DNA from: Candidatus Eiseniibacteriota bacterium
GTDB taxonomy: Bacteria > Eisenbacteria > RBG-16-71-46
Assembly: GCA_963707915.1 (NCBI GenBank)
Contig: OY970178.1
Span: 2,848,001 to 2,912,000 of the forward strand
DNA length: 64,000 nucleotides
Direction: 5' to 3'
In this document: one piece after another, positions 1-64,000 of the stretch
How the letters are laid out: each line of letters starts with the position of its first letter
Numbering within the stretch: position 1 is the stretch's first letter
Notes under the pieces: generated by a model
Databases searched by the model: none
What the model saw: only the letters and a program-made list of their open reading frames with translations
Told to the model about the DNA's origin: nothing
Translations under genes and position numbers: made by a program

Positions 1-131
1 GCCTCGGGAACCCCGCGCTCGATGGCCCGACTCTAGTCGCTGCCGCTGCACCCGTAAAGCGCGCCGCGCTCCGCGCTCCGTCCCGCACTCCCGGCTGGCG
101 CTTCGTGAACGGTCCGGGCTAGAGTCGCCGC

Positions 132-2189
132 GTGACCCCGGACATCCCGGTCCTGCGCGAATTGCTGCTGCTCGCGGGCGCCTCGCTCGCGGTGGTGCTG
201 TTGTTCCGCCGGCTGCGGCTGCCCGCCACGGTGGGCTTCATCGTGACCGGCATCCTGATCGGCCCCGGCGGCTTCGCGCTGGTGAGCGACCCGGCGCTGG
301 TGCGCACGCTGGCCGACTTCGGCGTCGTGGTCCTGCTCTTCACGGTGGGGCTCGAGTTCTCCTTCGCCGACCTGAAGCGCCTCGGCCGGCGCGCGCTGGT
401 GGGCGGCGCGCTCCAGGTGCTGCTCACCGTGCTGGTCGTGGCGGCCGCGCTGATGCTCGGCGGGCGGCACCCGGCGCGCGCGCTGTTCCTCGGCATGCTG
501 GTCTCGCTCTCGAGCACGGCGCTGGTGCTCAAGCTGCTCACCGACCGCATCGAGTTGCAGTCGCCGCACGGCCGCACGACCACCGGCGTGCTGCTGTTCC
601 AGGACCTGGTCGCGGTGCCGTTCCTGCTGCTGGTCGTGCCGCTCGGGCGCTGGGCGCGCGGAGAGCCGTTCACCGCCGCCGAGCTGGTGGCGGGGCTGCC
701 CCAGGCGCTGGTCGTGCTGGCGGTGGCGGCGGCCGTGCTGCTGTTCGCGCGCCGCGCCATCCCCTGGCTGCTCGGGCGCGCCTCGCGCTCGGGCTCGCGC
801 GAGGCGTTCCGGTTCGGCCTCCTGCTGGTGGTGCTGGGCAGCGCCTCGCTCGCCTCGCGCGCGGGCGGCTCGCTCGCGGTCGGCGCCTTCCTCGCGGGCC
901 TGCTGCTCGCGGGCTCCGAGCTGCGCGACCTGATCGCCGCCGACCTGCTGCCGCTGCGCGACACGCTGGCCAGCGTCTTCTTCATCGCGGTGGGCATGTC
1001 CTTCGACCCGGCGGTCGTGCTGGCGCTGCCCGGCCTGGTGGCGCTGAGCACCGCGGGGCTGGTGCTCGTCAAGGTGGTCATGGCCTTCCTCGCCCTGCGC
1101 GTGAGCGGTGCCCCGGCGCGGGTCTCGTTCGCCGCGGCGCTGGCGCTGGCGCAGATCGGCGAGTTCTCCTTCGTGATCGCCCAGGCCGGCCGGCCGCTCG
1201 GGCTGCTGGGCGGGAGCGGCTCGCAGGCCTTCTTCGCGGGCGCGGTGTTCTCGCTGCTGCTCACGCCGTTCGTGGTGCCGCTGGCCCCGGCCTGGGCGCT
1301 CGCCCTCGACCGCGTGCTGCCGGGGCGCGGGCGGGCCGCGGCGGCGGGCGCGGACGCGGGGGACGAGGCGGGGCCGGCGCGCGGCGGGGACGCCGCGCCG
1401 CGGCGCCCGCGGGAGAACCACGTGGTCATCGCGGGCTTCGGCGTGAACGGGCAGAACGTCGCCCGCGTGCTGCGCTCGGTGCGCCTGCCGCACCTGGTCG
1501 TGGACCTGGACCCGGACGCCGTGGCCCTGGGGCACGGGCAGGGCAGCCCGGTGATGGTCGGCGACATCGGCAACGCGCTCATCCAGCGCGAGGCGGGCGT
1601 GCCGCGCGCGCGGGTGGTGGTGCTCGCGCTCAGCGATCCCACCGCCACGCGCCACGCCTGCCGCATGGCGCGCTCGCTCTCGAGCGAGGCGTTCATCATC
1701 GTGCGCACGCGCTACGTGGACGAGATCGACCAGCTCTACGCCGCGGGCGCGAACCAGGTCATCCCCGAGGAGTTCGAGACCTCGATCGAGATCTTCACCG
1801 CGGTGATGCGCGAGCTGCACGTGCCCACGAACATCGTGCAGGCGCAGATCACCCTGCTGCGGCAGGAACGCTACAGCCTGCTGCGCGGCCGGCGGCTGCA
1901 GGGCGCGATCCTCGATCAGCTGCCGACCATCCTGCTCGAGCGCACCACCGACACGTTCCTGCTGCTGCAGGAGTCGCCCGCCGTCGGTCGCACCGTGGGC
2001 GAGGCCGGCCTGGGCGCGGCGGGCGGGGCCAGGCTCGTGGCGATCGTGCGCGGCGGGCGTCCCCTGACCGCCGTCGGGGACGACTTCCGCCTGGGCGTCG
2101 GCGACACGCTGGTCGTGACCGGCACGCACGCCGAGGTGGACCGGGTGTTCGAACGACTGAGCCCGCCCACGGCGCCCGGCCTGCCCTGA
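132..2189 (+). CDS. CPA2-family (Kef-type) K+/H+ antiporter with TrkA-N and TrkA-C domains
   Basis: Polytopic membrane N-terminal half (LLFTVGLEFS, LLFQDL, LAQIGEFSFV), then a Rossmann-type KTN motif VIAGFGVNG and a C-terminal RCK-C (GDTLVVTG). Confidence 0.9.
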   Translation: MTPDIPVLRELLLLAGASLAVVLLFRRLRLPATVGFIVTGILIGPGGFALVSDPALVRTLADFGVVVLLFTVGLEFSFADLKRLGRRALVGGALQVLLTVLVVAAALMLGGRHPARALFLGMLVSLSSTALVLKLLTDRIELQSPHGRTTTGVLLFQDLVAVPFLLLVVPLGRWARGEPFTAAELVAGLPQALVVLAVAAAVLLFARRAIPWLLGRASRSGSREAFRFGLLLVVLGSASLASRAGGSLAVGAFLAGLLLAGSELRDLIAADLLPLRDTLASVFFIAVGMSFDPAVVLALPGLVALSTAGLVLVKVVMAFLALRVSGAPARVSFAAALALAQIGEFSFVIAQAGRPLGLLGGSGSQAFFAGAVFSLLLTPFVVPLAPAWALALDRVLPGRGRAAAAGADAGDEAGPARGGDAAPRRPRENHVVIAGFGVNGQNVARVLRSVRLPHLVVDLDPDAVALGHGQGSPVMVGDIGNALIQREAGVPRARVVVLALSDPTATRHACRMARSLSSEAFIIVRTRYVDEIDQLYAAGANQVIPEEFETSIEIFTAVMRELHVPTNIVQAQITLLRQERYSLLRGRRLQGAILDQLPTILLERTTDTFLLLQESPAVGRTVGEAGLGAAGGARLVAIVRGGRPLTAVGDDFRLGVGDTLVVTGTHAEVDRVFERLSPPTAPGLP

Positions 2190-2223
2190 GCGGCGCCGGG
2201 CCCGGGCGCGCGGGCCGCGCCGC

Positions 2224-2232
2224 TGCTATGAT
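2224..2232 (+). promoter_or_regulatory. Putative extended -10 promoter (TGCTATGAT)
   Basis: TGnTATGAT about 33 nt upstream of the ATG at 2266. Confidence 0.45.
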
Positions 2233-2265
2233 GCGCCGAGCCACCCGACCGGTACCGGGAGACCC

Positions 2266-3669
2266 ATGCCCCTCCGCCTGCGCCTCCTCTGCTTCCTCCT
2301 CGTGAGCCTCGCGTGGGTCGCGGCGTTCCCCGGCGCCGCCCCGGCGGCCGCCGCGCGCGCCGCGACGTTCGTCTTCGGCGGCACGATCGCGGAGCCGGGC
2401 GGCCGGCCGATCCGGGGCGCGAAGGTGCTGCTGCGGGGCGTGCTCGATCCCGCCGCGCGGAGCGACGCCGAGGGTCGCTTCTCCTTTTCCTACGTCGTGC
2501 CGGACATGGAGGCGCTGGCGTCGGCGCCGCTGCAGCTCGTCCTGGGCGCGAGACACCGGAACTGGAACCTCGCGCTGCCGACCGGCGAGGGCGCGCTCGC
2601 GGTCGAGTTGCGGCTCGTGCGCCCGGCGGACGGGACCGCCCGGCTCGAGGTGCGCTCGAACGATGCCGCGGTGGCGAAGGCCGTGGCCGCGTCGTTCGAC
2701 GTGCCCGGCGACGCGACCATCGCGCTGCGCGCCGCGTTCATGAGGCAACGGGGGGCCGAGGACCGCTCCGAACCGAAGTGGACCGCGCTCGAGACCGTCG
2801 CGGCGCCGGCGCCGGTCGTCGTGCCGACCGCGCCCGCCGCGGTGCGCACGACTTCGACTTCCGCACCCGCCCCGGTCGTCGCGCCGCCGGCGCCCGCGCC
2901 GGTCGTCGCGCTGCTGGCGCCCGCCCCGCGGGCCGACACCGTGCGAGCAGCGCCTGCCGTGCCGGCGCCGCGAAGGCGGCCCGAGCGCCCCGGGAGCCTG
3001 AGCCTGTTCCCGAGCGCGCCCGAACCGGGCTCGGTGCGGAAGCCCGCGCCCGCGCGAGGCGCGGAGCCGGCCCGTGCGCCGGTCGTGACGCCGGCACCCG
3101 CGTCGCCGCCGGCGGACAGCCTCGGCGTCCGCCGCGCGACCCGGGCGGGCGTCGCCGCGTCCGCGCCGCCGGTGGTCGTTCGGGAGATCGCCGGCCCGCG
3201 GGTCGTGACGGACACCGCCGCCACCCCGGTCCCCGGCATCCGCGTCTCGGTGCGGCCCGACACTCTCGCTCCCGCTCCGCGCGGCGCGGGCTCCACCGCG
3301 CCGGGCGCCGGCGCGCTGCGCGTCGCGCTCGGCCGGGCGGTCGCCGCTCCGGACCTGCGCGATTCGACCGGGCGACCCTGCGAGTGCGAGGTGGAGGGCA
3401 CCGTCGAGGTGAGCGCGGACCGCTCGCTCCACTCCACGCTGCAGGTGGTCGTGTCGCTCGCGGGGATGCCGGCGCGCTGCGACACCGTGGCGCTCTTCAT
3501 GGGGCCGCCGCGCCCGTTCGACCTCGGGCGCGTCCCGTGCGGGAGCCACCGGCTCGAGGTGCGGCCGCTCTCGTCGCGCCTCTTCAAGGTGGCCGCCCCC
3601 GCGCTGGACGCGTTCGACTGCGGCGGGGGCCGGTTGCGACAGTTCCGGGTGGTGCTGACGCCGCAGTGA
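2266..3669 (+). CDS. Secreted hypothetical protein: carboxypeptidase-regulatory-like N-terminal domain, Pro/Ala-rich linker, Cys-containing C-terminal domain
   Basis: Signal-peptide-like N-terminus; GTIAEPGGRPIRGAKV...SDAEGRFSF pattern; long PA-rich central region. Confidence 0.6.
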   Translation: MPLRLRLLCFLLVSLAWVAAFPGAAPAAAARAATFVFGGTIAEPGGRPIRGAKVLLRGVLDPAARSDAEGRFSFSYVVPDMEALASAPLQLVLGARHRNWNLALPTGEGALAVELRLVRPADGTARLEVRSNDAAVAKAVAASFDVPGDATIALRAAFMRQRGAEDRSEPKWTALETVAAPAPVVVPTAPAAVRTTSTSAPAPVVAPPAPAPVVALLAPAPRADTVRAAPAVPAPRRRPERPGSLSLFPSAPEPGSVRKPAPARGAEPARAPVVTPAPASPPADSLGVRRATRAGVAASAPPVVVREIAGPRVVTDTAATPVPGIRVSVRPDTLAPAPRGAGSTAPGAGALRVALGRAVAAPDLRDSTGRPCECEVEGTVEVSADRSLHSTLQVVVSLAGMPARCDTVALFMGPPRPFDLGRVPCGSHRLEVRPLSSRLFKVAAPALDAFDCGGGRLRQFRVVLTPQ

Positions 3670-3738
3670 GCCGGGGGTGGTCCTCCGCCCGCTGAACGCG
3701 CATCCCGCGGCGCGTCGGTCCCGTTGGCCCCTCCCCGA

Positions 3739-3767
3739 TTGAGCCCCGGCGCGTGCCGGGTTAGCCT
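3739..3767 (+). promoter_or_regulatory. Sigma70-type promoter of a leaderless transcript (TTGAGC-17-TAGCCT)
   Basis: -35 at 3739-3744, -10 at 3762-3767, ATG 6 nt downstream, no Shine-Dalgarno. Confidence 0.55.
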
Positions 3768-3773
3768 CGCCGC

Positions 3774-5363
3774 ATGGATCCCGTTCCCTCCGCCGAGCGC
3801 GCGCTCGCGCTCACCGAGCGGCTCGTGGGCTTCCCGAGCGTCAGCCCCGACCTGGTGGCCGAGACCGCCTGCGCCGCGGAGTTGCGCGCACTGCTGCCCG
3901 CCGGGCTGGAGCAGGGCGAGTGGTACGCGCCCGACGGCCGGCCGGTGGTCTGGGCGCGGCTGCGCGGTCGCGGCGCCGGAACCGGGCCGCGGCGGATGAC
4001 GCTCCTGCTCTCGCACTACGACACCGTGGGGGTGGACGAGTTCGCCGCGCTCGGCGGGCGGCGCGGCGACCGCATCGCCTTCGACCCGGCCGCCCTGCGC
4101 GAGTTGTTCGTGAAGTACGCGCCCGAGACGCTGCCGGCCGGGTCGCACACGCTGCTCGCGGACCTGGCCGAGGAGAAGGCGCACCCCGGCACCTGGATGT
4201 TCGGGCGCGGCGCGCTCGACACCAAGAGCGGCATCGCCGCGGGGATCGTGGCGCTCGAGGCCCTGGCGCGGGACGAAGCGCTGGCCGGGGACGTGCTCTT
4301 CGTCTCGTGCCCCGACGAGGAGCACGGCTCGGCCGGGATGCTGGCCGCCGTCCCCGAGCTGGCGCGGTTGAAGCGCGAGGAGGGGCTCGACCTGGTGGGC
4401 GGGCTCAACCTCGACATCGCGCCCGAGCCCATGGCCTACGCCGGCGTGGTGGGCAAGGCGCTCGCCGGGCTCTACGTGCTGGGCCGTCCCACGCACGCCA
4501 GCACGCCGTTCGAGGGGGTGGACGCCGCGCAGCTGGCCGCCACCATCGTGGCGCATGCCACCTCGAGCCGCGAGCTGGTGGACTGCTCCGGCGGCCACGC
4601 CGCCGCTCCGCCGGTGGCCCTGCGGATACGCGACCTCAAGTCGGTCTACAACCTGCAGACCGTCGCGGAGGCTGAGGTCGAGCTCAACCTCATCACCATC
4701 TCCCGGCCGCTCTCCGTGACCCTCGACTGCCTGCGCCGGGTGACGCAGGGCGCGCTCGCGGAGCTGCTGCGCTCGATGCGGGAGCTGGCGTCGTGGGCCC
4801 AGCCGGGCGTGCCCGTTCGTGCCGCCCCTGCGAACGGCGAGGGGCAGGTGCTGCTCTGGCCCGAGCTGCTCCGGCTCGCGGGCGAGCCCGGCGAGTTGTT
4901 CGAGATCGGCGATTCCCCCGACGTGCGCGCCGCCACGCTGGCCCGCCTGCGCCACGTGGTGCGCGAGGCGCGGCTGCACGGCCCGGCCGTCGTCATCCAC
5001 CTGCTGCCGCCCTACTACCCGTGCGCCGAGCCCGGCAAGGGACCGCTGGTGCGCGCGGTTCGCGGGGTGATGGCGCGAGCGGGGCTCGAGGTGAGACCCT
5101 TCCACCCGCTCGTCACCGACGCGTCGTACCTGGCGTGGCGCGGCGAGCCACCCGAGGTGCTCGAGCGCCACATGCCGGCCTACGGGCGCGAGTACGCGCT
5201 CCCGCTCGAGGCGATGCGCGCGCTCGACCTCGACGTGGTGAACCTCGGCCCGTGGGGCCGCGATCCGCACGGGCGCTTCGAGCGCGTGCGCTGCGACTGG
5301 ACGTTCGGGCGGCTGCCCGGACTGGTGGCGGAGACCGTGAAGCGCAGCCTGGAGCCCCGATGA
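3774..5363 (+). CDS. rocB: M20/M25/M40 metallohydrolase, RocB-like (arginine utilisation protein)
   Basis: SHYDTV, FGRGALDTKSG, PDEEHGSAGM and NLGPWGRDPHGRFER motifs typical of the RocB subfamily. Confidence 0.75.
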   Translation: MDPVPSAERALALTERLVGFPSVSPDLVAETACAAELRALLPAGLEQGEWYAPDGRPVVWARLRGRGAGTGPRRMTLLLSHYDTVGVDEFAALGGRRGDRIAFDPAALRELFVKYAPETLPAGSHTLLADLAEEKAHPGTWMFGRGALDTKSGIAAGIVALEALARDEALAGDVLFVSCPDEEHGSAGMLAAVPELARLKREEGLDLVGGLNLDIAPEPMAYAGVVGKALAGLYVLGRPTHASTPFEGVDAAQLAATIVAHATSSRELVDCSGGHAAAPPVALRIRDLKSVYNLQTVAEAEVELNLITISRPLSVTLDCLRRVTQGALAELLRSMRELASWAQPGVPVRAAPANGEGQVLLWPELLRLAGEPGELFEIGDSPDVRAATLARLRHVVREARLHGPAVVIHLLPPYYPCAEPGKGPLVRAVRGVMARAGLEVRPFHPLVTDASYLAWRGEPPEVLERHMPAYGREYALPLEAMRALDLDVVNLGPWGRDPHGRFERVRCDWTFGRLPGLVAETVKRSLEPR

Positions 5364-6214
5364 AGGAAGCCGAAGTCCCCGCCCGCGCGAATCCGCTCAC
5401 GCCCTGGCGCTTCGCCCGGAACGTCACCACCGGCGTGCTCGACCACCAGTCCATGGGCTCGGCGGCGATGATCGCCTACTACCTGCTGTTCGCGACGTTC
5501 CCCTTCCTGCTAACGCTCGCCAGCCTGCTGGCGTTCCTGCCCATCCCGAACCTCATGGACTGGCTGCTGCGCCTGCTCGGCGAGGTCGTGCCGTCGGCCG
5601 CGGTGGACCTGATGCGCAATAGCGTCCGGCGCCTGGTGACGCGGCAGCACAGCGGGCTGCTCTCGGTCGGCATCGTGGTCTCGGTCTGGGCCGCCGCGAA
5701 CGCGGTCGAGGCCTTCATGCAGGCGCTCAACCGGGTCTACGGGCTGCGCGAGCACCGGCCGTTCTGGCGGACGCGGGGCATCGCCCTCCTGCTCGCGGTC
5801 GGGGTCTCGCTGTTCACCGTGCTGGGCCTGCTCGCGCTCTGGTTCGGCGCGCGGGTGAGCCACTGGTGGGCCGGTCGCGGCGGGCTCGGGCCGCTCCCGG
5901 TGCAGGTCTGGGACACCGCACGCTGGCCGCTGGTGCTGCTGTTCCTGATCGTGGCGATCGACCAGCTCTACTACATCGGGCCGGCGGTGCGGCAGCGCTG
6001 GCGCTGGGTCACGCCGGGGGCCGTGGTCGCGGTGCTCGGCTGGGTCGCGGCCTCGCTCGGCTTCTCCGCCTACGTGCGCCACTTCGGCTCGTACAACGCG
6101 ACCTACGGCAGCATCGGCGCGGTCATCATCCTGCTCACCTGGATGTACCTGACCGCGTTCCTCGTGCTGCTCGGGGCCGAGATCAACGCCGCGGTGGGCG
6201 AGCGGGAGACCTAG
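5360..6214 (+). CDS. YihY/BrkB-family inner membrane protein
   Basis: ATGA overlap with the upstream gene; AAMIAYY, ALNRVYG, PGAVVA and YNATYGSIGAVIILLTWMY motifs. Confidence 0.9.
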   Translation: MKEAEVPARANPLTPWRFARNVTTGVLDHQSMGSAAMIAYYLLFATFPFLLTLASLLAFLPIPNLMDWLLRLLGEVVPSAAVDLMRNSVRRLVTRQHSGLLSVGIVVSVWAAANAVEAFMQALNRVYGLREHRPFWRTRGIALLLAVGVSLFTVLGLLALWFGARVSHWWAGRGGLGPLPVQVWDTARWPLVLLFLIVAIDQLYYIGPAVRQRWRWVTPGAVVAVLGWVAASLGFSAYVRHFGSYNATYGSIGAVIILLTWMYLTAFLVLLGAEINAAVGERET

Positions 6215-6270
6215 CCCGGGCGGTCCGCCGTTCGCGCGCGCGGTACGCTCCGGCGCACCGTCCCCGGAGC

Positions 6271-6300
6271 CGGACGGCCACCCCGAAGGGCGGCCGTCCG
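6271..6300. terminator. GC-rich hairpin between convergent genes
   Basis: CGGACGGCC-A-CCC-CGAA-GGG-C-GGCCGTCCG stem-loop. Confidence 0.55.
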
Positions 6301-6325
6301 ACCGTCAGGACCGGGCGCGATCCCG

Positions 6326-7855
6326 TCAACGAACCAGCACGACACGGGCGCGCAGGTCGAGCCCTTCCCCATGCAGCCGGGCGAAGTACACGCCCGCACG
6401 CAGCGACTGGCCGCCCTGGTCCACGCCCTGCCAGTTCCACTCGCCATTCGTTCCGTCCAGGCGCGTCGCCCAGCGCCGCGCACCCGCAGCGTCGAAGATC
6501 TCGAGGTCGAGCGGGGCCGCGGTCGGCCTCCACGAGAAGCGCACCGTTCCCCGGGCGGGCTGCGGTCGCACGGTCAGTGCCAACCGCGGCGGCCGCGGCG
6601 GATCCACGACCCCGATGACCGGGTTCGCGATCCCGAGAGTCAGCGCGAGCGGGACCCCCTCCGGCGGCACCAGGGGGTTCCCGAGCAGGTCGAACAGCGG
6701 CAAGGGGGAATAGAGCCACACCGTGGTCAACTCGCCCGCCATGTTGGCGGCTTCCATGCCGGCCAGGAAGGGAGAGCCGATGGTGTTCTCGATCCCGTGC
6801 GCCCACGGCGGGGGGATCACGAGGTACGCCTGGATCATGCCCAGGTAGCCGGGCACGTTCGCCGGCATGTAGGCGGCCTCCGCCAGGTACCCGTCGAGCA
6901 GCGAGTCCCCGGTGACGGTGTCCACGATCTGCACGTAGGTGTCGGCGAGGTGGACCGTGCCGTTCTCCTGCGCTCCGATGAGCAGGAAGTGCTGGACGTG
7001 GACCGCCCCGCGTCCGACGATCGGGTCCGTCGGGAACTGGGCCTCGTTGATCAGCCCCGGACCGACGACCACCAGGCTGCCGACCGCCTCGTCGAAGAAG
7101 CCCTGGCTTCCGCCGAGCGCCGCGCAGTTCGACTTCGAGCCGTCGGGCACCAGCGGATCCTGGCCCGCCGGCGGAGCCACGCAGTGCTCCGCGATGGCCT
7201 GCGTGATGCCCTGAGCGGTGTTGACCGTCTCGCTGGTGCCGTGGTCGGTGAGGCCGTCATAGGTCGAGTTGAGGACGTTCATCTGCCGGAAGATGGCGTC
7301 CATGGCCGCCTGCATCCGCCGGTCCCGCTCGGCCTGCGCCTGCGCCAGGGCGTCGGCCGCCCGCTCCGCGTTGGTGGCCCCCTTGCCCTTGAACTTCATC
7401 CCGGTGAAGCCGCGCATGGCGTCTTCCACCTTCTTCTTCGCGTTCTGGTCGTACTCGTAGTGGTTGAGCGAGTCGTGGCCGCTCTCGTGCGCGCGCAGCG
7501 CGCTGTCGGCGTTCGAAGGCACGCGAATGTCGGTATGCCCGGTCAGCGTGATGTCGCCCAGCGAGGTGACCGTGAACGTGCTGTCGGCGGGGTTCCACGA
7601 GCCGCCGACCGCTCCGCCGCTCCAACCGATCCAGGCCGTGGCGTCGGCGTCCTCCCCGGGGGGCAGGTCCGGCGGTGGGTTGTCGGGTGGGAACTCGGTG
7701 ATGTCGGGCGGGCCCCACGGCGTGACGGTGACGCCGGCCGAGGCTGTCGCGGCCGAGACCGTGAGCAGGGCCAGGAAGAGGAGAGACACCCAGGGGGTTG
7801 CGGGGTGTCCGACGCGGGCCGACTGGCGTCGGCCGGGATGTAGCGAGTGGAACAT
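6326..7855 (-). CDS. Secreted protein with DUF922-like HExxH domain and C-terminal FlgD-Ig/T9SS-CTD-like domain
   Basis: Signal peptide; RAHESGH and YDGLTDHG motifs; C-terminus PQPARG...LEIFDAAG...WQGVDQGG...GVYFARL. Confidence 0.6.
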   Translation of the reverse strand: MFHSLHPGRRQSARVGHPATPWVSLLFLALLTVSAATASAGVTVTPWGPPDITEFPPDNPPPDLPPGEDADATAWIGWSGGAVGGSWNPADSTFTVTSLGDITLTGHTDIRVPSNADSALRAHESGHDSLNHYEYDQNAKKKVEDAMRGFTGMKFKGKGATNAERAADALAQAQAERDRRMQAAMDAIFRQMNVLNSTYDGLTDHGTSETVNTAQGITQAIAEHCVAPPAGQDPLVPDGSKSNCAALGGSQGFFDEAVGSLVVVGPGLINEAQFPTDPIVGRGAVHVQHFLLIGAQENGTVHLADTYVQIVDTVTGDSLLDGYLAEAAYMPANVPGYLGMIQAYLVIPPPWAHGIENTIGSPFLAGMEAANMAGELTTVWLYSPLPLFDLLGNPLVPPEGVPLALTLGIANPVIGVVDPPRPPRLALTVRPQPARGTVRFSWRPTAAPLDLEIFDAAGARRWATRLDGTNGEWNWQGVDQGGQSLRAGVYFARLHGEGLDLRARVVLVR

Positions 7856-8124
7856 GCGGCACCTCCCGGTTGAAGGGGCTCGGGGGAGGTCGCGGCCGCG
7901 GCAGGCCCGGCGGCCCGGGGCGGGGCGCGTCCTTGCGGCGAGTCTATCTCCCGGGCGGGGTGCCGGGCCACAGGATTCGTCACGCGGCGGATCGCGCCGG
8001 GAGGCGGGCCAGGGCCGGCTCTTCGCGTGCCGGGCCGCGTGCCGGGCGGGCGGGGCGAACTGACGAACGCCCAGGGCGATGCGGGGCGGGGGACACGATC
8101 CCCGGGCGCGGCCAGGACCTTCGA

Positions 8125-9357
8125 TCAGGCGGGCCGGTCCCCGGAAGACGTCCTGGCCACCCGCCGGTACACCGCCTCGAGCCGCGACACCACGGCCTCG
8201 CGCCCGTAGCGCTCCAGCGTCTGGCGGCGGATCCGCTCCGCGTCGTAGCGGTGCGCCTCGCCGAGCATCGAGCGCAGTGCGGCGGCGATCGCCTCGACGT
8301 CGCCGACTTCGACCAGCACGCCGGTCTCCGGCGTGACGATGGTCTCGGGCCCGCCGCAGCGGGTGGCGATGACGGGCTTGCCCGAGGCCCCGGCCTCGAC
8401 GAACACGATGCCGAAGGATTCGTGCCGGCTGGTGAGGACGAAGCAGTCGCAGCGCGCGAACTCCTCGCGGGCCCGCTCGCGCGGCAACTGGCCGAGCCAG
8501 GTGACGCAGGAGTCCAGGCGCAGTTCACCGGCCTCGCGCCGGTGCCGCCCGAGCAGCGGGCCGGCGCCGGCGATGCGGAACCGCACGCGCGGGCGGTCGC
8601 GCGCGGGCAGGTCGCCGATGAAGCGCGCCGCGCCGCGCAGCAGGTCGCTCACGCCCTTGAGCGGGTCCATGGCGCAGAGCGTGAAGAAGGTGAAGTGCGC
8701 GGGGTCGCCGGCCGGCTCGTTGCGGTAGAGCCGCTCGTCCACCAGGTTCGGGATCAGCTCGGGCTCGGGCAGGCCGAAGTCCGCGATGGTCCGGGCCAGT
8801 GCCGGTCCCACGGCGACGCGCGCGGCGGCACGCTCGAGCGGCTCGCGCAGGATGGGTTTGAGCCGGCCGTCGCCCCGCGCGTAGACCGGGAGCGGGAAGG
8901 GCCCCATGTGCTCGGTCACGACGTAGGGGATGCCGGTCTCCGCGCCCAGCTTCATGGCGATCCAGCCGGCGGGGTAGGAGACGTGCGCGTGCAGGACGTC
9001 CACCGGGCCGAAGCGCCGGACGGCGCGCCCGAGGTTGAGCCGGGCGGCGTCCAGCAGGGCCGCCCGGTTGCCGCCGAACCACCGCTCGGGCCACCACAAC
9101 GACGGGGTCATGAACTCGACCAGGTTGGGCGCCAGTTCACGCTCGCCCGCGCGCAGCGCCAACGCGTCGAGCAGGCAGCGCGGCGACTTGAGCAGGTGGG
9201 CGGTCGAGACGAACCCCTCGCCCTGGCCCCACAGGCACAGGCCCACGTTCCAGTCCGGCCGGGTCGCGGCGATGGCCCCGGCCTGCTCGACCAGGAAGCT
9301 GCCCTCCCAGGGATAGCAGCGGTGCGGGTACCAGGACGGGATGATGAAGAGGTTCAC
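8125..9357 (-). CDS. Glycosyltransferase family 4
   Basis: IIPSWYP, LHAHVSYPAG, VVTEH and ESFGIVFVEAGASGKPVIATRCGG motifs; GTG start overlaps the NUDIX stop. Confidence 0.88.
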   Translation of the reverse strand: MNLFIIPSWYPHRCYPWEGSFLVEQAGAIAATRPDWNVGLCLWGQGEGFVSTAHLLKSPRCLLDALALRAGERELAPNLVEFMTPSLWWPERWFGGNRAALLDAARLNLGRAVRRFGPVDVLHAHVSYPAGWIAMKLGAETGIPYVVTEHMGPFPLPVYARGDGRLKPILREPLERAAARVAVGPALARTIADFGLPEPELIPNLVDERLYRNEPAGDPAHFTFFTLCAMDPLKGVSDLLRGAARFIGDLPARDRPRVRFRIAGAGPLLGRHRREAGELRLDSCVTWLGQLPRERAREEFARCDCFVLTSRHESFGIVFVEAGASGKPVIATRCGGPETIVTPETGVLVEVGDVEAIAAALRSMLGEAHRYDAERIRRQTLERYGREAVVSRLEAVYRRVARTSSGDRPA

Positions 9358-9866
9358 GGGGCCGCCGTGCGGCGACGCGCTTTGCATGCGGGGCGCTCCA
9401 GCAAGTGGGTCACCTCGAGCGCCGCGGCCAGCGGGCCGCCGCGCAGGACCTGGCGCTTCGCGTCCTCGAGCCCGCGGCGCTGCGACTCCCAGAGGTAGCG
9501 CCGGCCCGCCTCGGCCGCCGGCAGGAACGCCCAGTCCACGTGCTCGCCGGACAGCCGCACGTCGGCGTCCGGCGCGGCCTCGGCCACGAACCGCGGGTAG
9601 CTGCGCATCCGGTCGCGGGACGCGTCGTAGAAGGTGGTCGGGGCCTCCAGCGCCCACCAGCGCAGCGGCACGAGGCCGGTCTCCTCGCGGACCTCGCGCG
9701 CCGCCGCGGCCAGGCCGCGCTCGCGAGGGAAGCGTCGGCCGGTCACGGGCTGCCAGACCCCGGGCAGGAAGCGGACCCGGCCGCGGCGCAGGCAGAGGAA
9801 CTCCACCTGGCGGCCCCGGCGTCGGAAGACGTAGACCTCGATGAATGCGCTGTGCGAGTCGGCCAC
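9354..9866 (-). CDS. NUDIX hydrolase (NudB/dATP pyrophosphohydrolase-like)
   Basis: WQPVTG followed by a Nudix box (AAAREVREETG) and LSGEH. Confidence 0.85.
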   Translation of the reverse strand: MADSHSAFIEVYVFRRRGRQVEFLCLRRGRVRFLPGVWQPVTGRRFPRERGLAAAAREVREETGLVPLRWWALEAPTTFYDASRDRMRSYPRFVAEAAPDADVRLSGEHVDWAFLPAAEAGRRYLWESQRRGLEDAKRQVLRGGPLAAALEVTHLLERPACKARRRTAAP

Positions 9867-10004
9867 GGGAGCGCAGCATAGGCCGTCGCTCCCCGGCTGG
9901 CCAACCGCGGCGACCCGCCGCGCGATGCCGTCGGGCCGCGGCGCGCGGGCGCCGCGGGGACGCTGCGGGCATCCGCCGAATGCGTCGCGGGCGCTGCGGT
10001 TCGT

Positions 10005-10034
10005 TTGACCAAGGCCTGACGCATTGGCTAGATT
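10005..10034 (+). promoter_or_regulatory. Putative sigma70 promoter of the atp operon
   Basis: TTGACC (10005-10010), 18 nt spacer, TAGATT (10029-10034), upstream of the first atp gene. Confidence 0.45.
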
Positions 10035-10112
10035 GCCGTGTCCGGTCGGGTGCCCGTCGGTTCGACGGCCATCGCCGCGATCAGCGAGAGGGATCTCACC
10101 GGGGTCGGTTCG

Positions 10113-10370
10113 ATGGCCAAACCGCCGGAAGAGGACGCGTACGCCGCACTTCGCTCCTCCGGCCTATTGCTTGCCATACCCACCCTGCTGATCGTCTCCC
10201 CGCTCGCCGGATTCTTCCTCGGTGCCTGGCTGGACCGCTGGCTTCACACGGGTCCGTGGTTCGCAATCGTGGGCCTGGCGCTGGGTTTCGTGGCTGCCGG
10301 CCGCGAGACGTGGTTGATCTATCGCCGTACGCTCGAGGCCGACGAGCGCCAGAAGAAGAAGGAGAAGTGA
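10113..10370 (+). CDS. AtpZ/AtpI-family ATP synthase accessory protein
   Basis: Two TM helices with GFFLGAWLDRWLHTGPW; first gene of the atp operon. Confidence 0.85.
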   Translation: MAKPPEEDAYAALRSSGLLLAIPTLLIVSPLAGFFLGAWLDRWLHTGPWFAIVGLALGFVAAGRETWLIYRRTLEADERQKKKEK

Positions 10371-10397
10371 AGCGCCCCTGACCGGGCGCTCACCCTT

Positions 10398-11763
10398 ATG
10401 GGCCTCGAATTCCTCGCACGCGTCCGCAGCACCACCCTGTGGCTGGCCACCATCGCCGCCCTGATGGTGGCGAACTACGCCGGCTGGCGCACGGGCCTCG
10501 GCGTGGCGGCCGGCGCGGCATGGTCGCTCGCGAACCTCGCCGCACTCGAGCACCTGGTCGTGACCGTGACCGGCGCCGAGCGCCGGACCGCGCTCTCCGC
10601 GCGGCGCGCGGCCTGGACCCTCGCCGGCATGCTCGCGCTGCTCGGCGCCGGCTGGCTGCTGCTGAGGGCGCTGCCGCCCGCGGCGCTGGTGGCGGGCTTC
10701 CTCGGGCCCTTCGTGGTCATGGTGTTCAAGGCGGCCGCGGCGCTGCTGCTCGATTCGCCGCTGTGGGCGCGCCTGACCCGCTCGCCGTGGCGCGCGCTCG
10801 CGCTGGTGGCCGGGGTGGCGGTGCTGGCCTGGGCGGTGGCGGCCTCGCTGCCGTCGCTCGGCGGCGCCAGCCCGGCGCACGAGCCGCCGGCGCAGTCGGC
10901 GGCCGCCGCGGCCCCCGCGGCCCCCGCGGCCCACGAGGGCGGCGAAGCCGCGAAGCCGCCGGGCGGCGGCTCCGCCGGGCCGGAGAAGTTCGCCAACGTC
11001 GTCAGCGTGCTGGTGAGAGCCAACCCCGGGGCGGAGTGGTCCCACTGGCTGCACCGCTTCGAGCCGGTGCTGTTCTCCCTGTTCGTCGCGCTCGTGCTCT
11101 CGCTGGTCGCCTTCCTCGCCACGCGCGACAAGCGGATGAATCCCGGGGCCGCTCCAGAACGGGGTCGAGTACGTCGTCGAGCTGCTCTACGATTTCGTGG
11201 TCGGCATCCTCGGGCCGAAGTACGGCCCGCGTTACGTGCCCTACCTGGGCACGCTGTTCATCTACATCCTGGCGATGAACCTGTTCGGGCTCATCCCCTT
11301 CATGGATTCGCCCACCTCGAGCCTCAACGTCACCGTGGGGCTGGCGCTCTGCACCTTCCTGTACGTGCAGTACACCGGCATCCGCGAGCTCGGGGCGCTG
11401 GGCTACGTGGACCACATGGCGGGCAACCCGCGCTCCGCGATCTCGTGGTTCATGGTGCCCATCATGCTGCCCGTGCACCTGATCGGCGAGCTGGCCAAGC
11501 CGGTCTCGCTCTCCTGCCGACTCTTCGGCAACGTGTTCGGCGAGGACATGCTGCTGGTCGCCTTCACCTCGCTCGGCGTGGCGACGCTGTCGTTCGTGCA
11601 CTCGCCGGTCGGCATCCCGTGGCAGTTCCCGTTCCTGGTCCTGGCGTTGCTCACCAGCACCATCCAGGCGCTGGTCTTCACCGTGCTCAGCACGATCTAC
11701 CTGCTGCTCATGCTGCCTCACGAAGAACACGGGCACGAAGAGGCTGCCCAACCCGTCCACTGA
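10398..11763 (+). CDS. atpB: Fused AtpI-like domain plus F0 subunit a; one extra base at the G-run 11145-11148
   Basis: The frame from 10398 runs without a stop through an AtpI-like 4-TM domain into ATRDKRMNPG. After removing one G it continues PLQNGVEY...MNLFGLIP...SPTSSLN...SLSCRLFGNVFGED (essential Arg)...IQALVFTVLSTIY to the stop at 11763. Confidence 0.85.
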
Positions 11764-11779
11764 ATCCGGAGGAACGACC

Positions 11780-12013
11780 ATGCCTTACGCGTCCGCACTC
11801 AGCTTCGCCCTTCCGCTCGGCATCGCCATCGCCGCCATCGGCTCCGGCATCGGCCTCGGCATGATCGGCCAGGGTGCGATGCAGGCGATCGGCCGCCAGC
11901 CGGAGGCCGCCGCGAAGATCCAGCTCGCCATGATCATCATCGCCGGCCTGGCCGAGGCGCTCACGATCTACGCGTTCGTGACCATGTTCGTGCTGTCGGC
12001 CAAGATCGGCTGA
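11780..12013 (+). CDS. atpE: F0 subunit c
   Basis: GSGIGLG glycine motif, RQPE loop, conserved carboxylate in GLAEAL. Confidence 0.97.
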   Translation: MPYASALSFALPLGIAIAAIGSGIGLGMIGQGAMQAIGRQPEAAAKIQLAMIIIAGLAEALTIYAFVTMFVLSAKIG

Positions 12014-12045
12014 GAGACCACCGCGCGCGCGCCGAAGGAGCCCGC

Positions 12046-12618
12046 ATGACGACGTTCCGGACGACGCTGACGATCACGCTGCTCGCCGCCCTGCCGGCCG
12101 CTGCCCGGGCCGCGGAGGGGGGCGGGGCGAAGCCGCTGATCGACCTGCCGCTGGTCCTCACCCAGATCCTCGGCTTCGTGATCCTGCTGTGGGTGCTGCG
12201 CTCGCTCGCCTGGGGGCCGCTGGTCGGCCTGCTCGAGGAGCGCCGCCGGAGGATCGCCGGTGAGTTCGAGGAGGCGGAGCGCCGCAAGGCGGAAGCCGAC
12301 GTCCTCAAGGCCCGCTACGAGCAGGACCTGAAGGGGATCGAGGCCCAGGCCCGCCAGCGCATCCTGGAGGCGGTCGCCGAGGGCCAGCGGGTGGCGGCCG
12401 AGATCAAGACCCATGCCCACGCCGACGCCGCGGCCCGGCTGGTGCGCGCCGACGAGGAGATCGCCCACCAGCAGGAGACGGCCCGCGAGCTGCTCAAGCA
12501 GCAGGTGGCCGTGCTCTCGATCCGCACGGCGGAGAAGATCCTGCGCCAGAAGCTCGACGATCCCGCCCAGCGCCGGCTGGTCGAGAGCTTCATCGAAGAG
12601 GCGGACCTCCGCTCATGA
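12046..12618 (+). CDS. atpF: F0 subunit b with N-terminal signal-peptide-like extension
   Basis: QILGFVILLWVL...WGPL...LEERRRRI followed by a coiled coil; operon position. Confidence 0.92.
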   Translation: MTTFRTTLTITLLAALPAAARAAEGGGAKPLIDLPLVLTQILGFVILLWVLRSLAWGPLVGLLEERRRRIAGEFEEAERRKAEADVLKARYEQDLKGIEAQARQRILEAVAEGQRVAAEIKTHAHADAAARLVRADEEIAHQQETARELLKQQVAVLSIRTAEKILRQKLDDPAQRRLVESFIEEADLRS

Positions 12619-13172
12619 GACAGGACGCCCTCGCCGCCGAGCGCTACGCCCGCGCCCTGTTCATGGTCGCGGAGCGCCGCGGCGAGATCTTCGAGGCGCT
12701 CGAGGACCTCAAGCGCCTGCTCGCGATGGTCCGCGAGGACCCGCGCCTGGGCGGATACCTGCGCTCGCCGCAGGTGGCGCTCGAGCGCAAGCGCACCCTG
12801 CTGCGCTCGGCGCTGGCGGAGCGCGTGCTGCTGCCGGTGGCGAGCTTCATGGACCTGCTGCTGCGCAAGAAGCGGATGGGCCTGTTCCCCGCGACGGTGG
12901 ACGAGTACGAGAAGCAGGTGCGCGCCTGGCAGGGCCTGCAGGAGGCCGAGGCGGTGAGCGCCGTGCCGCTCACCGAGGACGAGGTGAAGCGCCTGCACGC
13001 CCGCCTCGAGAGCAGCACCGGGCTCACCATCGAGCTCAAGACGCGCGTGGATCCGGGCCTGCTCGGCGGCCTCACCGTGCGCATCGGCGATCGCGTCATG
13101 GACCGTTCCGTGAAGGGCCTGCTCCGGTCGCTGCAGGAGCGGCTCTGCGAGGTCAGCCTCCACACCCACTAG
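12615..13172 (+). CDS. atpH: F1 subunit delta
   Basis: AERYARALF and VDPGLLGG...[11 protein letters not shown] motifs. Confidence 0.95.
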
Positions 13173-13212
13173 CAGGAAGACGTCCCTCCACCATCCATCG
13201 GGGTTCGCACCC

Positions 13213-14721
<1,509 letters not shown>

Positions 14722-14724
14722 GCC

Positions 14725-17054
<2,330 letters not shown>

Positions 17055-17059
17055 TGAAC

Positions 17060-17347
17060 ATGGCGGCGGCCCAGTTCGAGCTTTCGGTCCTCACCCCCGA
17101 GCGGGCGGTGTTCGAGGGCAGGGTCGAGTACGTGCAGGTGCCCGGCACCGAGGGCTACCTGGGCGTGCTGGCCGGTCACGCGGCGCTGGTGACCGAGCTG
17201 GCCGCGGGCACGCTGACCGTGCGCAAGCCGGGCGGCGACGAGGTCCGGTGGCAGGTGAGCGGCGGCTTCTTCGACGTCGCCGCGGACCGGGCCACCGTGC
17301 TGGCCGACGCGGTGAGCGCGGACGAGCCGGAGGCGGCGCAGGACTGA
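17060..17347 (+). CDS. atpC: F1 subunit epsilon, short form (beta-sandwich only)
   Basis: LSVLTPER, PGTEGYLGVLAGHA and VSGGF...TVLAD motifs; ends at 95 aa. Confidence 0.93.
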   Translation: MAAAQFELSVLTPERAVFEGRVEYVQVPGTEGYLGVLAGHAALVTELAAGTLTVRKPGGDEVRWQVSGGFFDVAADRATVLADAVSADEPEAAQD

Positions 17348-17387
17348 AGCGCCGGCCGGTCCGCGGCGCCGGGCCTTCGACCGTCCG

Positions 17388-18041
17388 TCAGCTCCCGCCG
17401 AAGGGGAACTCCAGGCCCAGCATCGCGTAGATCGCGCGGTTCTTCACCTCACCGCCGAACGGCAGGTCCGAGATGTCCGTCAGCCCGAACGTGTAGCGGC
17501 CCTCGCCGACCACCCGGAGCCCGTCGAGCCGGACGGCCAAGGCCCCACCCACCGCGAAGCCGAAGTCGGTCGTCTTGACCACGTCCGTGCCCTGCGAGAA
17601 GTCGACCAGGCCGCTGACGCTCAGCTTCTCGCTCGACTTCATCGAGACCACCGGGCCGGCGAGCAGGCGCAGCCCCAGCGGGTCCGGCGTCGGCAGCGAC
17701 AGCCGCAGGAGCAGCGGGATCTCGACGTAGTCCACGTCGAGCGTGCTGGCCACCTCGCCGATGTGGATGGGGCCGATGGAGACGTCGCTGCTGAACAGCT
17801 TGGCCCCCTTGCGGACGAACAGCAGCTCCGGCTGGATGCCGAGCATCGGCGCCACGTCGAACGAGGCGTAGACGCCGCCCACGAACCCGGTGCGGTTGTC
17901 GGTGTTCAGCGGGTCCGCCTGCACCTGCGACAGGCTGAGGCCACCCTTCACGCCGAGAGCCATGCCGGCCTGCGCTGACGTCGGGGCGAGCAGGGCAAGC
18001 GCCAGGGCCATGACCGTGATGCCGGGGAGGGAGCGCTTCAT
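17388..18041 (-). CDS. Outer-membrane beta-barrel, porin/PorT-like family
   Basis: Signal peptide MKRSLPG...AQA; GVKGGL, IQPELLFVRKG, DYVEIPLLL and EGRYTFGL motifs; GGAGG-like RBS region. Confidence 0.8.
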   Translation of the reverse strand: MKRSLPGITVMALALALLAPTSAQAGMALGVKGGLSLSQVQADPLNTDNRTGFVGGVYASFDVAPMLGIQPELLFVRKGAKLFSSDVSIGPIHIGEVASTLDVDYVEIPLLLRLSLPTPDPLGLRLLAGPVVSMKSSEKLSVSGLVDFSQGTDVVKTTDFGFAVGGALAVRLDGLRVVGEGRYTFGLTDISDLPFGGEVKNRAIYAMLGLEFPFGGS

Positions 18042-18280
18042 GGAGGACCTCCGTGGGGTGGATCGCGTGACACTGTCCGGGCGGCCATGGTGACTCCGCC
18101 GGGGGGGGCGTTGCGGGGAATCTACCGCATTGGATTGCGTCCGGCGCGATCGGGTGCAGGGACGGATCGCGTTTGCGGAGTCCACGGCCGGGTCCGCTCG
18201 AGAAAGCCCGCACCACCCGCCACCGTGGCTCATCGACAGGGGCAAGCGCCGCGCGCTGTCGACCTTCGCAGAGGAGCACG

Positions 18281-18601
18281 ATGACCATGCGCACCCTCAT
18301 GAAGATCTCCATGCCCGTCGGATCGGGCGCCCCGAACGTCAAGGACGGAACGATCGGGCGCATCCTCGGTGAGACGACGAACCGCCTCCATCCCGAGGCG
18401 GCCTACTTCTACCCCGAGCACGGTCACCGCACCGCCATCATGGTGTTCGACCTGAAGAACCCCTCCGAGCTGCCGATCATCACCGAGCCGTTGTTCACCG
18501 AGCTCAACGCCACGGTGGAGATGTACCCGGTGATGAACGCCGATGACCTGAAGAAGGGCCTGGGGGCCTACATGGACCAGAACGCGGCGTTGCATCGCTG
18601 A
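18281..18601 (+). CDS. Small conserved hypothetical protein (DUF3303/GYD-like)
   Basis: GAGGAG RBS; PEAAYF..EHGHRTA.MVFD...EPLF..LNA.VE..PVM..DDL pattern. Confidence 0.65.
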   Translation: MTMRTLMKISMPVGSGAPNVKDGTIGRILGETTNRLHPEAAYFYPEHGHRTAIMVFDLKNPSELPIITEPLFTELNATVEMYPVMNADDLKKGLGAYMDQNAALHR

Positions 18602-18693
18602 GCGCCCGCCGCCCGCGTCACTGGAGCGCGACGGGCCCGCGGTCCGCCGGGGGACTCCCGGTGGCTTCGAGAGGGTCGAGCGGGGCGATGTCC

Positions 18694-19600
18694 TCAGCGT
18701 CCCGCCCGGCCCTCTTCCAGTTCCTCGAGCGTGCGCGGCCAGTCGTCCTTGAGCAGCCGGGAGAGCGCCCGGTCGGCGAGCAGGCGGCCCCCGGTCTGGC
18801 AACGCGCGCAGTAGTTCGTCTCGTTCTCCGCGTAGACCACCCGCTGCACCGGCGCGCCGCAGTCGGGGCAGGGCTTGCGCCAGCGGCCGTGGACGGCCAT
18901 GCCTTCGCGGAACGCGGTCACCTTCTCCGGGAACTCCTCGCCGCTCTCCGCACGCAGCCGCGCGGTCCACTCCGTCCAGCACCGCCCGGGTCGCCGCGAA
19001 CAGCCGCTCGCCCTCCGCCTCGTCGAGCTGTGACGTGCGGCGCGAGCGGCGAGAGGCGCGCGCGGTGGAGGATCTCGTCCGAGTAGGCGTTGCCGATGCC
19101 GCTGAAGAGCCGCGGGTCGGTGAGCGCGCGCTTGAGCGTGTGGTCCTCGCGCAGGAGCGCGGCGCGGAACGCCGGCGAGGTCCGCGCTCCAGCACCTCGA
19201 GCCCGCCGGGGTCGAGCGCCTGCAGCGCCGCGGCCCCGGCGACCAGGTGCAGGGCGGCGCGCTGGCGGGTGCTGGCCTCGGTGAGGAGCAGCGTGCCGGT
19301 CGAGAAGTCGAGCGCGGCGAGCCCGATGCGGCCCGGGAGCTTCGCGCCCGCCTCCCGCCAGCGCAGGCGCCCCGCGATCATCAGGTGCAGCACCAGCGCG
19401 AGCTCGCCCTCGAGCGCGAAGACGATGCGCTTGCCCATGCGGCGCACGCCGGTGACGCGGCAGCCCTGCGCCGACTCGAGCGGCGGCACGGCGGTGCGCA
19501 GCAGGTTCGGGCTGCGCACGCGGGCGCCGGCGAAGGTCGCGCCCGCGAGGCGGCGCTCGAGGTGCTCCACGGTGACCGTGATGTCGGGCAGTTCGGGCAC
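18694..19600 (-). CDS. Fpg/Nei-family DNA glycosylase/AP lyase, interrupted by several frameshifts (assembly error or pseudogene)
   Basis: N-terminal PELPD, GKR, HLMIAG; H2[15 protein letters not shown]4 zinc finger CPDC...CARCQ. Pieces lie in three frames with breaks near 19170-19186, 19040 and 18976. Confidence 0.85.
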
Positions 19601-19705
19601 GACCGGAGGATAGCGCAGGCCTGCGCGCCGCCGTAGTTCGTCGTATGATGGCCGCCAGCCGAGCGGGCCGTCCGGCCCGCCTCGCCTTCCACTCGCGGGG
19701 ACCGC

Positions 19706-19906
19706 ATGCGAGCCGTGCCCGAGCCGCCCGAGGAAACCATCGTCGCCCTGGCCCGTGCGCGCGGGCTGGCGCTCGACGCGGCGCGCGCCGCGGAACTGCG
19801 GGCGCCGCTCGAGAGCCTGCTCGGCCGCCTCGCGCGCATCGGCGCGGCGCTGCCGCGCGCCGCCGAGCCGCCGCCGTCCGGCCTGCCCGGGGACCCCCTG
19901 CCGTGA
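19706..19906 (+). CDS. Small helical protein, GatC/AtzG (DUF4089)-like putative amidase partner
   Basis: 66 aa, [10 protein letters not shown]...EP pattern; its stop overlaps the amidase GTG (GTGA). Confidence 0.5.
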
Positions 19907-21345
19907 GCGACGACGCGCTTTGCTTCCTGGGTGGTGCGGAGCTGGGGCGCCGCATCGCGCGGCGCGAGGTCTCGCCGGTCGAGGTGGCGCGCGCCCACCT
20001 GGCACGCATCGAGCGCCTGGAACCGAAGCTCAACGCGTTCCTGGCGGTGACCGCGGACCGCGCGCTGGCCGCGGCGGCCGCGGCGGAGCGCGAGCTCGCC
20101 GCGGGCGCGGGCCGCGGCCCGCTGCACGGCGTGCCGATGGCGCTCAAGGACCTCTTCGACACCGCGGGCGTGGTCACCACGGCGGGCTCGAGGATCCTGG
20201 CGGCGAACGTGCCGGCCCGCGACGCCGCGGCGGTCGAGCGCCTGCGCGCGGCCGGGCTCGTGCTGCTCGGCAAGACGAACATGCACGAGTTCGCCTACGG
20301 CACCACGACCAACAACCCGCACTACGGCCCCTGCCGCAACCCCTGGGACCTCGAGCGCAGCCCCGGCGGATCGAGCGGCGGCAGCGGCGCCGCGCTCGCG
20401 GCCGGGATGTGCCCGCTCTCGCTCGGCACCGACACCGGCGGCTCGATCCGCATCCCGGCGAGCGCCTGTGGCGTGGCGGGGCTCAAGCCCACGTTCGGGC
20501 GTGTGAGCCGGCGCGGCGTCGTGCCGCTGGCCTGGTCGTTCGACACCGTGGGGCCGATGGCGCGCACGGTCGAGGACCTGGCGCTGCTGATGAACGCCGT
20601 GGCCGGGCCGGACCCGGAGGACGAGTGGTGCGCCGCGCGCGCGCCGGAGGACTTCGCGCGCGAGCTCGAGGACGGCGCGCGCGGCCTCACGCTCGGCGTG
20701 CCGCGCGAATGGTTCTTCGAGGACGTGGAGCCCGGCATCGCAGCGCGGGTGCGCGAAGCCATCGCCGTGCTGGAGCGCGAGGGCGCGCGCCTGGTGGACG
20801 TTGCGCTGCCGGGGATGGCCGACGCGCACACCGCGCACCACGCGATCCTCGCGGCCGAGGCCTCGGCGTTCCACGGCCCGTGGCTGCGCGAGCGCCCGCA
20901 GGACTACGGCGAGGCGATGCGCGCGGGCCTCGAGCTCGGCGAGCTGCTGCCGGCGGTGGACTACGTCAACGCGCGGCGGCTGCAGGCGATCGTGCGCGCC
21001 ATGTTCCGGGCGGCGCTCGCGCGCGTGGACGCGCTGGTCGCGCCGAGCCTGCCGCACGGGCCGCTGCGCATCGGCGAGGCGATGTCGCGCGAGCCGGCGG
21101 TGGCGTGGAACCGCCTGCTCACGCCCGTCAACGTGGCGGGCTACCCGGCGGCCTCGGCGCCCTGCGGCTTCGACGAGGCCGGGATGCCGGTGGGCCTGCA
21201 GATCGTCGGACGGCCGTTCGAGGAGGCGCGCGTGCTGCGCGTGGCGCGGGCCTACGAGCGGGCGACCGAGTGGGGGACCCGGCGGCCGCCGCTCGGAGGC
21301 GGTGCGTGCCGGGCGTCCGAGGACTCCGGGAGGAGAGCGGGATGA
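19903..21345 (+). CDS. Amidase-signature family amidase (GatA/AtzE-like)
   Basis: [12 protein letters not shown] (Lys), GGSSGGS and [12 protein letters not shown] (Ser-cisSer-Lys triad). Confidence 0.92.
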
Positions 21346-21686
21346 AGGAACACGAGTGGGTGCGGGCGTTCCCCGGTGCCGTCACGGTGTGCGACCGGGA
21401 GGGCGTCATCCTGGAGATGAACGAGCGTTCGGTCGCGGTCTTCGCGGACGACGGCGGCGCGGCATTGATCGGCACGAACGTCCTCGACTGCCATCCCGAG
21501 CCGGCGCGCGCCACGCTCGCCGGGCTGCTCGCCACCGGGAGGACGAACGTCTACACCATCGAGAAGGCCGGCGTGAAGAAGTTGATCTACCAGGCACCGT
21601 GGTACCGTGAAGGCGAGTATGCCGGGTTCGTGGAATTGTCGCTGGAGATCCCGTTCGAGATGCCGCACTTCGTCCGCGGCGCGTGA
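21342..21686 (+). CDS. Stand-alone PAS-domain protein
   Basis: VTVCDREGVILEMN...LIGTNVLDCHP motif; ATGA overlap with the amidase. Confidence 0.75.
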   Translation: MKEHEWVRAFPGAVTVCDREGVILEMNERSVAVFADDGGAALIGTNVLDCHPEPARATLAGLLATGRTNVYTIEKAGVKKLIYQAPWYREGEYAGFVELSLEIPFEMPHFVRGA

Positions 21687-21749
21687 AGGACGCCGATCCC
21701 GCCCGCACCGCGGGGCGGGGCCGCGACGGAGCCACCGCAGGAGGGACGC

Positions 21750-21932
21750 ATGGGTGACAACGATCACAAGTGCCACTGCCACCATTCGCGCGGCGGCGAG
21801 CTCGCCGGCCCGCTCTGGATCTGGGCCTGGCTGTTCACCATCGGCTTCCTCAAGCTGACGCTCGTGAAGGGCATCTACGCGCTGCTGCTCTGGCCCTACT
21901 ACCTGGGGGTGCACTTCCGCCCGCCGCAGTGA
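21750..21932 (+). CDS. Small membrane protein (60 aa)
   Basis: GGAG RBS; hydrophobic WLFTIGFLKL...ALLLWPYYLG; His/Cys-rich N-terminus. Confidence 0.65.
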   Translation: MGDNDHKCHCHHSRGGELAGPLWIWAWLFTIGFLKLTLVKGIYALLLWPYYLGVHFRPPQ

Positions 21933-21957
21933 TCACGAGCCGCGCGCCCCGAACGAA

Positions 21958-21990
21958 GACCGCCCGGCGGGTCGGCCCCGCCGGGCGGTC
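21958..21990. terminator. Perfect 14-bp hairpin between convergent genes
   Basis: GACCGCCCGGCGGG-tcggc-CCCGCCGGGCGGTC; short T-rich tail on the minus strand. Confidence 0.7.
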
Positions 21991-22014
21991 GCGTCTCCCG
22001 CGCGGGAGCGCGGC

Positions 22015-23241
22015 TCAGCCCTGTGCCGCCCCAACGGTCACCCGACCCGGGTACGCCGCCAGCGCGGCCCCCAGGCACCGCATCGCGCGGCGCAGCTTGG
22101 GCACCTCCAGCACGTAGGCGATGCGCACCTCGTCCCGGCCCAGGCCGGGCGTGGCGTAGAAGCCGTCGGCGGGCGCGACCATCACGGTCTCGCCGTCCAG
22201 CGCGAAGTCCCGGAGCAGCCACTCGGCGAACGCGCTGGCGTCGTCCACCGGCAGCCGCGCGCAGAGGTAGAACGCCCCCTCGGGCCTGCGCACCAGCACG
22301 CCGGGGATGGCGGTGAGCGACTCGAACACCACGTCGCGGCGCTTCCGGTACTCGGCGATCACGCCCGCGATGTAGGAGGCGGGCACCGCGGTGAGCGCGG
22401 TGCAGGCGAACTGCTCGACCGTTGGCGGGCACAGGCGCGCCTGGCCGAAGCGCATGATCGCCGCCATGAACTCGCGGTTGCGGCTGACGATGTTGCCGAT
22501 GCGCGCGCCGCACATCGAGTAGCGCTTGGAGACCGAGTCCACCACCACGACCTGCTGCTCCATCCCCGCGAGCGTGAGCACCGAGCGGTGCTCGTGGCCC
22601 TCGTAGACGAACTCGCGGTAGACCTCGTCGGCGATCAGCACCAGGCCGCGCTCGCGGCAGATCGCGGCCAGCAGGTCGATCTCGGCGTCGGTGTAGACCG
22701 TGCCGGTCGGGTTGTTGGGCGAGCAGATGAGCATGGCGCGCGTGCGCGGTCCGATCTTCGCCTCGATCTCGGCGCGCGGCGGCAGGTGGTAGCCGTCCTC
22801 CGGCCGGGTCGTCACCGGCACCAGCTCCACGCCGATCATGGCGGCGAAGCCGTTGTAGTTGGTGTAGAAGGGCTCGAAGACGATCGCCTCGTCCCCGGGG
22901 TCGCACAGCGCGCCGAGCGTGAACAGGATGGCCTCGCTGCCGGCGGTGGTGACGAAGATCTCCTCGGCCGCGAGCGGGACGCCGAGGCCGGCGTAGTACG
23001 AGCGCAGCGCCTCGATGAACTCCGGCAGCCCCTGCGACGGTCCGTAGGGGACGTTGGCGTCGGCGTAGGAGCGCAGGCGATCGAGGATGGCCGGCGGCGT
23101 GGGGATGTCGGGCTGCCCGATGTTGAGCGGGTAGACCGTCTTGCCGGCCTTGCGGGCCTGGACGGCGAAGGGGGCCAGCCGCCGGATCGGCGAGGCCGGC
23201 ATCTGCTGCGCGCGCCTGGACAACCGTGCTGCGCTGGACAT
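22015..23241 (-). CDS. PLP-dependent aminotransferase class I/II (aspartate aminotransferase-like)
   Basis: LNIGQPD, SPNNPTG, DEVYREF and DSVSKRYSMCGARIG (PLP Lys). Confidence 0.92.
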   Translation of the reverse strand: MSSAARLSRRAQQMPASPIRRLAPFAVQARKAGKTVYPLNIGQPDIPTPPAILDRLRSYADANVPYGPSQGLPEFIEALRSYYAGLGVPLAAEEIFVTTAGSEAILFTLGALCDPGDEAIVFEPFYTNYNGFAAMIGVELVPVTTRPEDGYHLPPRAEIEAKIGPRTRAMLICSPNNPTGTVYTDAEIDLLAAICRERGLVLIADEVYREFVYEGHEHRSVLTLAGMEQQVVVVDSVSKRYSMCGARIGNIVSRNREFMAAIMRFGQARLCPPTVEQFACTALTAVPASYIAGVIAEYRKRRDVVFESLTAIPGVLVRRPEGAFYLCARLPVDDASAFAEWLLRDFALDGETVMVAPADGFYATPGLGRDEVRIAYVLEVPKLRRAMRCLGAALAAYPGRVTVGAAQG

Positions 23242-23433
23242 CGGATCCTCCCTGGGAGCGGTCCGCGACGCACGTCCCCGACGGGGCGGGTGCGGCACCC
23301 GGACGAAGCGGACCGGAGCACGGGGAGTCTAGCCCACAAAAGGCTCGCGCTGCGAGTCGCGTCACGGTACTCTCCGGCCCCGGTTCGTGGCCCGGCCGCA
23401 GGCGGTGGTACATCGGAGCAGGCAGCCCGGAGG

Positions 23434-25575
<2,142 letters not shown>

Positions 25576-25600
25576 GCCGAAGGAGCCGGCCCGAACACCA

Positions 25601-25638
25601 CGATGGAGCGGCGCGCCGAGGCGCGGGCCGCTCCATCG
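25601..25638. terminator. Hairpin between convergent speA and M32 genes
   Basis: CGATGGAGCGGC...GCCGCTCCATCG inverted repeat. Confidence 0.55.
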
Positions 25639-25677
25639 CCCGGCCGGCGCGGCGCGCGCATCGACCGCGGCCGGCGG

Positions 25678-27207
25678 TCAGTCCCGCGGTGACGCGGGCA
25701 AGTCCAAGCCGTAGAGCGCCCCGTACTTGCCCGCGAGGTAGGCCAGGTAGGGCTCGATGCTCATCGGCGCGCCGGTCGCGCGCAGCACCAGCTCGTCGGC
25801 GGTGAACCCGGCGCCGTGCTGGTAGACGTTCTCCCGCAGCCAGGCGTGCAGCGTGCCGAACTCGCCGCGCGCGATCTCGCCGGCGATCCCGGGGTGCGCG
25901 CGGGTCGCGGCCGCGAAGAACTGGGCGCTCAGGATGTTCCCGACCGTGTAGCCCTGGAACTGCCCGCCGACCAGCCCCGCGTACCAGTGCACGTCCTGCA
26001 GCGCCCCGTCCCGGTCGTCGGGCGGCGACAGGCCGAGGTCGGCCTTCATGCGCGCGTGCCAGGCTCCGGGCAGGTCCTTCACCTCGAGCCGGCCCTCGAG
26101 CAGGTCCAGCTCGAGGTCGAAGCGCAGCATGACGTGCAGGTTGTAGGTGACCTCGTCCGCGTCGGTGCGGATCAGCGAGCGGGCGACCTTGTTGATCGCG
26201 CGATGGAACGTGTCGAGCGGCACGGCGGCGAGCTGCGCCGGGAAGGCGCCCTGCAGGCGCGGGTAGAAGTGCTCCCAGAACCCGCGGCTGCGCCCGACCA
26301 GGTTCTCCCACAGGCGCGACTGGCTCTCGTGCACGCCCGCCGAGGCGCCCGCGGCCAGCGGCAGGCCCTCGTACTCGCGCCGGATGCCCTGCTCGTAGAG
26401 CGCGTGCCCGCACTCGTGCAGGGTGCTGAACAGCGCGTCGGCCAGGTCGTCTTCGCGCACCCGCGTGGTGATGCGCACGTCGCCGAGCGAGAACTTGGTC
26501 ATGAACGGGTGGTGCGTCTTGTCCTGGCGGCCGCGCTCGAAGTCGTAGCCGTAGCGCCGGATCACCTCGAGGCCGAACGCCAGCTGGTCGGCCTCGGGCG
26601 CGTGCTGCCTGAGGCACGAGTCGTCGGCCGGCGGCCGCGCCAGGATGGCGCGCACCAGCGGCACCAGGCGGGCGCGCAGCCCGGTGAACAGCGTGCGCAC
26701 GGCGGCGGCCTTCAGCCCGTGGTCCGACTCGTCGATGAGCGGGTCGGCGATCGAGGCGTAGCCGGGGAAGAAGCCCGCCAGCCGGCGCGAGAGGTCGAGC
26801 GTCCGCTCGAGCAGGGGACGCATGCGCGCGAAGTCGTTCGCCGGCCGCGCCTCGGTCCACGCCTGGTAGGACTGCGCTGCATGCGCGCTCAGCTCCGCGA
26901 CGAACGCGGATGGCACGCGGATCGCCCGGTCGTACTCGCGGCGCGTCACGCGCAGCAGCGCGGCCTCGTCCGACTCGTACGGCAGGCCGCGGGTCTCCTG
27001 CTCCAGCCCGTCGAGCAGCCGGCCCAGCGCCGCGTCGGTGAACTTCTCGTGGGCGATCCGGCCCAGCGTGGCCATCTGCCGCCCGCGCGCCTCCCCGCCG
27101 CCGGGCGGCATGTAGGTCGCCTGGTCCCAGCCCAGCACCGCGGCGGCCGAGGCGAGGTCGTTCACCTCGAGCAGACGGGCCTTCAGCTCGTCGAGCTTCG
27201 CGCTCAC
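25678..27207 (-). CDS. Carboxypeptidase M32 (Taq-type)
   Basis: HPF, DVRITTR, HECGHALYEQ, HESQS, IRTDADE and QDVHW motifs. Confidence 0.95.
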   Translation of the reverse strand: MSAKLDELKARLLEVNDLASAAAVLGWDQATYMPPGGGEARGRQMATLGRIAHEKFTDAALGRLLDGLEQETRGLPYESDEAALLRVTRREYDRAIRVPSAFVAELSAHAAQSYQAWTEARPANDFARMRPLLERTLDLSRRLAGFFPGYASIADPLIDESDHGLKAAAVRTLFTGLRARLVPLVRAILARPPADDSCLRQHAPEADQLAFGLEVIRRYGYDFERGRQDKTHHPFMTKFSLGDVRITTRVREDDLADALFSTLHECGHALYEQGIRREYEGLPLAAGASAGVHESQSRLWENLVGRSRGFWEHFYPRLQGAFPAQLAAVPLDTFHRAINKVARSLIRTDADEVTYNLHVMLRFDLELDLLEGRLEVKDLPGAWHARMKADLGLSPPDDRDGALQDVHWYAGLVGGQFQGYTVGNILSAQFFAAATRAHPGIAGEIARGEFGTLHAWLRENVYQHGAGFTADELVLRATGAPMSIEPYLAYLAGKYGALYGLDLPASPRD

Positions 27208-27251
27208 CGCCGGCCCGCCGCTCCCTCGGCCACGCCCGGGTTCGCCATGGC

Positions 27252-27920
27252 CTACTTCCTCCGGCCCACCGGCATGAGGGCGAGCACCTGCCAGCCGGCG
27301 GGCACGGCCAGCACGGCGCGCACGGCGGGCTCGCTGAAGCCGCCGACCATCACCGTGCCCAGTCCGAGCGCGGTGCACTGGAGGTAGACGTCCTGCACCA
27401 CGAAGCCCGCCTCCATGCCCAGCCAGCGCTCGGCGTTGCCGCGGAACTTCTGCGCCGCGAGCGCGCTGTCCCCGATCACCACGACCGCCGCGGCGGCGCG
27501 CTGGAACATCTCCTGTCCGCGCGCGGCCGACGGGAGCGAGTCGCGCCGCGCGCCGGGGATCGGCACCAGCGCATGACCCTTCGGCTCGTAGCGGAAGACG
27601 CCGGTTCCCAGGCCCTGCACGTCGTTCGCGACCAGCCAGACCTGCAGCGGGTAGACCGCGCGGGCGGACGGCGTGGCGCGCTTGCCGTCGGGCCCGGTGA
27701 TGCCCTGCGCCGCCCACAGGAGCTGCGAGACCTCGGCCAGCGTCAGCGCGCCGGGCGCGTACTCGCGCACCGAGCGGCGCTGGACGATGGCCCGCTCGAG
27801 CGTGACCTTGCCGGTCACGTCGGGCCCGGGCAGGGCGACGGCCGGCGGCTCCACGGCCTGGACGAGGGCCCCGGTGAGCAGGGCGGCGGCGGCGAGCGAG
27901 AGGACGATGCGGCGCTTCAT
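27252..27920 (-). CDS. SagB/ThcOx-like nitroreductase-family protein with signal peptide
   Basis: RRSVREY, LLWAAQG, PSARAVYP, EAGFVVQD and LGLGTVMVGGF motifs; N-terminal MKRR-hydrophobic-VQA. Confidence 0.85.
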   Translation of the reverse strand: MKRRIVLSLAAAALLTGALVQAVEPPAVALPGPDVTGKVTLERAIVQRRSVREYAPGALTLAEVSQLLWAAQGITGPDGKRATPSARAVYPLQVWLVANDVQGLGTGVFRYEPKGHALVPIPGARRDSLPSAARGQEMFQRAAAAVVVIGDSALAAQKFRGNAERWLGMEAGFVVQDVYLQCTALGLGTVMVGGFSEPAVRAVLAVPAGWQVLALMPVGRRK

Positions 27921-27938
27921 GTGCGGCCTCCGTGAGGG

Positions 27939-28538
27939 TCAGCGATCCCGCTGGTAGGTGCCGACCAGCTCGGCTTCCGCCAGCACGTGCCCGACCATGG
28001 CCTGCTCCAGCGCGGCCCGGGTCGGATGGTGCAGGTCGGGCAACACGATATCGATTGCGTAGAGCTTGTGGAAGTAGCGGTGTCGCCCGACCGGCGGGCA
28101 GGGTCCGCGCCAGCCCGGTTGCCGCCAGTCGTTGAGCCCCTCGCGCGCGCCTGGCGGCAGCGTCTTCGCGGTCGTTCCGGCGGCGAGCGAGGTGGTGGAG
28201 GCGGGCAGGTCGTAGAGCACCCAGTGGACCCAGACCACCCTCGGCGCGGCCGGGTCGGGCGCGTCCGGGTCGTCCACGACGAGGGCGAAGCTCTTCGTGC
28301 CGGCGGGAGCGCCGCTCCACGCCAGCGGCGGGGAGAGGTCCTCGCCGTCGCAGGTGTGGCGCTTCGGGATCCCGCCCATCGGCCCGAACGCGGGGGAGAC
28401 AAGGGACAGCGACACGGTGGCCTCCTTCCTGGCGGGCACGCTCCGGGGAGCGGTGCCGGGCACGGCCTTCGCGGCGGGTTCGCAGCCTGCGGCGCTCGCG
28501 AGGCAGACGAGTGCGACGACGTGCAGGAGGGTCCTCAT
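27939..28538 (-). CDS. YbhB/YbcL (PEBP/RKIP-like) protein, possible lipoprotein
   Basis: TCDGEDLSPPLAW, DPDAP, WVHW and GPCPPVGRHRY motifs; LASAAG-C lipobox-like N-terminus. Confidence 0.88.
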   Translation of the reverse strand: MRTLLHVVALVCLASAAGCEPAAKAVPGTAPRSVPARKEATVSLSLVSPAFGPMGGIPKRHTCDGEDLSPPLAWSGAPAGTKSFALVVDDPDAPDPAAPRVVWVHWVLYDLPASTTSLAAGTTAKTLPPGAREGLNDWRQPGWRGPCPPVGRHRYFHKLYAIDIVLPDLHHPTRAALEQAMVGHVLAEAELVGTYQRDR

Positions 28539-29602
28539 CGAGCCTCCGGCCGGGGTGGATGCTGCCAGTGGCCCGGCACCGCCAGCCCGCAACCGGGGCA
28601 GCGGCCGTCCACCAGGTGGTTCTCCAGCACCGCGTGCCAGGAGCGGCGGATGAGGACCCGCGCGCAAACCGGGCACGAGGTGTGGGCGCCGTCGCCGAGC
28701 ACGTTGCCCTCGTAGACGTAGCGCAGTCCCGCCTCGCGGGCGATGCGGCGGGCCGCGCGCAGGGTGGCCGGGGGCGTGGGCGGCAGGCCGCGCAGCCGGA
28801 AGTCGGGGTGGAAGGCGGTGAAGTGCACGGGCACGTCGGGGCCGAGGTGATCGAGCACCCAGTCGGCCAGCCGTCGCACCTCGCCCGGGCCGTCGTTCAG
28901 CGTGGGGATGACCAGGTTGGTGATCTCGAGCCACACGCCGGTCTCGTCCCGCAGCCGCCGCAGCGTGTCGAGCACGGGCGCGAGCCGCGCCAGGGCGTAG
29001 CGGCGGTAGAAACCGTCGTCGAGCGCCTTGAGGTCCACGTTGGCGGCGGTGACGGGATCGTAGAGATCGTGGAACGCCTCGGGGGTGACGTAGCCGTTGG
29101 TGACCATCACGGTCGCGATGCCGCGCTCCCGCGCCGCCGCGCACACGTCGAGCACGTACTCGGCCCAGATGGTGGGCTCGTTGTAGGTGAAGGCGATCGA
29201 GGGGCAGCCGCGCTCGACGGCGAGGTCGGCCACGTCCGCGGGCGCGAGGAGCGGCCCCGCGACCGGTTCGGGGCGCGCGTGGGAGAGGTCCCAGTTCTGG
29301 CAGAAGGAACAGGCCAGGTCGCAGCCCGTGGTCCCGAGCGAGAGCACGTTGGTGCCCGGCAGGAAGTGGAAGAGCGGCTTCTTCTCGATGGGATCCGCCT
29401 GCACGGTGGCGGGCGCGCCGTAGCCCAGGCTGACGAGCCGCCCGCCGCGGTTCGCGCGCAGCGTGCAGAAGCCGGCCTGTCCCTCGCGCAGGCGGCAGTG
29501 CCGCGGGCACAGGAAGCAGTGCGCGCGCCCGTCCGGCGCGGTCTCCCACCAGCGCGCCGGGTGCGAAGCGCCGGGTCCGGCGATGGATTCGAGGTTCGAC
29601 AC
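28535..29602 (-). CDS. amrS: AmmeMemoRadiSam-type radical SAM enzyme (PFL-activase-like)
   Basis: CFLCPRHC, DPIEKKPLFHFLPG, CDLACSFCQN (CxxxCxxC), TYNEPTIWAEY and YVYEGN motifs. Confidence 0.9.
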   Translation of the reverse strand: MSNLESIAGPGASHPARWWETAPDGRAHCFLCPRHCRLREGQAGFCTLRANRGGRLVSLGYGAPATVQADPIEKKPLFHFLPGTNVLSLGTTGCDLACSFCQNWDLSHARPEPVAGPLLAPADVADLAVERGCPSIAFTYNEPTIWAEYVLDVCAAARERGIATVMVTNGYVTPEAFHDLYDPVTAANVDLKALDDGFYRRYALARLAPVLDTLRRLRDETGVWLEITNLVIPTLNDGPGEVRRLADWVLDHLGPDVPVHFTAFHPDFRLRGLPPTPPATLRAARRIAREAGLRYVYEGNVLGDGAHTSCPVCARVLIRRSWHAVLENHLVDGRCPGCGLAVPGHWQHPPRPEAR

Positions 29603-29702
29603 CGACGACCTCCCGGCCGGATTCTACGCCGCTCGCAGGCGGAAAGCGCAACGCCCGGCGCGGGTGCCGCGCCGGGCGCTGCGACGTTCCCCGGATCCGG
29701 GG

Positions 29703-30386
29703 CTACTTCACCTCGACCGTGACCTTGCTCATGCTCAGCGGCTCGCTGGTGCGGCCGCTCTGCGAGCCCGCCGCCTCGAGCTTCTTCACCACGTCCATCC
29801 CCTCGACCACTTCGCCGAAGATGGTGTGCTTGCCGTCGAGCCACGGCGTGGGGACGAAGGTCAGGAAGAACTGGCTGCCGTCGGTCCCGGGGCCCGCGTT
29901 GGCCATCGAGAGCAGGCCGCCCTTGGTGTGCTTCACGCTCGGGCTGAACTCCCCGTTGAAGCCGTAGCCCGGGCCGCCCGTGCCGGTGCCGAGCGGGCAT
30001 CCGCCCTGCGCCATGAACCCGCTGATGACGCGGTGGAAGGAGAGGCCGTCGTAGAAGCCCAGCTTCGTCAGGTAGAGGAAGTTCGTCACGTGCATCGGCG
30101 CCACGTCGGGCAGGAACTTGATCAGGACGGTGCCCTTGTTGGTGACCATGCGCGCGAAGTAGGTGTGGGCCTTGTCGAAGGCGACCACCGGCGGCTTGGG
30201 CAGCGAGGTCTTCCAGCCCGCGACCTTCTTGTCGATCTTCGAGGCGGCGATGAACTGGTCGATCTGCAGCATCGCGGAGTCCTTGATCTGGGCCGGGGCG
30301 GCCGCGGTCTTCTTGGGCGCATCGGCGGCGATCGCCATGCCCGCGCACACCGCCAGGGCGGTGAGGGACAACAACAGGCGCTTCAT
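29703..30386 (-). CDS. Exported cyclophilin-type peptidyl-prolyl isomerase
   Basis: Signal peptide; [28 protein letters not shown] and [10 protein letters not shown] motifs. Confidence 0.93.
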
Positions 30387-30651
30387 GTTCTGTTCTCCTC
30401 CATGGGTCCAGGTGGGTCCGGTCACGGGAGCGCGGAGACCCTACCATCCCGTCCACCCGGGAGCGAAACGTCCGGGCCGCCGACGTCAACATCGCGTCAA
30501 GCCGCGTCCGGCGCGGGGCGCGCGTCCTCGCCGGCACGCCGGCCGCGGAGTCGCGCTATCCTGCGCCGGACCCGCGGGACGGTGGTCCCGCGTCACGTCG
30601 TCCCTCCCCGTGAAGGGCGCCGGGCCTCCGGCGATCAGGAAGGAGACGGGA

Positions 30652-31341
30652 ATGAACAGACTCGGAGCGGAGTTCCTCGGCACGTTCTGGCTGGTGCTGG
30701 GAGGCTGCGGCAGCGCCGTGCTGGCGGCGGCGTTCCCCGGCGTGGGGATCGGCCTGCTGGGCGTGGCGCTGGCGTTCGGCCTGACCGTGCTGACCATGGC
30801 CTTCGCCTTCGGCCGCATCTCCGGCTGCCACCTGAACCCGGCGGTCTCGATCGGGCTCTGGGCGGGCGGGCGCTTCCCGGCGAAGGACCTGGTCCCCTAC
30901 ATCGTCGTGCAGGTCCTCGGCGGCCTGGCGGCGGGGGCGGTGCTGTTCGTCATCGCCAGCGGCAAGGCCGGGTTCGACGTGACCGCCGGCTTCGCCGCGA
31001 ACGGCTACGGCGAGCACTCGCCGGGCGGCTACTCGCTGCTCGCCGGGCTGGTCACCGAGGTGGTGATGACGCTCATGTTCCTGGTCGTCATCCTCGGGGC
31101 GACGGACCCGCGCGCGCCGCAGGGCTTCGCGCCGATCGCCATCGGCCTCGCGCTGACCCTCATCCACCTGGTCAGCATCCCGGTCACCAACACCTCGGTG
31201 AACCCCGCGCGCAGCACCGGCGTCGCGCTGTTCGTGGGGGGCTGGGCGGTCTCGCAACTCTGGCTCTTCTGGGTCGCCCCGATCGCCGGCGGCCTGCTGG
31301 GCGGGGTGGTGTACCGGCTGGTCGGCGGCAAGGACCGGTAG
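30652..31341 (+). CDS. aqpZ: Aquaporin Z
   Basis: [15 protein letters not shown], two NPA motifs (HLNPAVS, VNPARS), [11 protein letters not shown] loop. Confidence 0.95.
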
Positions 31342-31400
31342 CGCGGGGCGGGCGGTCCGGTTCCCGCGGGCCGCCCGCCTGCCGCGATGGGGAGGAAGCC

Positions 31401-31841
31401 ATGGATCCATCGGTCGAACGATTCATCGCGGCCCGGCGCCTCGCGCTGGTCGGTGCCTCGCGCCGCAAGCGCGGCTTCGGCAACCTCGCCCGCGCGGAGC
31501 TCGCGGCGCGCGGCTACGAGGTCGTCCTCGTGCACCCCGAGGCGAAGGAGATCGACGGTGAACCGTGCCGGCCGAGCCTGGCCGCGGTGCGCGACCAGGT
31601 GGACGGCGTGCTGGTCGCCGTGCCGTCCCGCGCGGCGCCCGCGGTGCTGCGCGATGCGGCCGCGGCCGGGTTGAAGCGGGTGTGGCTGCAGCAGGGGGCC
31701 GAGTCGCCCGAGGCCCTCGCGCTCGCCGGCGAGCTGGGGCTGGACCTGGTCGCGAAGCGCTGCGTGCTGATGTACGCGCCACCGGTGAAGGGGATCCACG
31801 GCTTCCACCGCGCCATCGCGGGGTTCTTCGGAAAGCTCTGA
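31401..31841 (+). CDS. CoA-binding protein (YccU-like)
   Basis: ALVGASR, VHP and VWLQQGAES...CVLM motifs; GAGGAAG RBS. Confidence 0.85.
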   Translation: MDPSVERFIAARRLALVGASRRKRGFGNLARAELAARGYEVVLVHPEAKEIDGEPCRPSLAAVRDQVDGVLVAVPSRAAPAVLRDAAAAGLKRVWLQQGAESPEALALAGELGLDLVAKRCVLMYAPPVKGIHGFHRAIAGFFGKL

Positions 31842-31877
31842 GGCGGGCCGGCGGGATCCGCGTGCGCGGCGGGCCCG

Positions 31878-33137
31878 TCAGCCGGCGACGCGCGGTGTCA
31901 GCCCGAACCGTTCCGCCGCCCGTTCCGCGATCGTCCGCCCGATGGTGATCGAGGCGGTCGCCGCGGGCGAGGGGGCGTTCAGCACGTGGACCATGCGGTC
32001 CGCCTCGACGACCAGGAAGTCGTCGCACAGCCGGCCGTCCGGGGCGAGCGCCTGCGCCCGCACCCCGGCGCCCGCGCGGCGCACGTCGGCGCGGACGATC
32101 TCCGGGACCAGGCGCCGCAGCGCCGCGACGAACGCCCGGGTGCGGGTCGAGCGCCACGATTCGTGGAGCCCCATGCGCCAGTGGCGCAGTCCCATGCGCC
32201 AGAACCCCGGGTACGCGAGCAGTTCGGCGGTGTCGCGCAGCGAGATGTCCGCCCGGCCGTAGGCCTCGCGCCCGAGCGCCAGCACCGCGTTGGGCCCGGC
32301 CTCGACCCCGCCGTGCACCATGCGGGTGAAGTGGACGCCGAGGAAGGGGAAGGCGGGGTCGGGCACCGGGTAGAGGAGGTTGCGCACGAGCGTGCGCCGC
32401 TCCGGCACGAGGTCGTAGTACTCGCCGCGGAAGGGGACGATGCACACCCCGGGCTCGACCCCGCACCGGCGCGCCACGCGGTCGGAGTGGAGCCCCGCGC
32501 AGTTGACCAGCGCACCGCAGCGAAGCGCGCCTCGCGGGGTCTCGAGCACCAGGCCGGCCGCCGCGCCGCCGGGTGAAGCGTCGCGCCGGCAGGCGGTGAC
32601 GCGCGCGCCGGTGACGACGGCGCCGCCCGCGGCGCGCACCCGGCCGGCGTAGGCCTCGCTGACGGCGGTGTAGTCCACGATGCCGGTGTCGGGCACGAAC
32701 AGGCCGGCGACGCCGCGGGCGTGCGGCTCGCGCTCGCGGATCTCCGCGGGGCCGAGCCGGCGCAGGCCCAGGAGGCCGTTGGCCCGGCCGCGGCGCTCCA
32801 GTTCGTCGAGGCGCGGCTGCTCGCGCTCGTCCACCGCGACGACCACCTTGCCGCAGCGCTCGTGGGCGATGCCGTGTTCCGCGCAGAAGCGGTAGAGCGC
32901 CTCGCGGCCCGCGACGCAGTTCTGCGCCTTGAGCGAGCCGGGGCGGTAGTAGAGGCCCGAGTGGATGACGCCGCTGTTGTGCCCGGTCTGGTGCGCGGCG
33001 AGGCGGTCCTCGGCCTCGAGCACCACGACCGTCGCGCGGGTGCGCGCGGTGAGCGCCATCGCGGTGGCCAGGCCGACGATGCCGCCGCCGATCACGGCCA
33101 CGTCGCAGCGGGCGGGCAGGGCGGCGGGCGGCTCCAT
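31878..33137 (-). CDS. lhgO: L-2-hydroxyglutarate oxidase
   Basis: GGGIVG, HQTGHNSGVIHSG, FRGEYY, PFLGVHFT, GVRAQA and NAPSPAAT motifs. Confidence 0.92.
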   Translation of the reverse strand: MEPPAALPARCDVAVIGGGIVGLATAMALTARTRATVVVLEAEDRLAAHQTGHNSGVIHSGLYYRPGSLKAQNCVAGREALYRFCAEHGIAHERCGKVVVAVDEREQPRLDELERRGRANGLLGLRRLGPAEIREREPHARGVAGLFVPDTGIVDYTAVSEAYAGRVRAAGGAVVTGARVTACRRDASPGGAAAGLVLETPRGALRCGALVNCAGLHSDRVARRCGVEPGVCIVPFRGEYYDLVPERRTLVRNLLYPVPDPAFPFLGVHFTRMVHGGVEAGPNAVLALGREAYGRADISLRDTAELLAYPGFWRMGLRHWRMGLHESWRSTRTRAFVAALRRLVPEIVRADVRRAGAGVRAQALAPDGRLCDDFLVVEADRMVHVLNAPSPAATASITIGRTIAERAAERFGLTPRVAG

Positions 33138-33269
33138 GCCGCGGAGAATCCGCCGAACCGGACGCGGAGGCAAGGGGGGCGCGGTGGCGCCGCTCGGCTC
33201 GCGTGTTCACGCGCGACGCGCTAGGCTCCGTGCCGGAGCGGCGCCCGGCCCGGCGCGCGCGGAGGAGCC

Positions 33270-33926
33270 ATGAAGGACAAGCTGCACGTCTTCGAGGGTC
33301 CTGCGATCACCGTGACCTGGAGCAAGCGGCGCTGCATCCACGTCGCCGAGTGCGTGCGTGGCCAGCCGTACGTGTTCGAGCCCGGGCGCGTCCCGTGGGT
33401 GGACCCGACGCAGGCCTCGGCCGACCGCGTTGCCGAGGTCGTGCGCCGCTGCCCCACCGGGGCGCTCCACTTCGAGCGCCACGACGGCGGCGCGCCCGAG
33501 CCGGTGCCCGGCGCCAACGTCGTGGTGCCCGATCCCGACGGCCCGCTCTACCTGACCGGGGACATCGAGGTGGTGGCGGAGGACGGTGCGCCGGTCGTCC
33601 GCGACACGCGCGTCGCGCTGTGCCGCTGCGGCGCCACGAAGAACCGGCCGTTCTGCGACGGCAGCCACTGGGACGAGGGCTTCGACGACGCGGGCCGCCT
33701 GGCGGCGGGGGGCACGGCCGCCGCGGGCGAGGCCGGTCCGGGGCCGCTCCGCGTCGCCTTCGGCGCGGGCGGCCCGCTCTACCTCGAGGGCCGCTTCACG
33801 CTGGCGAGCGGGCGCGGCGAGGAGCGCCGCGAGCTGGCCGGGGCCGAGTTGTGCCGCTGCGGAGCCGCGCGCACCAAGCCGTTCTGCGACGGCAGCCACA
33901 CCGGGACGGACCTGCGGCAGGGGTGA
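33270..33926 (+). CDS. Divergent 4Fe-4S (Fer4_19) plus two CDGSH Fe-S domains
   Basis: CIHVAECV...CPTGAL, then two CRCG..K.KPFCDGSH-type motifs. Confidence 0.9.
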   Translation: MKDKLHVFEGPAITVTWSKRRCIHVAECVRGQPYVFEPGRVPWVDPTQASADRVAEVVRRCPTGALHFERHDGGAPEPVPGANVVVPDPDGPLYLTGDIEVVAEDGAPVVRDTRVALCRCGATKNRPFCDGSHWDEGFDDAGRLAAGGTAAAGEAGPGPLRVAFGAGGPLYLEGRFTLASGRGEERRELAGAELCRCGAARTKPFCDGSHTGTDLRQG

Positions 33927-34079
33927 GGGCGGTGGCTGCCCGTCGCCGCGACGGGCAGCCCACGCGACTCCCTCGCGGCCGGCCCGGACCCCCTGCAGCC
34001 GTCGAACTTCCAGCGCCACCGGCTTGCGGCTCGTGAATCACCCGGGCTAGTGTGTCGTGCCAGGCCCGGAGGAGATCCC

Positions 34080-34805
34080 ATGAACGAGAATTCCGTCGTC
34101 CGCTCCGTGCTGGTCGCCGCCGCCATCATCCTGGCCGGCTGGCTGATGGCCCGCGGGCTGGTGCAGTTCCGCGTCGGCGACCGCACCGTCAGCGTCAAGG
34201 GTGTCGCCGAGCGCACGGTCAAGGCGGATGTCGCCCTCTGGCCGCTTCGCCTGGTCGTCGCCGACAACGACCTGGGACTGGCGCAGCGCCGCGTCCAGGC
34301 CGACCGGCGCACCGTCATGCAGTTCCTGTCGCGCTACGGCATCGACTCCGCCCACGTCGAGCTGCAGGGTCTCTCGGCCACCGACACGCGGGCCAACCCC
34401 TACGGCCCCGAGCGCCCCGCGGCGACCCGGTACGTCGTCAACCTGACGCTCATGGTGCGCACCGGCGACGTCGACCGGCTCTCCACCGCCGCGCAGGGGG
34501 TCAGCGAGTTGCTGGCGGCGGGCGTGGTGTTCTCGAGCGGCGAATACGGCGCGAGCGGTCCCATCTACCTGTTCACGCGGCTCAACGACCTCAAGCCCGA
34601 GATGCTCGCCGAGGCCAATGCCAACGCCATGAAGGCCGCCGAGGAGTTCGCCCGTTCGTCCCGCGCGCGGGTGGGCGAGATCCGCCGGGCCAGCCAGGGC
34701 GTGTTCGAGATCCTCGCGCGGGACCCGGCCCCCGGCATTCAGCAGGAGAGCCAGGTCCAGAAGACGCTGCGCGTGGTGACCACCGTGGAGTACGGCCTGC
34801 GCTGA
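34080..34805 (+). CDS. SIMPL (DUF541) domain protein
   Basis: VSVKGVAER.VKAD..W, LNDLKPEML.EA, ASQGVF.I and KTLRVVTTVEY motifs. Confidence 0.85.
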   Translation: MNENSVVRSVLVAAAIILAGWLMARGLVQFRVGDRTVSVKGVAERTVKADVALWPLRLVVADNDLGLAQRRVQADRRTVMQFLSRYGIDSAHVELQGLSATDTRANPYGPERPAATRYVVNLTLMVRTGDVDRLSTAAQGVSELLAAGVVFSSGEYGASGPIYLFTRLNDLKPEMLAEANANAMKAAEEFARSSRARVGEIRRASQGVFEILARDPAPGIQQESQVQKTLRVVTTVEYGLR

Positions 34806-34875
34806 CCGGGCGGGCGGCGGGGCGGGGCCGCCCGCAGGCGCTCCCCGGGAGCGCGCGCGGGCGCCCGGGCCGCCT

Positions 34876-36414
34876 TCAGCGCGGGCACACGTCGCCCTGG
34901 ATGAGCGTGCGCTCGCACGTGATGTCGTGCCCGTACGGGATGCAGAACTCGCTGCAGGCGGTGCCGACACATCGCCTCTCCCCCAGACCCACGCACCGGT
35001 AGGCGTCCGACGAGTCGTCCCGCTCGTCGTAGCGACAGTCCGTGATCCACGTGCAGGTCGTCCGGTCGTACCGGATCAGGTCCACGTTCAGGCACCGGGT
35101 CGTCGTTCCGTCGATCGTGGTCATGTACCCGGCGTACCCGGAGCCGCACAGGCCCAGCTCCTCGTACACGGGATGGCAGTTGTCCGGGGTGATCGCGCAT
35201 GGCTGCCGGGTGCCGTTGGGCACCGGCCCCTCCCGGATCAGCAACAGGTCGGTCAGGGACGAGAAGATGACGGACGTGCGAACCACCGATGGATTGCCGT
35301 TCTCCCAGGCACTGTTCGGATCGATGGACTCCCACTTGTCCGGGTAGCTCCCGGCCTGGTCGCCGGTCAGTTGGTGCTGGAAGAGGAACTGCAGAGTCCG
35401 GGTCGCGGCATCGTCCTTCCCGATCGCATGAAGCGCGCTGGCGAACCCGGGGGGATCCGACATCCAGCCCCGCGAGCTCGGCCCGCCGGGATTGCTGTCG
35501 TACACGCCGTTCTCGTCCTCGTAGCTGATGCTGCCGTCCGCGGAGATGCGCCGTTCGAGGAAGTCCGTCGCCGGGATGATGGCCGGTTCGATGTCCGGGT
35601 TCGCGGGGTCGGCGCGCCGGCAGACGATCATCTCGTTCACCAGCCAGGCGGTGTAGCTCGCGTTCTCCCCGAACTCCTTGCCGCCCTGATGCGGAAAGGC
35701 GCCGTCCGGGAACTGCAGGTTGCTCGTGTTCCGGGTGATCGATCTCGCCTTCGCGAGGTAGGCGGGGTTCCCGGTGAGCGCGTAGGCCGCTCCCAGCGCC
35801 ATCGCGGCCATGTACCCGGTGTTCATGTTGTCCTGGTAGTCCAGGCAGGCGTCGGCGATCTTCATCCCCCACGCCCGGTACGACTCGTCCCCCGTCTCCG
35901 CGAACGCGCGAAGCATGGTCCAGCCGACGTGGCCGTCGTAGCTCGCGTGTCGCAATGTCGCCTCGCCCTGGGCGATGATGTGGTCGAGCCGCAATCGCGC
36001 CTCCTGGAGGAAGAGCGGGTCGTTCGTCAACTGGTGCAGGTTCAGGTAGCCGATCGCCTGGCTGTTGATCAGGAGCCTCACCAGCTCCGGGTAGGGCGTC
36101 AGGGACGCCTCGCGCGGATCCGGCGTGTACGGCATGCCGAGCCGGTGGTTCCGAAGATAGGCCTCGGTCTTCATGATCTCGTCCAGCACCGTGCATCGGT
36201 AGTAGCCTTCGTCGCAATCGGCAGGCTGGACCGGTTGCGGCCGCAGCGGCGGCCGGACGGGGACGGGTGCTCCGTCCGCCGCCGGTGCGGTGGGGGTGAG
36301 CCGCGCGGGCCGCGCAGCGGCGGCGGCGATCCCCGTCCCGGCAAGCCACGCGACGAGTGTCAGTACGACGACGCGTGCGGATCGACCGAGCAGGACCCCA
36401 GACGACCGGAACAC
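34876..36414 (-). CDS. Secreted hypothetical protein: alpha/alpha-toroid-like core plus Cys-rich C-terminal domain
   Basis: Hydrophobic N-terminus; helical repeats (LTNDPLFL, TGDESYR, TGNPAYL, QFPDGAF); 12 Cys in the last ~110 aa. Confidence 0.55.
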   Translation of the reverse strand: MFRSSGVLLGRSARVVVLTLVAWLAGTGIAAAAARPARLTPTAPAADGAPVPVRPPLRPQPVQPADCDEGYYRCTVLDEIMKTEAYLRNHRLGMPYTPDPREASLTPYPELVRLLINSQAIGYLNLHQLTNDPLFLQEARLRLDHIIAQGEATLRHASYDGHVGWTMLRAFAETGDESYRAWGMKIADACLDYQDNMNTGYMAAMALGAAYALTGNPAYLAKARSITRNTSNLQFPDGAFPHQGGKEFGENASYTAWLVNEMIVCRRADPANPDIEPAIIPATDFLERRISADGSISYEDENGVYDSNPGGPSSRGWMSDPPGFASALHAIGKDDAATRTLQFLFQHQLTGDQAGSYPDKWESIDPNSAWENGNPSVVRTSVIFSSLTDLLLIREGPVPNGTRQPCAITPDNCHPVYEELGLCGSGYAGYMTTIDGTTTRCLNVDLIRYDRTTCTWITDCRYDERDDSSDAYRCVGLGERRCVGTACSEFCIPYGHDITCERTLIQGDVCPR

Positions 36415-36427
36415 GCTCGCGGCTCCC

Positions 36428-39400
36428 TCAGTTCCGCTCGCGGCCCGGGGGCTCGGGGGGCTCGAGGAAGGTCTCCACGCGCCAGCCGGCGGTCTCGGCG
36501 GCGCGGAGGCGCTCGCCGAGCGAGCGCTCGAGCGTGCGCGCGGCCTCGAGGTCGGGCCTGGGGGCCGCGGCGATCGCGAGCAGTGCGCGCAGGGCCATCC
36601 ACCAGACCATGCGCTCGAAGGGCTCCTTGCGGAAGTAGTGCGCGCCCTCGTGCTCGTGCTTGTCGATCAGCCAGGCGACGTCCGGGTCGGCGAGCCAGGC
36701 GTACGCGGCCGCCGGCCGTGCGGCCGGCGCGGTGGCCCCCGGCGCCCACACGGCGTGCGCGAACGCCGCACGTACGCGCGCGGCGGCGCGCCAGCGCTGC
36801 TCACCCTCGAGGCCCAGCACGGCGAACGCGTCGGCCATCGGCTCGCGCAGGCGCAGCGACTCGAACAACCGCGCCGCGGCGGGCTCGGGGGCGGCCGGGT
36901 CGCAGGCGCGTCCCAGCGCCTCGAGCCCGCACCAGGCCAGCAGCGTGCCCCAGATTCCGGCCGCGTGGGCGCGGTCGCCGCCCGCCGTGGGGAGCACCGC
37001 GCACGCCTCGTCCGGCCAGGGCGCGGCGAAACGGGCCTCGAGCGCGGGCAGGCGGAGGGCCGCCTCGAGCCGCCGTCGCAGCAGACCCGACGCCGCGTGC
37101 GTGTCGCCCGCCCAGGGGTGCGGGGGCGCCGGGCCGGGGCCGGCCTCGCCGGCGGCGTAGCGTCGCGCCGCTTCGACGAGCGTGGTCGCGTGCCGCTCGG
37201 CCTGGTCGAGCAGGGCGCTGCAGCGCGTGGCGCGCTCGGGCGTGTCGGCGGCCGGCGCCGCCTCGGCGAGCGCGGCGACGGCGACCGGGTCGAGCAGCGC
37301 GCGCAGCGCCTCGTGCACCGGCCGCAACTCCAGCTCGTGCAGGGCCTCGTCGAGGCTGGGCACGCCGCGCCCGGCCAGCTCGCCGCAGAGCCGCGCCCAG
37401 GGCCGCGCGCCGTCGTCGCGCACGTCCTGCCAGTCGAGCAGGACGTGGCACTGGTAGCCGCCCAGCTCCGCGTAGAAGCCCTTCTCGACCAGCTCCTGCT
37501 GGCTGCGCAGGTACTCGAGCCCGGTCGAGGCCTCGCGGTAGCGCGCGAACCACGCCGGGTCGGCGTGGAAGCCGAAGGCCTCGCCGAGCGAGCGCCGGTG
37601 CAGCGCGGGGCCGGAGCCGTCCTTCACCGCGTAGCCGCACGACAGCCGGATCCAGCCGCGGGCGCCGGCGTGGCGGTTGCAGTAGAGCACCAGTGCGCGC
37701 TCGGGTCCGTGGCGGTTCGAGTACGCGAACACGTCCTCGTTGACCCAGCCCTCGTCGGTGAAGAAGTCGTAGAGCAGGAAGTCGCGCACCTCGGCGAACA
37801 GCGCGCGCCGGTGGAGCAGCGGGCTGATCTCGCGCTCGTGGCGCGCCACCAGCCACGGGTCGGGAGTCTCGTCGTGGTAGGCGCGGCGGTACTCCATGCC
37901 GTACTTCTCGGCGTAGCCCTCGACCTGCCCGTGGCCGAACATCGGCAGCCCGGGCAGCGTGGCCATCAGCGTGCAGATGCCGAAGTACTTGTCGCCCTTG
38001 CCGAACTGCTCGACCGCGGTGCGCTCGTCGGGGTTGTTCATGAAGTTGACGTAGCGCTTGAGCACGTCGGGGTCGAACTCGAGCGTGTTCTTGATCACGC
38101 TGCGGTAGTTCGCGTTCTCCTCGTCGCGCAGCATGTTCATGAAGGCGCTGTTGTAGACGCGGTGCATGCCCAGGGTGCGGACGAAGTAGCCCTCCATGAG
38201 CCAGAAGGCCTCGGCCAGCAGCAGCGTGTCCGGGGCCTCGGCGGCCACGCGGTCCACCACCTCGCGCCAGAACTCCTGCGGGATGGCCTCGTCGAACTCC
38301 GCCTGGGTGAGCCCCCGGCCGGCGCGCGAGGGGATGGCCCCGCCGGTGCCCGGCTCGGGGAACCAGAGGCGCTGGTAGTGGCGCTTGGCCAGCGTCATGG
38401 CCGCGTCGAAGCGGATGACGGGGAAGCGGCGCGCCACCGCCAGGATGGTCCGGATGACGGCCTCGCGCACGTCGGCGCGGCGGTAGTCGAGCTGGGCGGT
38501 GTCGTTCCACGGCATCGAGGTGCCGTCGTTGCCGTGGTAGATGTAGCGCGCGTCGCCGCTCCAGCGGTCGATGCGCTTGAAGACCACCGCCGCGTCGCTG
38601 CGGTCGTAGTAGTGGTCCTCGATGAAGATGCCGACCCGGCCGTCGTTCGACAGGTCCGGGCCGTCGAAGCGGTAGGCCGGGTAGGGACTGTGGTCGAGCT
38701 GGACGAACCAGTCGGGGTGCTCGATCACCCAGCGCGAGTCGATCCCCATGTGGTTCGGCACCATGTCGCTGGCCAGCCGCAGCCCGCGCGCCCGCGCCCG
38801 CTCGCGCAGGGTCTCGAGCGCGGCCTCGCCGCCGAGGTCGTCGGCGATGACGTAGTCGAGCAGCGAGTAGGCCGAGGCCACCGCCTCGGGGTTGCCGCAC
38901 GCCTGCTTGATGCGCTGCGAGGCCCGGCTCCGCTCCCACACGCCGATGAGCCACAGCGACGTGAAGCCGCGGCGCGCGATGCGTGTCCAGCTCCTCGTCG
39001 GGGATCTGGTCGAGCCGCGTGATCGCCCGGCCGTGACGGCGCGAGAGCTGGTCGAGCCAGACGTAGACGGTCTTGGCGAGCAGCACCACGCGCGGCATCC
39101 AGTCGAGGTCGCGGCTGAAGCGCTCGTACTCGTGCTCGTGCCCGCGGAAGCTCGGGATGGCGCCGGCGCTCGAGTCGCCGAGCGGGGGCGGCCACGCCCC
39201 GGCCGGCACGGGCGGGTGGAAGCGCAGCCACACCGCCCGCTCTTCCTCCTTGAGCAGGTCGAGCCCGGTGAGCAGCCGGAGCAGCGCGTCGCCGAGCAAC
39301 GGGCCCCAGCGCTCGCGGATGAACGCGAGCTGGCCCTCGAGCGAGTCGGGCGACGCCAGCGCGGGCGCGCGCAGCATGTCCACCAGGTTCTGCTCCTCGG

Positions 39401-40001
39401 GGCCGAAGCGCGGGCGCGTCTCGAAGTAGTCGCGCAGCGCCCCGGTGATGCCGGGGTAGGCGGTCGCGGCCGCGAGGGCGGTGTCGTCGAACAGCTCGCG
39501 AAACGGCTTGAAGGCCAGGTTCAGGTTCGCGAGCCACAGCATCATCAATTCCTCGAGCGCCACGGCGCGGTGCGGCACGTTGCCGCTCAGGCCGTTCAGC
39601 CAGGAGGCCGCGGAGAGGACGCCGCGGTAGACGGTCACGGTGGGGAAGCGGTCGGCGAACTCGAGCAGGGCGCGGTCCAGCGCCGCACGCCCGAGCCGGG
39701 CCTCGAACCACGCGAGCGCGTCGGTCATGGCGCGCGGGTCGCGCTGCTCGCGGTAGGCGGCCACCACGAGGTGCAGCACCTCGTCGATGAGCCCCATGGC
39801 GTTGAGTGCGCCGGGGACCACCGCGCGTTCCGGGTGCGTCCCGGTCTCGCGCACGGCGTTCATGCGGTGGGCGAACGCGCGGCTCGCCTCGAGGTCGGCG
39901 AAGACGACGTTGCCGGTGACGCTGAAGAGCGTGTCGTCGAACCCGTAGAGGTCGCGCGCGGCGCGCGACACGTGAAACTCGAAGGTGGGCCGGTCGCTCA
40001 T
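36428..40001 (-). CDS. Large GH13 alpha-amylase-family protein; frameshift near 38980
   Basis: Upstream frame ends IPDEELDT and continues RRGFTSLWLIGVWERS in the next frame. DMVPNH, RFDAAM (nucleophile), LLAEAF (acid/base) and NNPDE are present. Confidence 0.88.
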
Positions 40002-40069
40002 GAGGCCCGCAGCATAGCAGGGTGGGGGCCGTGACGCAGGCGGTCCCGCCGCCGCTGCCCGGACGCCGC

Positions 40070-41005
40070 TCAGGCGGAATGCGTGCGCAGCCAGTCGACG
40101 GTGCGGCGGAGGCCCTCCTCGAGCCCGATCTTCGGTTCGTAGCCCAGCAAGCGGGCGGCCTTCGAGATGTCGGCGAGCGAATGCTTCACGTCGCCCGTCC
40201 GCGTCGTCTCGTAGACCGGCGTGACCTCGTGTCCCACCAGCCGGCCGATCTGCTTCGCCAGCTGGTTGAGCGTCACGCGCTGCCCGCACGCGATGTTGAT
40301 CGTCTCGCCCGAGGCGCCCGGGGCGGTGCACGCGAGCAGGTTCGCCGAGACGACGTTCTCGACATAGGTGAAGTCGCGCGACTGTTCGCCGTCACCGTAG
40401 ATCACCGGGGTCTTGCCGGCGAGCATCGCGCCGATGAACTTCGGGATCACCGCGGAGTACTGCGACATCGGGTCCTGCCGCGGGCCGAACACGTTGAAGT
40501 AGCGCAGCGACACGGTCTCGAGGTGGTAGACCTGGTGGAACACGCGGCAGTACAGCTCGCCGGCGAACTTGTTCACCGCGTACGGCGACAGGGGCAGGGC
40601 GACCATGGTCTCGACCTTGGGCAGCACCTCGGTGTTGCCATAGGCCGAGGACGACGCGCTGTAGACCACGCGTTTCACCCCGGCGTCGCGCGCGGCGATC
40701 AGCACGTTCAGGGTGCCGCTGACGTTGACGTCGTTGCTCTCGATCGGCGTGCGGATCGAACGCGGGACCGACGGCAGCGCGGCGAGGTGGATGACGTAGT
40801 CGGCCCCCTTCACCGCCTCCTGCACGACGTTCAGGTAGCGGATGTCGCCCTCGATCAACTCGACGCCCTGGTCCAGCGGAAAGAGATGGTGACGCTTGCC
40901 GGTCGAGAAGTTGTCGAGCACGCGCACGGTCTCGCCCCGTTCGAGCAGGCGCGCGACGGTGTTCGAACCGATGAAGCCGGCCCCACCCGTGACGAGGTAG
41001 ATCAT
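40070..41005 (-). CDS. NAD-dependent nucleotide-sugar epimerase/dehydratase (WbpP-like SDR)
   Basis: TGGAGFIGS, AALPSVPRS, YAVNK, RYFNVFGPRQ and RDFTYV motifs. Confidence 0.92.
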   Translation of the reverse strand: MIYLVTGGAGFIGSNTVARLLERGETVRVLDNFSTGKRHHLFPLDQGVELIEGDIRYLNVVQEAVKGADYVIHLAALPSVPRSIRTPIESNDVNVSGTLNVLIAARDAGVKRVVYSASSSAYGNTEVLPKVETMVALPLSPYAVNKFAGELYCRVFHQVYHLETVSLRYFNVFGPRQDPMSQYSAVIPKFIGAMLAGKTPVIYGDGEQSRDFTYVENVVSANLLACTAPGASGETINIACGQRVTLNQLAKQIGRLVGHEVTPVYETTRTGDVKHSLADISKAARLLGYEPKIGLEEGLRRTVDWLRTHSA

Positions 41006-41132
41006 CGTAGTGTCATCCCCTGAGGTTCGGTGCCCCTGCGTTCAGCGGTCCGGCGCATCCGCGCGGGCCGCGCATCCTTGAGTCTTCGGCAGCCGGCCGG
41101 CCTCCCTTGACCGGCTCGTGTCCGGCGGCGAT

Positions 41133-42287
41133 TCAGCCCGCCGGCCGGTGCCCCGCGCTCCGCAACGCGGATCGGTAGAGCGCTTCGGTCTCCCGCACCA
41201 TGTGGTCGGCCGTGAACATCGTCTCCCAGCGCCGCCGCGCCGCCGCGCCCCAGGCCTCGAGTCGGCCGCGGTCCGACAGCGCCGCGACCAGCGCCGCCCC
41301 GAGGGCGTCCGGATCCGAGGCCGGCACGACCAGGCCATTGACGCCTTCGGCGACCGCCTCGGCGTTGCCGCCGACGTCGGTGACCACGCAGGCACGCGCG
41401 GCGCGCATCGCCTCGAGGATCGACATCGACAGGCCCTCGCGCACGGACGACAGCGTGTAGAGGTCCGCGGCCGCGAGCAGGTCGCGCACGTCGTCGCGCA
41501 CGCCCAGGAAGCGCACGCGCGGCGCGAGCCCGAGCTCGCGCACCTGCGCTTCGAGCGCGCCGCGCAGGGGCCCGTCGCCCGCGATCAGCAGCCGCGCGCC
41601 GGGCGCCTGGCGCGCGGTCAGGGCGAACGCCTGCACCAGCACGTGCTGCGCCTTGGCCGGGGTCAGGCTGGCGACGGTGAGGATCGCGAGCTCGCCCGCG
41701 GCGAGCCCGAGCGCGGTCCTGGTGGCGTCACGCGTGGCGGCGGGGTCGGCGCCGGCGATGCCGTTCAGCACGGTGACGCAGCGGCCCGAGGCCCATGGCA
41801 GGCGCGCGACCTGGCTCCGGCGGACGGCCTCGCACACCCCGATGACCCGGTGCGTCATCGCGGTGAGCACGGGCTCCAGCAACGCGTCGTACAGCCCCGC
41901 GTGCCGGCCCGGGTGGCGGACGCTGTGTTCGGTGCGCACCACCAGCGGCACGCCCGCGAGCCGGCCGCCGAGCGCCGCATAGAACCCGCCCGAGGGGTTG
42001 TGACCGTTGACCACGTCGATGCGCACCCGCCGCAGGTAGTCCGCGAGCCGGCGGACCGCGCCGGCGCGCCCGCCCTGCTTGCCGAGCACCAGCGGGCGCG
42101 CGCCGAGCCGTTCGGCCTCCTGCATCGCCCAGCCGCCCAGGTTCACCGCGCACAGGTGCGTCTCGACGTCCGGCCCGGCCTGGCGCACGTGCTCCAGCAC
42201 CACCATCTCGGCGCCGCCCAGGTTCATGGCGTTGATGACGTGCATCACGCGCAGGCGCCGCCCGGTGGGGACGGGGGACCCGCTCAT
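41133..42287 (-). CDS. Glycosyltransferase family 4
   Basis: GGAE, TEH, NGI, IAGDGPLR and EGLSMSILEAM...TDVGG motifs; start overlaps the upstream stop. Confidence 0.88.
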   Translation of the reverse strand: MSGSPVPTGRRLRVMHVINAMNLGGAEMVVLEHVRQAGPDVETHLCAVNLGGWAMQEAERLGARPLVLGKQGGRAGAVRRLADYLRRVRIDVVNGHNPSGGFYAALGGRLAGVPLVVRTEHSVRHPGRHAGLYDALLEPVLTAMTHRVIGVCEAVRRSQVARLPWASGRCVTVLNGIAGADPAATRDATRTALGLAAGELAILTVASLTPAKAQHVLVQAFALTARQAPGARLLIAGDGPLRGALEAQVRELGLAPRVRFLGVRDDVRDLLAAADLYTLSSVREGLSMSILEAMRAARACVVTDVGGNAEAVAEGVNGLVVPASDPDALGAALVAALSDRGRLEAWGAAARRRWETMFTADHMVRETEALYRSALRSAGHRPAG

Positions 42288-43294
42288 CGCCGCCCCGCCA
42301 CGCGCGCATAGACCTCGACGATGCGCTCGGCCACGCGCCGGGTGGTGATGTCGGCGACCGCCGCCCGGCCGTTCGAGCGCACCGGATCGCGCAGGATGGC
42401 GGCGATCGCGGCGCCGAGCCGCTCCGGGTCGCGCGCGACGATCGCCCCCGGGCTCACGCCCGCGACCCGTTCGCGCACGTCGCCCACGTCGACCGAGACG
42501 ACCGGCAGGTCGCACGCGAGCGCTTCCTTGATCACGTTGGGCGAGCCCTCGGCGTCGCTGGTGAGCAGCAGGCAGTCCGCGGCGTTCATGTAGGTCGCGA
42601 TCCGCTCCGGATCGACGCCGCCGTGGAGCACCTCCATCCGCGAGCCGGGCACCAGCCGTTCCGCGACGGCGGCCGCGGCCAGGGCGAGGTCGAGGCGCTT
42701 GACCTTCGCGCGGCCGCCGCTGTTGAACAGCACGACCCGGTCCTCCGTCGGCCAGCCCAGCGCCGCGCGGGCGTCGGCCCGGGGCACGGGGTGGAAGACC
42801 GCCGTGTCGACCCCGCTCGGGATCACGACGGCCTCGCCGCGGCGCCGCCACAACACCTCGCGCAGCCGCCGGCTGACGCAGATGATCCCTGCCGCGCGCA
42901 GCGCCGCGACCTGGGACAGCAACACGCCGGTGCGCGACCGCGACCCGGAGACCCCGGCGGAGCCGTTCAGGTCGCTGCCGCGGAACGTGACCACCAGCGG
43001 CGGGCCGCCGGCGAGCGCCGCCACCAGCGCCGTCACCGTACCGTAGTGGGCGTGGACGATGTCGGGGGCCAGCTCCGCGATCGCCCGCCGCAGCCGGCCG
43101 AGCTCGCCGACGATGCCCCGTGGCGAGGTGCGCTCGCCGAGCCAGAAGGTGCGGACGTCGACGCCGAGCTCGGCCACCATCGACATCTGGCGCCGGGCGA
43201 AGATGAAGGACGACCGCTCCTCGGACCCGGGGATGACCGCGAGCACGCGCAGCGGGCGGCTCGCGCCCGGTCGGACGGGGGACGGATGCGTCAT
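42284..43294 (-). CDS. Glycosyltransferase family 4 (TuaC-like)
   Basis: VHAHYG, TFRGSDL, PSGVD and EGSPNVIKEALAC..PVVSVDVGD motifs. Confidence 0.88.
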   Translation of the reverse strand: MTHPSPVRPGASRPLRVLAVIPGSEERSSFIFARRQMSMVAELGVDVRTFWLGERTSPRGIVGELGRLRRAIAELAPDIVHAHYGTVTALVAALAGGPPLVVTFRGSDLNGSAGVSGSRSRTGVLLSQVAALRAAGIICVSRRLREVLWRRRGEAVVIPSGVDTAVFHPVPRADARAALGWPTEDRVVLFNSGGRAKVKRLDLALAAAAVAERLVPGSRMEVLHGGVDPERIATYMNAADCLLLTSDAEGSPNVIKEALACDLPVVSVDVGDVRERVAGVSPGAIVARDPERLGAAIAAILRDPVRSNGRAAVADITTRRVAERIVEVYARVAGRR

Positions 43295-43573
43295 CGGAGC
43301 GGCGACCCGGCTGGGCGGAACGTGACCATCCGGGCGAGGGTAGCATCCCCGGGGCGGAACCGGGAATGCTCCCCGCGGCGCGTGGGGCCGCGACACCATC
43401 CCGTCCGCCCCCGGTGCGACGTGGAGGTGTCCTCCCCGTGGGATCCCTCACGATGCGCCGGAAGGAAGCCCCGCGGGCCGGACCGGCCCGGGCGGTGGCT
43501 TGCCCGCCGGCGCGCCGAAGTGCTACACGGAGGCGTCCGCGAGACCCGTCCTTCCGTCCCGGTGGCCGACCTC

Positions 43574-44860
43574 ATGTCCGAAGCCCGACCCAGCACCCGC
43601 AGTCCCTGGGCGTGGATCCCCTCGCTCTACGTGGCCGAGGGGCTCCCCTACGTGGTGGCGATGACGGTCTCGGTCATCATGTACAAGCGCTTCGGGATCT
43701 CGAACACCGACATCGCCCTCTACACCAGCTGGCTCTATCTCCCGTGGGTGATCAAGCCGCTCTGGTCGCCGGTCGTGGACCTGCTGGGCACGCGCCGCCG
43801 CTGGATCTGGGCGATGCAGCTGCTGATCGGCGCGGCCCTCGCGGGCGTGGCCCTGGCCGTCCCCGTGCCGCAGATGTTCCGCTGGACGCTCGCGCTGTTC
43901 TGGCTGCTGGCGTTCGACTCCGCCACGCACGACATCGCGGCGGACGGTTTCTACATGCTGGCGACGACCGAGAAGGAGCAGGCCTTCTTCGTCGGCATCC
44001 GCAGCATGTTCTACCGGGTGGCCACGATCGCGGGGCAGGGACTGCTGGTGATGCTGGCGGGCACGATCGAGAGCCGCACCGGGAACCTGCGGCTGGCCTG
44101 GTCGGCGGCGATGGGCGGACTGGCGGTCCTGTTCCTGCTGTTCGGGCTGTGGCACCGCCTGGTCCTGCCGCGCCCGGCGGTGGACCGGCCGGGCGACGCG
44201 CGCCGCATCCCCGAGTTCGTGAAGGAGTTCCTGGCCACCTTTGGCGCGTTCTTCCGCAAGCCGCGCATCGGGGTGCTGATGCTGTTCCTGCTGCTCTACC
44301 GGTTCGGCGAGGCGCAGCTCGTGAAGATGGTGTCGCCGTTCCTGCTCGACGCGCGCGCCGAGGGCGGGCTGGGACTGACCACCACGCAGGTCGGCTTCGT
44401 CTACGGCACGGTGGGCATCATCGCGCTGACCGCGGGCGGGATCCTCGGCGGCTGGGCGGTGTCGAAGCACGGGCTGAGATCGTGGCTGTGGCCGATGTTG
44501 CTGGCGATCCACCTGCCGGACGCGATGTTCATCTACCTCTCCTACGCCCAGCCGACCAGCCTCCCGGTCATCCAGCTCTGCGTGGCGGTCGAGCAGTTCG
44601 GCTACGGTTTCGGCTTCGCGGCCTACCTGCTCTACATGATCCACATCGCCCGCGGCGAGCACTCGACCGCGCACTACGCCATCTGCACCGGCTTCATGGC
44701 GCTGGGCATGATGGTCCCCGGCATGTGGAGCGGCTGGCTCCAGGAGCTCGTCGGCTACCGGCACTTCTTCGTGTGGGTGATCCTGGCGACCGTGCCGAGC
44801 TTCCTGGTGGTGCTGTGGATCCCGCTCGAGGCCGACTTCGGGAGGAAGGCGGCCGCGTGA
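43574..44860 (+). CDS. AmpG-like MFS transporter
   Basis: LYVAEGLP, PWVIKPLWSP, SATHDIAADG and TAHYAICTG motifs. Confidence 0.85.
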   Translation: MSEARPSTRSPWAWIPSLYVAEGLPYVVAMTVSVIMYKRFGISNTDIALYTSWLYLPWVIKPLWSPVVDLLGTRRRWIWAMQLLIGAALAGVALAVPVPQMFRWTLALFWLLAFDSATHDIAADGFYMLATTEKEQAFFVGIRSMFYRVATIAGQGLLVMLAGTIESRTGNLRLAWSAAMGGLAVLFLLFGLWHRLVLPRPAVDRPGDARRIPEFVKEFLATFGAFFRKPRIGVLMLFLLLYRFGEAQLVKMVSPFLLDARAEGGLGLTTTQVGFVYGTVGIIALTAGGILGGWAVSKHGLRSWLWPMLLAIHLPDAMFIYLSYAQPTSLPVIQLCVAVEQFGYGFGFAAYLLYMIHIARGEHSTAHYAICTGFMALGMMVPGMWSGWLQELVGYRHFFVWVILATVPSFLVVLWIPLEADFGRKAAA

Positions 44861-44882
44861 GCGCGGCGCGTGCCGGGCCCGG

Positions 44883-45686
44883 CTACCGCCCGGCCGCCGC
44901 GGTCCGGCCCGGCCGCGGCTCGAAGAGCGGGGAGCGTGCCAGCCCGAGCCGGTGCAGCGTCCACTGCGCCAGCACGCCCAGCGTCCCCAGCCCGTAGGTC
45001 ACGCTGCGGGCGAAGCTGATGCTGCTCGCCTCCTTCATGTAGCGCACCGGGACGGGGATGTCCCCGATGCGGAACCCGAAGTGGACGGCCTGCACCAGGA
45101 ACTGGCTGTCGAACACGAAGTCGTCGCTGTTGCCCTGCCACGGGATGGTCTCCAGCACCTGCCGGCGGTACGCGCGCATCCCGGAGTGGCACTCGCCCAG
45201 GTTCTGTCCCATCCACAGGTTCTCGACGATCGTCAGGATGCGGTTGGCGAAGTACTTGTACGCCGGCATCCCGCCGGCGCGTGCCTCGCGCCGCGTGCGG
45301 ATGCGGTTGCCGAGCACGACGTCGCAGTGCCCGTTGCGCAGCAGCCCCACGAGGTGCGGCACCAGCCGGGAATCGTACTGGTAGTCGGGGTGGATCATGA
45401 CGACGACGTCGGCGTCCCGCGCCAGCGCCTCGCGGTAGCAGGTCTTCTGGTTGCCGCCGTAGCCGAGGTTGCGCTCGTGCTGGATCACCGTGAGCCCGAG
45501 GCGGCGCGCCGTGGCCACGGTGTCGTCCCGGCTGCAGTCGTCGACCAGGATGATCTCGTCGATGCAGCCCGGGGGGATGTCCATCACGGTCCGCTCGAGC
45601 GTGGTCTGGGCGTTGTAGGCGGGCATGACGACGATCGCCCGCCCGGAGGCGCCCCTGCCAGCATCCGCTTCGTGTGCCGTCGCCAT
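44883..45686 (-). CDS. Glycosyltransferase family 2 (DPM1-like)
   Basis: [23 protein letters not shown] and HPDYQY motifs; start set at the ATG 6 nt after TACAGT. Confidence 0.88.
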
Positions 45687-45862
45687 CGCACGACTGTACC
45701 CCATCGTCCTCGTGACGCTCTACCCCGGCGGCCCGTCCGCGCGGGCCCGGTGACGGGCCGTGCCCTGCGCGGTGGCCGCGCGCGGGGCTTCCGGCGGGCG
45801 CCTGCGCAGGAGTACAATCGTCGCGCGAACCCCGCATCCGCCACCCCGCCTGGAGGCAACCC

Positions 45863-46807
45863 ATGTCGATCCGCCACCTGGCCGGCGCGTCGCTCGTCCT
45901 CGGCCTGCTGCTCCCGTACGCGGCGCGGTCCGCGACGATCCCCATCGACGGCGCGCTGGACCCGGACTACGGCGCGGCGCTCGCCACGCAGAGCACGCAG
46001 ACCAGCCTGGGCGACGCCGGCCAGGGCCTGGTGGACCTCGCGGCGGGATCGGAGCTGGACGCGGCCTACGGCACCATCACCGGCGGCGTGCTCTACCTGT
46101 TCCTGCCCGGCAACCTGATGCTCCAGCCGCGCGGCATGGAGCCGGGGCTCCGCTCCGACGAGATCGACATCTACATCGACTCCGAGGCGGGGGGGCAGAA
46201 CGTCCTGCGCGCCGACAACCCGGCGGTGGGCGGCGTCTATCACCCGCTGAGCGCCCGCGCCGGCCTGCGCTTCGATGCGGGCTTCGAGCCCGACCACTGG
46301 TTCAACGGCTGGCTGTACAGCGCCGGCTCGAACCTGTCGGCGCCGTACGCGTTCCGGCTCTATTCCGCGGAGCTGGCGACCGGCGGAGGCGGGGCGGGCG
46401 GCTTCCTCGGCCAGTCGAATCCCGGCGGGCCCGGCACGCTCGCCGGTGGCACGAACCCCGACGGCGTGGAGGCGGCCATGGACAACCGCAACGTCGCGGG
46501 CGTGACGGCGGGCTGTGCCGCCGCGTCGGGCGGGGGCGTCACGACCGGCTTCGAGCTGGCGATCCCGCTCGCGGCGATCGGCGATCCGGCCGGCTGCGTG
46601 CGGGTGTGCGTATTCGGCGTGTCCTACTGGGACGGCAGCGCGTCGAACCAGGTGCTCGGGCCGGTGCCGCCTGGGTCCTGCGGACTCGGCGCCGCCGCCG
46701 GCGTGGACTTCGCGGGCATCGCGGGCGACCAGTACTTCACGGTCTGCGGAGCGGATGTGCCCGTCCGCACTCCGAGCTGGGGAAGCCTGAAGACTTTGTA
46801 CCGTTGA
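45863..46807 (+). CDS. Secreted hypothetical protein with C-terminal SWGxLKxLYR tail
   Basis: GGAGG RBS; signal peptide; Gly-rich beta domain; ends VPVRTPSWGSLKTLYR. Confidence 0.7.
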   Translation: MSIRHLAGASLVLGLLLPYAARSATIPIDGALDPDYGAALATQSTQTSLGDAGQGLVDLAAGSELDAAYGTITGGVLYLFLPGNLMLQPRGMEPGLRSDEIDIYIDSEAGGQNVLRADNPAVGGVYHPLSARAGLRFDAGFEPDHWFNGWLYSAGSNLSAPYAFRLYSAELATGGGGAGGFLGQSNPGGPGTLAGGTNPDGVEAAMDNRNVAGVTAGCAAASGGGVTTGFELAIPLAAIGDPAGCVRVCVFGVSYWDGSASNQVLGPVPPGSCGLGAAAGVDFAGIAGDQYFTVCGADVPVRTPSWGSLKTLYR

Positions 46808-47055
46808 GCCCGCTCGATGTCGCGGCACGCACGGCAGTGCGCGGAGGGTGGTCCGGCTGCCGCGCGCCGGCGATCTCGAGGAGCGATTTCCCCCGAGCGC
46901 GCGGCATGGGGTAGAATCAATGCGCTCGGACGGTGATCATTTCCCGTGCGGGCCAAGCGCCGCCCGGCGAGGGATCCGTCGGGCGGTTGTTCATTCCGGG
47001 CGGATCGCCGGCCCCGTGGCCCGCTGCCCGGCCCCGGCCCGGCGGCCGCGGCCCG

Positions 47056-47442
47056 TCACGGCTCGGGCGCCCAGTTGTCGGCGGCGTAGCCCTCGAGCGC
47101 GGCCCGCTCGTCCTCGAACACGGCGATGAAGCGGAGCAACTGGACCACCTCCAGGATCATCTCGTTCCTCCGCGACAGGCCGGCGAGGGCGAGCGCGAGG
47201 TTCGCGTTCGCCGCCGTCTTGTAGAGGGCGGCGACGATGCCCACGCCCGTGCTCGTGAGGTGTTCCACGCCTCCCAGGTCGAGCAGCAGGGGCCGGGGGT
47301 CCGCGTTCATCTCGCTGCGCGCGCTGGCCAGGAACGAGTAGCACTCCTCGGAGTCCGTGAGCGCTCCGTCCAGGCGATAGACGCGCACGCCGGTCCCGGC
47401 CGCCGTGCGGGTCCGCCACTGCAACGTGCTCGTATTCGCCAT
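47056..47442 (-). CDS. STAS-domain anti-sigma-factor antagonist
   Basis: LLDLGGVEHLTSTGVG (phospho-Ser site); GGAGG RBS. Confidence 0.8.
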   Translation of the reverse strand: MANTSTLQWRTRTAAGTGVRVYRLDGALTDSEECYSFLASARSEMNADPRPLLLDLGGVEHLTSTGVGIVAALYKTAANANLALALAGLSRRNEMILEVVQLLRFIAVFEDERAALEGYAADNWAPEP

Positions 47443-47678
47443 CGCAACCCTCCCCTTCCGGGCCGGGCCGGCCGGGTGGCCGGAGTCCCTGGGGTTAGGA
47501 TGCGCGAAGGTCGGCAGGAGTGTGGCAGCGAATCGACAAATCGCGGCGTCGTCTCCCGCAGGCCTCGCGGCCGGGGCGCACCGGCCGCCGGGGGCGCCGC
47601 GCACGGCGGCGGCCGGCACCCCGCGGCCGGGGCCGCTCGCCCGGGACGTCCCCGGCCCGCCGGCCCGCCGCGACCGGG

Positions 47679-48794
47679 TCAGCGCACCGTCTTGTGGAAG
47701 CGCGTCGTCGCGAAGCCCAGCAGCCCGGCGCCCATCACCAGCAGCGCCAGGAACTGGGGCCACAGCGCCCCGAGCCCGGCGCCCTTGAGGAACACGGCGC
47801 GCACGATCTCGAGGAAGTGCCGCATCGGGTTCAGCAGCGTGAGCCACTGGAACGTCTCCGGCATGCTGGACACCGGGAACATGAACCCCGAGAGCAGCAT
47901 GACCGGCATGATCACCAGGAAGCTCGTGAGCATCGCCTCCTGCTGGGTGTTCGAGACCGTGGAGATCAGCAGCCCCACGCCGAGCATGCACAGGATGAAG
48001 AGCAGTCCGGCGGCGAGCAGCAGCAGGAAGCTGCCCTCGAACGGGACGTGGAACCAGAACAGCGACACCGTGGTGATGAGCACCATCTCCACGACCGCCA
48101 GCATCGCGAAGGGCACCGTCTTCCCGATGATCAGCTCGCCCGGCGTGAGCGGGCTCACCATGAGCTGCTCGAGGGTGCCGGCCTCGCGCTCGCGCACCAC
48201 CGCCAGCGACGTCAGGATGAGGCTGAGGAGCAGCAGCAGCTGGCCCATCACGGCGGGCACGTTGTAGTCGAGGCTCCGCAGGCTCGGGTTGAACCAGGCC
48301 CGGGCGCGAAGCTCCACCGGGAGCGCGAGGCCGGCCGCCCCGCCCTGCAGGGCGTAGGCCGTGATGATGCGCTCGGCGTAGCCGCTGCCCACCGTCGCGG
48401 TGTTCGAGTTCGTGCCGTCGAAGAGCACCTGGACGGTGGCGTCCCCGCGCGCGAAGGCCCGGGCGAACCCGCGCGGGATGTCCACGCCCGCGATGGCGCG
48501 GCCGTGGTCCAGGGCCTCGACCAGGTCACGGGGGCGGTCCGAGCGGCCGGTGACGCGGAAGTAGCCCGAGGCGCCCAGCGTCCGCACCAGGTCGCGCGAG
48601 GCCTGCGTGTGGTCCTGGTCCACGACGAAGGTCGGCATGCGCCGGACGTCGGTGGTGACCACGTAGCCGAACACCAGCAACTGCAGCACCGGGGCGACGA
48701 GCACGAGCCGCGCCAGCCGCGGGTCCCGGAAGACCTGGATCAGCTCCTTGCGGACGAACTCGCCCAGGCGGTCGAAGCGCTCCGGGAGTCTCAT
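47679..48794 (-). CDS. ABC-2 transporter permease (YbhR-like)
   Basis: KELIQVFRD, REREAGTLEQL and LLSGFMFP motifs. Confidence 0.9.
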   Translation of the reverse strand: MRLPERFDRLGEFVRKELIQVFRDPRLARLVLVAPVLQLLVFGYVVTTDVRRMPTFVVDQDHTQASRDLVRTLGASGYFRVTGRSDRPRDLVEALDHGRAIAGVDIPRGFARAFARGDATVQVLFDGTNSNTATVGSGYAERIITAYALQGGAAGLALPVELRARAWFNPSLRSLDYNVPAVMGQLLLLLSLILTSLAVVREREAGTLEQLMVSPLTPGELIIGKTVPFAMLAVVEMVLITTVSLFWFHVPFEGSFLLLLAAGLLFILCMLGVGLLISTVSNTQQEAMLTSFLVIMPVMLLSGFMFPVSSMPETFQWLTLLNPMRHFLEIVRAVFLKGAGLGALWPQFLALLVMGAGLLGFATTRFHKTVR

Positions 48795-49906
48795 GCCAGC
48801 TCCTTGCGGAACGCGCGCACCGCGAGGCCCAGGCCGACGACGGCGTAGGCGAGCATGAGCAGGCCCTGGCTCCACAGCACGTCGGGGCCGACGCCCTTGA
48901 GGAAGATCCCGCGCGTCACGACCAGGAAGTAGCGCGCCGGCACCAGGTAGGTGAGGAGGCGGAGCGGCAGCGGCATGTTGTCGATCGGGAACATGAAGCC
49001 GGAGAGCAGGAAGCCCGGCAGGAAGGTGGCGATCATCCCGATCTGGGTGGCCAGCATCTGGGTGCGCGCGACCGCCGAGATCAGCAGCCCCAGCCCGAGC
49101 GTCCCGACCAGGAAGGCGAACGAGGCGCCCATCAGGAAGACCACGTTCCCGCGGAACGGCACGTGGAAGACCAGCACGCCGAGCAGCGAGCAGAGCGCGA
49201 CGTCGACGAGCCCGATGACGAGGTAGGGGAGGAGCTTGCCGAGCACCACCTCGAGGCGCGTGACCGGCGTGGCCGCGAGCTGCTCCATGGTGCCCCGCTC
49301 CCACTCGCGCGCGATGGTGAGCGAGGTCAGCAGGCCGGCGATGATCATCATGATGACCGCCACCAGCCCGGGCACGATCATGTTGCGGCTCGACAGTTCC
49401 TCGTTGTACCAGATGCGGGTGTCCACCGTGATCGGCAGTCGCGCGCCGCGCGCCTGGAACAGGACCCGCGTCGAGAACCGCTGGACCACGGCCTGGGCGT
49501 AGCCCAGCGAGATGGTCGCGGTGTTGGCGTCGCTCCCGTCCACGATGGCCTGCACGACCGCCGTGCGCCCGGCGCCGAGGTCGGAGCCGAAGCGCGGGGG
49601 GATCACCAGCACGATCCTCGCCTGGCCGCGGTCCAGGAGCGCGTCGATGTCGGCGGTGCGCTCGAGCCGGGCCGCGATCACGAAACGGCCCGAGGCCCGG
49701 AAGCCGTCGAGCAGCTCGCGCGCCCTGGCGCCGTGGTCCTGGTCCACGACCGCCAGGCGGATGTCCTCCACGTCCCAGCTGATCGCGTAGCCGAAGAACA
49801 CCAGCAGCGCGACCGGCAGCAGGAAGGCGAGGATCAGGCTGCGCGGGTCGCGCCGCAGCTGCAGCGCCTCCTTGCGGGCGACGGCGAAGAGCCGCATCCG
49901 GTCCAT
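48791..49906 (-). CDS. ABC-2 transporter permease (YbhS-like)
   Basis: KEALQLRRD, REWERGTMEQL and LLSGFMFP motifs. Confidence 0.9.
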   Translation of the reverse strand: MDRMRLFAVARKEALQLRRDPRSLILAFLLPVALLVFFGYAISWDVEDIRLAVVDQDHGARARELLDGFRASGRFVIAARLERTADIDALLDRGQARIVLVIPPRFGSDLGAGRTAVVQAIVDGSDANTATISLGYAQAVVQRFSTRVLFQARGARLPITVDTRIWYNEELSSRNMIVPGLVAVIMMIIAGLLTSLTIAREWERGTMEQLAATPVTRLEVVLGKLLPYLVIGLVDVALCSLLGVLVFHVPFRGNVVFLMGASFAFLVGTLGLGLLISAVARTQMLATQIGMIATFLPGFLLSGFMFPIDNMPLPLRLLTYLVPARYFLVVTRGIFLKGVGPDVLWSQGLLMLAYAVVGLGLAVRAFRKELA

Positions 49907-49913
49907 GGCCCCC

Positions 49914-50855
49914 TCAGTCCGCCAGCGCGCCGCCCGCGGCGTGCACCAGCGCCACGAACACGTCCTCGAGCGAGGGCTCGACCACCTCGAGCCCGTGGAC
50001 CGCGATGCCCCGGGCGGCGAGCAGCGCCGGCAGCGCCGTGCGCGCCCGGTCCGCGTCGCGCACCGTGACGTGCACGGCGCGGCCGAAGAGCCCGACGTCG
50101 ACCACGCCCTCGGCGCCCTCCAGCGCCTCCACCGCCCGCGGGCTCTCGTCGGTCGCGATCTCGACCAGCGGCGTGGGCATCGCGGCGCGCAGCGCGGCGG
50201 GCCGGTCGAGGGCGATGATGCGCCCGCGGTTCATGAGCGCCAGCCGGTGGCAGTACTCGGCCTCCTCCATGTAGTGCGTGCTCACGAACACCGTGGTGCC
50301 GCGCTCCGCCAGCCCGCCGATCAGGTCCCAGAAGTCGCGCCGCGAGATCGGGTCCACGCCGGAGGTGGGCTCGTCGAGGAAGAGCACCGGCGGCTCGTGG
50401 AGCATGGCGGTGCCGAGCGCGAGCCGCTGCTTCCAGCCCAGCGAGAGCTCCTGCGTCAGCCGGCCGCGGTGGCCCTCCAGGCCCGCCATCCCGAGCACCC
50501 AGTCGCGGCGCTCCGCGCGGCGCGCGCGGGGCACGCCGTAGAGCCCGGCGAAGAAGGCGATGTTCTCCTCCACCGTGAGGTCGCCGTAGAGCGAGAACGA
50601 CTGCGACATGTAGCCGATGCTGCGCTTCACCGACTCGGTCTGGCGCGCGAGGTCGAAGCCGGCGACCGTGCCGCGGCCCGACGTGGGCTGGAGCAGGCCG
50701 GTGAGCATCTTGATGGTCGTGGTCTTGCCCGCGCCGTTGGGGCCGAGGAAGCCGAACACCTCGCCGCGGGCGACCTCGAAGGAGACCTCGTCCACGGCGG
50801 TGAACGCGCCGAAGCGGCGCGTCAGGCGCTCGACCGCGACCGCCGCGCCGCTCAC
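49914..50855 (-). CDS. ABC transporter ATP-binding protein
   Basis: GPNGAGKTT, LSLGWKQR and FLDEPTSG motifs. Confidence 0.92.
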   Translation of the reverse strand: MSGAAVAVERLTRRFGAFTAVDEVSFEVARGEVFGFLGPNGAGKTTTIKMLTGLLQPTSGRGTVAGFDLARQTESVKRSIGYMSQSFSLYGDLTVEENIAFFAGLYGVPRARRAERRDWVLGMAGLEGHRGRLTQELSLGWKQRLALGTAMLHEPPVLFLDEPTSGVDPISRRDFWDLIGGLAERGTTVFVSTHYMEEAEYCHRLALMNRGRIIALDRPAALRAAMPTPLVEIATDESPRAVEALEGAEGVVDVGLFGRAVHVTVRDADRARTALPALLAARGIAVHGLEVVEPSLEDVFVALVHAAGGALAD

Positions 50856-51835
50856 GACGGCCCCGCGCGGGCGATGCGCTCGATGAAGACGTCCTCGAGC
50901 GACGGCGCGACCGGGCTCACCTCGCCCACGGTGAAGCCCGCCGCGCGCAGGCCGGCCGCGACGCGCGGTCCGTCCGCGGCGGCGTCGGCCACCACGACGT
51001 GCAGCCGGTCGCCGAAGACCGCGGCGCCGCGCACGCCGGGCAGGGCGCAGGCCGCGGCGCGCGCCGCGTGCACGCGGTCCACCGGGACGGCGAGCAGTCC
51101 GAGCCCGAAGCCGCGTTGCAGCCGCTCGGCCGAGTCGAGCGCCACCAGCCGGCCGCGGTCGAGCATGGCCAGCCGGTCGAAGCGCTCGGCCTCGTCCATG
51201 TAGGCGGTGCTCACCACCACGGTGGTGCCGTTCGCCACCATCTCGTGCACGATGAGCCAGAGGTCGCGCCGCGAGATCGGGTCCACGCCGAAGGTGGGCT
51301 CGTCGAGCAGCAGGATCGCCGGCTCGTGGACCAGGCAGCAGGAGAGGGCGAGCTTCTGCTTCATGCCGCCGGAGAGCTGCCCCGCGAGCCGCGACCGGAA
51401 GGGGCCGAGCGCGGAGAAGCGGTAGAGCCGCTCGAGCCGCGCCGGCCGCTCCGCGCGGGGCACATGGTAGAGGTCGGCGTAGAACTCGAGGTTCTCGGCC
51501 ACGGTGAGGTCGCCGTAGAGGCCGAAGCGCTGCGCCATGTAGGCGATCGAGCGCTTCACCCGCTCGGGGTCGCGCGCGACGCTCACGCCCTCGAGCCGCG
51601 CGTCGCCCGCGCTGGGGCGCATCACGCCGGCGAGCATGCGGAGCGTCGTGGTCTTGCCCGCGCCGTCGGGACCGACCAGGCCGAACAACTCGCCGCGCGC
51701 GACGGTGAACGACAGCCCGTCCACCGCGGTGAGCGCGCCGAAGCGGCGCGTGAGGCCGTCCAGTTCGACCGCCGCCGGGCGGTCCGCGGCCGGCGCGCCC
51801 GCGTCCGGCACCGCTGCGGGACCCGCGTCCGTCAC
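50852..51835 (-). CDS. ABC transporter ATP-binding protein
   Basis: GPDGAGKTT, LSGGMKQK and LLDEPT motifs; GTG start overlaps the HlyD stop. Confidence 0.88.
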   Translation of the reverse strand: MTDAGPAAVPDAGAPAADRPAAVELDGLTRRFGALTAVDGLSFTVARGELFGLVGPDGAGKTTTLRMLAGVMRPSAGDARLEGVSVARDPERVKRSIAYMAQRFGLYGDLTVAENLEFYADLYHVPRAERPARLERLYRFSALGPFRSRLAGQLSGGMKQKLALSCCLVHEPAILLLDEPTFGVDPISRRDLWLIVHEMVANGTTVVVSTAYMDEAERFDRLAMLDRGRLVALDSAERLQRGFGLGLLAVPVDRVHAARAAACALPGVRGAAVFGDRLHVVVADAAADGPRVAAGLRAAGFTVGEVSPVAPSLEDVFIERIARAGPS

Positions 51836-52825
51836 TTCGCGAGCGCCAGGCGGACGTCGGCGGGCATGCCGGGCTTGAGCTCGAAGGCCGCGTCGCCGGT
51901 GATGCGCACCTTGACCGCGTAGACCAGCTTCACGCGTTCCTCGCTGGTCTGGACGTTCTTGGGAGTGAACTCCGCCTCGCTGCTGATGTAGACCACCTCG
52001 CCGGGATAGCTGCGGCCCCGGAAGGTGTCCGAGGTGATCGTCGCCGCCTGCTCCGGTCCGGACCGCGCCGATGCGCGCCTCGCTGACGTAGATGCGCACC
52101 CAGCGGTCGGTCCGGTCCATCAGCGAGAGCACCGCGGAGCCCGCGGGCACGATCTCCCCGGGCTCGCGGTGCCGCACGGTGACCACGCCGTCGAAGGGCG
52201 CGCGGATCACCATGTTCGCCAGGACCGCGTCCGCGGCGCGCAGGGCGGCCGCGGCCTGCGCCACCTGGGCGCGCGCGGCCGCGATGCGTTCCCGGCGGGG
52301 CCCGGTCACGACCAGCCGGTGCTGCTCGTCGGCCTGCTCGGCCTGCGCCCGCGCCACGTCGAGCGCGGTCCGGGCCTTGTCGAAGGTCTGCTGGCTGACC
52401 ACGTTGTTGCGGACCAGCTCCTGCGCGCGGTCGAAGTCGCGTTGCGCGTCCGCGAGGCGCTGCCGGGCCGCGTCGTTCCCCGAGCGGGCCTGCGCCACCT
52501 CCTCCGGGCGGGCCCCGCGCAGCAGCTCGTCGAGCTGGGCGCGCGCGGCGTCGAGCAGCGCGGCCGCCTGCTGGCGGCGCGCCGCGGCCTCGGCCCGGTC
52601 GAGCGCGGCCAGCGGCTCGCCGGCCCGCGCCGCGTCACCCTCGCGCACGCGGATCGAGTCGATCCGCCCGGGGACCTGGAAGCCCAGCTGCGCCTCGGTC
52701 GCCTCCACCGTGCCCGAGGCCGTGAGCCGGCCGCGCTCGCCGGCGCGGCGCAGGATCGGCACGACGACCAGCGCGGCGATCACGAGGAGCAGCAGCGGGA
52801 CGATGACGCGTGGGTTGGGTCTCAT
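51832..52825 (-). CDS. HlyD-family membrane fusion protein (YbhG-like); frameshift near 52051
   Basis: SGTVEATE, VREGD and IRAPFDG motifs; the tail EAEFTPKNVQT...KPGMPADV lies in the next frame and stops at 51832. Confidence 0.87.
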
Positions 52826-53475
52826 GAAGCGGTCCTCCGGGGATGGGGGGCGCGGGCGGCGCGTGCGCGGGGCGGGGCGGGCGCGCGGATGGCCTGCTCG
52901 AACACCGGCCAGGCGGCGCGGGCCTGGCCGGTGACGTCGAACCGTCCGTCGCTCAGGGTCCAGAGCACGCCGGCCGGCTGGATCAGGCCCAGGAACAGGA
53001 TGGCGAGTGCGCGGGCGTTCACGTCGGTGCGGACCCGGCCGAGGCGCTGGCCCTGCCGGATGACGGCGGCCACCCCGTCGAGGTAGCCCGAGAACACGCC
53101 GAGCAGCCGCTGGCGGCGTTCGGGGTGGCCGATGTGGTAGTCGTCGGACAGCACGATGCGGGGCAGCGCGCGGTTGAGGCGGATGAGCTGGGTGTGGCGC
53201 TTGAGCAGCTGGTGCAGGGCGTCCACCGGGTCGTCGGTCTCGGCGCGGGCGGCCGCGATCGCGCCGTGCAGGCGCTCGCGCATGCGGTCCAGCACCGCGT
53301 CGAGCAGCGCGTCCTTGCTGGCGAAGTGACGGTAGATCGCCGAGGGCGTGAGCCCCACGCGGCGGGCGACGGCCGCCAGGCTCAGCCCGCGCAGCCCGTG
53401 ATCGGCCACCACCGCCAGCGTGGCGTCGGCCAGCTGGTCCCGGCGGACCCCGGTGTGGAGCTTCTCGCGCGACAT
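52822..53475 (-). CDS. TetR/AcrR-family transcriptional regulator
   Basis: HTH LSLAAVARRVGLTPSAIYRHFASKDAL; GGAGG RBS; first gene of the efflux operon. Confidence 0.92.
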   Translation of the reverse strand: MSREKLHTGVRRDQLADATLAVVADHGLRGLSLAAVARRVGLTPSAIYRHFASKDALLDAVLDRMRERLHGAIAAARAETDDPVDALHQLLKRHTQLIRLNRALPRIVLSDDYHIGHPERRQRLLGVFSGYLDGVAAVIRQGQRLGRVRTDVNARALAILFLGLIQPAGVLWTLSDGRFDVTGQARAAWPVFEQAIRAPAPPRARAARAPHPRRTAS

Positions 53476-53486
53476 CGCGCCTCCGG

Positions 53487-53506
53487 TTGTGAACGCTCGT
53501 TCACAA
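53487..53506. promoter_or_regulatory. Palindromic TetR operator overlapping the -10 of the tetR promoter
   Basis: TTGTGAACG-CT-CGTTCACAA perfect 9-bp inverted repeat; minus-strand TTGACC (53532-53527), 18 nt, TATTGT (53508-53503). Confidence 0.75.
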
Positions 53507-53592
53507 TAGGCCCGGGCGGCCGGGCCGGTCAAGGTTCGGTGTTCCGCGGACCCGGCGGACGTGGTAGCGTCCCGGCGTCCTGGGAGGTCACG

Positions 53593-54555
53593 ATGAACGG
53601 GAACCCGCCCGCCGCGCCCGAACCGCCGGTCCACGAGACGCTGCGCGAACTGCTGCAGGACCACGATGTCCGCGAGCAGCTGGTCGGGATCCTGGCGGAG
53701 GAGATCGAGGCCCGCCGCGAGCCGTCCCCGTGGCGGCGCGCCCAGCCCTGGCTCGCCGGGGCCGCCAGCGCCTTCGTCACCGTGCTGGCCTTCTTCCTGC
53801 CCTCGCTGCAGGACCAGTGGGACCGCTGGCAGGCGCGCCAGGTGATCCAGCGCTACGTCGAGCTGGGGCGCGACTTCATGCACGAGGGGCGCTTCCAGAT
53901 CGCCGAGGAGACCTTCGCCAAGGCGTTCGAGCTCTCCGAGAGCCGCCGCCTCGACATCGAGGAGGAACGCCTCGCGGCGAAGGTCGCGCGCGTCAACGAG
54001 GACCCCGCCTGGGGCGTGACCAACCCCGAGGGGCTCGAGGAGAGCGACTTCCTCTACCTGCTGCACCTGCAGGAGGGGAAGACCGCCGGGCAGCGCCACG
54101 CGCAGGCGCTCACGCTCAATTCCTACGGCGTCTTCCTCACCTCCGAGAAGCGTTTCGCCGAGGCCGAGAGCACCTTCCACCGGTCGATCGTGCTCGATCC
54201 GACGAACGCCTCGGCCCGGGTCCGCCTGGGCAACCTGCTCTCGGACAGCGGACGCCCGCGGGAGGCCGAGGCGGCGTACCGCCTGGCGCTGCGGCTGGAC
54301 CCGGGCAGCCTGAGCGGGCACTACAACCTCGGGCTGCTGCTCGAACAGACCGGTCGCCCGGCCGAGGCGGAGACCCTGCTGCGCCGCGCGGTGCGGCTCG
54401 GTCCGGGCGACGCGGACGCCCTGCGCCTGCTGGCGGACGTCCTCGAGAAGAACGGGCGGGCGGCCGAGGCGGCCGCCACGCGCGAGCGGCTGGCGAAGCT
54501 CCCGCCGCGCCCCCCGCTGCCCCGTCCGAAGCCGGCGGACGGGAGTGGCGGGTAG
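53593..54555 (+). CDS. Single-TM TPR-repeat protein
   Basis: GGAGG RBS; one TM helix, then TPRs (LGNLL...AEAAYRLALRLDP, HYNLGLLL). Confidence 0.8.
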   Translation: MNGNPPAAPEPPVHETLRELLQDHDVREQLVGILAEEIEARREPSPWRRAQPWLAGAASAFVTVLAFFLPSLQDQWDRWQARQVIQRYVELGRDFMHEGRFQIAEETFAKAFELSESRRLDIEEERLAAKVARVNEDPAWGVTNPEGLEESDFLYLLHLQEGKTAGQRHAQALTLNSYGVFLTSEKRFAEAESTFHRSIVLDPTNASARVRLGNLLSDSGRPREAEAAYRLALRLDPGSLSGHYNLGLLLEQTGRPAEAETLLRRAVRLGPGDADALRLLADVLEKNGRAAEAAATRERLAKLPPRPPLPRPKPADGSGG

Positions 54556-54573
54556 CGGGCCGGGAGGACGGGC

Positions 54574-56496
54574 GTGGCGCAGGCGAAGGAACGAAGCAGC
54601 ACCATCGGGACGGTGAAGCGCACCCTGGCGCTCGGCCGCGGCCAGGGCCGCGGCTTCCTGACGGTCGCCCTGCTGGTCTCGCTGGGCACCGCGGCGAGCC
54701 TGTTCGAGCCCTGGATCTACCGCGCCATCGTGGACGACGTCGCCGGCGTCTTCGTGACCCCGGGACCGGTGGTCAAGGCCGAGCACGCGCTGCAGGAGCT
54801 GGGGGCCGCGTTCCGGCACGTGCCGCACAGCAGCGCGCGGATCTTCAGGGCCCCGCTGCGCAAGATGCGCGCCGAGGAGACCGGGCGGCGGGCGCTGCCG
54901 GCGCGCTCGCCGCACCAGGCGATGGCGACGGTGTTCATCGGCGCCGTGCTGCTGCTGGTCACGCGGCTGCTCTCGGAGCTGTTCCGCTACCACGGCGACA
55001 ATCGCTCGACCACGCTCGCCAGCCGGATCGAGCGGGACTTCATCCTGCGCACGTTCCGCCACGTGCTGCGCCTGCCGCTCGACTTCTTCGGCCGGCGCGC
55101 GAGCGGCGCGGTGGCGCGGCAGATCGACCAGTCGGACCACGTCGCGCCGGTGTTCACGGCGTTCGCCCAGGAGGTCTGGCCCGACGTGTTCACGCTGCTC
55201 GCCATCCTGGCCATCATCACCAGCCTGAACGCCGCCCTGGCGCTCATCACCTTCATCGCCGTGCCGGTGTACGCCCTGGTCACCTGGCAGATGACGCGCC
55301 GCCTCGAGACCCGGCTCGAGGAGTACTACTCGCTGTGGGACGACGTCTCGAGCCGCATCCAGCAGGCCGTCGCCGGGATCAAGACGGTGCTCACCCACGG
55401 CGCCGCCGAGCACGAGGCGAAGGCGCTCGAGGAGGTGAGCGGGCGCGCGTTCGACACCTACGTCGCGCGCAACCGCCTGCAGAACCGCTACGCGTTCGCG
55501 CAGGAGGCGATCGTCACCGTCTCGAAGGCCGCCGCGCTGCTGCTGGGCGGCATCAAGGCCCTCCAGCACCAGCTCACGCCGGGCGACGTGGTGCTCTTCC
55601 TGGCCTACCTCGACCAGGTCTACTCGCCGATCGGCAGCCTGACCGAGCTCTACACCTCGCTGCAGGAGCACGCCAGCTCGATGCGGCGCGCCCACCGGCT
55701 GCTCGACGAGCCCGCGGCGCCGGGCGAGGACCGGCCGCCGCTCGCGGCGGGCGGTGGCGCCATCGAGTTCGCCGGCGTGCGCTTCGGCTACCGCCCGCAG
55801 CGCCCGGTGCTCGACGACGTGACCTTCCGCGTGAAGCCGGGCGAGCGCGTGGGCCTGGTCGGCCCCTCGGGCGCCGGCAAGACCACGCTCACCGACCTGC
55901 TGATCGGGCTCTACCAGCCGCAGGCCGGGGCCATCCTGGTGGACGGGCAGCGCGTCACGGACGTCGCGCCCTCGTCGCTGCGCGGAGCGATCCGCGGCGT
56001 GGCGGCCGACGGGATGCTGTTCCGCATGACCATCGCCGAGAACATCCGCTACGGCCGCTTCGAAGCCACCGACGCCGAGGTCGTGGACACGGCCCGCCTG
56101 GCCGGACTGGCGCCGCTGCTCGAACGCCTGCCCGAGGGCCTCGCGACCCCGATCGGCGAACGGGGGGTGGAGCTCTCGATGGGCGAGCGGCAGCGCGTCC
56201 TGCTGGCGCGTGCGTTCATCGGGCGCCCGCTGATCCTGCTGCTGGACGAGGCCACCGCGAACCTCGACTTCAAGACGGAGGCGGCGGTGAAGGAGGCCAT
56301 CGACGTCATCTCGCAGGGTCGCACCACGCTGGTGGTCGCCCACCGGCGCTCGATGCTGAGCGACGTGGACCGCATCCTGGTCCTGCGCGGGGGACGCGTC
56401 GAGCAGGACGGCAGCCCGGCGGAGCTGATGGGTGTGGACGGCTACTACCGCCAGATGATGACCGCCGAGGACCGGGGGGCGAAGGGGACGGACTGA
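54574..56496 (+). CDS. ABC exporter, fused TMD-NBD (type IV)
   Basis: Transmembrane domain, then GPSGAGKTT, LSMGERQR, LLLDEAT and AHR. Confidence 0.9.
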   Translation: MAQAKERSSTIGTVKRTLALGRGQGRGFLTVALLVSLGTAASLFEPWIYRAIVDDVAGVFVTPGPVVKAEHALQELGAAFRHVPHSSARIFRAPLRKMRAEETGRRALPARSPHQAMATVFIGAVLLLVTRLLSELFRYHGDNRSTTLASRIERDFILRTFRHVLRLPLDFFGRRASGAVARQIDQSDHVAPVFTAFAQEVWPDVFTLLAILAIITSLNAALALITFIAVPVYALVTWQMTRRLETRLEEYYSLWDDVSSRIQQAVAGIKTVLTHGAAEHEAKALEEVSGRAFDTYVARNRLQNRYAFAQEAIVTVSKAAALLLGGIKALQHQLTPGDVVLFLAYLDQVYSPIGSLTELYTSLQEHASSMRRAHRLLDEPAAPGEDRPPLAAGGGAIEFAGVRFGYRPQRPVLDDVTFRVKPGERVGLVGPSGAGKTTLTDLLIGLYQPQAGAILVDGQRVTDVAPSSLRGAIRGVAADGMLFRMTIAENIRYGRFEATDAEVVDTARLAGLAPLLERLPEGLATPIGERGVELSMGERQRVLLARAFIGRPLILLLDEATANLDFKTEAAVKEAIDVISQGRTTLVVAHRRSMLSDVDRILVLRGGRVEQDGSPAELMGVDGYYRQMMTAEDRGAKGTD

Positions 56497-56575
56497 GGCA
56501 CGCGGCCGCTTCCGCCGTGGAACGCGGTCGGGAACGGCTGCACGATCCCCGCCCCGGACGGCGGCCGGTCCGGCC

Positions 56576-57628
56576 TCAACCCCGCTTCAGGCTCGCCAGG
56601 TCGATCACGAAGCGGTAGCGCACGTCGCCCTTCACCACCCGCGGGTAGGCCTCGTTGACGCGCTCGATCGGGATGACCTCGACGTCCGAGACCACGCCGT
56701 GCCGGCCGCAGAAGTCGAGCATCTCCTGGGTCTCGGCGATGCCGCCGATGAGCGAGCCCGCGAGGCGCCGGGCGCCGCTGATGAGCGAGAAGGCGTGCAG
56801 CGCGGTGGGCTCGGGCGGCACGCCGACCACGGCCATCGCGCCGTAGGGCCGCAGCAGCCGCAGCAGCGCGTTGTAGTCGTGCGGCGCGGAGACCGTGTCC
56901 ACGATCAGGTCCACGCGGCCGGCCAGCCGCCTGGCCGCCGCCTCGTCGCCGTGCAGCTCGAAGCCCGTGGCCCCGAGCCGCGCGGCGTCGGCCTGCTTGG
57001 CCCGCGAGGTGCTCAGCACGGTGACCTCCGCGCCCATCGCGGCGGCCAGCTTCACCGCCATGTGGCCCAGCCCGCCGAGGCCGGAGACCACGACGCGGTC
57101 GCCGGGTTTGCAGCCCCACTGGCGCAGCGGCGAGTAGGTGGTGATGCCGGCGCAGAGCAGGGGCGCGGCGGCCGCGGGGTCGAGGCCGTCCGGCACGCGC
57201 AGCACGAAGCGCTCGGCGACCACCACGTGGGTCGAGTAGCCGCCGTAGGTCGGGGTGCGCCGGTCCATCTCGGTGCTGTTGTAGGTGTACGCCGCGCCGC
57301 GCTCGCAGAACTGCTCGGTGTCGTGACGGCACGGTCCGCACTCCCGGCAGGAGTCGACCATGCAGCCCACGCCCACCAGGTCGCCGACCGCGAAGCGCGT
57401 CACCCGCGGGCCCACCGCGCTCACCCGCCCGACGATCTCGTGGCCGGGGACCATGGGGAAGACCTCGCCGCCCCACTCCCCGCGCGCCTGGTGGATGTCG
57501 GAGTGGCAGATGCCGCAGAACAGCACGTCGATGGCGACGTCGAGCGGGCCCGGCGCTCGGCGCTCCACGGCGAAGGGGGCGAGCGGGCTTCCGGTGGTGA
57601 GGGCCGCGTAGGCGGCGGCGTGTGGCAT
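56576..57628 (-). CDS. Zn-dependent NAD(P) alcohol dehydrogenase (CAD/YahK-like)
   Basis: CGICHSD, GHE, structural Zn C..C..C...C, GLGGLGH and RYRFVID motifs. Confidence 0.93.
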   Translation of the reverse strand: MPHAAAYAALTTGSPLAPFAVERRAPGPLDVAIDVLFCGICHSDIHQARGEWGGEVFPMVPGHEIVGRVSAVGPRVTRFAVGDLVGVGCMVDSCRECGPCRHDTEQFCERGAAYTYNSTEMDRRTPTYGGYSTHVVVAERFVLRVPDGLDPAAAAPLLCAGITTYSPLRQWGCKPGDRVVVSGLGGLGHMAVKLAAAMGAEVTVLSTSRAKQADAARLGATGFELHGDEAAARRLAGRVDLIVDTVSAPHDYNALLRLLRPYGAMAVVGVPPEPTALHAFSLISGARRLAGSLIGGIAETQEMLDFCGRHGVVSDVEVIPIERVNEAYPRVVKGDVRYRFVIDLASLKRG

Positions 57629-57783
57629 GGTCGGCTCCTGGGTCGGGGGCGTGGCGTCCTGCACGGCGGGCCGAAACTCGCGTCGCCGCAGCATATGCGT
57701 TCGGCGCGATCCTCGCACGCGCGGGGGAGCCCGCGGGGCGGCCCGGCCCGGCCCCCGGGCGACGGGCGCGGGGGCGTTCCCGA

Positions 57784-57792
57784 TGGTATGCT
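57784..57792 (+). promoter_or_regulatory. Putative extended -10 promoter (TGGTATGCT) for the arcE-like operon
   Basis: TGnTATGCT about 140 nt upstream of ATG 57933. Confidence 0.4.
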
Positions 57793-57932
57793 TTCCGCTG
57801 CTTTGCCCCCTCAGGACAACTGCATCAGGACTCGCTTCTACACTCGCGTGCAGGGGTATTCCCCGGGCGATCACGGCGGAGGCCGGGATCGGGCCTGCGG
57901 TCGGAAGGCGCGCCTAACCGAGAGGTTGCGTC

Positions 57933-59285
57933 ATGGGTGATTCCAGCAAGACCCGCGTCATCATCATGGGAGCCGCCGGCCGGGACTTCCACAATTTCAA
58001 CGTCTACTGGAAGCAGCGTACGGACGTGGAAGTCGTGTGCTTCACCGCGGCGCAGATCCCCGACATCGCCGGCCGCGTCTACCCGCCGGTGCTGGCCGGC
58101 CCGCGGTACCCGCAGGGCATCCCGATCCACGCCGAGGACCAACTCGACGACCTGATCCGCGAGCACCGCGTCGACCTGGTGACCTTCTCCTACTCCGACG
58201 TGTCGCACGAGAATCTCATGCACCAGGCCTGCCGGGTGAACGCGGCGGGGGCGCAGTTCTCGCTGCTGGGCGCCGCCCAGACCATGATCGAGAGCACCCG
58301 GCCGGTCATCGCGGTGGGCGCCGTGCGCACCGGCTGCGGCAAGAGCCAGACCTCTCGACGTGTCGCCGAGATCCTCAAGGGCATGGGCAAGAAGGTGGCG
58401 GTGGTGCGGCACCCGATGCCCTACGGCGACCTCGCCCGGCAGGCGGTGCAGTGTTTCGCCAGCGTCGCCGACATGGACGCGGCCGAGTGCACCATCGAGG
58501 AGCGCGAGGAGTACGAGCCGCACACCGCGATGGGCAACCTGGTCTTCGCGGGGGTGGACTACGAGGCCATCCTGCGCCGCGCCGAGCAGGAGGCCGACGT
58601 GATCCTGTGGGACGGCGGCAACAACGACACGCCGTTCTACCGCCCCGACCTCAACATCGTGGTGGCCGACCCGCACCGCCCCGGCCACGAGCTGCGGTAC
58701 TACCCGGGCGAGACCAACGTGCGCATGGCCGACATCGTCGTGATCAACAAGGTGGACACCGCGGACCCGGAGGCCATCCAGACGGTCGAGGCGAACGTGC
58801 GCGCGCTGAATCCGAAGGCGATCGTCCTGCGGGCCAACTCCCCGGTCACGGTGGAACAGCCCGAGTCGGTCAAGGGCAAGCGCGTGCTGGTGATCGAGGA
58901 CGGGCCGACGCTCACCCACGGCGAGATGCGTTACGGCGCCGGCCTGGTCGCCGCGCACAAGCTGCAGGCCGGCGAGATCGTGGACCCGCGGCCGTACGCG
59001 CAGGGCTCCATCCGGCAGGTGTTCGAGAAGTACTCGCACCTCACCCAGATCCTGCCGGCCATGGGCTACGGCGAGCGGCAGATCGCCGAGCTCTCGGCCA
59101 CCATCGCCGCGGTCCCGTGCGACCTGGTGCTGATCGCCACGCCCATCGACCTGCGGCACGTCCTCACCATCGACAAGCCCTCGACGCGCGTGATGTACGA
59201 GCTCGAGGAACACGACCGGACCGTCCTGCCGCGCGCCATCGCGAAGGTCCTGGCGGTGCAGAAGGGAGCCACGCCCCATGCCTAA
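57933..59285 (+). CDS. arcE: ArcE-like arginine synthetase / cyclic 2,3-diphosphoglycerate synthetase-like P-loop protein (COG2403)
   Basis: IMGAAGRDFHNFN, AVRTGCGKS P-loop, RHPMPYG, TIEEREEYE, WDGGNND, EDGPTLTHG and PAMGY motifs; overlaps the OTC gene. Confidence 0.75.
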   Translation: MGDSSKTRVIIMGAAGRDFHNFNVYWKQRTDVEVVCFTAAQIPDIAGRVYPPVLAGPRYPQGIPIHAEDQLDDLIREHRVDLVTFSYSDVSHENLMHQACRVNAAGAQFSLLGAAQTMIESTRPVIAVGAVRTGCGKSQTSRRVAEILKGMGKKVAVVRHPMPYGDLARQAVQCFASVADMDAAECTIEEREEYEPHTAMGNLVFAGVDYEAILRRAEQEADVILWDGGNNDTPFYRPDLNIVVADPHRPGHELRYYPGETNVRMADIVVINKVDTADPEAIQTVEANVRALNPKAIVLRANSPVTVEQPESVKGKRVLVIEDGPTLTHGEMRYGAGLVAAHKLQAGEIVDPRPYAQGSIRQVFEKYSHLTQILPAMGYGERQIAELSATIAAVPCDLVLIATPIDLRHVLTIDKPSTRVMYELEEHDRTVLPRAIAKVLAVQKGATPHA

Positions 59286-60204
59286 CCCGAGCTATCTCTC
59301 GGTCAAGGACCTCACGGCGGCCCGGACGCTGGAGGTCCTGGAGCTCGCCGCCCGTCTCAAGCGGGAGGTCAAGGCCGGCATTCCGCACCCGCGGCTCGCC
59401 GGCAAGACCCTGGCGATGATCTTCCAGAAGCCCTCGCTGCGGACGCGCGTCTCGTTCGAGGTCGGGATGACGCAGCTCGGGGGGCACGCCATCTACCTCG
59501 GGCCCTCCGACATCAAGCTGGGCGAGCGCGAGACGGTGGAGGACATCGCCCTGACGATCTCGCGCATGTGCGACGTGATCATGGCGCGCGTGTTCGGGCA
59601 CGACAGCGTGGCGGGGCTGGCCCGGCACGCCACGGTGCCGGTCATCAACGCGCTCTCGGACCGCGAGCACCCGTGCCAGATCCTCGCCGACCTGCAGACC
59701 ATCCAGGAGCGCAAGGGCCGCTTCGAGGGGATCAAGGCCGTGTTCGTGGGGGACGGCAACAACGTGGCCCAGTCGTTCCTCTACGGCGGCGCCCTGCTGG
59801 GGATGAGCGTCACGGTGGCCTGCCCGGCGGGCTACGAGCCGCTGGCGGAGATCGTGGCGGACGCGAAGGCCATGGGGGCGCGGACCGGGGCGGCGATCGC
59901 CGTCTCGAACGACCTGGCGGGCGCCTGCCGCGGCGCCGACGTGCTCTACACCGACGTCTGGGCCAGCATGGGACAGGAGGCGGAGGCCGCGAAGCGGAAG
60001 CACGACTTCAGCGGCTGGCAGATCGACGCCGCGCTCCTGGCGGTGGCGAAGCCCGACGCGACCATCCTGCATTGTCTCCCCGCGCACTACGGCGAGGAGA
60101 TCGACTACGCCGCCTCGCGCACGGCCCACTCGGCCATCTTCGACCAGGCCGAGAACCGGCTGCACGCGCAGAAGGCGCTGATGCTGTACCTGATGGGTGC
60201 CTGA
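59278..60204 (+). CDS. argF: Ornithine carbamoyltransferase
   Basis: KPSLRTR carbamoyl-phosphate site, HPCQ, GDGNN, DVWASMG, HCLP and AENRLH motifs. Confidence 0.92.
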   Translation: MPNPSYLSVKDLTAARTLEVLELAARLKREVKAGIPHPRLAGKTLAMIFQKPSLRTRVSFEVGMTQLGGHAIYLGPSDIKLGERETVEDIALTISRMCDVIMARVFGHDSVAGLARHATVPVINALSDREHPCQILADLQTIQERKGRFEGIKAVFVGDGNNVAQSFLYGGALLGMSVTVACPAGYEPLAEIVADAKAMGARTGAAIAVSNDLAGACRGADVLYTDVWASMGQEAEAAKRKHDFSGWQIDAALLAVAKPDATILHCLPAHYGEEIDYAASRTAHSAIFDQAENRLHAQKALMLYLMGA

Positions 60205-60226
60205 GGCCGGGGCGAAGGAGGCAGCC

Positions 60227-61081
60227 ATGAATGATCGGACGGGACCGGACGGGACGGCGGCGACGCTGCGCGGCGTCGCGGCGATCGTGATCGTGGGCGT
60301 GGCGCTGGGCCTGGCGTTCAACGCGCTGGGCCTGGCGAGCAAGCCGCCGCGCGGGCTGTCGTGGATCACGCAGCCGGAGAGGATGCCGAGCCTCGAGGAG
60401 CTGCAGCCCGGCTCCCTGCTGGCGCCGCCGCCCGCGGCCCGGCCGCCGTCGGCGCCCGGGCTCTCGCTGGTGGGGACCGCCTGGGCGGGCGGGGTCGCGC
60501 CGCCCGCCGCCGCGCGCGACACGGTCCGCGCCGCGCCGGGCAAGCCGGCCGGGTCCGTGGCGAAGAAGCCGGCGGCGAGGAAGGCGCCGGCGCGGAGGGT
60601 CCCCGTCACGGCGGTGAAGAAGCCGGTGCCGGTGCCGGCGTCCGTGACGAAGGTCCCTGCGACGGTGCCCGGCGCCGTCGTCGCGCCGGTCGTGACGAAG
60701 GCGGACCTGCCGGTGGTCCCGGACCTGGACCAGCCAATCGAAGTGAAGCTCGCGAACGTGAAGAAGTTCTTCGACGCCGGCGCGGCGGTCTTCGTGGATG
60801 CGCGCGAGGCCCCGGAGTACGCCGAGGGGCACATCGCCGGCGCCCTGAGCGTGCCCTTCGACGACGCGGTGAGGAACCCGGCCCTGCTCGAGCCGTTCAA
60901 GCGGGCGGGCAAGCCGCTCATCCTCTACTGCAGCGGCGGCGACTGCGAGCTCTCGAAGGACCTGGCCAGGAACATGCTGGCGGACGGCATCCGCAAGGTG
61001 CTGGTCTTCACCGACGGCATGCCCGCCTGGAAGGCGGCCGGCTACCCGACGGAGACGGGGCCGGCGAAGGTGGCGCGGTGA
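60227..61081 (+). CDS. Membrane-anchored rhodanese-domain protein
   Basis: N-terminal TM, Pro/Lys/Ala linker, VDAR...YAEGHIAGA, YCSGGDC and GMPAW motifs. Confidence 0.85.
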   Translation: MNDRTGPDGTAATLRGVAAIVIVGVALGLAFNALGLASKPPRGLSWITQPERMPSLEELQPGSLLAPPPAARPPSAPGLSLVGTAWAGGVAPPAAARDTVRAAPGKPAGSVAKKPAARKAPARRVPVTAVKKPVPVPASVTKVPATVPGAVVAPVVTKADLPVVPDLDQPIEVKLANVKKFFDAGAAVFVDAREAPEYAEGHIAGALSVPFDDAVRNPALLEPFKRAGKPLILYCSGGDCELSKDLARNMLADGIRKVLVFTDGMPAWKAAGYPTETGPAKVAR

Positions 61082-61497
61082 GCGGCGTGCTGACCGGCAC
61101 CCCGGTGCGCCGCGGCGCGCAGATCGTGCTGGGGGCGCTGTTCCTGGTGGCGGCGCTCGCCAAGATCGTGGACGTCGCGAGCCTGGCGCGGGAGGTCCAC
61201 AACTTCCGCATCGTGCCGTTCTGGTCCGAGCACCTGGTGGCGATGACCCTGCCGTGGGTCGAGTTGGTGGCCGGTCTCGCGCTGGTGCTGGGCATCCGGC
61301 CCCGCGCGGGCGCCTGGGTGGCCGGGGTGCTGCTCGCGGGCTTCACGGTCGGCGTCGCCCTGGCCATGGCGCGCGGCCTCAACTTCCACTGCGGATGCTT
61401 CGGCACCGCGGACGCCACGCGTATCGGCTGGTCCAAGCTGGGCGAGAACCTCGGGATGCTCGCGCTGGCGGTGGTGGGGTCGCTCGGGCGGAAGTAG
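61078..61497 (+). CDS. DoxX/MauE-family membrane protein
   Basis: LFLVAALAKI, LPWVEL and CGCFG motifs; GTGA overlap with the rhodanese gene. Confidence 0.85.
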   Translation: MSGVLTGTPVRRGAQIVLGALFLVAALAKIVDVASLAREVHNFRIVPFWSEHLVAMTLPWVELVAGLALVLGIRPRAGAWVAGVLLAGFTVGVALAMARGLNFHCGCFGTADATRIGWSKLGENLGMLALAVVGSLGRK

Positions 61498-61632
61498 CCG
61501 GGGGGGCTGGTCGGCGCGGGGCCTGGTTGGCGTAGGGGCCGGGACGCCGGGGGGCGAGCGCATGGTGCCTCTGCTCGCCCACCGGCGTCCCGGCCCCCGC
61601 GCGATTGCCTCCGAGCGTCCGGGCCCGGCCTG

Positions 61633-62631
61633 TCAGTACGTCTTCGCGCCCGCCTTCACCACCCGGGCCAGAGCCCCCGCCAGCCCCTCGTGCAGCGCCT
61701 TGACCTCCTCGGGCTGCCAGTCCTTGCGGTCCTTGCGCACGAACGTGGTCTTGTCGACGCGGTTGTCGAAGCGGCCCACCGGCAGGTACCAGGAGCGGCC
61801 GTGGGCCTCGATCTTCACCGTGTCGGGGCGGTCCGAGTGCTGGAGCAACCACTCCATGTCGTCGCAGCCGTAGTCGCCGAGCATCACCGCCATCGGCACG
61901 CCGTGGTGCAGGATCGAGCCCGGGTCGTTGGGGTCGGTGCGTTCGATGTTCTTGCGGCGCGACTCCTCCGGCGCGACCCAGACGTAGAGCACCGAGGCGC
62001 GCGCGAGGATCTCCTCGGAGAGCACGGCGAACGAGTACCGGTAGCCGAGCGGCGCCGGCAGGGGCATCGCGGACTTGTCCGGGCCGCCGCGCGCGAACTC
62101 GATCACCACGGTGCGGCCCTGGAGCGAGTCGGGGATGCCGGCGTTCTTCTCGCGCAGCAACTCGGCGCACTCGGCTTCGAGCGCCTCGACCAGCTCGCCG
62201 CGCACGGCGGGATCGAGCTGGCCGAGCGCCGGACGCGCGCCGACCTTGCGGCGCGCGGCGTCGAAGCGGTCCAGCAGCCACTCGGCGGCCGGGCACCCGC
62301 TGGAGGCGGGGCGCGGGGCCGGGCGGTGCCGCTGGACGAGGTCGTCGAAGTCCTCGTTCAGCAGCTCCATCAGCGTCCCCCAGTCGCGCTGCTCCTTCAT
62401 CGGCAGCTCGTCGGAGTCGAAGAACAGCCCGTCCTGGCCGCGCTTGCGCAGCTCCTGGCTGATGCGCCGCATCATGTGGACGTAGGGGTAGTCGTCGAGC
62501 TGGACGGTGGGTCCCACGTGCATCTCGTCGCGACACTGCTCGGGGGTGAGGCCCGCGAGGTAGCGACGGACTTCCGACTTGCCCGAGGCGGGCAGGGCCG
62601 TGAGCAGCAGGACGTCGATCAGGCTGGACAT
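61633..62631 (-). CDS. Uncharacterised P-loop NTPase/kinase-like protein
   Basis: N-terminal beta strand plus Walker-A-like LLLTALPASGKSE; QLDDYPY; VVIEFARG; LYVWV.PEESRRKN lid-like motif. Confidence 0.7.
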   Translation of the reverse strand: MSSLIDVLLLTALPASGKSEVRRYLAGLTPEQCRDEMHVGPTVQLDDYPYVHMMRRISQELRKRGQDGLFFDSDELPMKEQRDWGTLMELLNEDFDDLVQRHRPAPRPASSGCPAAEWLLDRFDAARRKVGARPALGQLDPAVRGELVEALEAECAELLREKNAGIPDSLQGRTVVIEFARGGPDKSAMPLPAPLGYRYSFAVLSEEILARASVLYVWVAPEESRRKNIERTDPNDPGSILHHGVPMAVMLGDYGCDDMEWLLQHSDRPDTVKIEAHGRSWYLPVGRFDNRVDKTTFVRKDRKDWQPEEVKALHEGLAGALARVVKAGAKTY

Positions 62632-62684
62632 GAGCGGACTCGCTGGGTGGAAGTTGTGAAGGATGCCGCTTCGAGGGTCGCGGG

Positions 62685-62713
62685 AATATAGCCGGGGCCT
62701 CGCCGGTTGACAA
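62685..62713 (-). promoter_or_regulatory. Sigma70-type promoter of the P-loop gene
   Basis: TTGTCA (62713-62708), 17 nt, TATATT (62690-62685). Confidence 0.6.
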
Positions 62714-62774
62714 TCGGCGGGGCCCGCGGAGCCCCGGGTGGCGGAGCGCGAATCGCGCGGGATACACTGCCCGC

Positions 62775-64000
62775 GTGATGTCTCCCCCCCGGCCGGAGTC
62801 CGTCGCCCGCCCGCCCCGCTTCCTCTCGCGGAGCGAAGGGCTTGCGCTCCTCGCGGTGCTCGCGCTCGGGCTCATCAACCTGCCGCATCCCTTCGACTGG
62901 GACCAGTCGCTGTTCACGCTGGGCGCCGAGCGCCTCGCGTCCGGAAGCGTGCTCTACCGTGACTTCTGGGACGTGAAGCAGCCGGGCATCTACTGGTTCT
63001 ACGCCGTGGCCGGGCGGCTGTTCGGCTTCGACGAACCGGGCATCCATCTCTTCGAGTTGCTGTGGATGACGGGGTTCGCCGTCACGCTGCTCGTGACCCT
63101 GCGCCGCCGCTGGGGGCGGGGGCCGGCGGCCACGCTCGCGCCGCTGTTCGTCGTCGGGGGCTACTACGCCGCCGCGGGGACCCAGCAACTCACCCAGGTC
63201 GAGGGGTTGGTGGGCTTCCCGCTCTACCTGGCGCTGTGGTTCGCCACCGACGGCCCGGACGAGAGGCCCCGCGCGGCCCGCGCCTTCCTCTCGGGCGCGT
63301 GCGGCGCGGTCGTGATGATCTTCAAGCTCGCCTTCCTGCCCCTGGTCGGCCTGTTCTGGCTGATGGCGATGCGGGACGCCGTGCGACGCGGGGGCGGGCG
63401 CCGCGCGCTCGGGAGCCTGGTGCTGCCCGTGAGCCTCGGCGTGGCGCTCCCGCTCGCCCTCGTCCTCGCGTACTTCGCCCGGCACGGACTGCTCGCGACG
63501 CTGGCGTGGACGACCTTCACCGTTCCCGCCGTCCTGCTGTCGCAGGTCCGGGGCCTCCACGCGGACCGGCTGTTCGCCGGGCTGGAGTGGTTCCTGCTGC
63601 GCTTCGCGCCCCTGCTCGGCCTGGCCACGCTCGGGGCGGGCGTGGCACGCGCGCGCCGCGACCCGCTCGGCGCGGGGCTGCTGGCCTGGTTCCTGGCCGG
63701 GCTCCTGATCGTCCTCGCGCAGCGCTGGTCGTGGTGGTCCTACCACTACCTGCTGGTCCTGCCGCCGCTGGGGGTGCTGGGCGCGGCGGGCGCGGGCGCG
63801 CTGTGGACGCGCCTGGACGCGCTCGGCGCGGGCTCGCGGCGCGCGCGCCGGTGGGCCGGCGCCGGGCTCGGCGCGCTCTTCGCCGGTCTGGTCGGCCTCG
63901 CCGCGATGAAGGCCGCGATGCTCGCGCGCCACCGGTTCGCGGTGGCGCCGGCCGACCGGGTCGCCTACATGGAGTTCGTGAACCGGTCCTACCGGGACTT
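62775..64000 (+). CDS. GT-C-fold (ArnT/PMT-like) membrane glycosyltransferase, runs off the window end
   Basis: Read directly from the sequence: DWDQSLF...LYRDFWDVKQPGIYWFY, then many TM helices; not in the ORF track because it has no stop in the window. Confidence 0.7.
   Translation, partial: MMSPPRPESVARPPRFLSRSEGLALLAVLALGLINLPHPFDWDQSLFTLGAERLASGSVLYRDFWDVKQPGIYWFYAVAGRLFGFDEPGIHLFELLWMTGFAVTLLVTLRRRWGRGPAATLAPLFVVGGYYAAAGTQQLTQVEGLVGFPLYLALWFATDGPDERPRAARAFLSGACGAVVMIFKLAFLPLVGLFWLMAMRDAVRRGGGRRALGSLVLPVSLGVALPLALVLAYFARHGLLATLAWTTFTVPAVLLSQVRGLHADRLFAGLEWFLLRFAPLLGLATLGAGVARARRDPLGAGLLAWFLAGLLIVLAQRWSWWSYHYLLVLPPLGVLGAAGAGALWTRLDALGAGSRRARRWAGAGLGALFAGLVGLAAMKAAMLARHRFAVAPADRVAYMEFVNRSYRD

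Follow-up and report, generated by a model that had tools for sequence, protein, structure and literature searches.

Proteins of the AtpI/UncI/Atp1 family (PF03899) are reported to act as helpers of c-ring assembly in ATP synthase (PMC8904574; PMC9806626). The function of AtpI is poorly defined, the protein being dispensable in some bacteria and needed for c-ring assembly in others. In many atp operons, the stand-alone gene lies immediately before atpB. An operon order I-sI-a has been described (PMC4154653). In the plant protein CGL160 (PMC9806626), an AtpI-type domain is joined in one chain to another ATP-synthase-related function, the added part being a soluble N-terminal domain that recruits CF1. 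A literature search recovered no paper describing a fusion of AtpI with subunit a of ATP synthase, and none dealing with both Eisenbacteria and ATP synthase.

Here, a locus is examined in which atpI and atpB (subunit a) run together in one reading frame. It lies in a stretch of 64,000 nucleotides from the uncultured Candidatus Eiseniibacteriota bacterium (assembly GCA_963707915.1, contig OY970178.1, positions 2,848,001 to 2,912,000), hereafter the window; positions are counted from its first letter, all features discussed are on the forward strand, and genomes carry G numbers, G000 being that of the window. Like stand-alone AtpI, the N-terminal domain of the encoded protein is about 120 aa long with four predicted membrane helices, and it has a PF09527 gene on its upstream side and subunit a downstream, the order PF09527, domain, a, c matching that described in PMC4154653. 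Unlike stand-alone AtpI, it is not closed by a stop codon, and the frame runs on into subunit a; the part joined to the AtpI-type domain is thus a whole subunit at the C-terminus rather than a soluble N-terminal domain as in CGL160. The explanation favored for the locus, with a probability of roughly 0.5 as a whole, is that the fusion is genuine, that its fifth hydrophobic helix is the old export signal of subunit a, that a frameshift within atpB is an artefact, and that the precursor would be cut by signal peptidase.

A Continuous Frame From AtpI Into Subunit a

In the ORF listing, an open frame extends over 10398..11864, with its first 250 codons at 10398-11147. Read from the ATG at 10398, it encodes four hydrophobic helices, a basic loop (DSPLWARLTRSPWR), a fifth hydrophobic helix (ALALVAGVAVLAWAVAASLP, hereafter H5), an Ala/Pro/Gly/Glu/His stretch, and the sequence GPEKFANV...FEPVLFSLFVALVLSLVAFLATRDKRMNPG. 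The AtpI-like domain (aa 1-119, conserved start MGLEF) is assigned to 10398..10754 from hydropathy, PF03899 matches of orthologues, and an AlphaFold2 model. Hydropathy places the basic loop, predicted to be cytoplasmic, at 10755..10793; it holds three Arg and no in-frame ATG, GTG, or TTG, and forms the n-region of an internal signal-like segment. H5, very probably the former export signal of subunit a by hydropathy and by its position relative to unfused subunit a, covers 10794..10853 and is followed at 10854..10976 by a low-complexity linker that is predicted, from its composition and from the model of an orthologue, to be periplasmic and disordered. The N-terminal part of subunit a (GPEKFANV motif, helix 1, and ATRDKRMN) lies in the same frame at 10977..11141, and the remainder (IPGPLQNGVEY...) is read in the +1 frame over 11140..11763, with the stop codon at 11761-11763. 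If the extra base between the two is discounted, the fusion product has 454 aa. The sequence-only reading had described a single frame leading from a four-helix AtpI-like domain through a further helix and a linker into the first helix of subunit a at 10398-11763, with the sole break downstream of the junction. The ORF listing bears this out, the coordinates are correct, and the break is an extra base at 11139-11144, after helix 1 of subunit a.

The N-terminal part (aa 1-250) has a match in 39 of the 41 genomes of relatives, and at every locus where both halves are complete (27/27) the N- and C-terminal parts share one frame without a stop. The resulting ORFs of 440-483 aa, with a conserved MG(L/F)EF start, agree with the AtpB of about 450 aa that had been expected in related genomes; a stop codon and an independent atpB start within the linker had been named as what would speak against the fusion, and neither a stop nor a conserved independent start lies between the halves in the window or at these 27 loci. 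Because the frame is the same and is conserved at the protein level at all 27 loci, including that of the low-GC genome G039, the openness of the junction is not a chance property of a GC-rich frame. atpI and atpB almost certainly constitute one gene for a precursor of about 454 aa, and the fusion is held, with the same near certainty, to be genuine and conserved.

An alternative is that one frame gives two products, with subunit a made mostly from an internal start that lies within H5 or ahead of it, and with the fusion arising by read-through as a minor product. GTG codons do occur inside H5 in most relatives, and in the recently fused G074 and G108 the former start of atpB is still marked by a Met. 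The loop before H5, however, carries no conserved in-frame start: G000 and its genus have no ATG, GTG, or TTG before the hydrophobic core, and G016 lacks a start codon over 30 codons. Initiation within the core would moreover yield a defective signal and, as the AtpI domain ends without a stop, translation begun at 10398 always leads to the fusion, which leaves this alternative highly improbable.

Identity of the N-Terminal Domain

The N-terminal domain had been called AtpI-like from the window's letters, and a pairing of ATP_synt_I with ATP-synt_A in one chain had been anticipated. The second half of this pair is plain, since the subunit a part matches PF00119 at 169.5 bits (E 1.3e-49, cut-off 33.9). 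The first half stood by gene position and by PF03899 matches to two orthologues but not by the window's own domain, for which PF03899 gave no match at E≤1 over either 10398-11147 or 10398-10790. The AtpI identity of that domain therefore rests on its orthologues, which align with it end to end at 33-84% identity. In G025, where the domain is encoded by a split ORF, PF03899 scored 31.7 bits over model positions 4-98 of 99, and on the fused N-terminus of G012 it scored 25.1 bits over positions 1-93, against a cut-off of 25.1. Of the fused proteins, 2/27 were matched by PF03899 at E≤1 (best 5.1e-4), and among the weak PF03899 matches listed in the genome search, 11 of 21 fell on the AtpI-like domain. 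The nearest language-model clusters were all PF03899 (score 0.87), which is taken as a lead only. No match was obtained with PF03899 at E≤0.1 in the G000 genome or with NCBIfam models on the N-terminal part, and hhalign of a 27-domain profile against E. coli AtpI gave a probability of 0.09% (E 0.6), the target there being one divergent sequence rather than a profile. The window's domain differs from stand-alone AtpI in being too divergent for PF03899 and in remaining unaligned with the E. coli protein.

The AlphaFold2 model of aa 1-128 (pLDDT 92, pTM 0.79) has helices at 3-28, 30-58, 65-91, and 94-118. With this model, Foldseek returned nothing at E≤0.001, and the best VIA-align hits (Z 8.3) were helical hairpins of a generic kind, no better than the noise level stated for helical models; no solved AtpI structure turned up in these fold searches. 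The genes are ordered PF09527, AtpI-like domain, a, c, b, delta, alpha, gamma, beta. Taken as a sequence-based assignment, a divergent AtpI of four helices is supported as the identity of the N-terminal domain.

Subunit a and the Interrupted Frames

Beyond its PF00119 match, the subunit a part is recognized by TIGR01131 (116.1 bits, cut-off 102.6). The translation of 11197..11763 contains SLSCRLFGNVFGED, with the essential arginine of the penultimate helix (RLFGN, within SCRLFGN); this residue, R366, is invariant in sets of 27 and 146 sequences. In the model of the G005 orthologue, the C-terminal half superposes on solved F-type subunit a chains from spinach chloroplast (6vm4_a), Chloroflexus (9ito_T), and E. 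coli (6oqr_a), with TM-scores normalised to the target of 0.57-0.75 and E-values down to 8.6e-8. The solved chains differ in having neither the N-terminal AtpI domain nor the extra helix nor the long low-complexity tail, so the signal-like helix and long His/acid-rich periplasmic tail that subunit a bears in this phylum are features absent from the solved chains that match the model.

An uninterrupted subunit a frame is absent from the window as written, there being one extra base (AATCCC, 11139..11144) that moves the rest of the gene into the +1 frame. In relatives, ...VPGPLQN... is read here without a change of frame, intact in 27/27, and contigs of two public runs (X1 and X2, from two studies) are without one base at 11141/11142 (171 nt with three differences and 173 nt with none). 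It should be noted that these contigs have a depth of only about 2.9 and stem from other samples. A second one-base insertion, near 16836-16838, occurs in atpD (subunit beta, 15630..17037, assigned with Pfam profiles and by comparison with G004), where the window has CAGTATCCTC and G004 has CAGT-TCCTC, and where the +1 frame carries on to the stop. Downstream of both breaks, the reading frame stays fully open, with 81-96% identity to G004, the +1-frame part of subunit a reaching 96%. PF00119 and PF00137 each have one match in the genome, which is a single contig of 3.6 Mb. Public runs searched over 10700-11000, the region in which raw reads had been suggested as a check for a missed stop, did not include the source reads: the best run holds 0.32 of the words of the stretch, and the four best gave only short, dissimilar pieces at ≥88% likeness. 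The question of a missed stop is answered by the loci of relatives.

On the strength of the contigs of two runs that lack the base, the status of the enzyme as the only rotary ATPase of the genome, and the similar insertion in atpD, the atpB frameshift is very probably an artefact, a one-base insertion likely introduced in assembly or consensus calling. It is unlikely that both genes are truly mutated, at 11139-11144 in atpB and about 16837 in atpD, in an operon that is decaying or that needs ribosomal frameshifting. What speaks for true mutation is that simple lengthening of a long homopolymer accounts for neither insertion and that both changes found within about 28 kb of synteny with G004 fall in the atp operon, with about 12 neighbor genes intact. 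Against it, the genome has a single gene for subunit a and a single one for subunit c, the open and closely similar downstream frames reveal no further decay, the contigs of the two public runs are without the extra atpB base, and neither site shows a break of frame in relatives, so that a conserved recoding signal is lacking. The insertions may also resemble a two-allele position written out as two bases (AAC-CC/AAT-CC to AATCCC; TAC/TTC to TATC). The insertions in atpB and atpD are not to be read as gene loss in this genome.

Two candidate explanations were considered and set aside. Programmed +1 frameshifting was rejected, as relatives and near-identical contigs are in frame, and a second atp operon or a V-type enzyme, which would have made decay plausible, was ruled out by the single PF00119 match and single PF00137 match of the genome. 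As a side observation, the confinement of two frame changes to the operon is mildly odd for random error, at roughly (7/28)^2, or about 0.07.

Distribution of Fused and Split Forms

A full-length, stop-free match to the fusion was found in at least 91 of the 201 genomes sampled from the phylum; of these, 66 belong to the window's own family, 8 to family f3, 16 to f10, and 1 to f13. Six further genomes of the sample read as fused, and G040 and G028 were left unclassed, their loci being cut by contig ends. Within the window's own family, the fusion is retained without reversal in all 66 complete cases. Among public gene calls, no fewer than 120 proteins of 418-540 aa match over their full length and are named only as subunit a; across public annotation, hundreds of proteins with this name alone conceal an AtpI domain.

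Other lineages of the phylum have atpI and atpB as separate genes, and their subunit a begins with a signal-peptide-like helix of its own and a His/acid-rich tail. On the best tree, the labels fused and split change six times, at least two of the changes being forced by well-supported branches; fused G108, for example, is sister to split G049 (SH-aLRT 99). The topology inferred from these sequences requires the two states to have switched at least twice within the phylum. Repeated switching would be easiest to explain if both states yield the same mature products. The spread of the fusion across much of the phylum, together with the repeated change of state, suggests that AtpI and subunit a work together, and the fused gene offers a natural construct with which such cooperation can be tested.

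The Fifth Helix and the Fate of the Precursor

Arg-rich loops alternate between sides along the chain in a way consistent with an N-terminus inside, four helices, a C-terminus of the AtpI domain inside, H5 running outward, and an acidic tail outside. By hydropathy and charge, the RDKR stretch that follows the first helix of subunit a is predicted to be inside. The n-region of H5 has its three Arg within aa 120-132 and is followed by about 20 uncharged residues. In the G005 orthologue, H5 is helical in the model and residues 154-187 of the linker have a pLDDT below 50; the linker varies in both length and sequence among relatives.

In ten split genomes (G047, G095, G092, G099, G059, G065, G102, G140, G070, and G049), subunit a opens with a basic n-region that leads into a hydrophobic core and then small residues (e.g., ...AWA/SSEE and ...AFA/SD), after which come a His/acid-rich tail and PELPN. 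These proteins share with the fused form the H5-like helix, a low-complexity tail of the same kind, the PELPN/GPxKFPN motif, and the subunit a core; they differ in that a stop codon or a change of frame separates atpI from atpB, which makes the helix N-terminal rather than internal. Since unfused subunit a starts with a signal-like helix and a tail at the same place, H5 and the tail are, in all likelihood, the export signal and N-tail with which subunit a once began, as judged from sequence comparison. The idea of a polyprotein, raised in the sequence-only reading, gains a concrete basis from the presence of a signal-peptide-like helix at exactly this position in the unfused subunit a of sister lineages.

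The favored mechanism can be set out as follows. Loss of a stop codon very probably welded atpI to atpB. The chain would be inserted co-translationally, with both ends of the AtpI domain in the cytoplasm, the basic loop after it, H5 crossing to the periplasm as an internal signal sequence, and then a disordered periplasmic tail leading into a subunit a whose N-terminus would be outside, as in known enzymes. Signal peptidase I would cut behind H5, leaving this helix on AtpI as its fifth and freeing mature subunit a, so that both products would arise at one membrane site in a fixed 1:1 ratio. Such a cut of the precursor is given about an even chance. The cytochrome b-c1 precursor FbcH of Bradyrhizobium is reportedly a polyprotein of this sort, cut by signal peptidase behind an internal signal sequence. 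In the core-E1 polyprotein of hepatitis C virus (PMC5402940), an internal signal likewise exports the downstream part, the cut is made on the far side, and the signal stays with the upstream protein. The locus described here differs from both in that cleavage is only predicted and that an assembly factor is joined to an ATP synthase subunit; the analogy is one of mechanism, with no homology.

A permanent tether, with H5 uncleaved, is the other substantial possibility, though its chances are put below even. AtpI would then remain covalently bound to subunit a by way of H5 and 40-80 residues of flexible periplasmic linker, serving either as an additional domain on the stator side or as a chaperone kept close to the a/c interface. 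The linker is indeed disordered and variable in length, and the topology needs no cut, the C-terminus of AtpI and the start of H5 both being cytoplasmic. Among 35 fused proteins, moreover, small residues at -3/-1 after H5 are not enriched beyond composition: [AV]xA is found in 25/35 against 23.6 expected from an Ala-rich composition, and the loose -3/-1 small-residue rule holds in 35/35 against 33.5 expected. The H5 core of about 20 residues is also enough for a stable anchor. Set against the tether is the equivalence in position of H5 to the signal-peptide-like starts of unfused subunit a, where [AV]xA after the core is enriched (9/10 against 4.8 expected). The two or more switches between fused and split states, which came without other visible change, are also harder to square with a tether that matters. 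Furthermore, substoichiometric amounts of AtpI usually suffice.

Hydrophobic cores are of equal length in the two forms (medians of 20-23 in fused and 20.5 in split proteins), in keeping with an origin of H5 from the signal. A core of about 20 residues would serve a permanent membrane anchor no less than a signal peptide. The -3/-1 rule and core length are uninformative as to a cleaved signal versus an anchor in the fused proteins. Retention of the fusion in 66/66 cases of the window's own family fits a selected permanent tether too.

A more far-reaching version of the cut-precursor reading is offered tentatively and, as a whole, is rather unlikely: from sequence considerations, the gene might encode a natural membrane polyprotein cut by signal peptidase I, which would bring AtpI and the proton-channel subunit to one spot in the membrane in a 1:1 ratio, AtpI helping to insert subunit a or to join it to the c-ring, and the His/acid-rich N-tail lying at the proton entry half-channel. 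If true, Rosetta-stone logic would extend the role of AtpI to those two steps, beyond c-ring formation, and the N-tail at the mouth of the half-channel could gather protons or metal ions.

Operon Context

Downstream of the fused gene lie atpE for subunit c (11780..12013; PF00137, E 5.5e-14), atpF for subunit b (12046..12618; PF00430, E 1.9e-25), atpH for subunit delta (12615..13172; PF00213, E 1.4e-42), atpA for subunit alpha (13213..14721; PF00006, PF00306, and PF02874), and atpG for subunit gamma (14725..15585; PF00231, E 5.7e-92). After atpD, a short frame of 95 aa at 17060..17347 is a probable atpC for subunit epsilon, called from its position and by eye. Upstream, a weak sigma-70-like promoter match by consensus (TTGACC-18-TAGATT, 9/12; one site against 0.2 expected in shuffles) lies at 10005..10034. 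It precedes a gene for an atpZ-type small membrane protein at 10038..10370 (PF09527 ATPase_gene1, E 9.4e-13, 48.5 bits, cut-off 26.6), whose true start is probably the ATG at 10113 (MAKPPEED...). ORFs homologous to this atpZ-type gene are found upstream of the fused gene in relatives as well.

Conservation of the fused gene

In the ORF listing of the window, a single open frame extends from an ATG at 10398 to 11864. Its first 250 codons encode four hydrophobic helices (aa 11-30, 33-56, 71-90 and 94-119), a basic loop after helix 4 (DSPLWARLTRSPWR), a fifth hydrophobic helix (H5; ALALVAGVAVLAWAVAASLP) and an Ala/Pro/Gly/Glu/His-rich linker that ends at GPEKFANV...FEPVLFSLFVALVLSLVAFLATRDKRMNPG, the start of subunit a in this first frame. 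From approximately 11140 the sensible reading is in the +1 frame (IPGPLQNGVEYVVELLYDF...), with a stop at 11761-11763, and this part is Fo subunit a (PF00119, 169.5 bits, E 1.3e-49; TIGR01131, 116.1 bits versus a cut-off of 102.6). Translation of the ORF bears out the sequence-only reading that an AtpI-like domain continues through H5 and the linker into subunit a in one frame; the coordinates that it assigned, 10398..11763, are correct, and the sole break lies, as it claimed, inside subunit a, after helix 1 and 3' of the junction.

The N-terminal part was found with a 250-aa query in 39 of 41 genomes of relatives. A total of 31 loci were taken from these relatives (L002-L032), and 27 of them hold both halves complete; the locus of genome G040 is truncated at a contig end. 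In all 27 complete loci the two parts share one frame with no stop, in ORFs of 440-483 aa with a conserved MG(L/F)EF start, and the AtpB of about 450 aa for which the sequence-only reading would look in relatives is thus present. Among the loci compared, only that of the genome under study (G000) has its halves in different frames. A profile built from the 27 fused proteins matched 193 of 201 genomes sampled from the phylum. At least 91 genomes had a stop-free match starting at model position 12 or lower and reaching 444 or beyond (66 in the window's own family, 8 in family f3, 16 in f10 and 1 in f13). It should be noted that 91 is a lower bound, as 119 more matches fall outside those listed, and that it includes one unpublished genome (G026) on which no other claim depends. 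Six additional genomes proved fused on reading (G038, G088, G074, G108, G131 and G152). Of the other listed matches in the window's family, most begin close to or at the end of a contig, and in none are the domains separated by a stop. Public gene calls include at least 120 proteins of 418-540 aa (query coverage 84-100%) that are annotated as subunit a only, with PF00119 only; among those that are named, two carry the label Candidatus Eisenbacteria and one Candidatus Limnocylindrales. Judged from these genome sequences, the AtpI-subunit a fusion is real and conserved.

Frame changes in the atp operon

Relatives read ...VPGPLQNGVEY... in one frame across the atpB break site. When contigs of four public sequencing runs were aligned to the window, two, from two runs (X1 and X2) of two studies, lacked one base at 11141/11142 and were otherwise near-identical to it (171 nt with 3 other differences for X1; 173 nt with 0 for X2); their depth is low (~2.9) and they do not derive from the source sample. 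Across approximately 28 kb of synteny with the same-genus genome G004, the window has two genuine frame changes, both in the atp operon: that in atpB (11140-11147), and a one-base insertion in atpD (15630-17037) at about 16838 (16830-16845; CAGTATCCTC in the window versus CAGT-TCCTC in G004). The annotated atpD frame ends in nonsense, and the canonical beta C-terminus lies in the +1 frame with a stop at 17035-17037. Each insertion resembles a variable site recorded as two bases (AATCCC from AAC-CC or AAT-CC; TATC from TAC or TTC), a pattern compatible with a consensus called from a mixed population. G000 contains one PF00119 match and one PF00137 (subunit c) match, indicating that it has no rotary ATPase other than the one encoded by this operon. 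The frameshift is very probably an artefact; that it is a real mutation is improbable.

Identity of the N-terminal domain

Pfam and NCBIfam searches gave no significant match to the window's own N-terminal domain, the genome search with the AtpI family PF03899 had no match in G000, and in hhalign a profile of 27 such domains failed to align with AtpI of E. coli (probability 0.09%). PF03899 (cut-off 25.1) did match the split ORF of G025 (31.7 bits, positions 4-98 of 99) and the fused N-terminus of G012 (25.1 bits, positions 1-93). Among the 21 PF03899 matches listed at E<=0.1, 11 are the same domain at the atp locus and 10 are weak and lie elsewhere; at E<=1, 2 of the 27 fused proteins matched. 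Thus, of the pairing of AtpI and subunit a that the sequence-only reading would check by HMM scan, the subunit a half stands in the window itself and the AtpI half stands in orthologues but not in the window's own domain. The language-model clusters nearest to the window's own domain are PF03899 proteins of about 130 aa (score 0.87, 195-198 of 256 features shared), a lead only. An AlphaFold2 model of aa 1-128 consists of four long helices (pLDDT 92, pTM 0.79), for which fold searches returned no resembling solved structures beyond generic helical hairpins. The upstream gene (10038-10370) belongs to PF09527, the atpZ type, giving the gene order PF09527, PF03899-like domain, a, c. This order corresponds to what Koumandou and Kossida (PMC4154653) describe as the I-sI-a arrangement, and the accessible portion of their paper does not mention fusion to subunit a. 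By transitive homology and context, rather than by a direct match, the domain is classed as a divergent member of the AtpI family.

Split forms and the origin of H5

In ten genomes with separate atpI and atpB genes (G047, G095, G092, G099, G059, G065, G102, G140, G070 and G049), atpB opens with a basic n-region, after which come a hydrophobic core and small residues (e.g., MRIGSKLPPSLGSLALLLTAIFPGSAWA/SSEE; ...LALSLGFAGGAFA/SDDH), followed by a tail rich in His, Asp, Glu and Ala and then a PELPN motif. The same signal-like element occupies the same position in the fused proteins, and H5 is very probably derived from the former export signal of subunit a. A single TGA separates atpI from this type of atpB, in the same frame, in G047 and G095, and the recently fused genes of G074 and G108 retain the former initiator Met. 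In one sister family (G025, G027 and G029; L013-L015), a separate four-helix ORF (open frames of 146-163 aa) ends in a stop and atpB starts just before a PELPN-type motif, with neither H5 nor linker. Subunit a there has an apparent TTG start (LILPLLEAAAGE...) and carries no signal-like helix or long tail, so that the phylum has three kinds of atpI/atpB junction. On a quick IQ-TREE phylogeny of 48 subunit a cores, the fused/split label needs 6 changes, and well-supported branches force no fewer than 2 of these; fused G108 is sister to split G049 (support 99); the stop between atpI and atpB has therefore been lost or regained more than once.

Many relatives' periplasmic linkers (e.g., L028, L031, L052 and L055) consist of repeated His/Asp/Glu/Ala units (EHAAEGEHAAAGEH, DAHGTDAHATDAH), and the C-terminal tail of subunit a in the window is also His-rich (LPHEEHGHEEAAQPVH; 11700-11760). 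Such stretches may bind metal or buffer protons.

Topology and processing of the fused protein

Arg clusters are found at the N-terminus, in the stretch joining helices 2 and 3 (4 Arg) and past helix 4 (3 Arg). H5 is followed by an acidic tail, and helix 1 of subunit a by RDKR. Given this distribution, the positive-inside rule predicts an AtpI domain with both termini inside, H5 crossing outward, a periplasmic linker and a subunit a N-terminus outside, which is also the orientation of E. coli subunit a. A covalent join of AtpI to subunit a requires an odd number of extra helices, and H5 supplies it. For the G005 orthologue (445 aa), a model built on an alignment of 146 sequences (mean pLDDT 79.7) shows H5 as helical (residues 130-150) and residues 154-187 at pLDDT <50, and its C-terminal half can be superposed on subunit a chains of known structure (target-normalised TM-score 0.57-0.75); with a pTM of 0.52, the relative placement of the two domains is not predicted.

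The fused chain may be cut by signal peptidase after H5, a reading to which we assign a probability of roughly one half. A cut is favoured by the H5 counterpart in split forms, a signal-peptide-like N-terminus that in 9 of 10 cases carries [AV]xA behind its core (4.8 expected), and by the finding of no conserved internal start able to make subunit a separately. Moreover, repeated switching between fused and split states is most easily explained if both yield the same mature proteins. A permanent tether, in which the AtpI domain would stay attached to subunit a via H5, is a possible, more tentative reading: the fused proteins satisfy the strict -3/-1 rule in 25 of 35 cases and the loose rule in 35 of 35, no real excess over the 23.6 and 33.5 expected from their Ala-rich composition, the hydrophobic core is about 20 residues long in fused and split forms alike, and the window's family keeps the fusion in all 66 complete cases. 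Polyproteins that signal peptidase cleaves behind an internal signal, such as the Bradyrhizobium cytochrome b-c1 precursor, are mechanistic analogues of the proposed cut after H5. A further example is the core-E1 junction of hepatitis C virus (PMC5402940). A search of the literature found no published AtpI-subunit a fusion. The component families (AtpI, subunit a and a Sec-type signal) are known; the novelty lies in how they are arranged: in a single gene, with an export signal that is internal and with subunit a bearing a His/acid-rich periplasmic tail.

Neighboring features

The probable epsilon subunit (17060-17347) is only 95 aa long and so seems to be missing the C-terminal helical hairpin through which epsilon in other bacteria inhibits ATP hydrolysis. 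Two segments, 6217-8149 (~1.9 kb) and 17351-19743 (~2.4 kb), are absent from the corresponding region of G004, which is otherwise syntenic; the second segment adjoins the atp operon downstream and contains, on the minus strand, an ORF (17388-18245) whose N-terminus is signal-like.

Follow-up and report, generated by a model that had tools for sequence, protein, structure and literature searches.

The window, a stretch of 64,000 nt (C1:2848001-2912000) from a Candidatus Eiseniibacteriota genome assembled as one contig (C1) of 3.62 Mb and 94.8% complete, contains a gene pair for a predicted orthologue of the arginine synthetase ArcE and an ornithine transcarbamylase (OTC), in a genome that has lost its carbamoyl phosphate synthetase (CPS; carAB) and has kept argG and argH. 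ArcE-OTC probably works in the catabolic direction, giving ATP, ornithine and carbamoyl phosphate (CP), with the CP shared among carbamate kinase (CK), PyrB and HypF. In this process, ArcE would convert arginine, ADP and Pi to citrulline, NH3 and ATP, OTC would turn citrulline into ornithine and CP, and the CP would pass to the distant CK (yielding a second ATP), to PyrB and to the hydrogenase maturase HypF. Chemically, P-loop-bound ATP may phosphorylate the ureido oxygen of citrulline and ammonia may displace the phosphate, and this reaction would here be run in reverse. The ArcE reaction and its CP-supply role are taken from Thermococcus kodakarensis, and we infer the chemistry, the direction in this organism and the share of CP that derives from arginine. 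Since the arginine-making genes are kept and CPS is missing, the pair likely also helps to supply CP for nucleotides.

The preliminary description of this DNA had pointed to a P-loop gene with the motifs GAAGRDFHNFN and RTGCGKS that shares 8 nt with an overlapping OTC gene, and both ORFs were confirmed (Table 1), with the motifs at residues 13-23 and 132-138 of the 450-aa P-loop protein. It had also seen no CK or ADI (arginine deiminase) gene next to the pair, which is borne out, the CK gene being located elsewhere in the genome. OTC lies directly 3' of arcE in all same-genus genomes (7 of 7), so the linkage is not due to chance. A promoter and terminator scan found nothing. Beyond this group lies a 332-aa P-loop protein without any Pfam or NCBIfam family, whose atlas clusters are named "hypothetical". 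It occurs in 5 of 246 loci, near arcE-OTC in four of them (this genome, G004, L106 and G019) and adjoining the argF of an arg operon in the fifth (G016), and a link to arginine metabolism is possible. Elsewhere in the window, an efflux membrane-fusion gene shifts out of frame into the frame of an ABC ATPase; the G004 copy of this region aligns as separate frames, and the disruption is probably another assembly indel.

Table 1. Features of the arcE-OTC locus and of other loci discussed in the text (window positions, or contig positions where C1 is given)
Feature	Position	Strand	Remark
arcE, candidate arginine synthetase (ATP-forming arginine deiminase), 450 aa	57933..59285	+	63% identity to Thermococcus-type ArcE
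OTC (ArcB/ArgF), 308 aa	59278..60204	+	NCBIfam models over cut-off
Overlap of arcE end and OTC start, 8 nt	59278..59285	+	putative translational coupling
Membrane-anchored rhodanese-domain protein	60227..61081	+	probably co-transcribed with arcE-OTC
MauE/DoxX-family membrane protein	61078..61497	+	overlaps rhodanese gene; probably transcript end
332-aa P-loop protein	61633-62631	-	
Efflux membrane-fusion gene and ABC ATPase	50852-52825	-	out of frame
arcC (carbamate kinase)	C1:1655253-1656213		one frameshift; 1.25 Mb from arcE, within yge-like cluster
yge-like cluster	C1:1650003-1660838		
allF/allG/allH-like genes	C1:2181132-2185868		
Second pyr operon	C1:2216509-2222243		
arg operon	C1:2638608-2646859		
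argH with fused domain	C1:2639882-2641846		

No NCBIfam family matched the 450-aa protein, and its Pfam result was a weak cobW match only. For the identity test, a metagenomic Thermococcus-type sequence (L212) served as a stand-in for T. kodakarensis ArcE (TK2200), chosen by its agreement with the TK2200 cloning primers given in the supplement of PMC11032458. No exact match to these primers was found in the metagenomes, and a degenerate pattern of the forward primer retrieved 8 metagenomic loci, 5 of them with a full-length gene. By eye, the gene starts of L212 and L216 are 1-2 bases off the forward primer, and their ends match the reverse primer bar one added codon before the stop; because of this agreement, both were taken to be ArcE of the Thermococcus type. 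Between the window protein and L212, 265 of 424 positions are identical (63%; 582 bits), and tested against this stand-in the window protein falls far inside the limits used for ArcE homologues of TK2200 in PMC11032458 (BLAST E<1e-100 and >380 aa). The segments AVRTGxGKS, CTIEExEEYE, DGGNND, EDGP and PAMGY are common to the window protein and 15 homologues (4 of Thermococcus type), and in this 16-sequence alignment the P-loop AVRTGCGKS (130-138) and DGGNND (227-232) are invariant or nearly so. By sequence, then, the protein is an ArcE orthologue, which upholds the family assignment of the preliminary description.

It is very improbable that the protein is instead a cyclic 2,3-diphosphoglycerate synthetase (cDPGS) or a GTPase, or that it belongs to the ArcE family but acts on a different guanidino compound. 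Close homologues, mostly from Ca. Eisenbacteria among the named matches listed, are called "predicted GTPase" or "cyclic 2,3-diphosphoglycerate synthase" in databases, an atlas search returned "putative GTPase" clusters only, and only one member of the family has been assayed. However, cDPGS (PDB 8ork, 8oru, 9sxb) is a remote homologue of the same P-loop class, whose solved chains match the window protein over about 113 residues only, at E 2e-5 (4e-10 with a profile), against 582 bits for the Thermococcus-type ArcE; by score, the protein is closer to the latter. This gap and the conserved motifs indicate that the database names are misleading. The gene context also differs from that of cDPGS: the window gene has OTC, rhodanese, MauE and ADH as neighbours, and the recurrent neighbours at the best 80 of at least 591 confirmed arcE loci outside this group are CK, OTC, RocD, PyrB and housekeeping genes. 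A weak second match in G059, considered as a cDPGS outgroup, turned out to be LpxK and was rejected.

The partner gene also argues against these readings, as it scores as an OTC (TIGR00658, 381 bits against a cut-off of 280.85; PRK00779, 414 against 306) and stays below the cut-off of the putrescine carbamoyltransferase model (297 against 500). Its best solved match is 1a1s (325 bits), which we take to be the Pyrococcus furiosus OTC. Four carbamoyltransferase matches exist in the genome (the window OTC, pyrB, a YgeW-like gene and a PyrB-like gene), and the window gene is the only true OTC found among them. A tree of 28 rows places it with the arcE-linked OTCs of relatives (99/99), apart from the two arg-operon copies.

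When the genome was searched for the genes on which the preliminary description had made its readings depend, arcC, argG and argH were found, while arcA (ADI) and carAB were not. Of these results, the loss of carAB is more telling than the ArgG/ArgH question that the description had raised. Family searches and tblastn queries with CarA and CarB of the same genus detected neither carA nor carB. In relatives, the native block runs pyrR-pyrB-pyrC-carA-carB-TPR-pyrK-pyrD (6 loci). In this genome, the continuous sequence after pyrR carries first an EamA-type exporter gene and next the TPR gene, and in G005 pyrR abuts the TPR gene. G001, G004, G006 and G007 keep pyrB and a pyrC-like gene, with the TPR gene 1.4-1.7 kb from pyrB and carAB alone missing, and G003 keeps carAB in place. 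An assembly gap was rejected as the cause on this contiguous synteny, and carAB has truly been lost. The genome also has a second pyr operon, which is divergent and complete and includes pyrI but not carAB; its PyrB is 35-39% identical to that of the family, and it was apparently acquired after the native block was lost. The gene hypF is intact and accompanied by a [NiFe] hydrogenase operon. CPS is therefore absent while pyrB and hypF, both of which use CP, are present, the pattern expected where ArcE/ArcB is a CP source, and the genome needs CP without CPS.

The supply role is known from T. kodakarensis, in which arcE and arcB, not arcC, are reported to supply CP for pyrimidines and hydrogenase (PMC13260591). 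The CPS-less Thermococcales described there (Michimori et al. 2026) likewise have no carAB, yet carry the pyrB pathway and hypF with [NiFe] hydrogenase. They differ in that CPS and argGH are reported as tightly linked, whereas argGH is kept without CPS here, and in that purine-catabolic transcarbamylases offer other CP sources in the present genome. With the ArcE (TK2200)/ArcB/ArcC system of T. kodakarensis (Michimori et al. 2024, PMC11032458), the genome shares a full-length orthologue, OTC and CK in the genome and no ADI found; TK2200, TK0871 and TK2158 are unlinked, and arcC is unlinked here too. That archaeon is described as lacking argG and argH, whereas here the host is bacterial, arcE overlaps OTC and argG and argH are present. 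The lower half of the scheme, OTC phosphorolysis plus CK, is that of the arginine deiminase pathway (ArcA-ArcB-ArcC). Unlike in that pathway, the predicted first step here conserves ATP, no ADI match exists (no PF02274 match in this genome), and no ArcD-type antiporter was identified, only two generic APC permeases.

OTC and CK thus occur in one genome without an ADI match, as expected of the arginine synthetase pathway. The arcC frameshift is one extra base relative to two intact relatives (94-95% nucleotide identity), and arcC is intact and over cut-off in 5 same-genus genomes. Because neighbouring genes are also frameshifted, it is likely an assembly error. The yge-like cluster around arcC comprises two PLP enzymes, PyrB-like and YgeW-like carbamoyltransferases, YgeY-like hydrolases and a class V aminotransferase besides the CK, and has several frameshifts. 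At another position (Table 1), genes similar to allF, allG and allH (oxamate carbamoyltransferase), frameshifted in the assembly, occur together with genes for a cyclase and for a molybdenum hydroxylase.

Other routes to CP may be available in this genome, which carries a YgeW-like gene, a second carbamoyltransferase gene, allFGH-like genes and a CK gene. They raise an alternative that we consider unlikely, in which ArcE is catabolic for ATP only, the CP for pyrimidines, hydrogenase and de novo arginine is drawn from the breakdown of purines and ureides (YgeW-like, AllFGH-like) or from a reversed CK, and the window OTC doubles as the anabolic enzyme. YgeW and AllFGH are reported to yield CP (10.1101/2025.04.24.650524 and PMC11326118, respectively), an anabolic CK is proposed in PMC6022934, the arg operon is selected yet without its own argF, and one carA-negative genome (G093) has pyrB and a CK/ureide cluster with no arcE, ADI or carA match. 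However, CK is reported as unable to replace ArcE/ArcB in T. kodakarensis (PMC13260591), several yge-like and allFGH-like genes are frameshifted in this assembly, and 16 of the 19 other carA-negative genomes of the phylum show the pattern of arginine auxotrophs, without argG. This alternative and the ATP- and CP-giving role that we favour are not exclusive of one another. Counting against the favoured role are the arcC frameshift, the alternative CP-source genes and, as described below, the selection on the arg operon, the lack of matches for an ornithine-consuming enzyme, the two carA-negative genomes that have no arcE, the YgeW-like gene that tracks arcC as well as arcE does, and the weak association of arcE with carA.

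The arginine genes form an argR-argC-argB-argD-argG-argH-argJ operon, and each of its 7 genes is over cut-off in at least one model. The dN/dS, a rough codon count against two relatives that is approximate at 72% GC, is 0.21-0.35 for the arg-operon genes (0.21-0.27 for argG and argH) and 0.14-0.22 for arcE and OTC, and by this measure purifying selection acts on argCBDGHJ. An argF is missing from the operon: OTC stands directly after argH in 2 of the 3 family relatives examined, and argJ occupies this position in the present genome, G001 and G005. The argH gene is C-terminally fused to an N-acetyltransferase domain. In addition, no ornithine cyclodeaminase was found in the genome, nor rocD (the best match, 35%, is argD), nor proB among its 5 PF00696 matches; ProC and ornithine decarboxylase gave no match to motif regexes, which are insensitive.

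The preliminary description had left a choice between an energy-conserving arginine synthetase pathway and a biosynthetic bypass of ArgG/ArgH in which ornithine is turned into citrulline and this into arginine. The former part stands, arcC being present elsewhere in the genome, while the latter is not supported, as argG and argH are intact and over cut-off and carAB was not found. ArcE is reported to be reversible in vitro and to support growth on citrulline and ammonium in vivo, and a biosynthetic ArcE has already been proposed for bacteria with CPS but without argGH (PMC11032458, Discussion). For such a role here speak also that the window OTC is the only OTC in the genome and that argG was found in 2 of 7 same-genus relatives and not in the other 5, with the arg operon absent from a contiguous stretch of G004. 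However, G004 has lost the ornithine genes along with argGH, there is no CPS to feed the route, the equilibrium and the ammonium affinity of ArcE favour breakdown, and the ancestral neighbour of arcE is the catabolic rocD. The genome in fact shows the reverse of the bypass pattern (CPS and ornithine synthesis present, argGH absent), namely argGH present and carAB not found. As the main role, the bypass is largely refuted by intact, selected argGH, and we give it hardly any weight.

Several lines of evidence point instead to the catabolic direction. ArcE is described as arginine-specific, with a Keq of ~10 towards citrulline and a Ks of ~106 mM for ammonium, and where argGH coexist with ArcE, its authors expect ArcE to be catabolic (PMC11032458); the presence of argG and argH here, the equilibrium and the ammonium Ks thus argue for breakdown. 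So does the gene order in the arcE-positive family members outside the genus (n=11), where rocD (ornithine aminotransferase) directly follows arcE in 7 and two OTCs exist in 8, the separate one in the arg operon. In the genus of this genome, the arcE operon has no rocD.

The distribution of the genes supports the pathway. Among 60 relatives, arcE is present in 32 (7 of 7 in the genus) and arcC in 32, with both in 31; arcC is missing in 27 of the 28 arcE-negative relatives, and the mismatches are a 54%-complete genome and G039. Strong ADI matches are found in 4 of the 60. The YgeW-like gene occurs in 27 of the 60, and because every one of them has arcC (27 of 27), arcC is, among these relatives, associated with the ureide cluster no less closely than with arcE. 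At the 80 outside loci (the best 80 of at least 591), where neighbour types were judged by similarity to the genes of this genome rather than by family scan, arcE has a CK gene no more than 5 kb away in 35, an OTC gene in 21 and a RocD-like gene in 11. The co-occurrence in 31 of 32 relatives and the nearby CK in 35 of 80 loci support the arginine synthetase pathway.

The supply of CP is supported by 7 of these 80 loci, all of Acidobacteriota (L141, L143, L153, L154, L156, L168 and L176), in which arcE-OTC-CK-pyrB-rocD form one run; three of the seven pyrB genes were checked and all are over the TIGR00670 cut-off. A similar arrangement, OTC-CK-pyrB-rocD-arcE, was observed at G045:C6:5582-11060, where the arginine synthetase pathway is physically joined to aspartate carbamoyltransferase.

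It is also supported across the phylum (125 genomes, at least 90% completeness), in which arcE is found in 87 and carA in 105, and 18 of the 20 carA-negative genomes have arcE. The association is weak: 36 of the 38 arcE-negative genomes have carA, and carA is absent in 18 of 87 arcE-positive against 2 of 38 arcE-negative genomes (Fisher p 0.034, with kin not independent). ArcE is not required for life without CPS, because 2 of the 20 carA-negative genomes have pyrB and no arcE; these two (G093 and G094) show no carA, arcE, ADI or argG match. Among the 19 other carA-negative genomes, argG is found in 3, so that argGH without CPS occurs in 4 of 20 including this genome.

The one odd feature of this system is that argGH persists although CPS is gone. 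With CP derived from arginine, no arginine can be gained on balance. Because selection nevertheless acts on the arg operon, CP most sensibly comes also from a source other than arginine. Either the operon is used to make ornithine and to salvage citrulline, or CP comes also from the YgeW-like/allFGH-like transcarbamylases or from CK in reverse, with a bidirectional window OTC. A bolder and rather doubtful scenario is that the genus has been caught replacing CPS. In this scenario, carAB and the anabolic argF would have been deleted and the single ArcE-linked OTC would run in both directions: with peptides at hand, arginine would be drained to yield ATP and CP, and without them, arginine would be built de novo via ArgGH from purine-derived or kinase-made CP. 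If true, a bacterium would be prototrophic for arginine and pyrimidines without CPS, and the CPS-argGH linkage of Thermococcales would be broken.

Earlier publications already cover the enzyme, its pathway, its role in CP supply and the hypothesis of a bypass, and bacterial homologues are listed in PMC11032458. The only ArcE assayed in the literature that we found is archaeal and hyperthermophilic, and according to PMC13763154 the reaction is represented by a single curated protein, also archaeal. Our literature search, whose coverage left out most subscription journals, found neither a study of what ArcE does in bacteria nor one of arginine metabolism in Eisenbacteria. What deserves specialist attention is that carAB and argF were lost step by step while argGH stayed. 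The genus offers a natural series, with carAB in place (1 genome), carAB alone missing (4) and the whole native block gone (2), and in this series the CP-supply role known from T. kodakarensis can be studied in a bacterial setting. For the idea of arginine production modelled in PMC13763154, a bacterial ArcE is likewise a candidate donor. Finally, in G003, G045, G052, G054, G057 and G060 both arcE and carA were found with no argG match, and these genomes are candidates for a biosynthetic ArcE.
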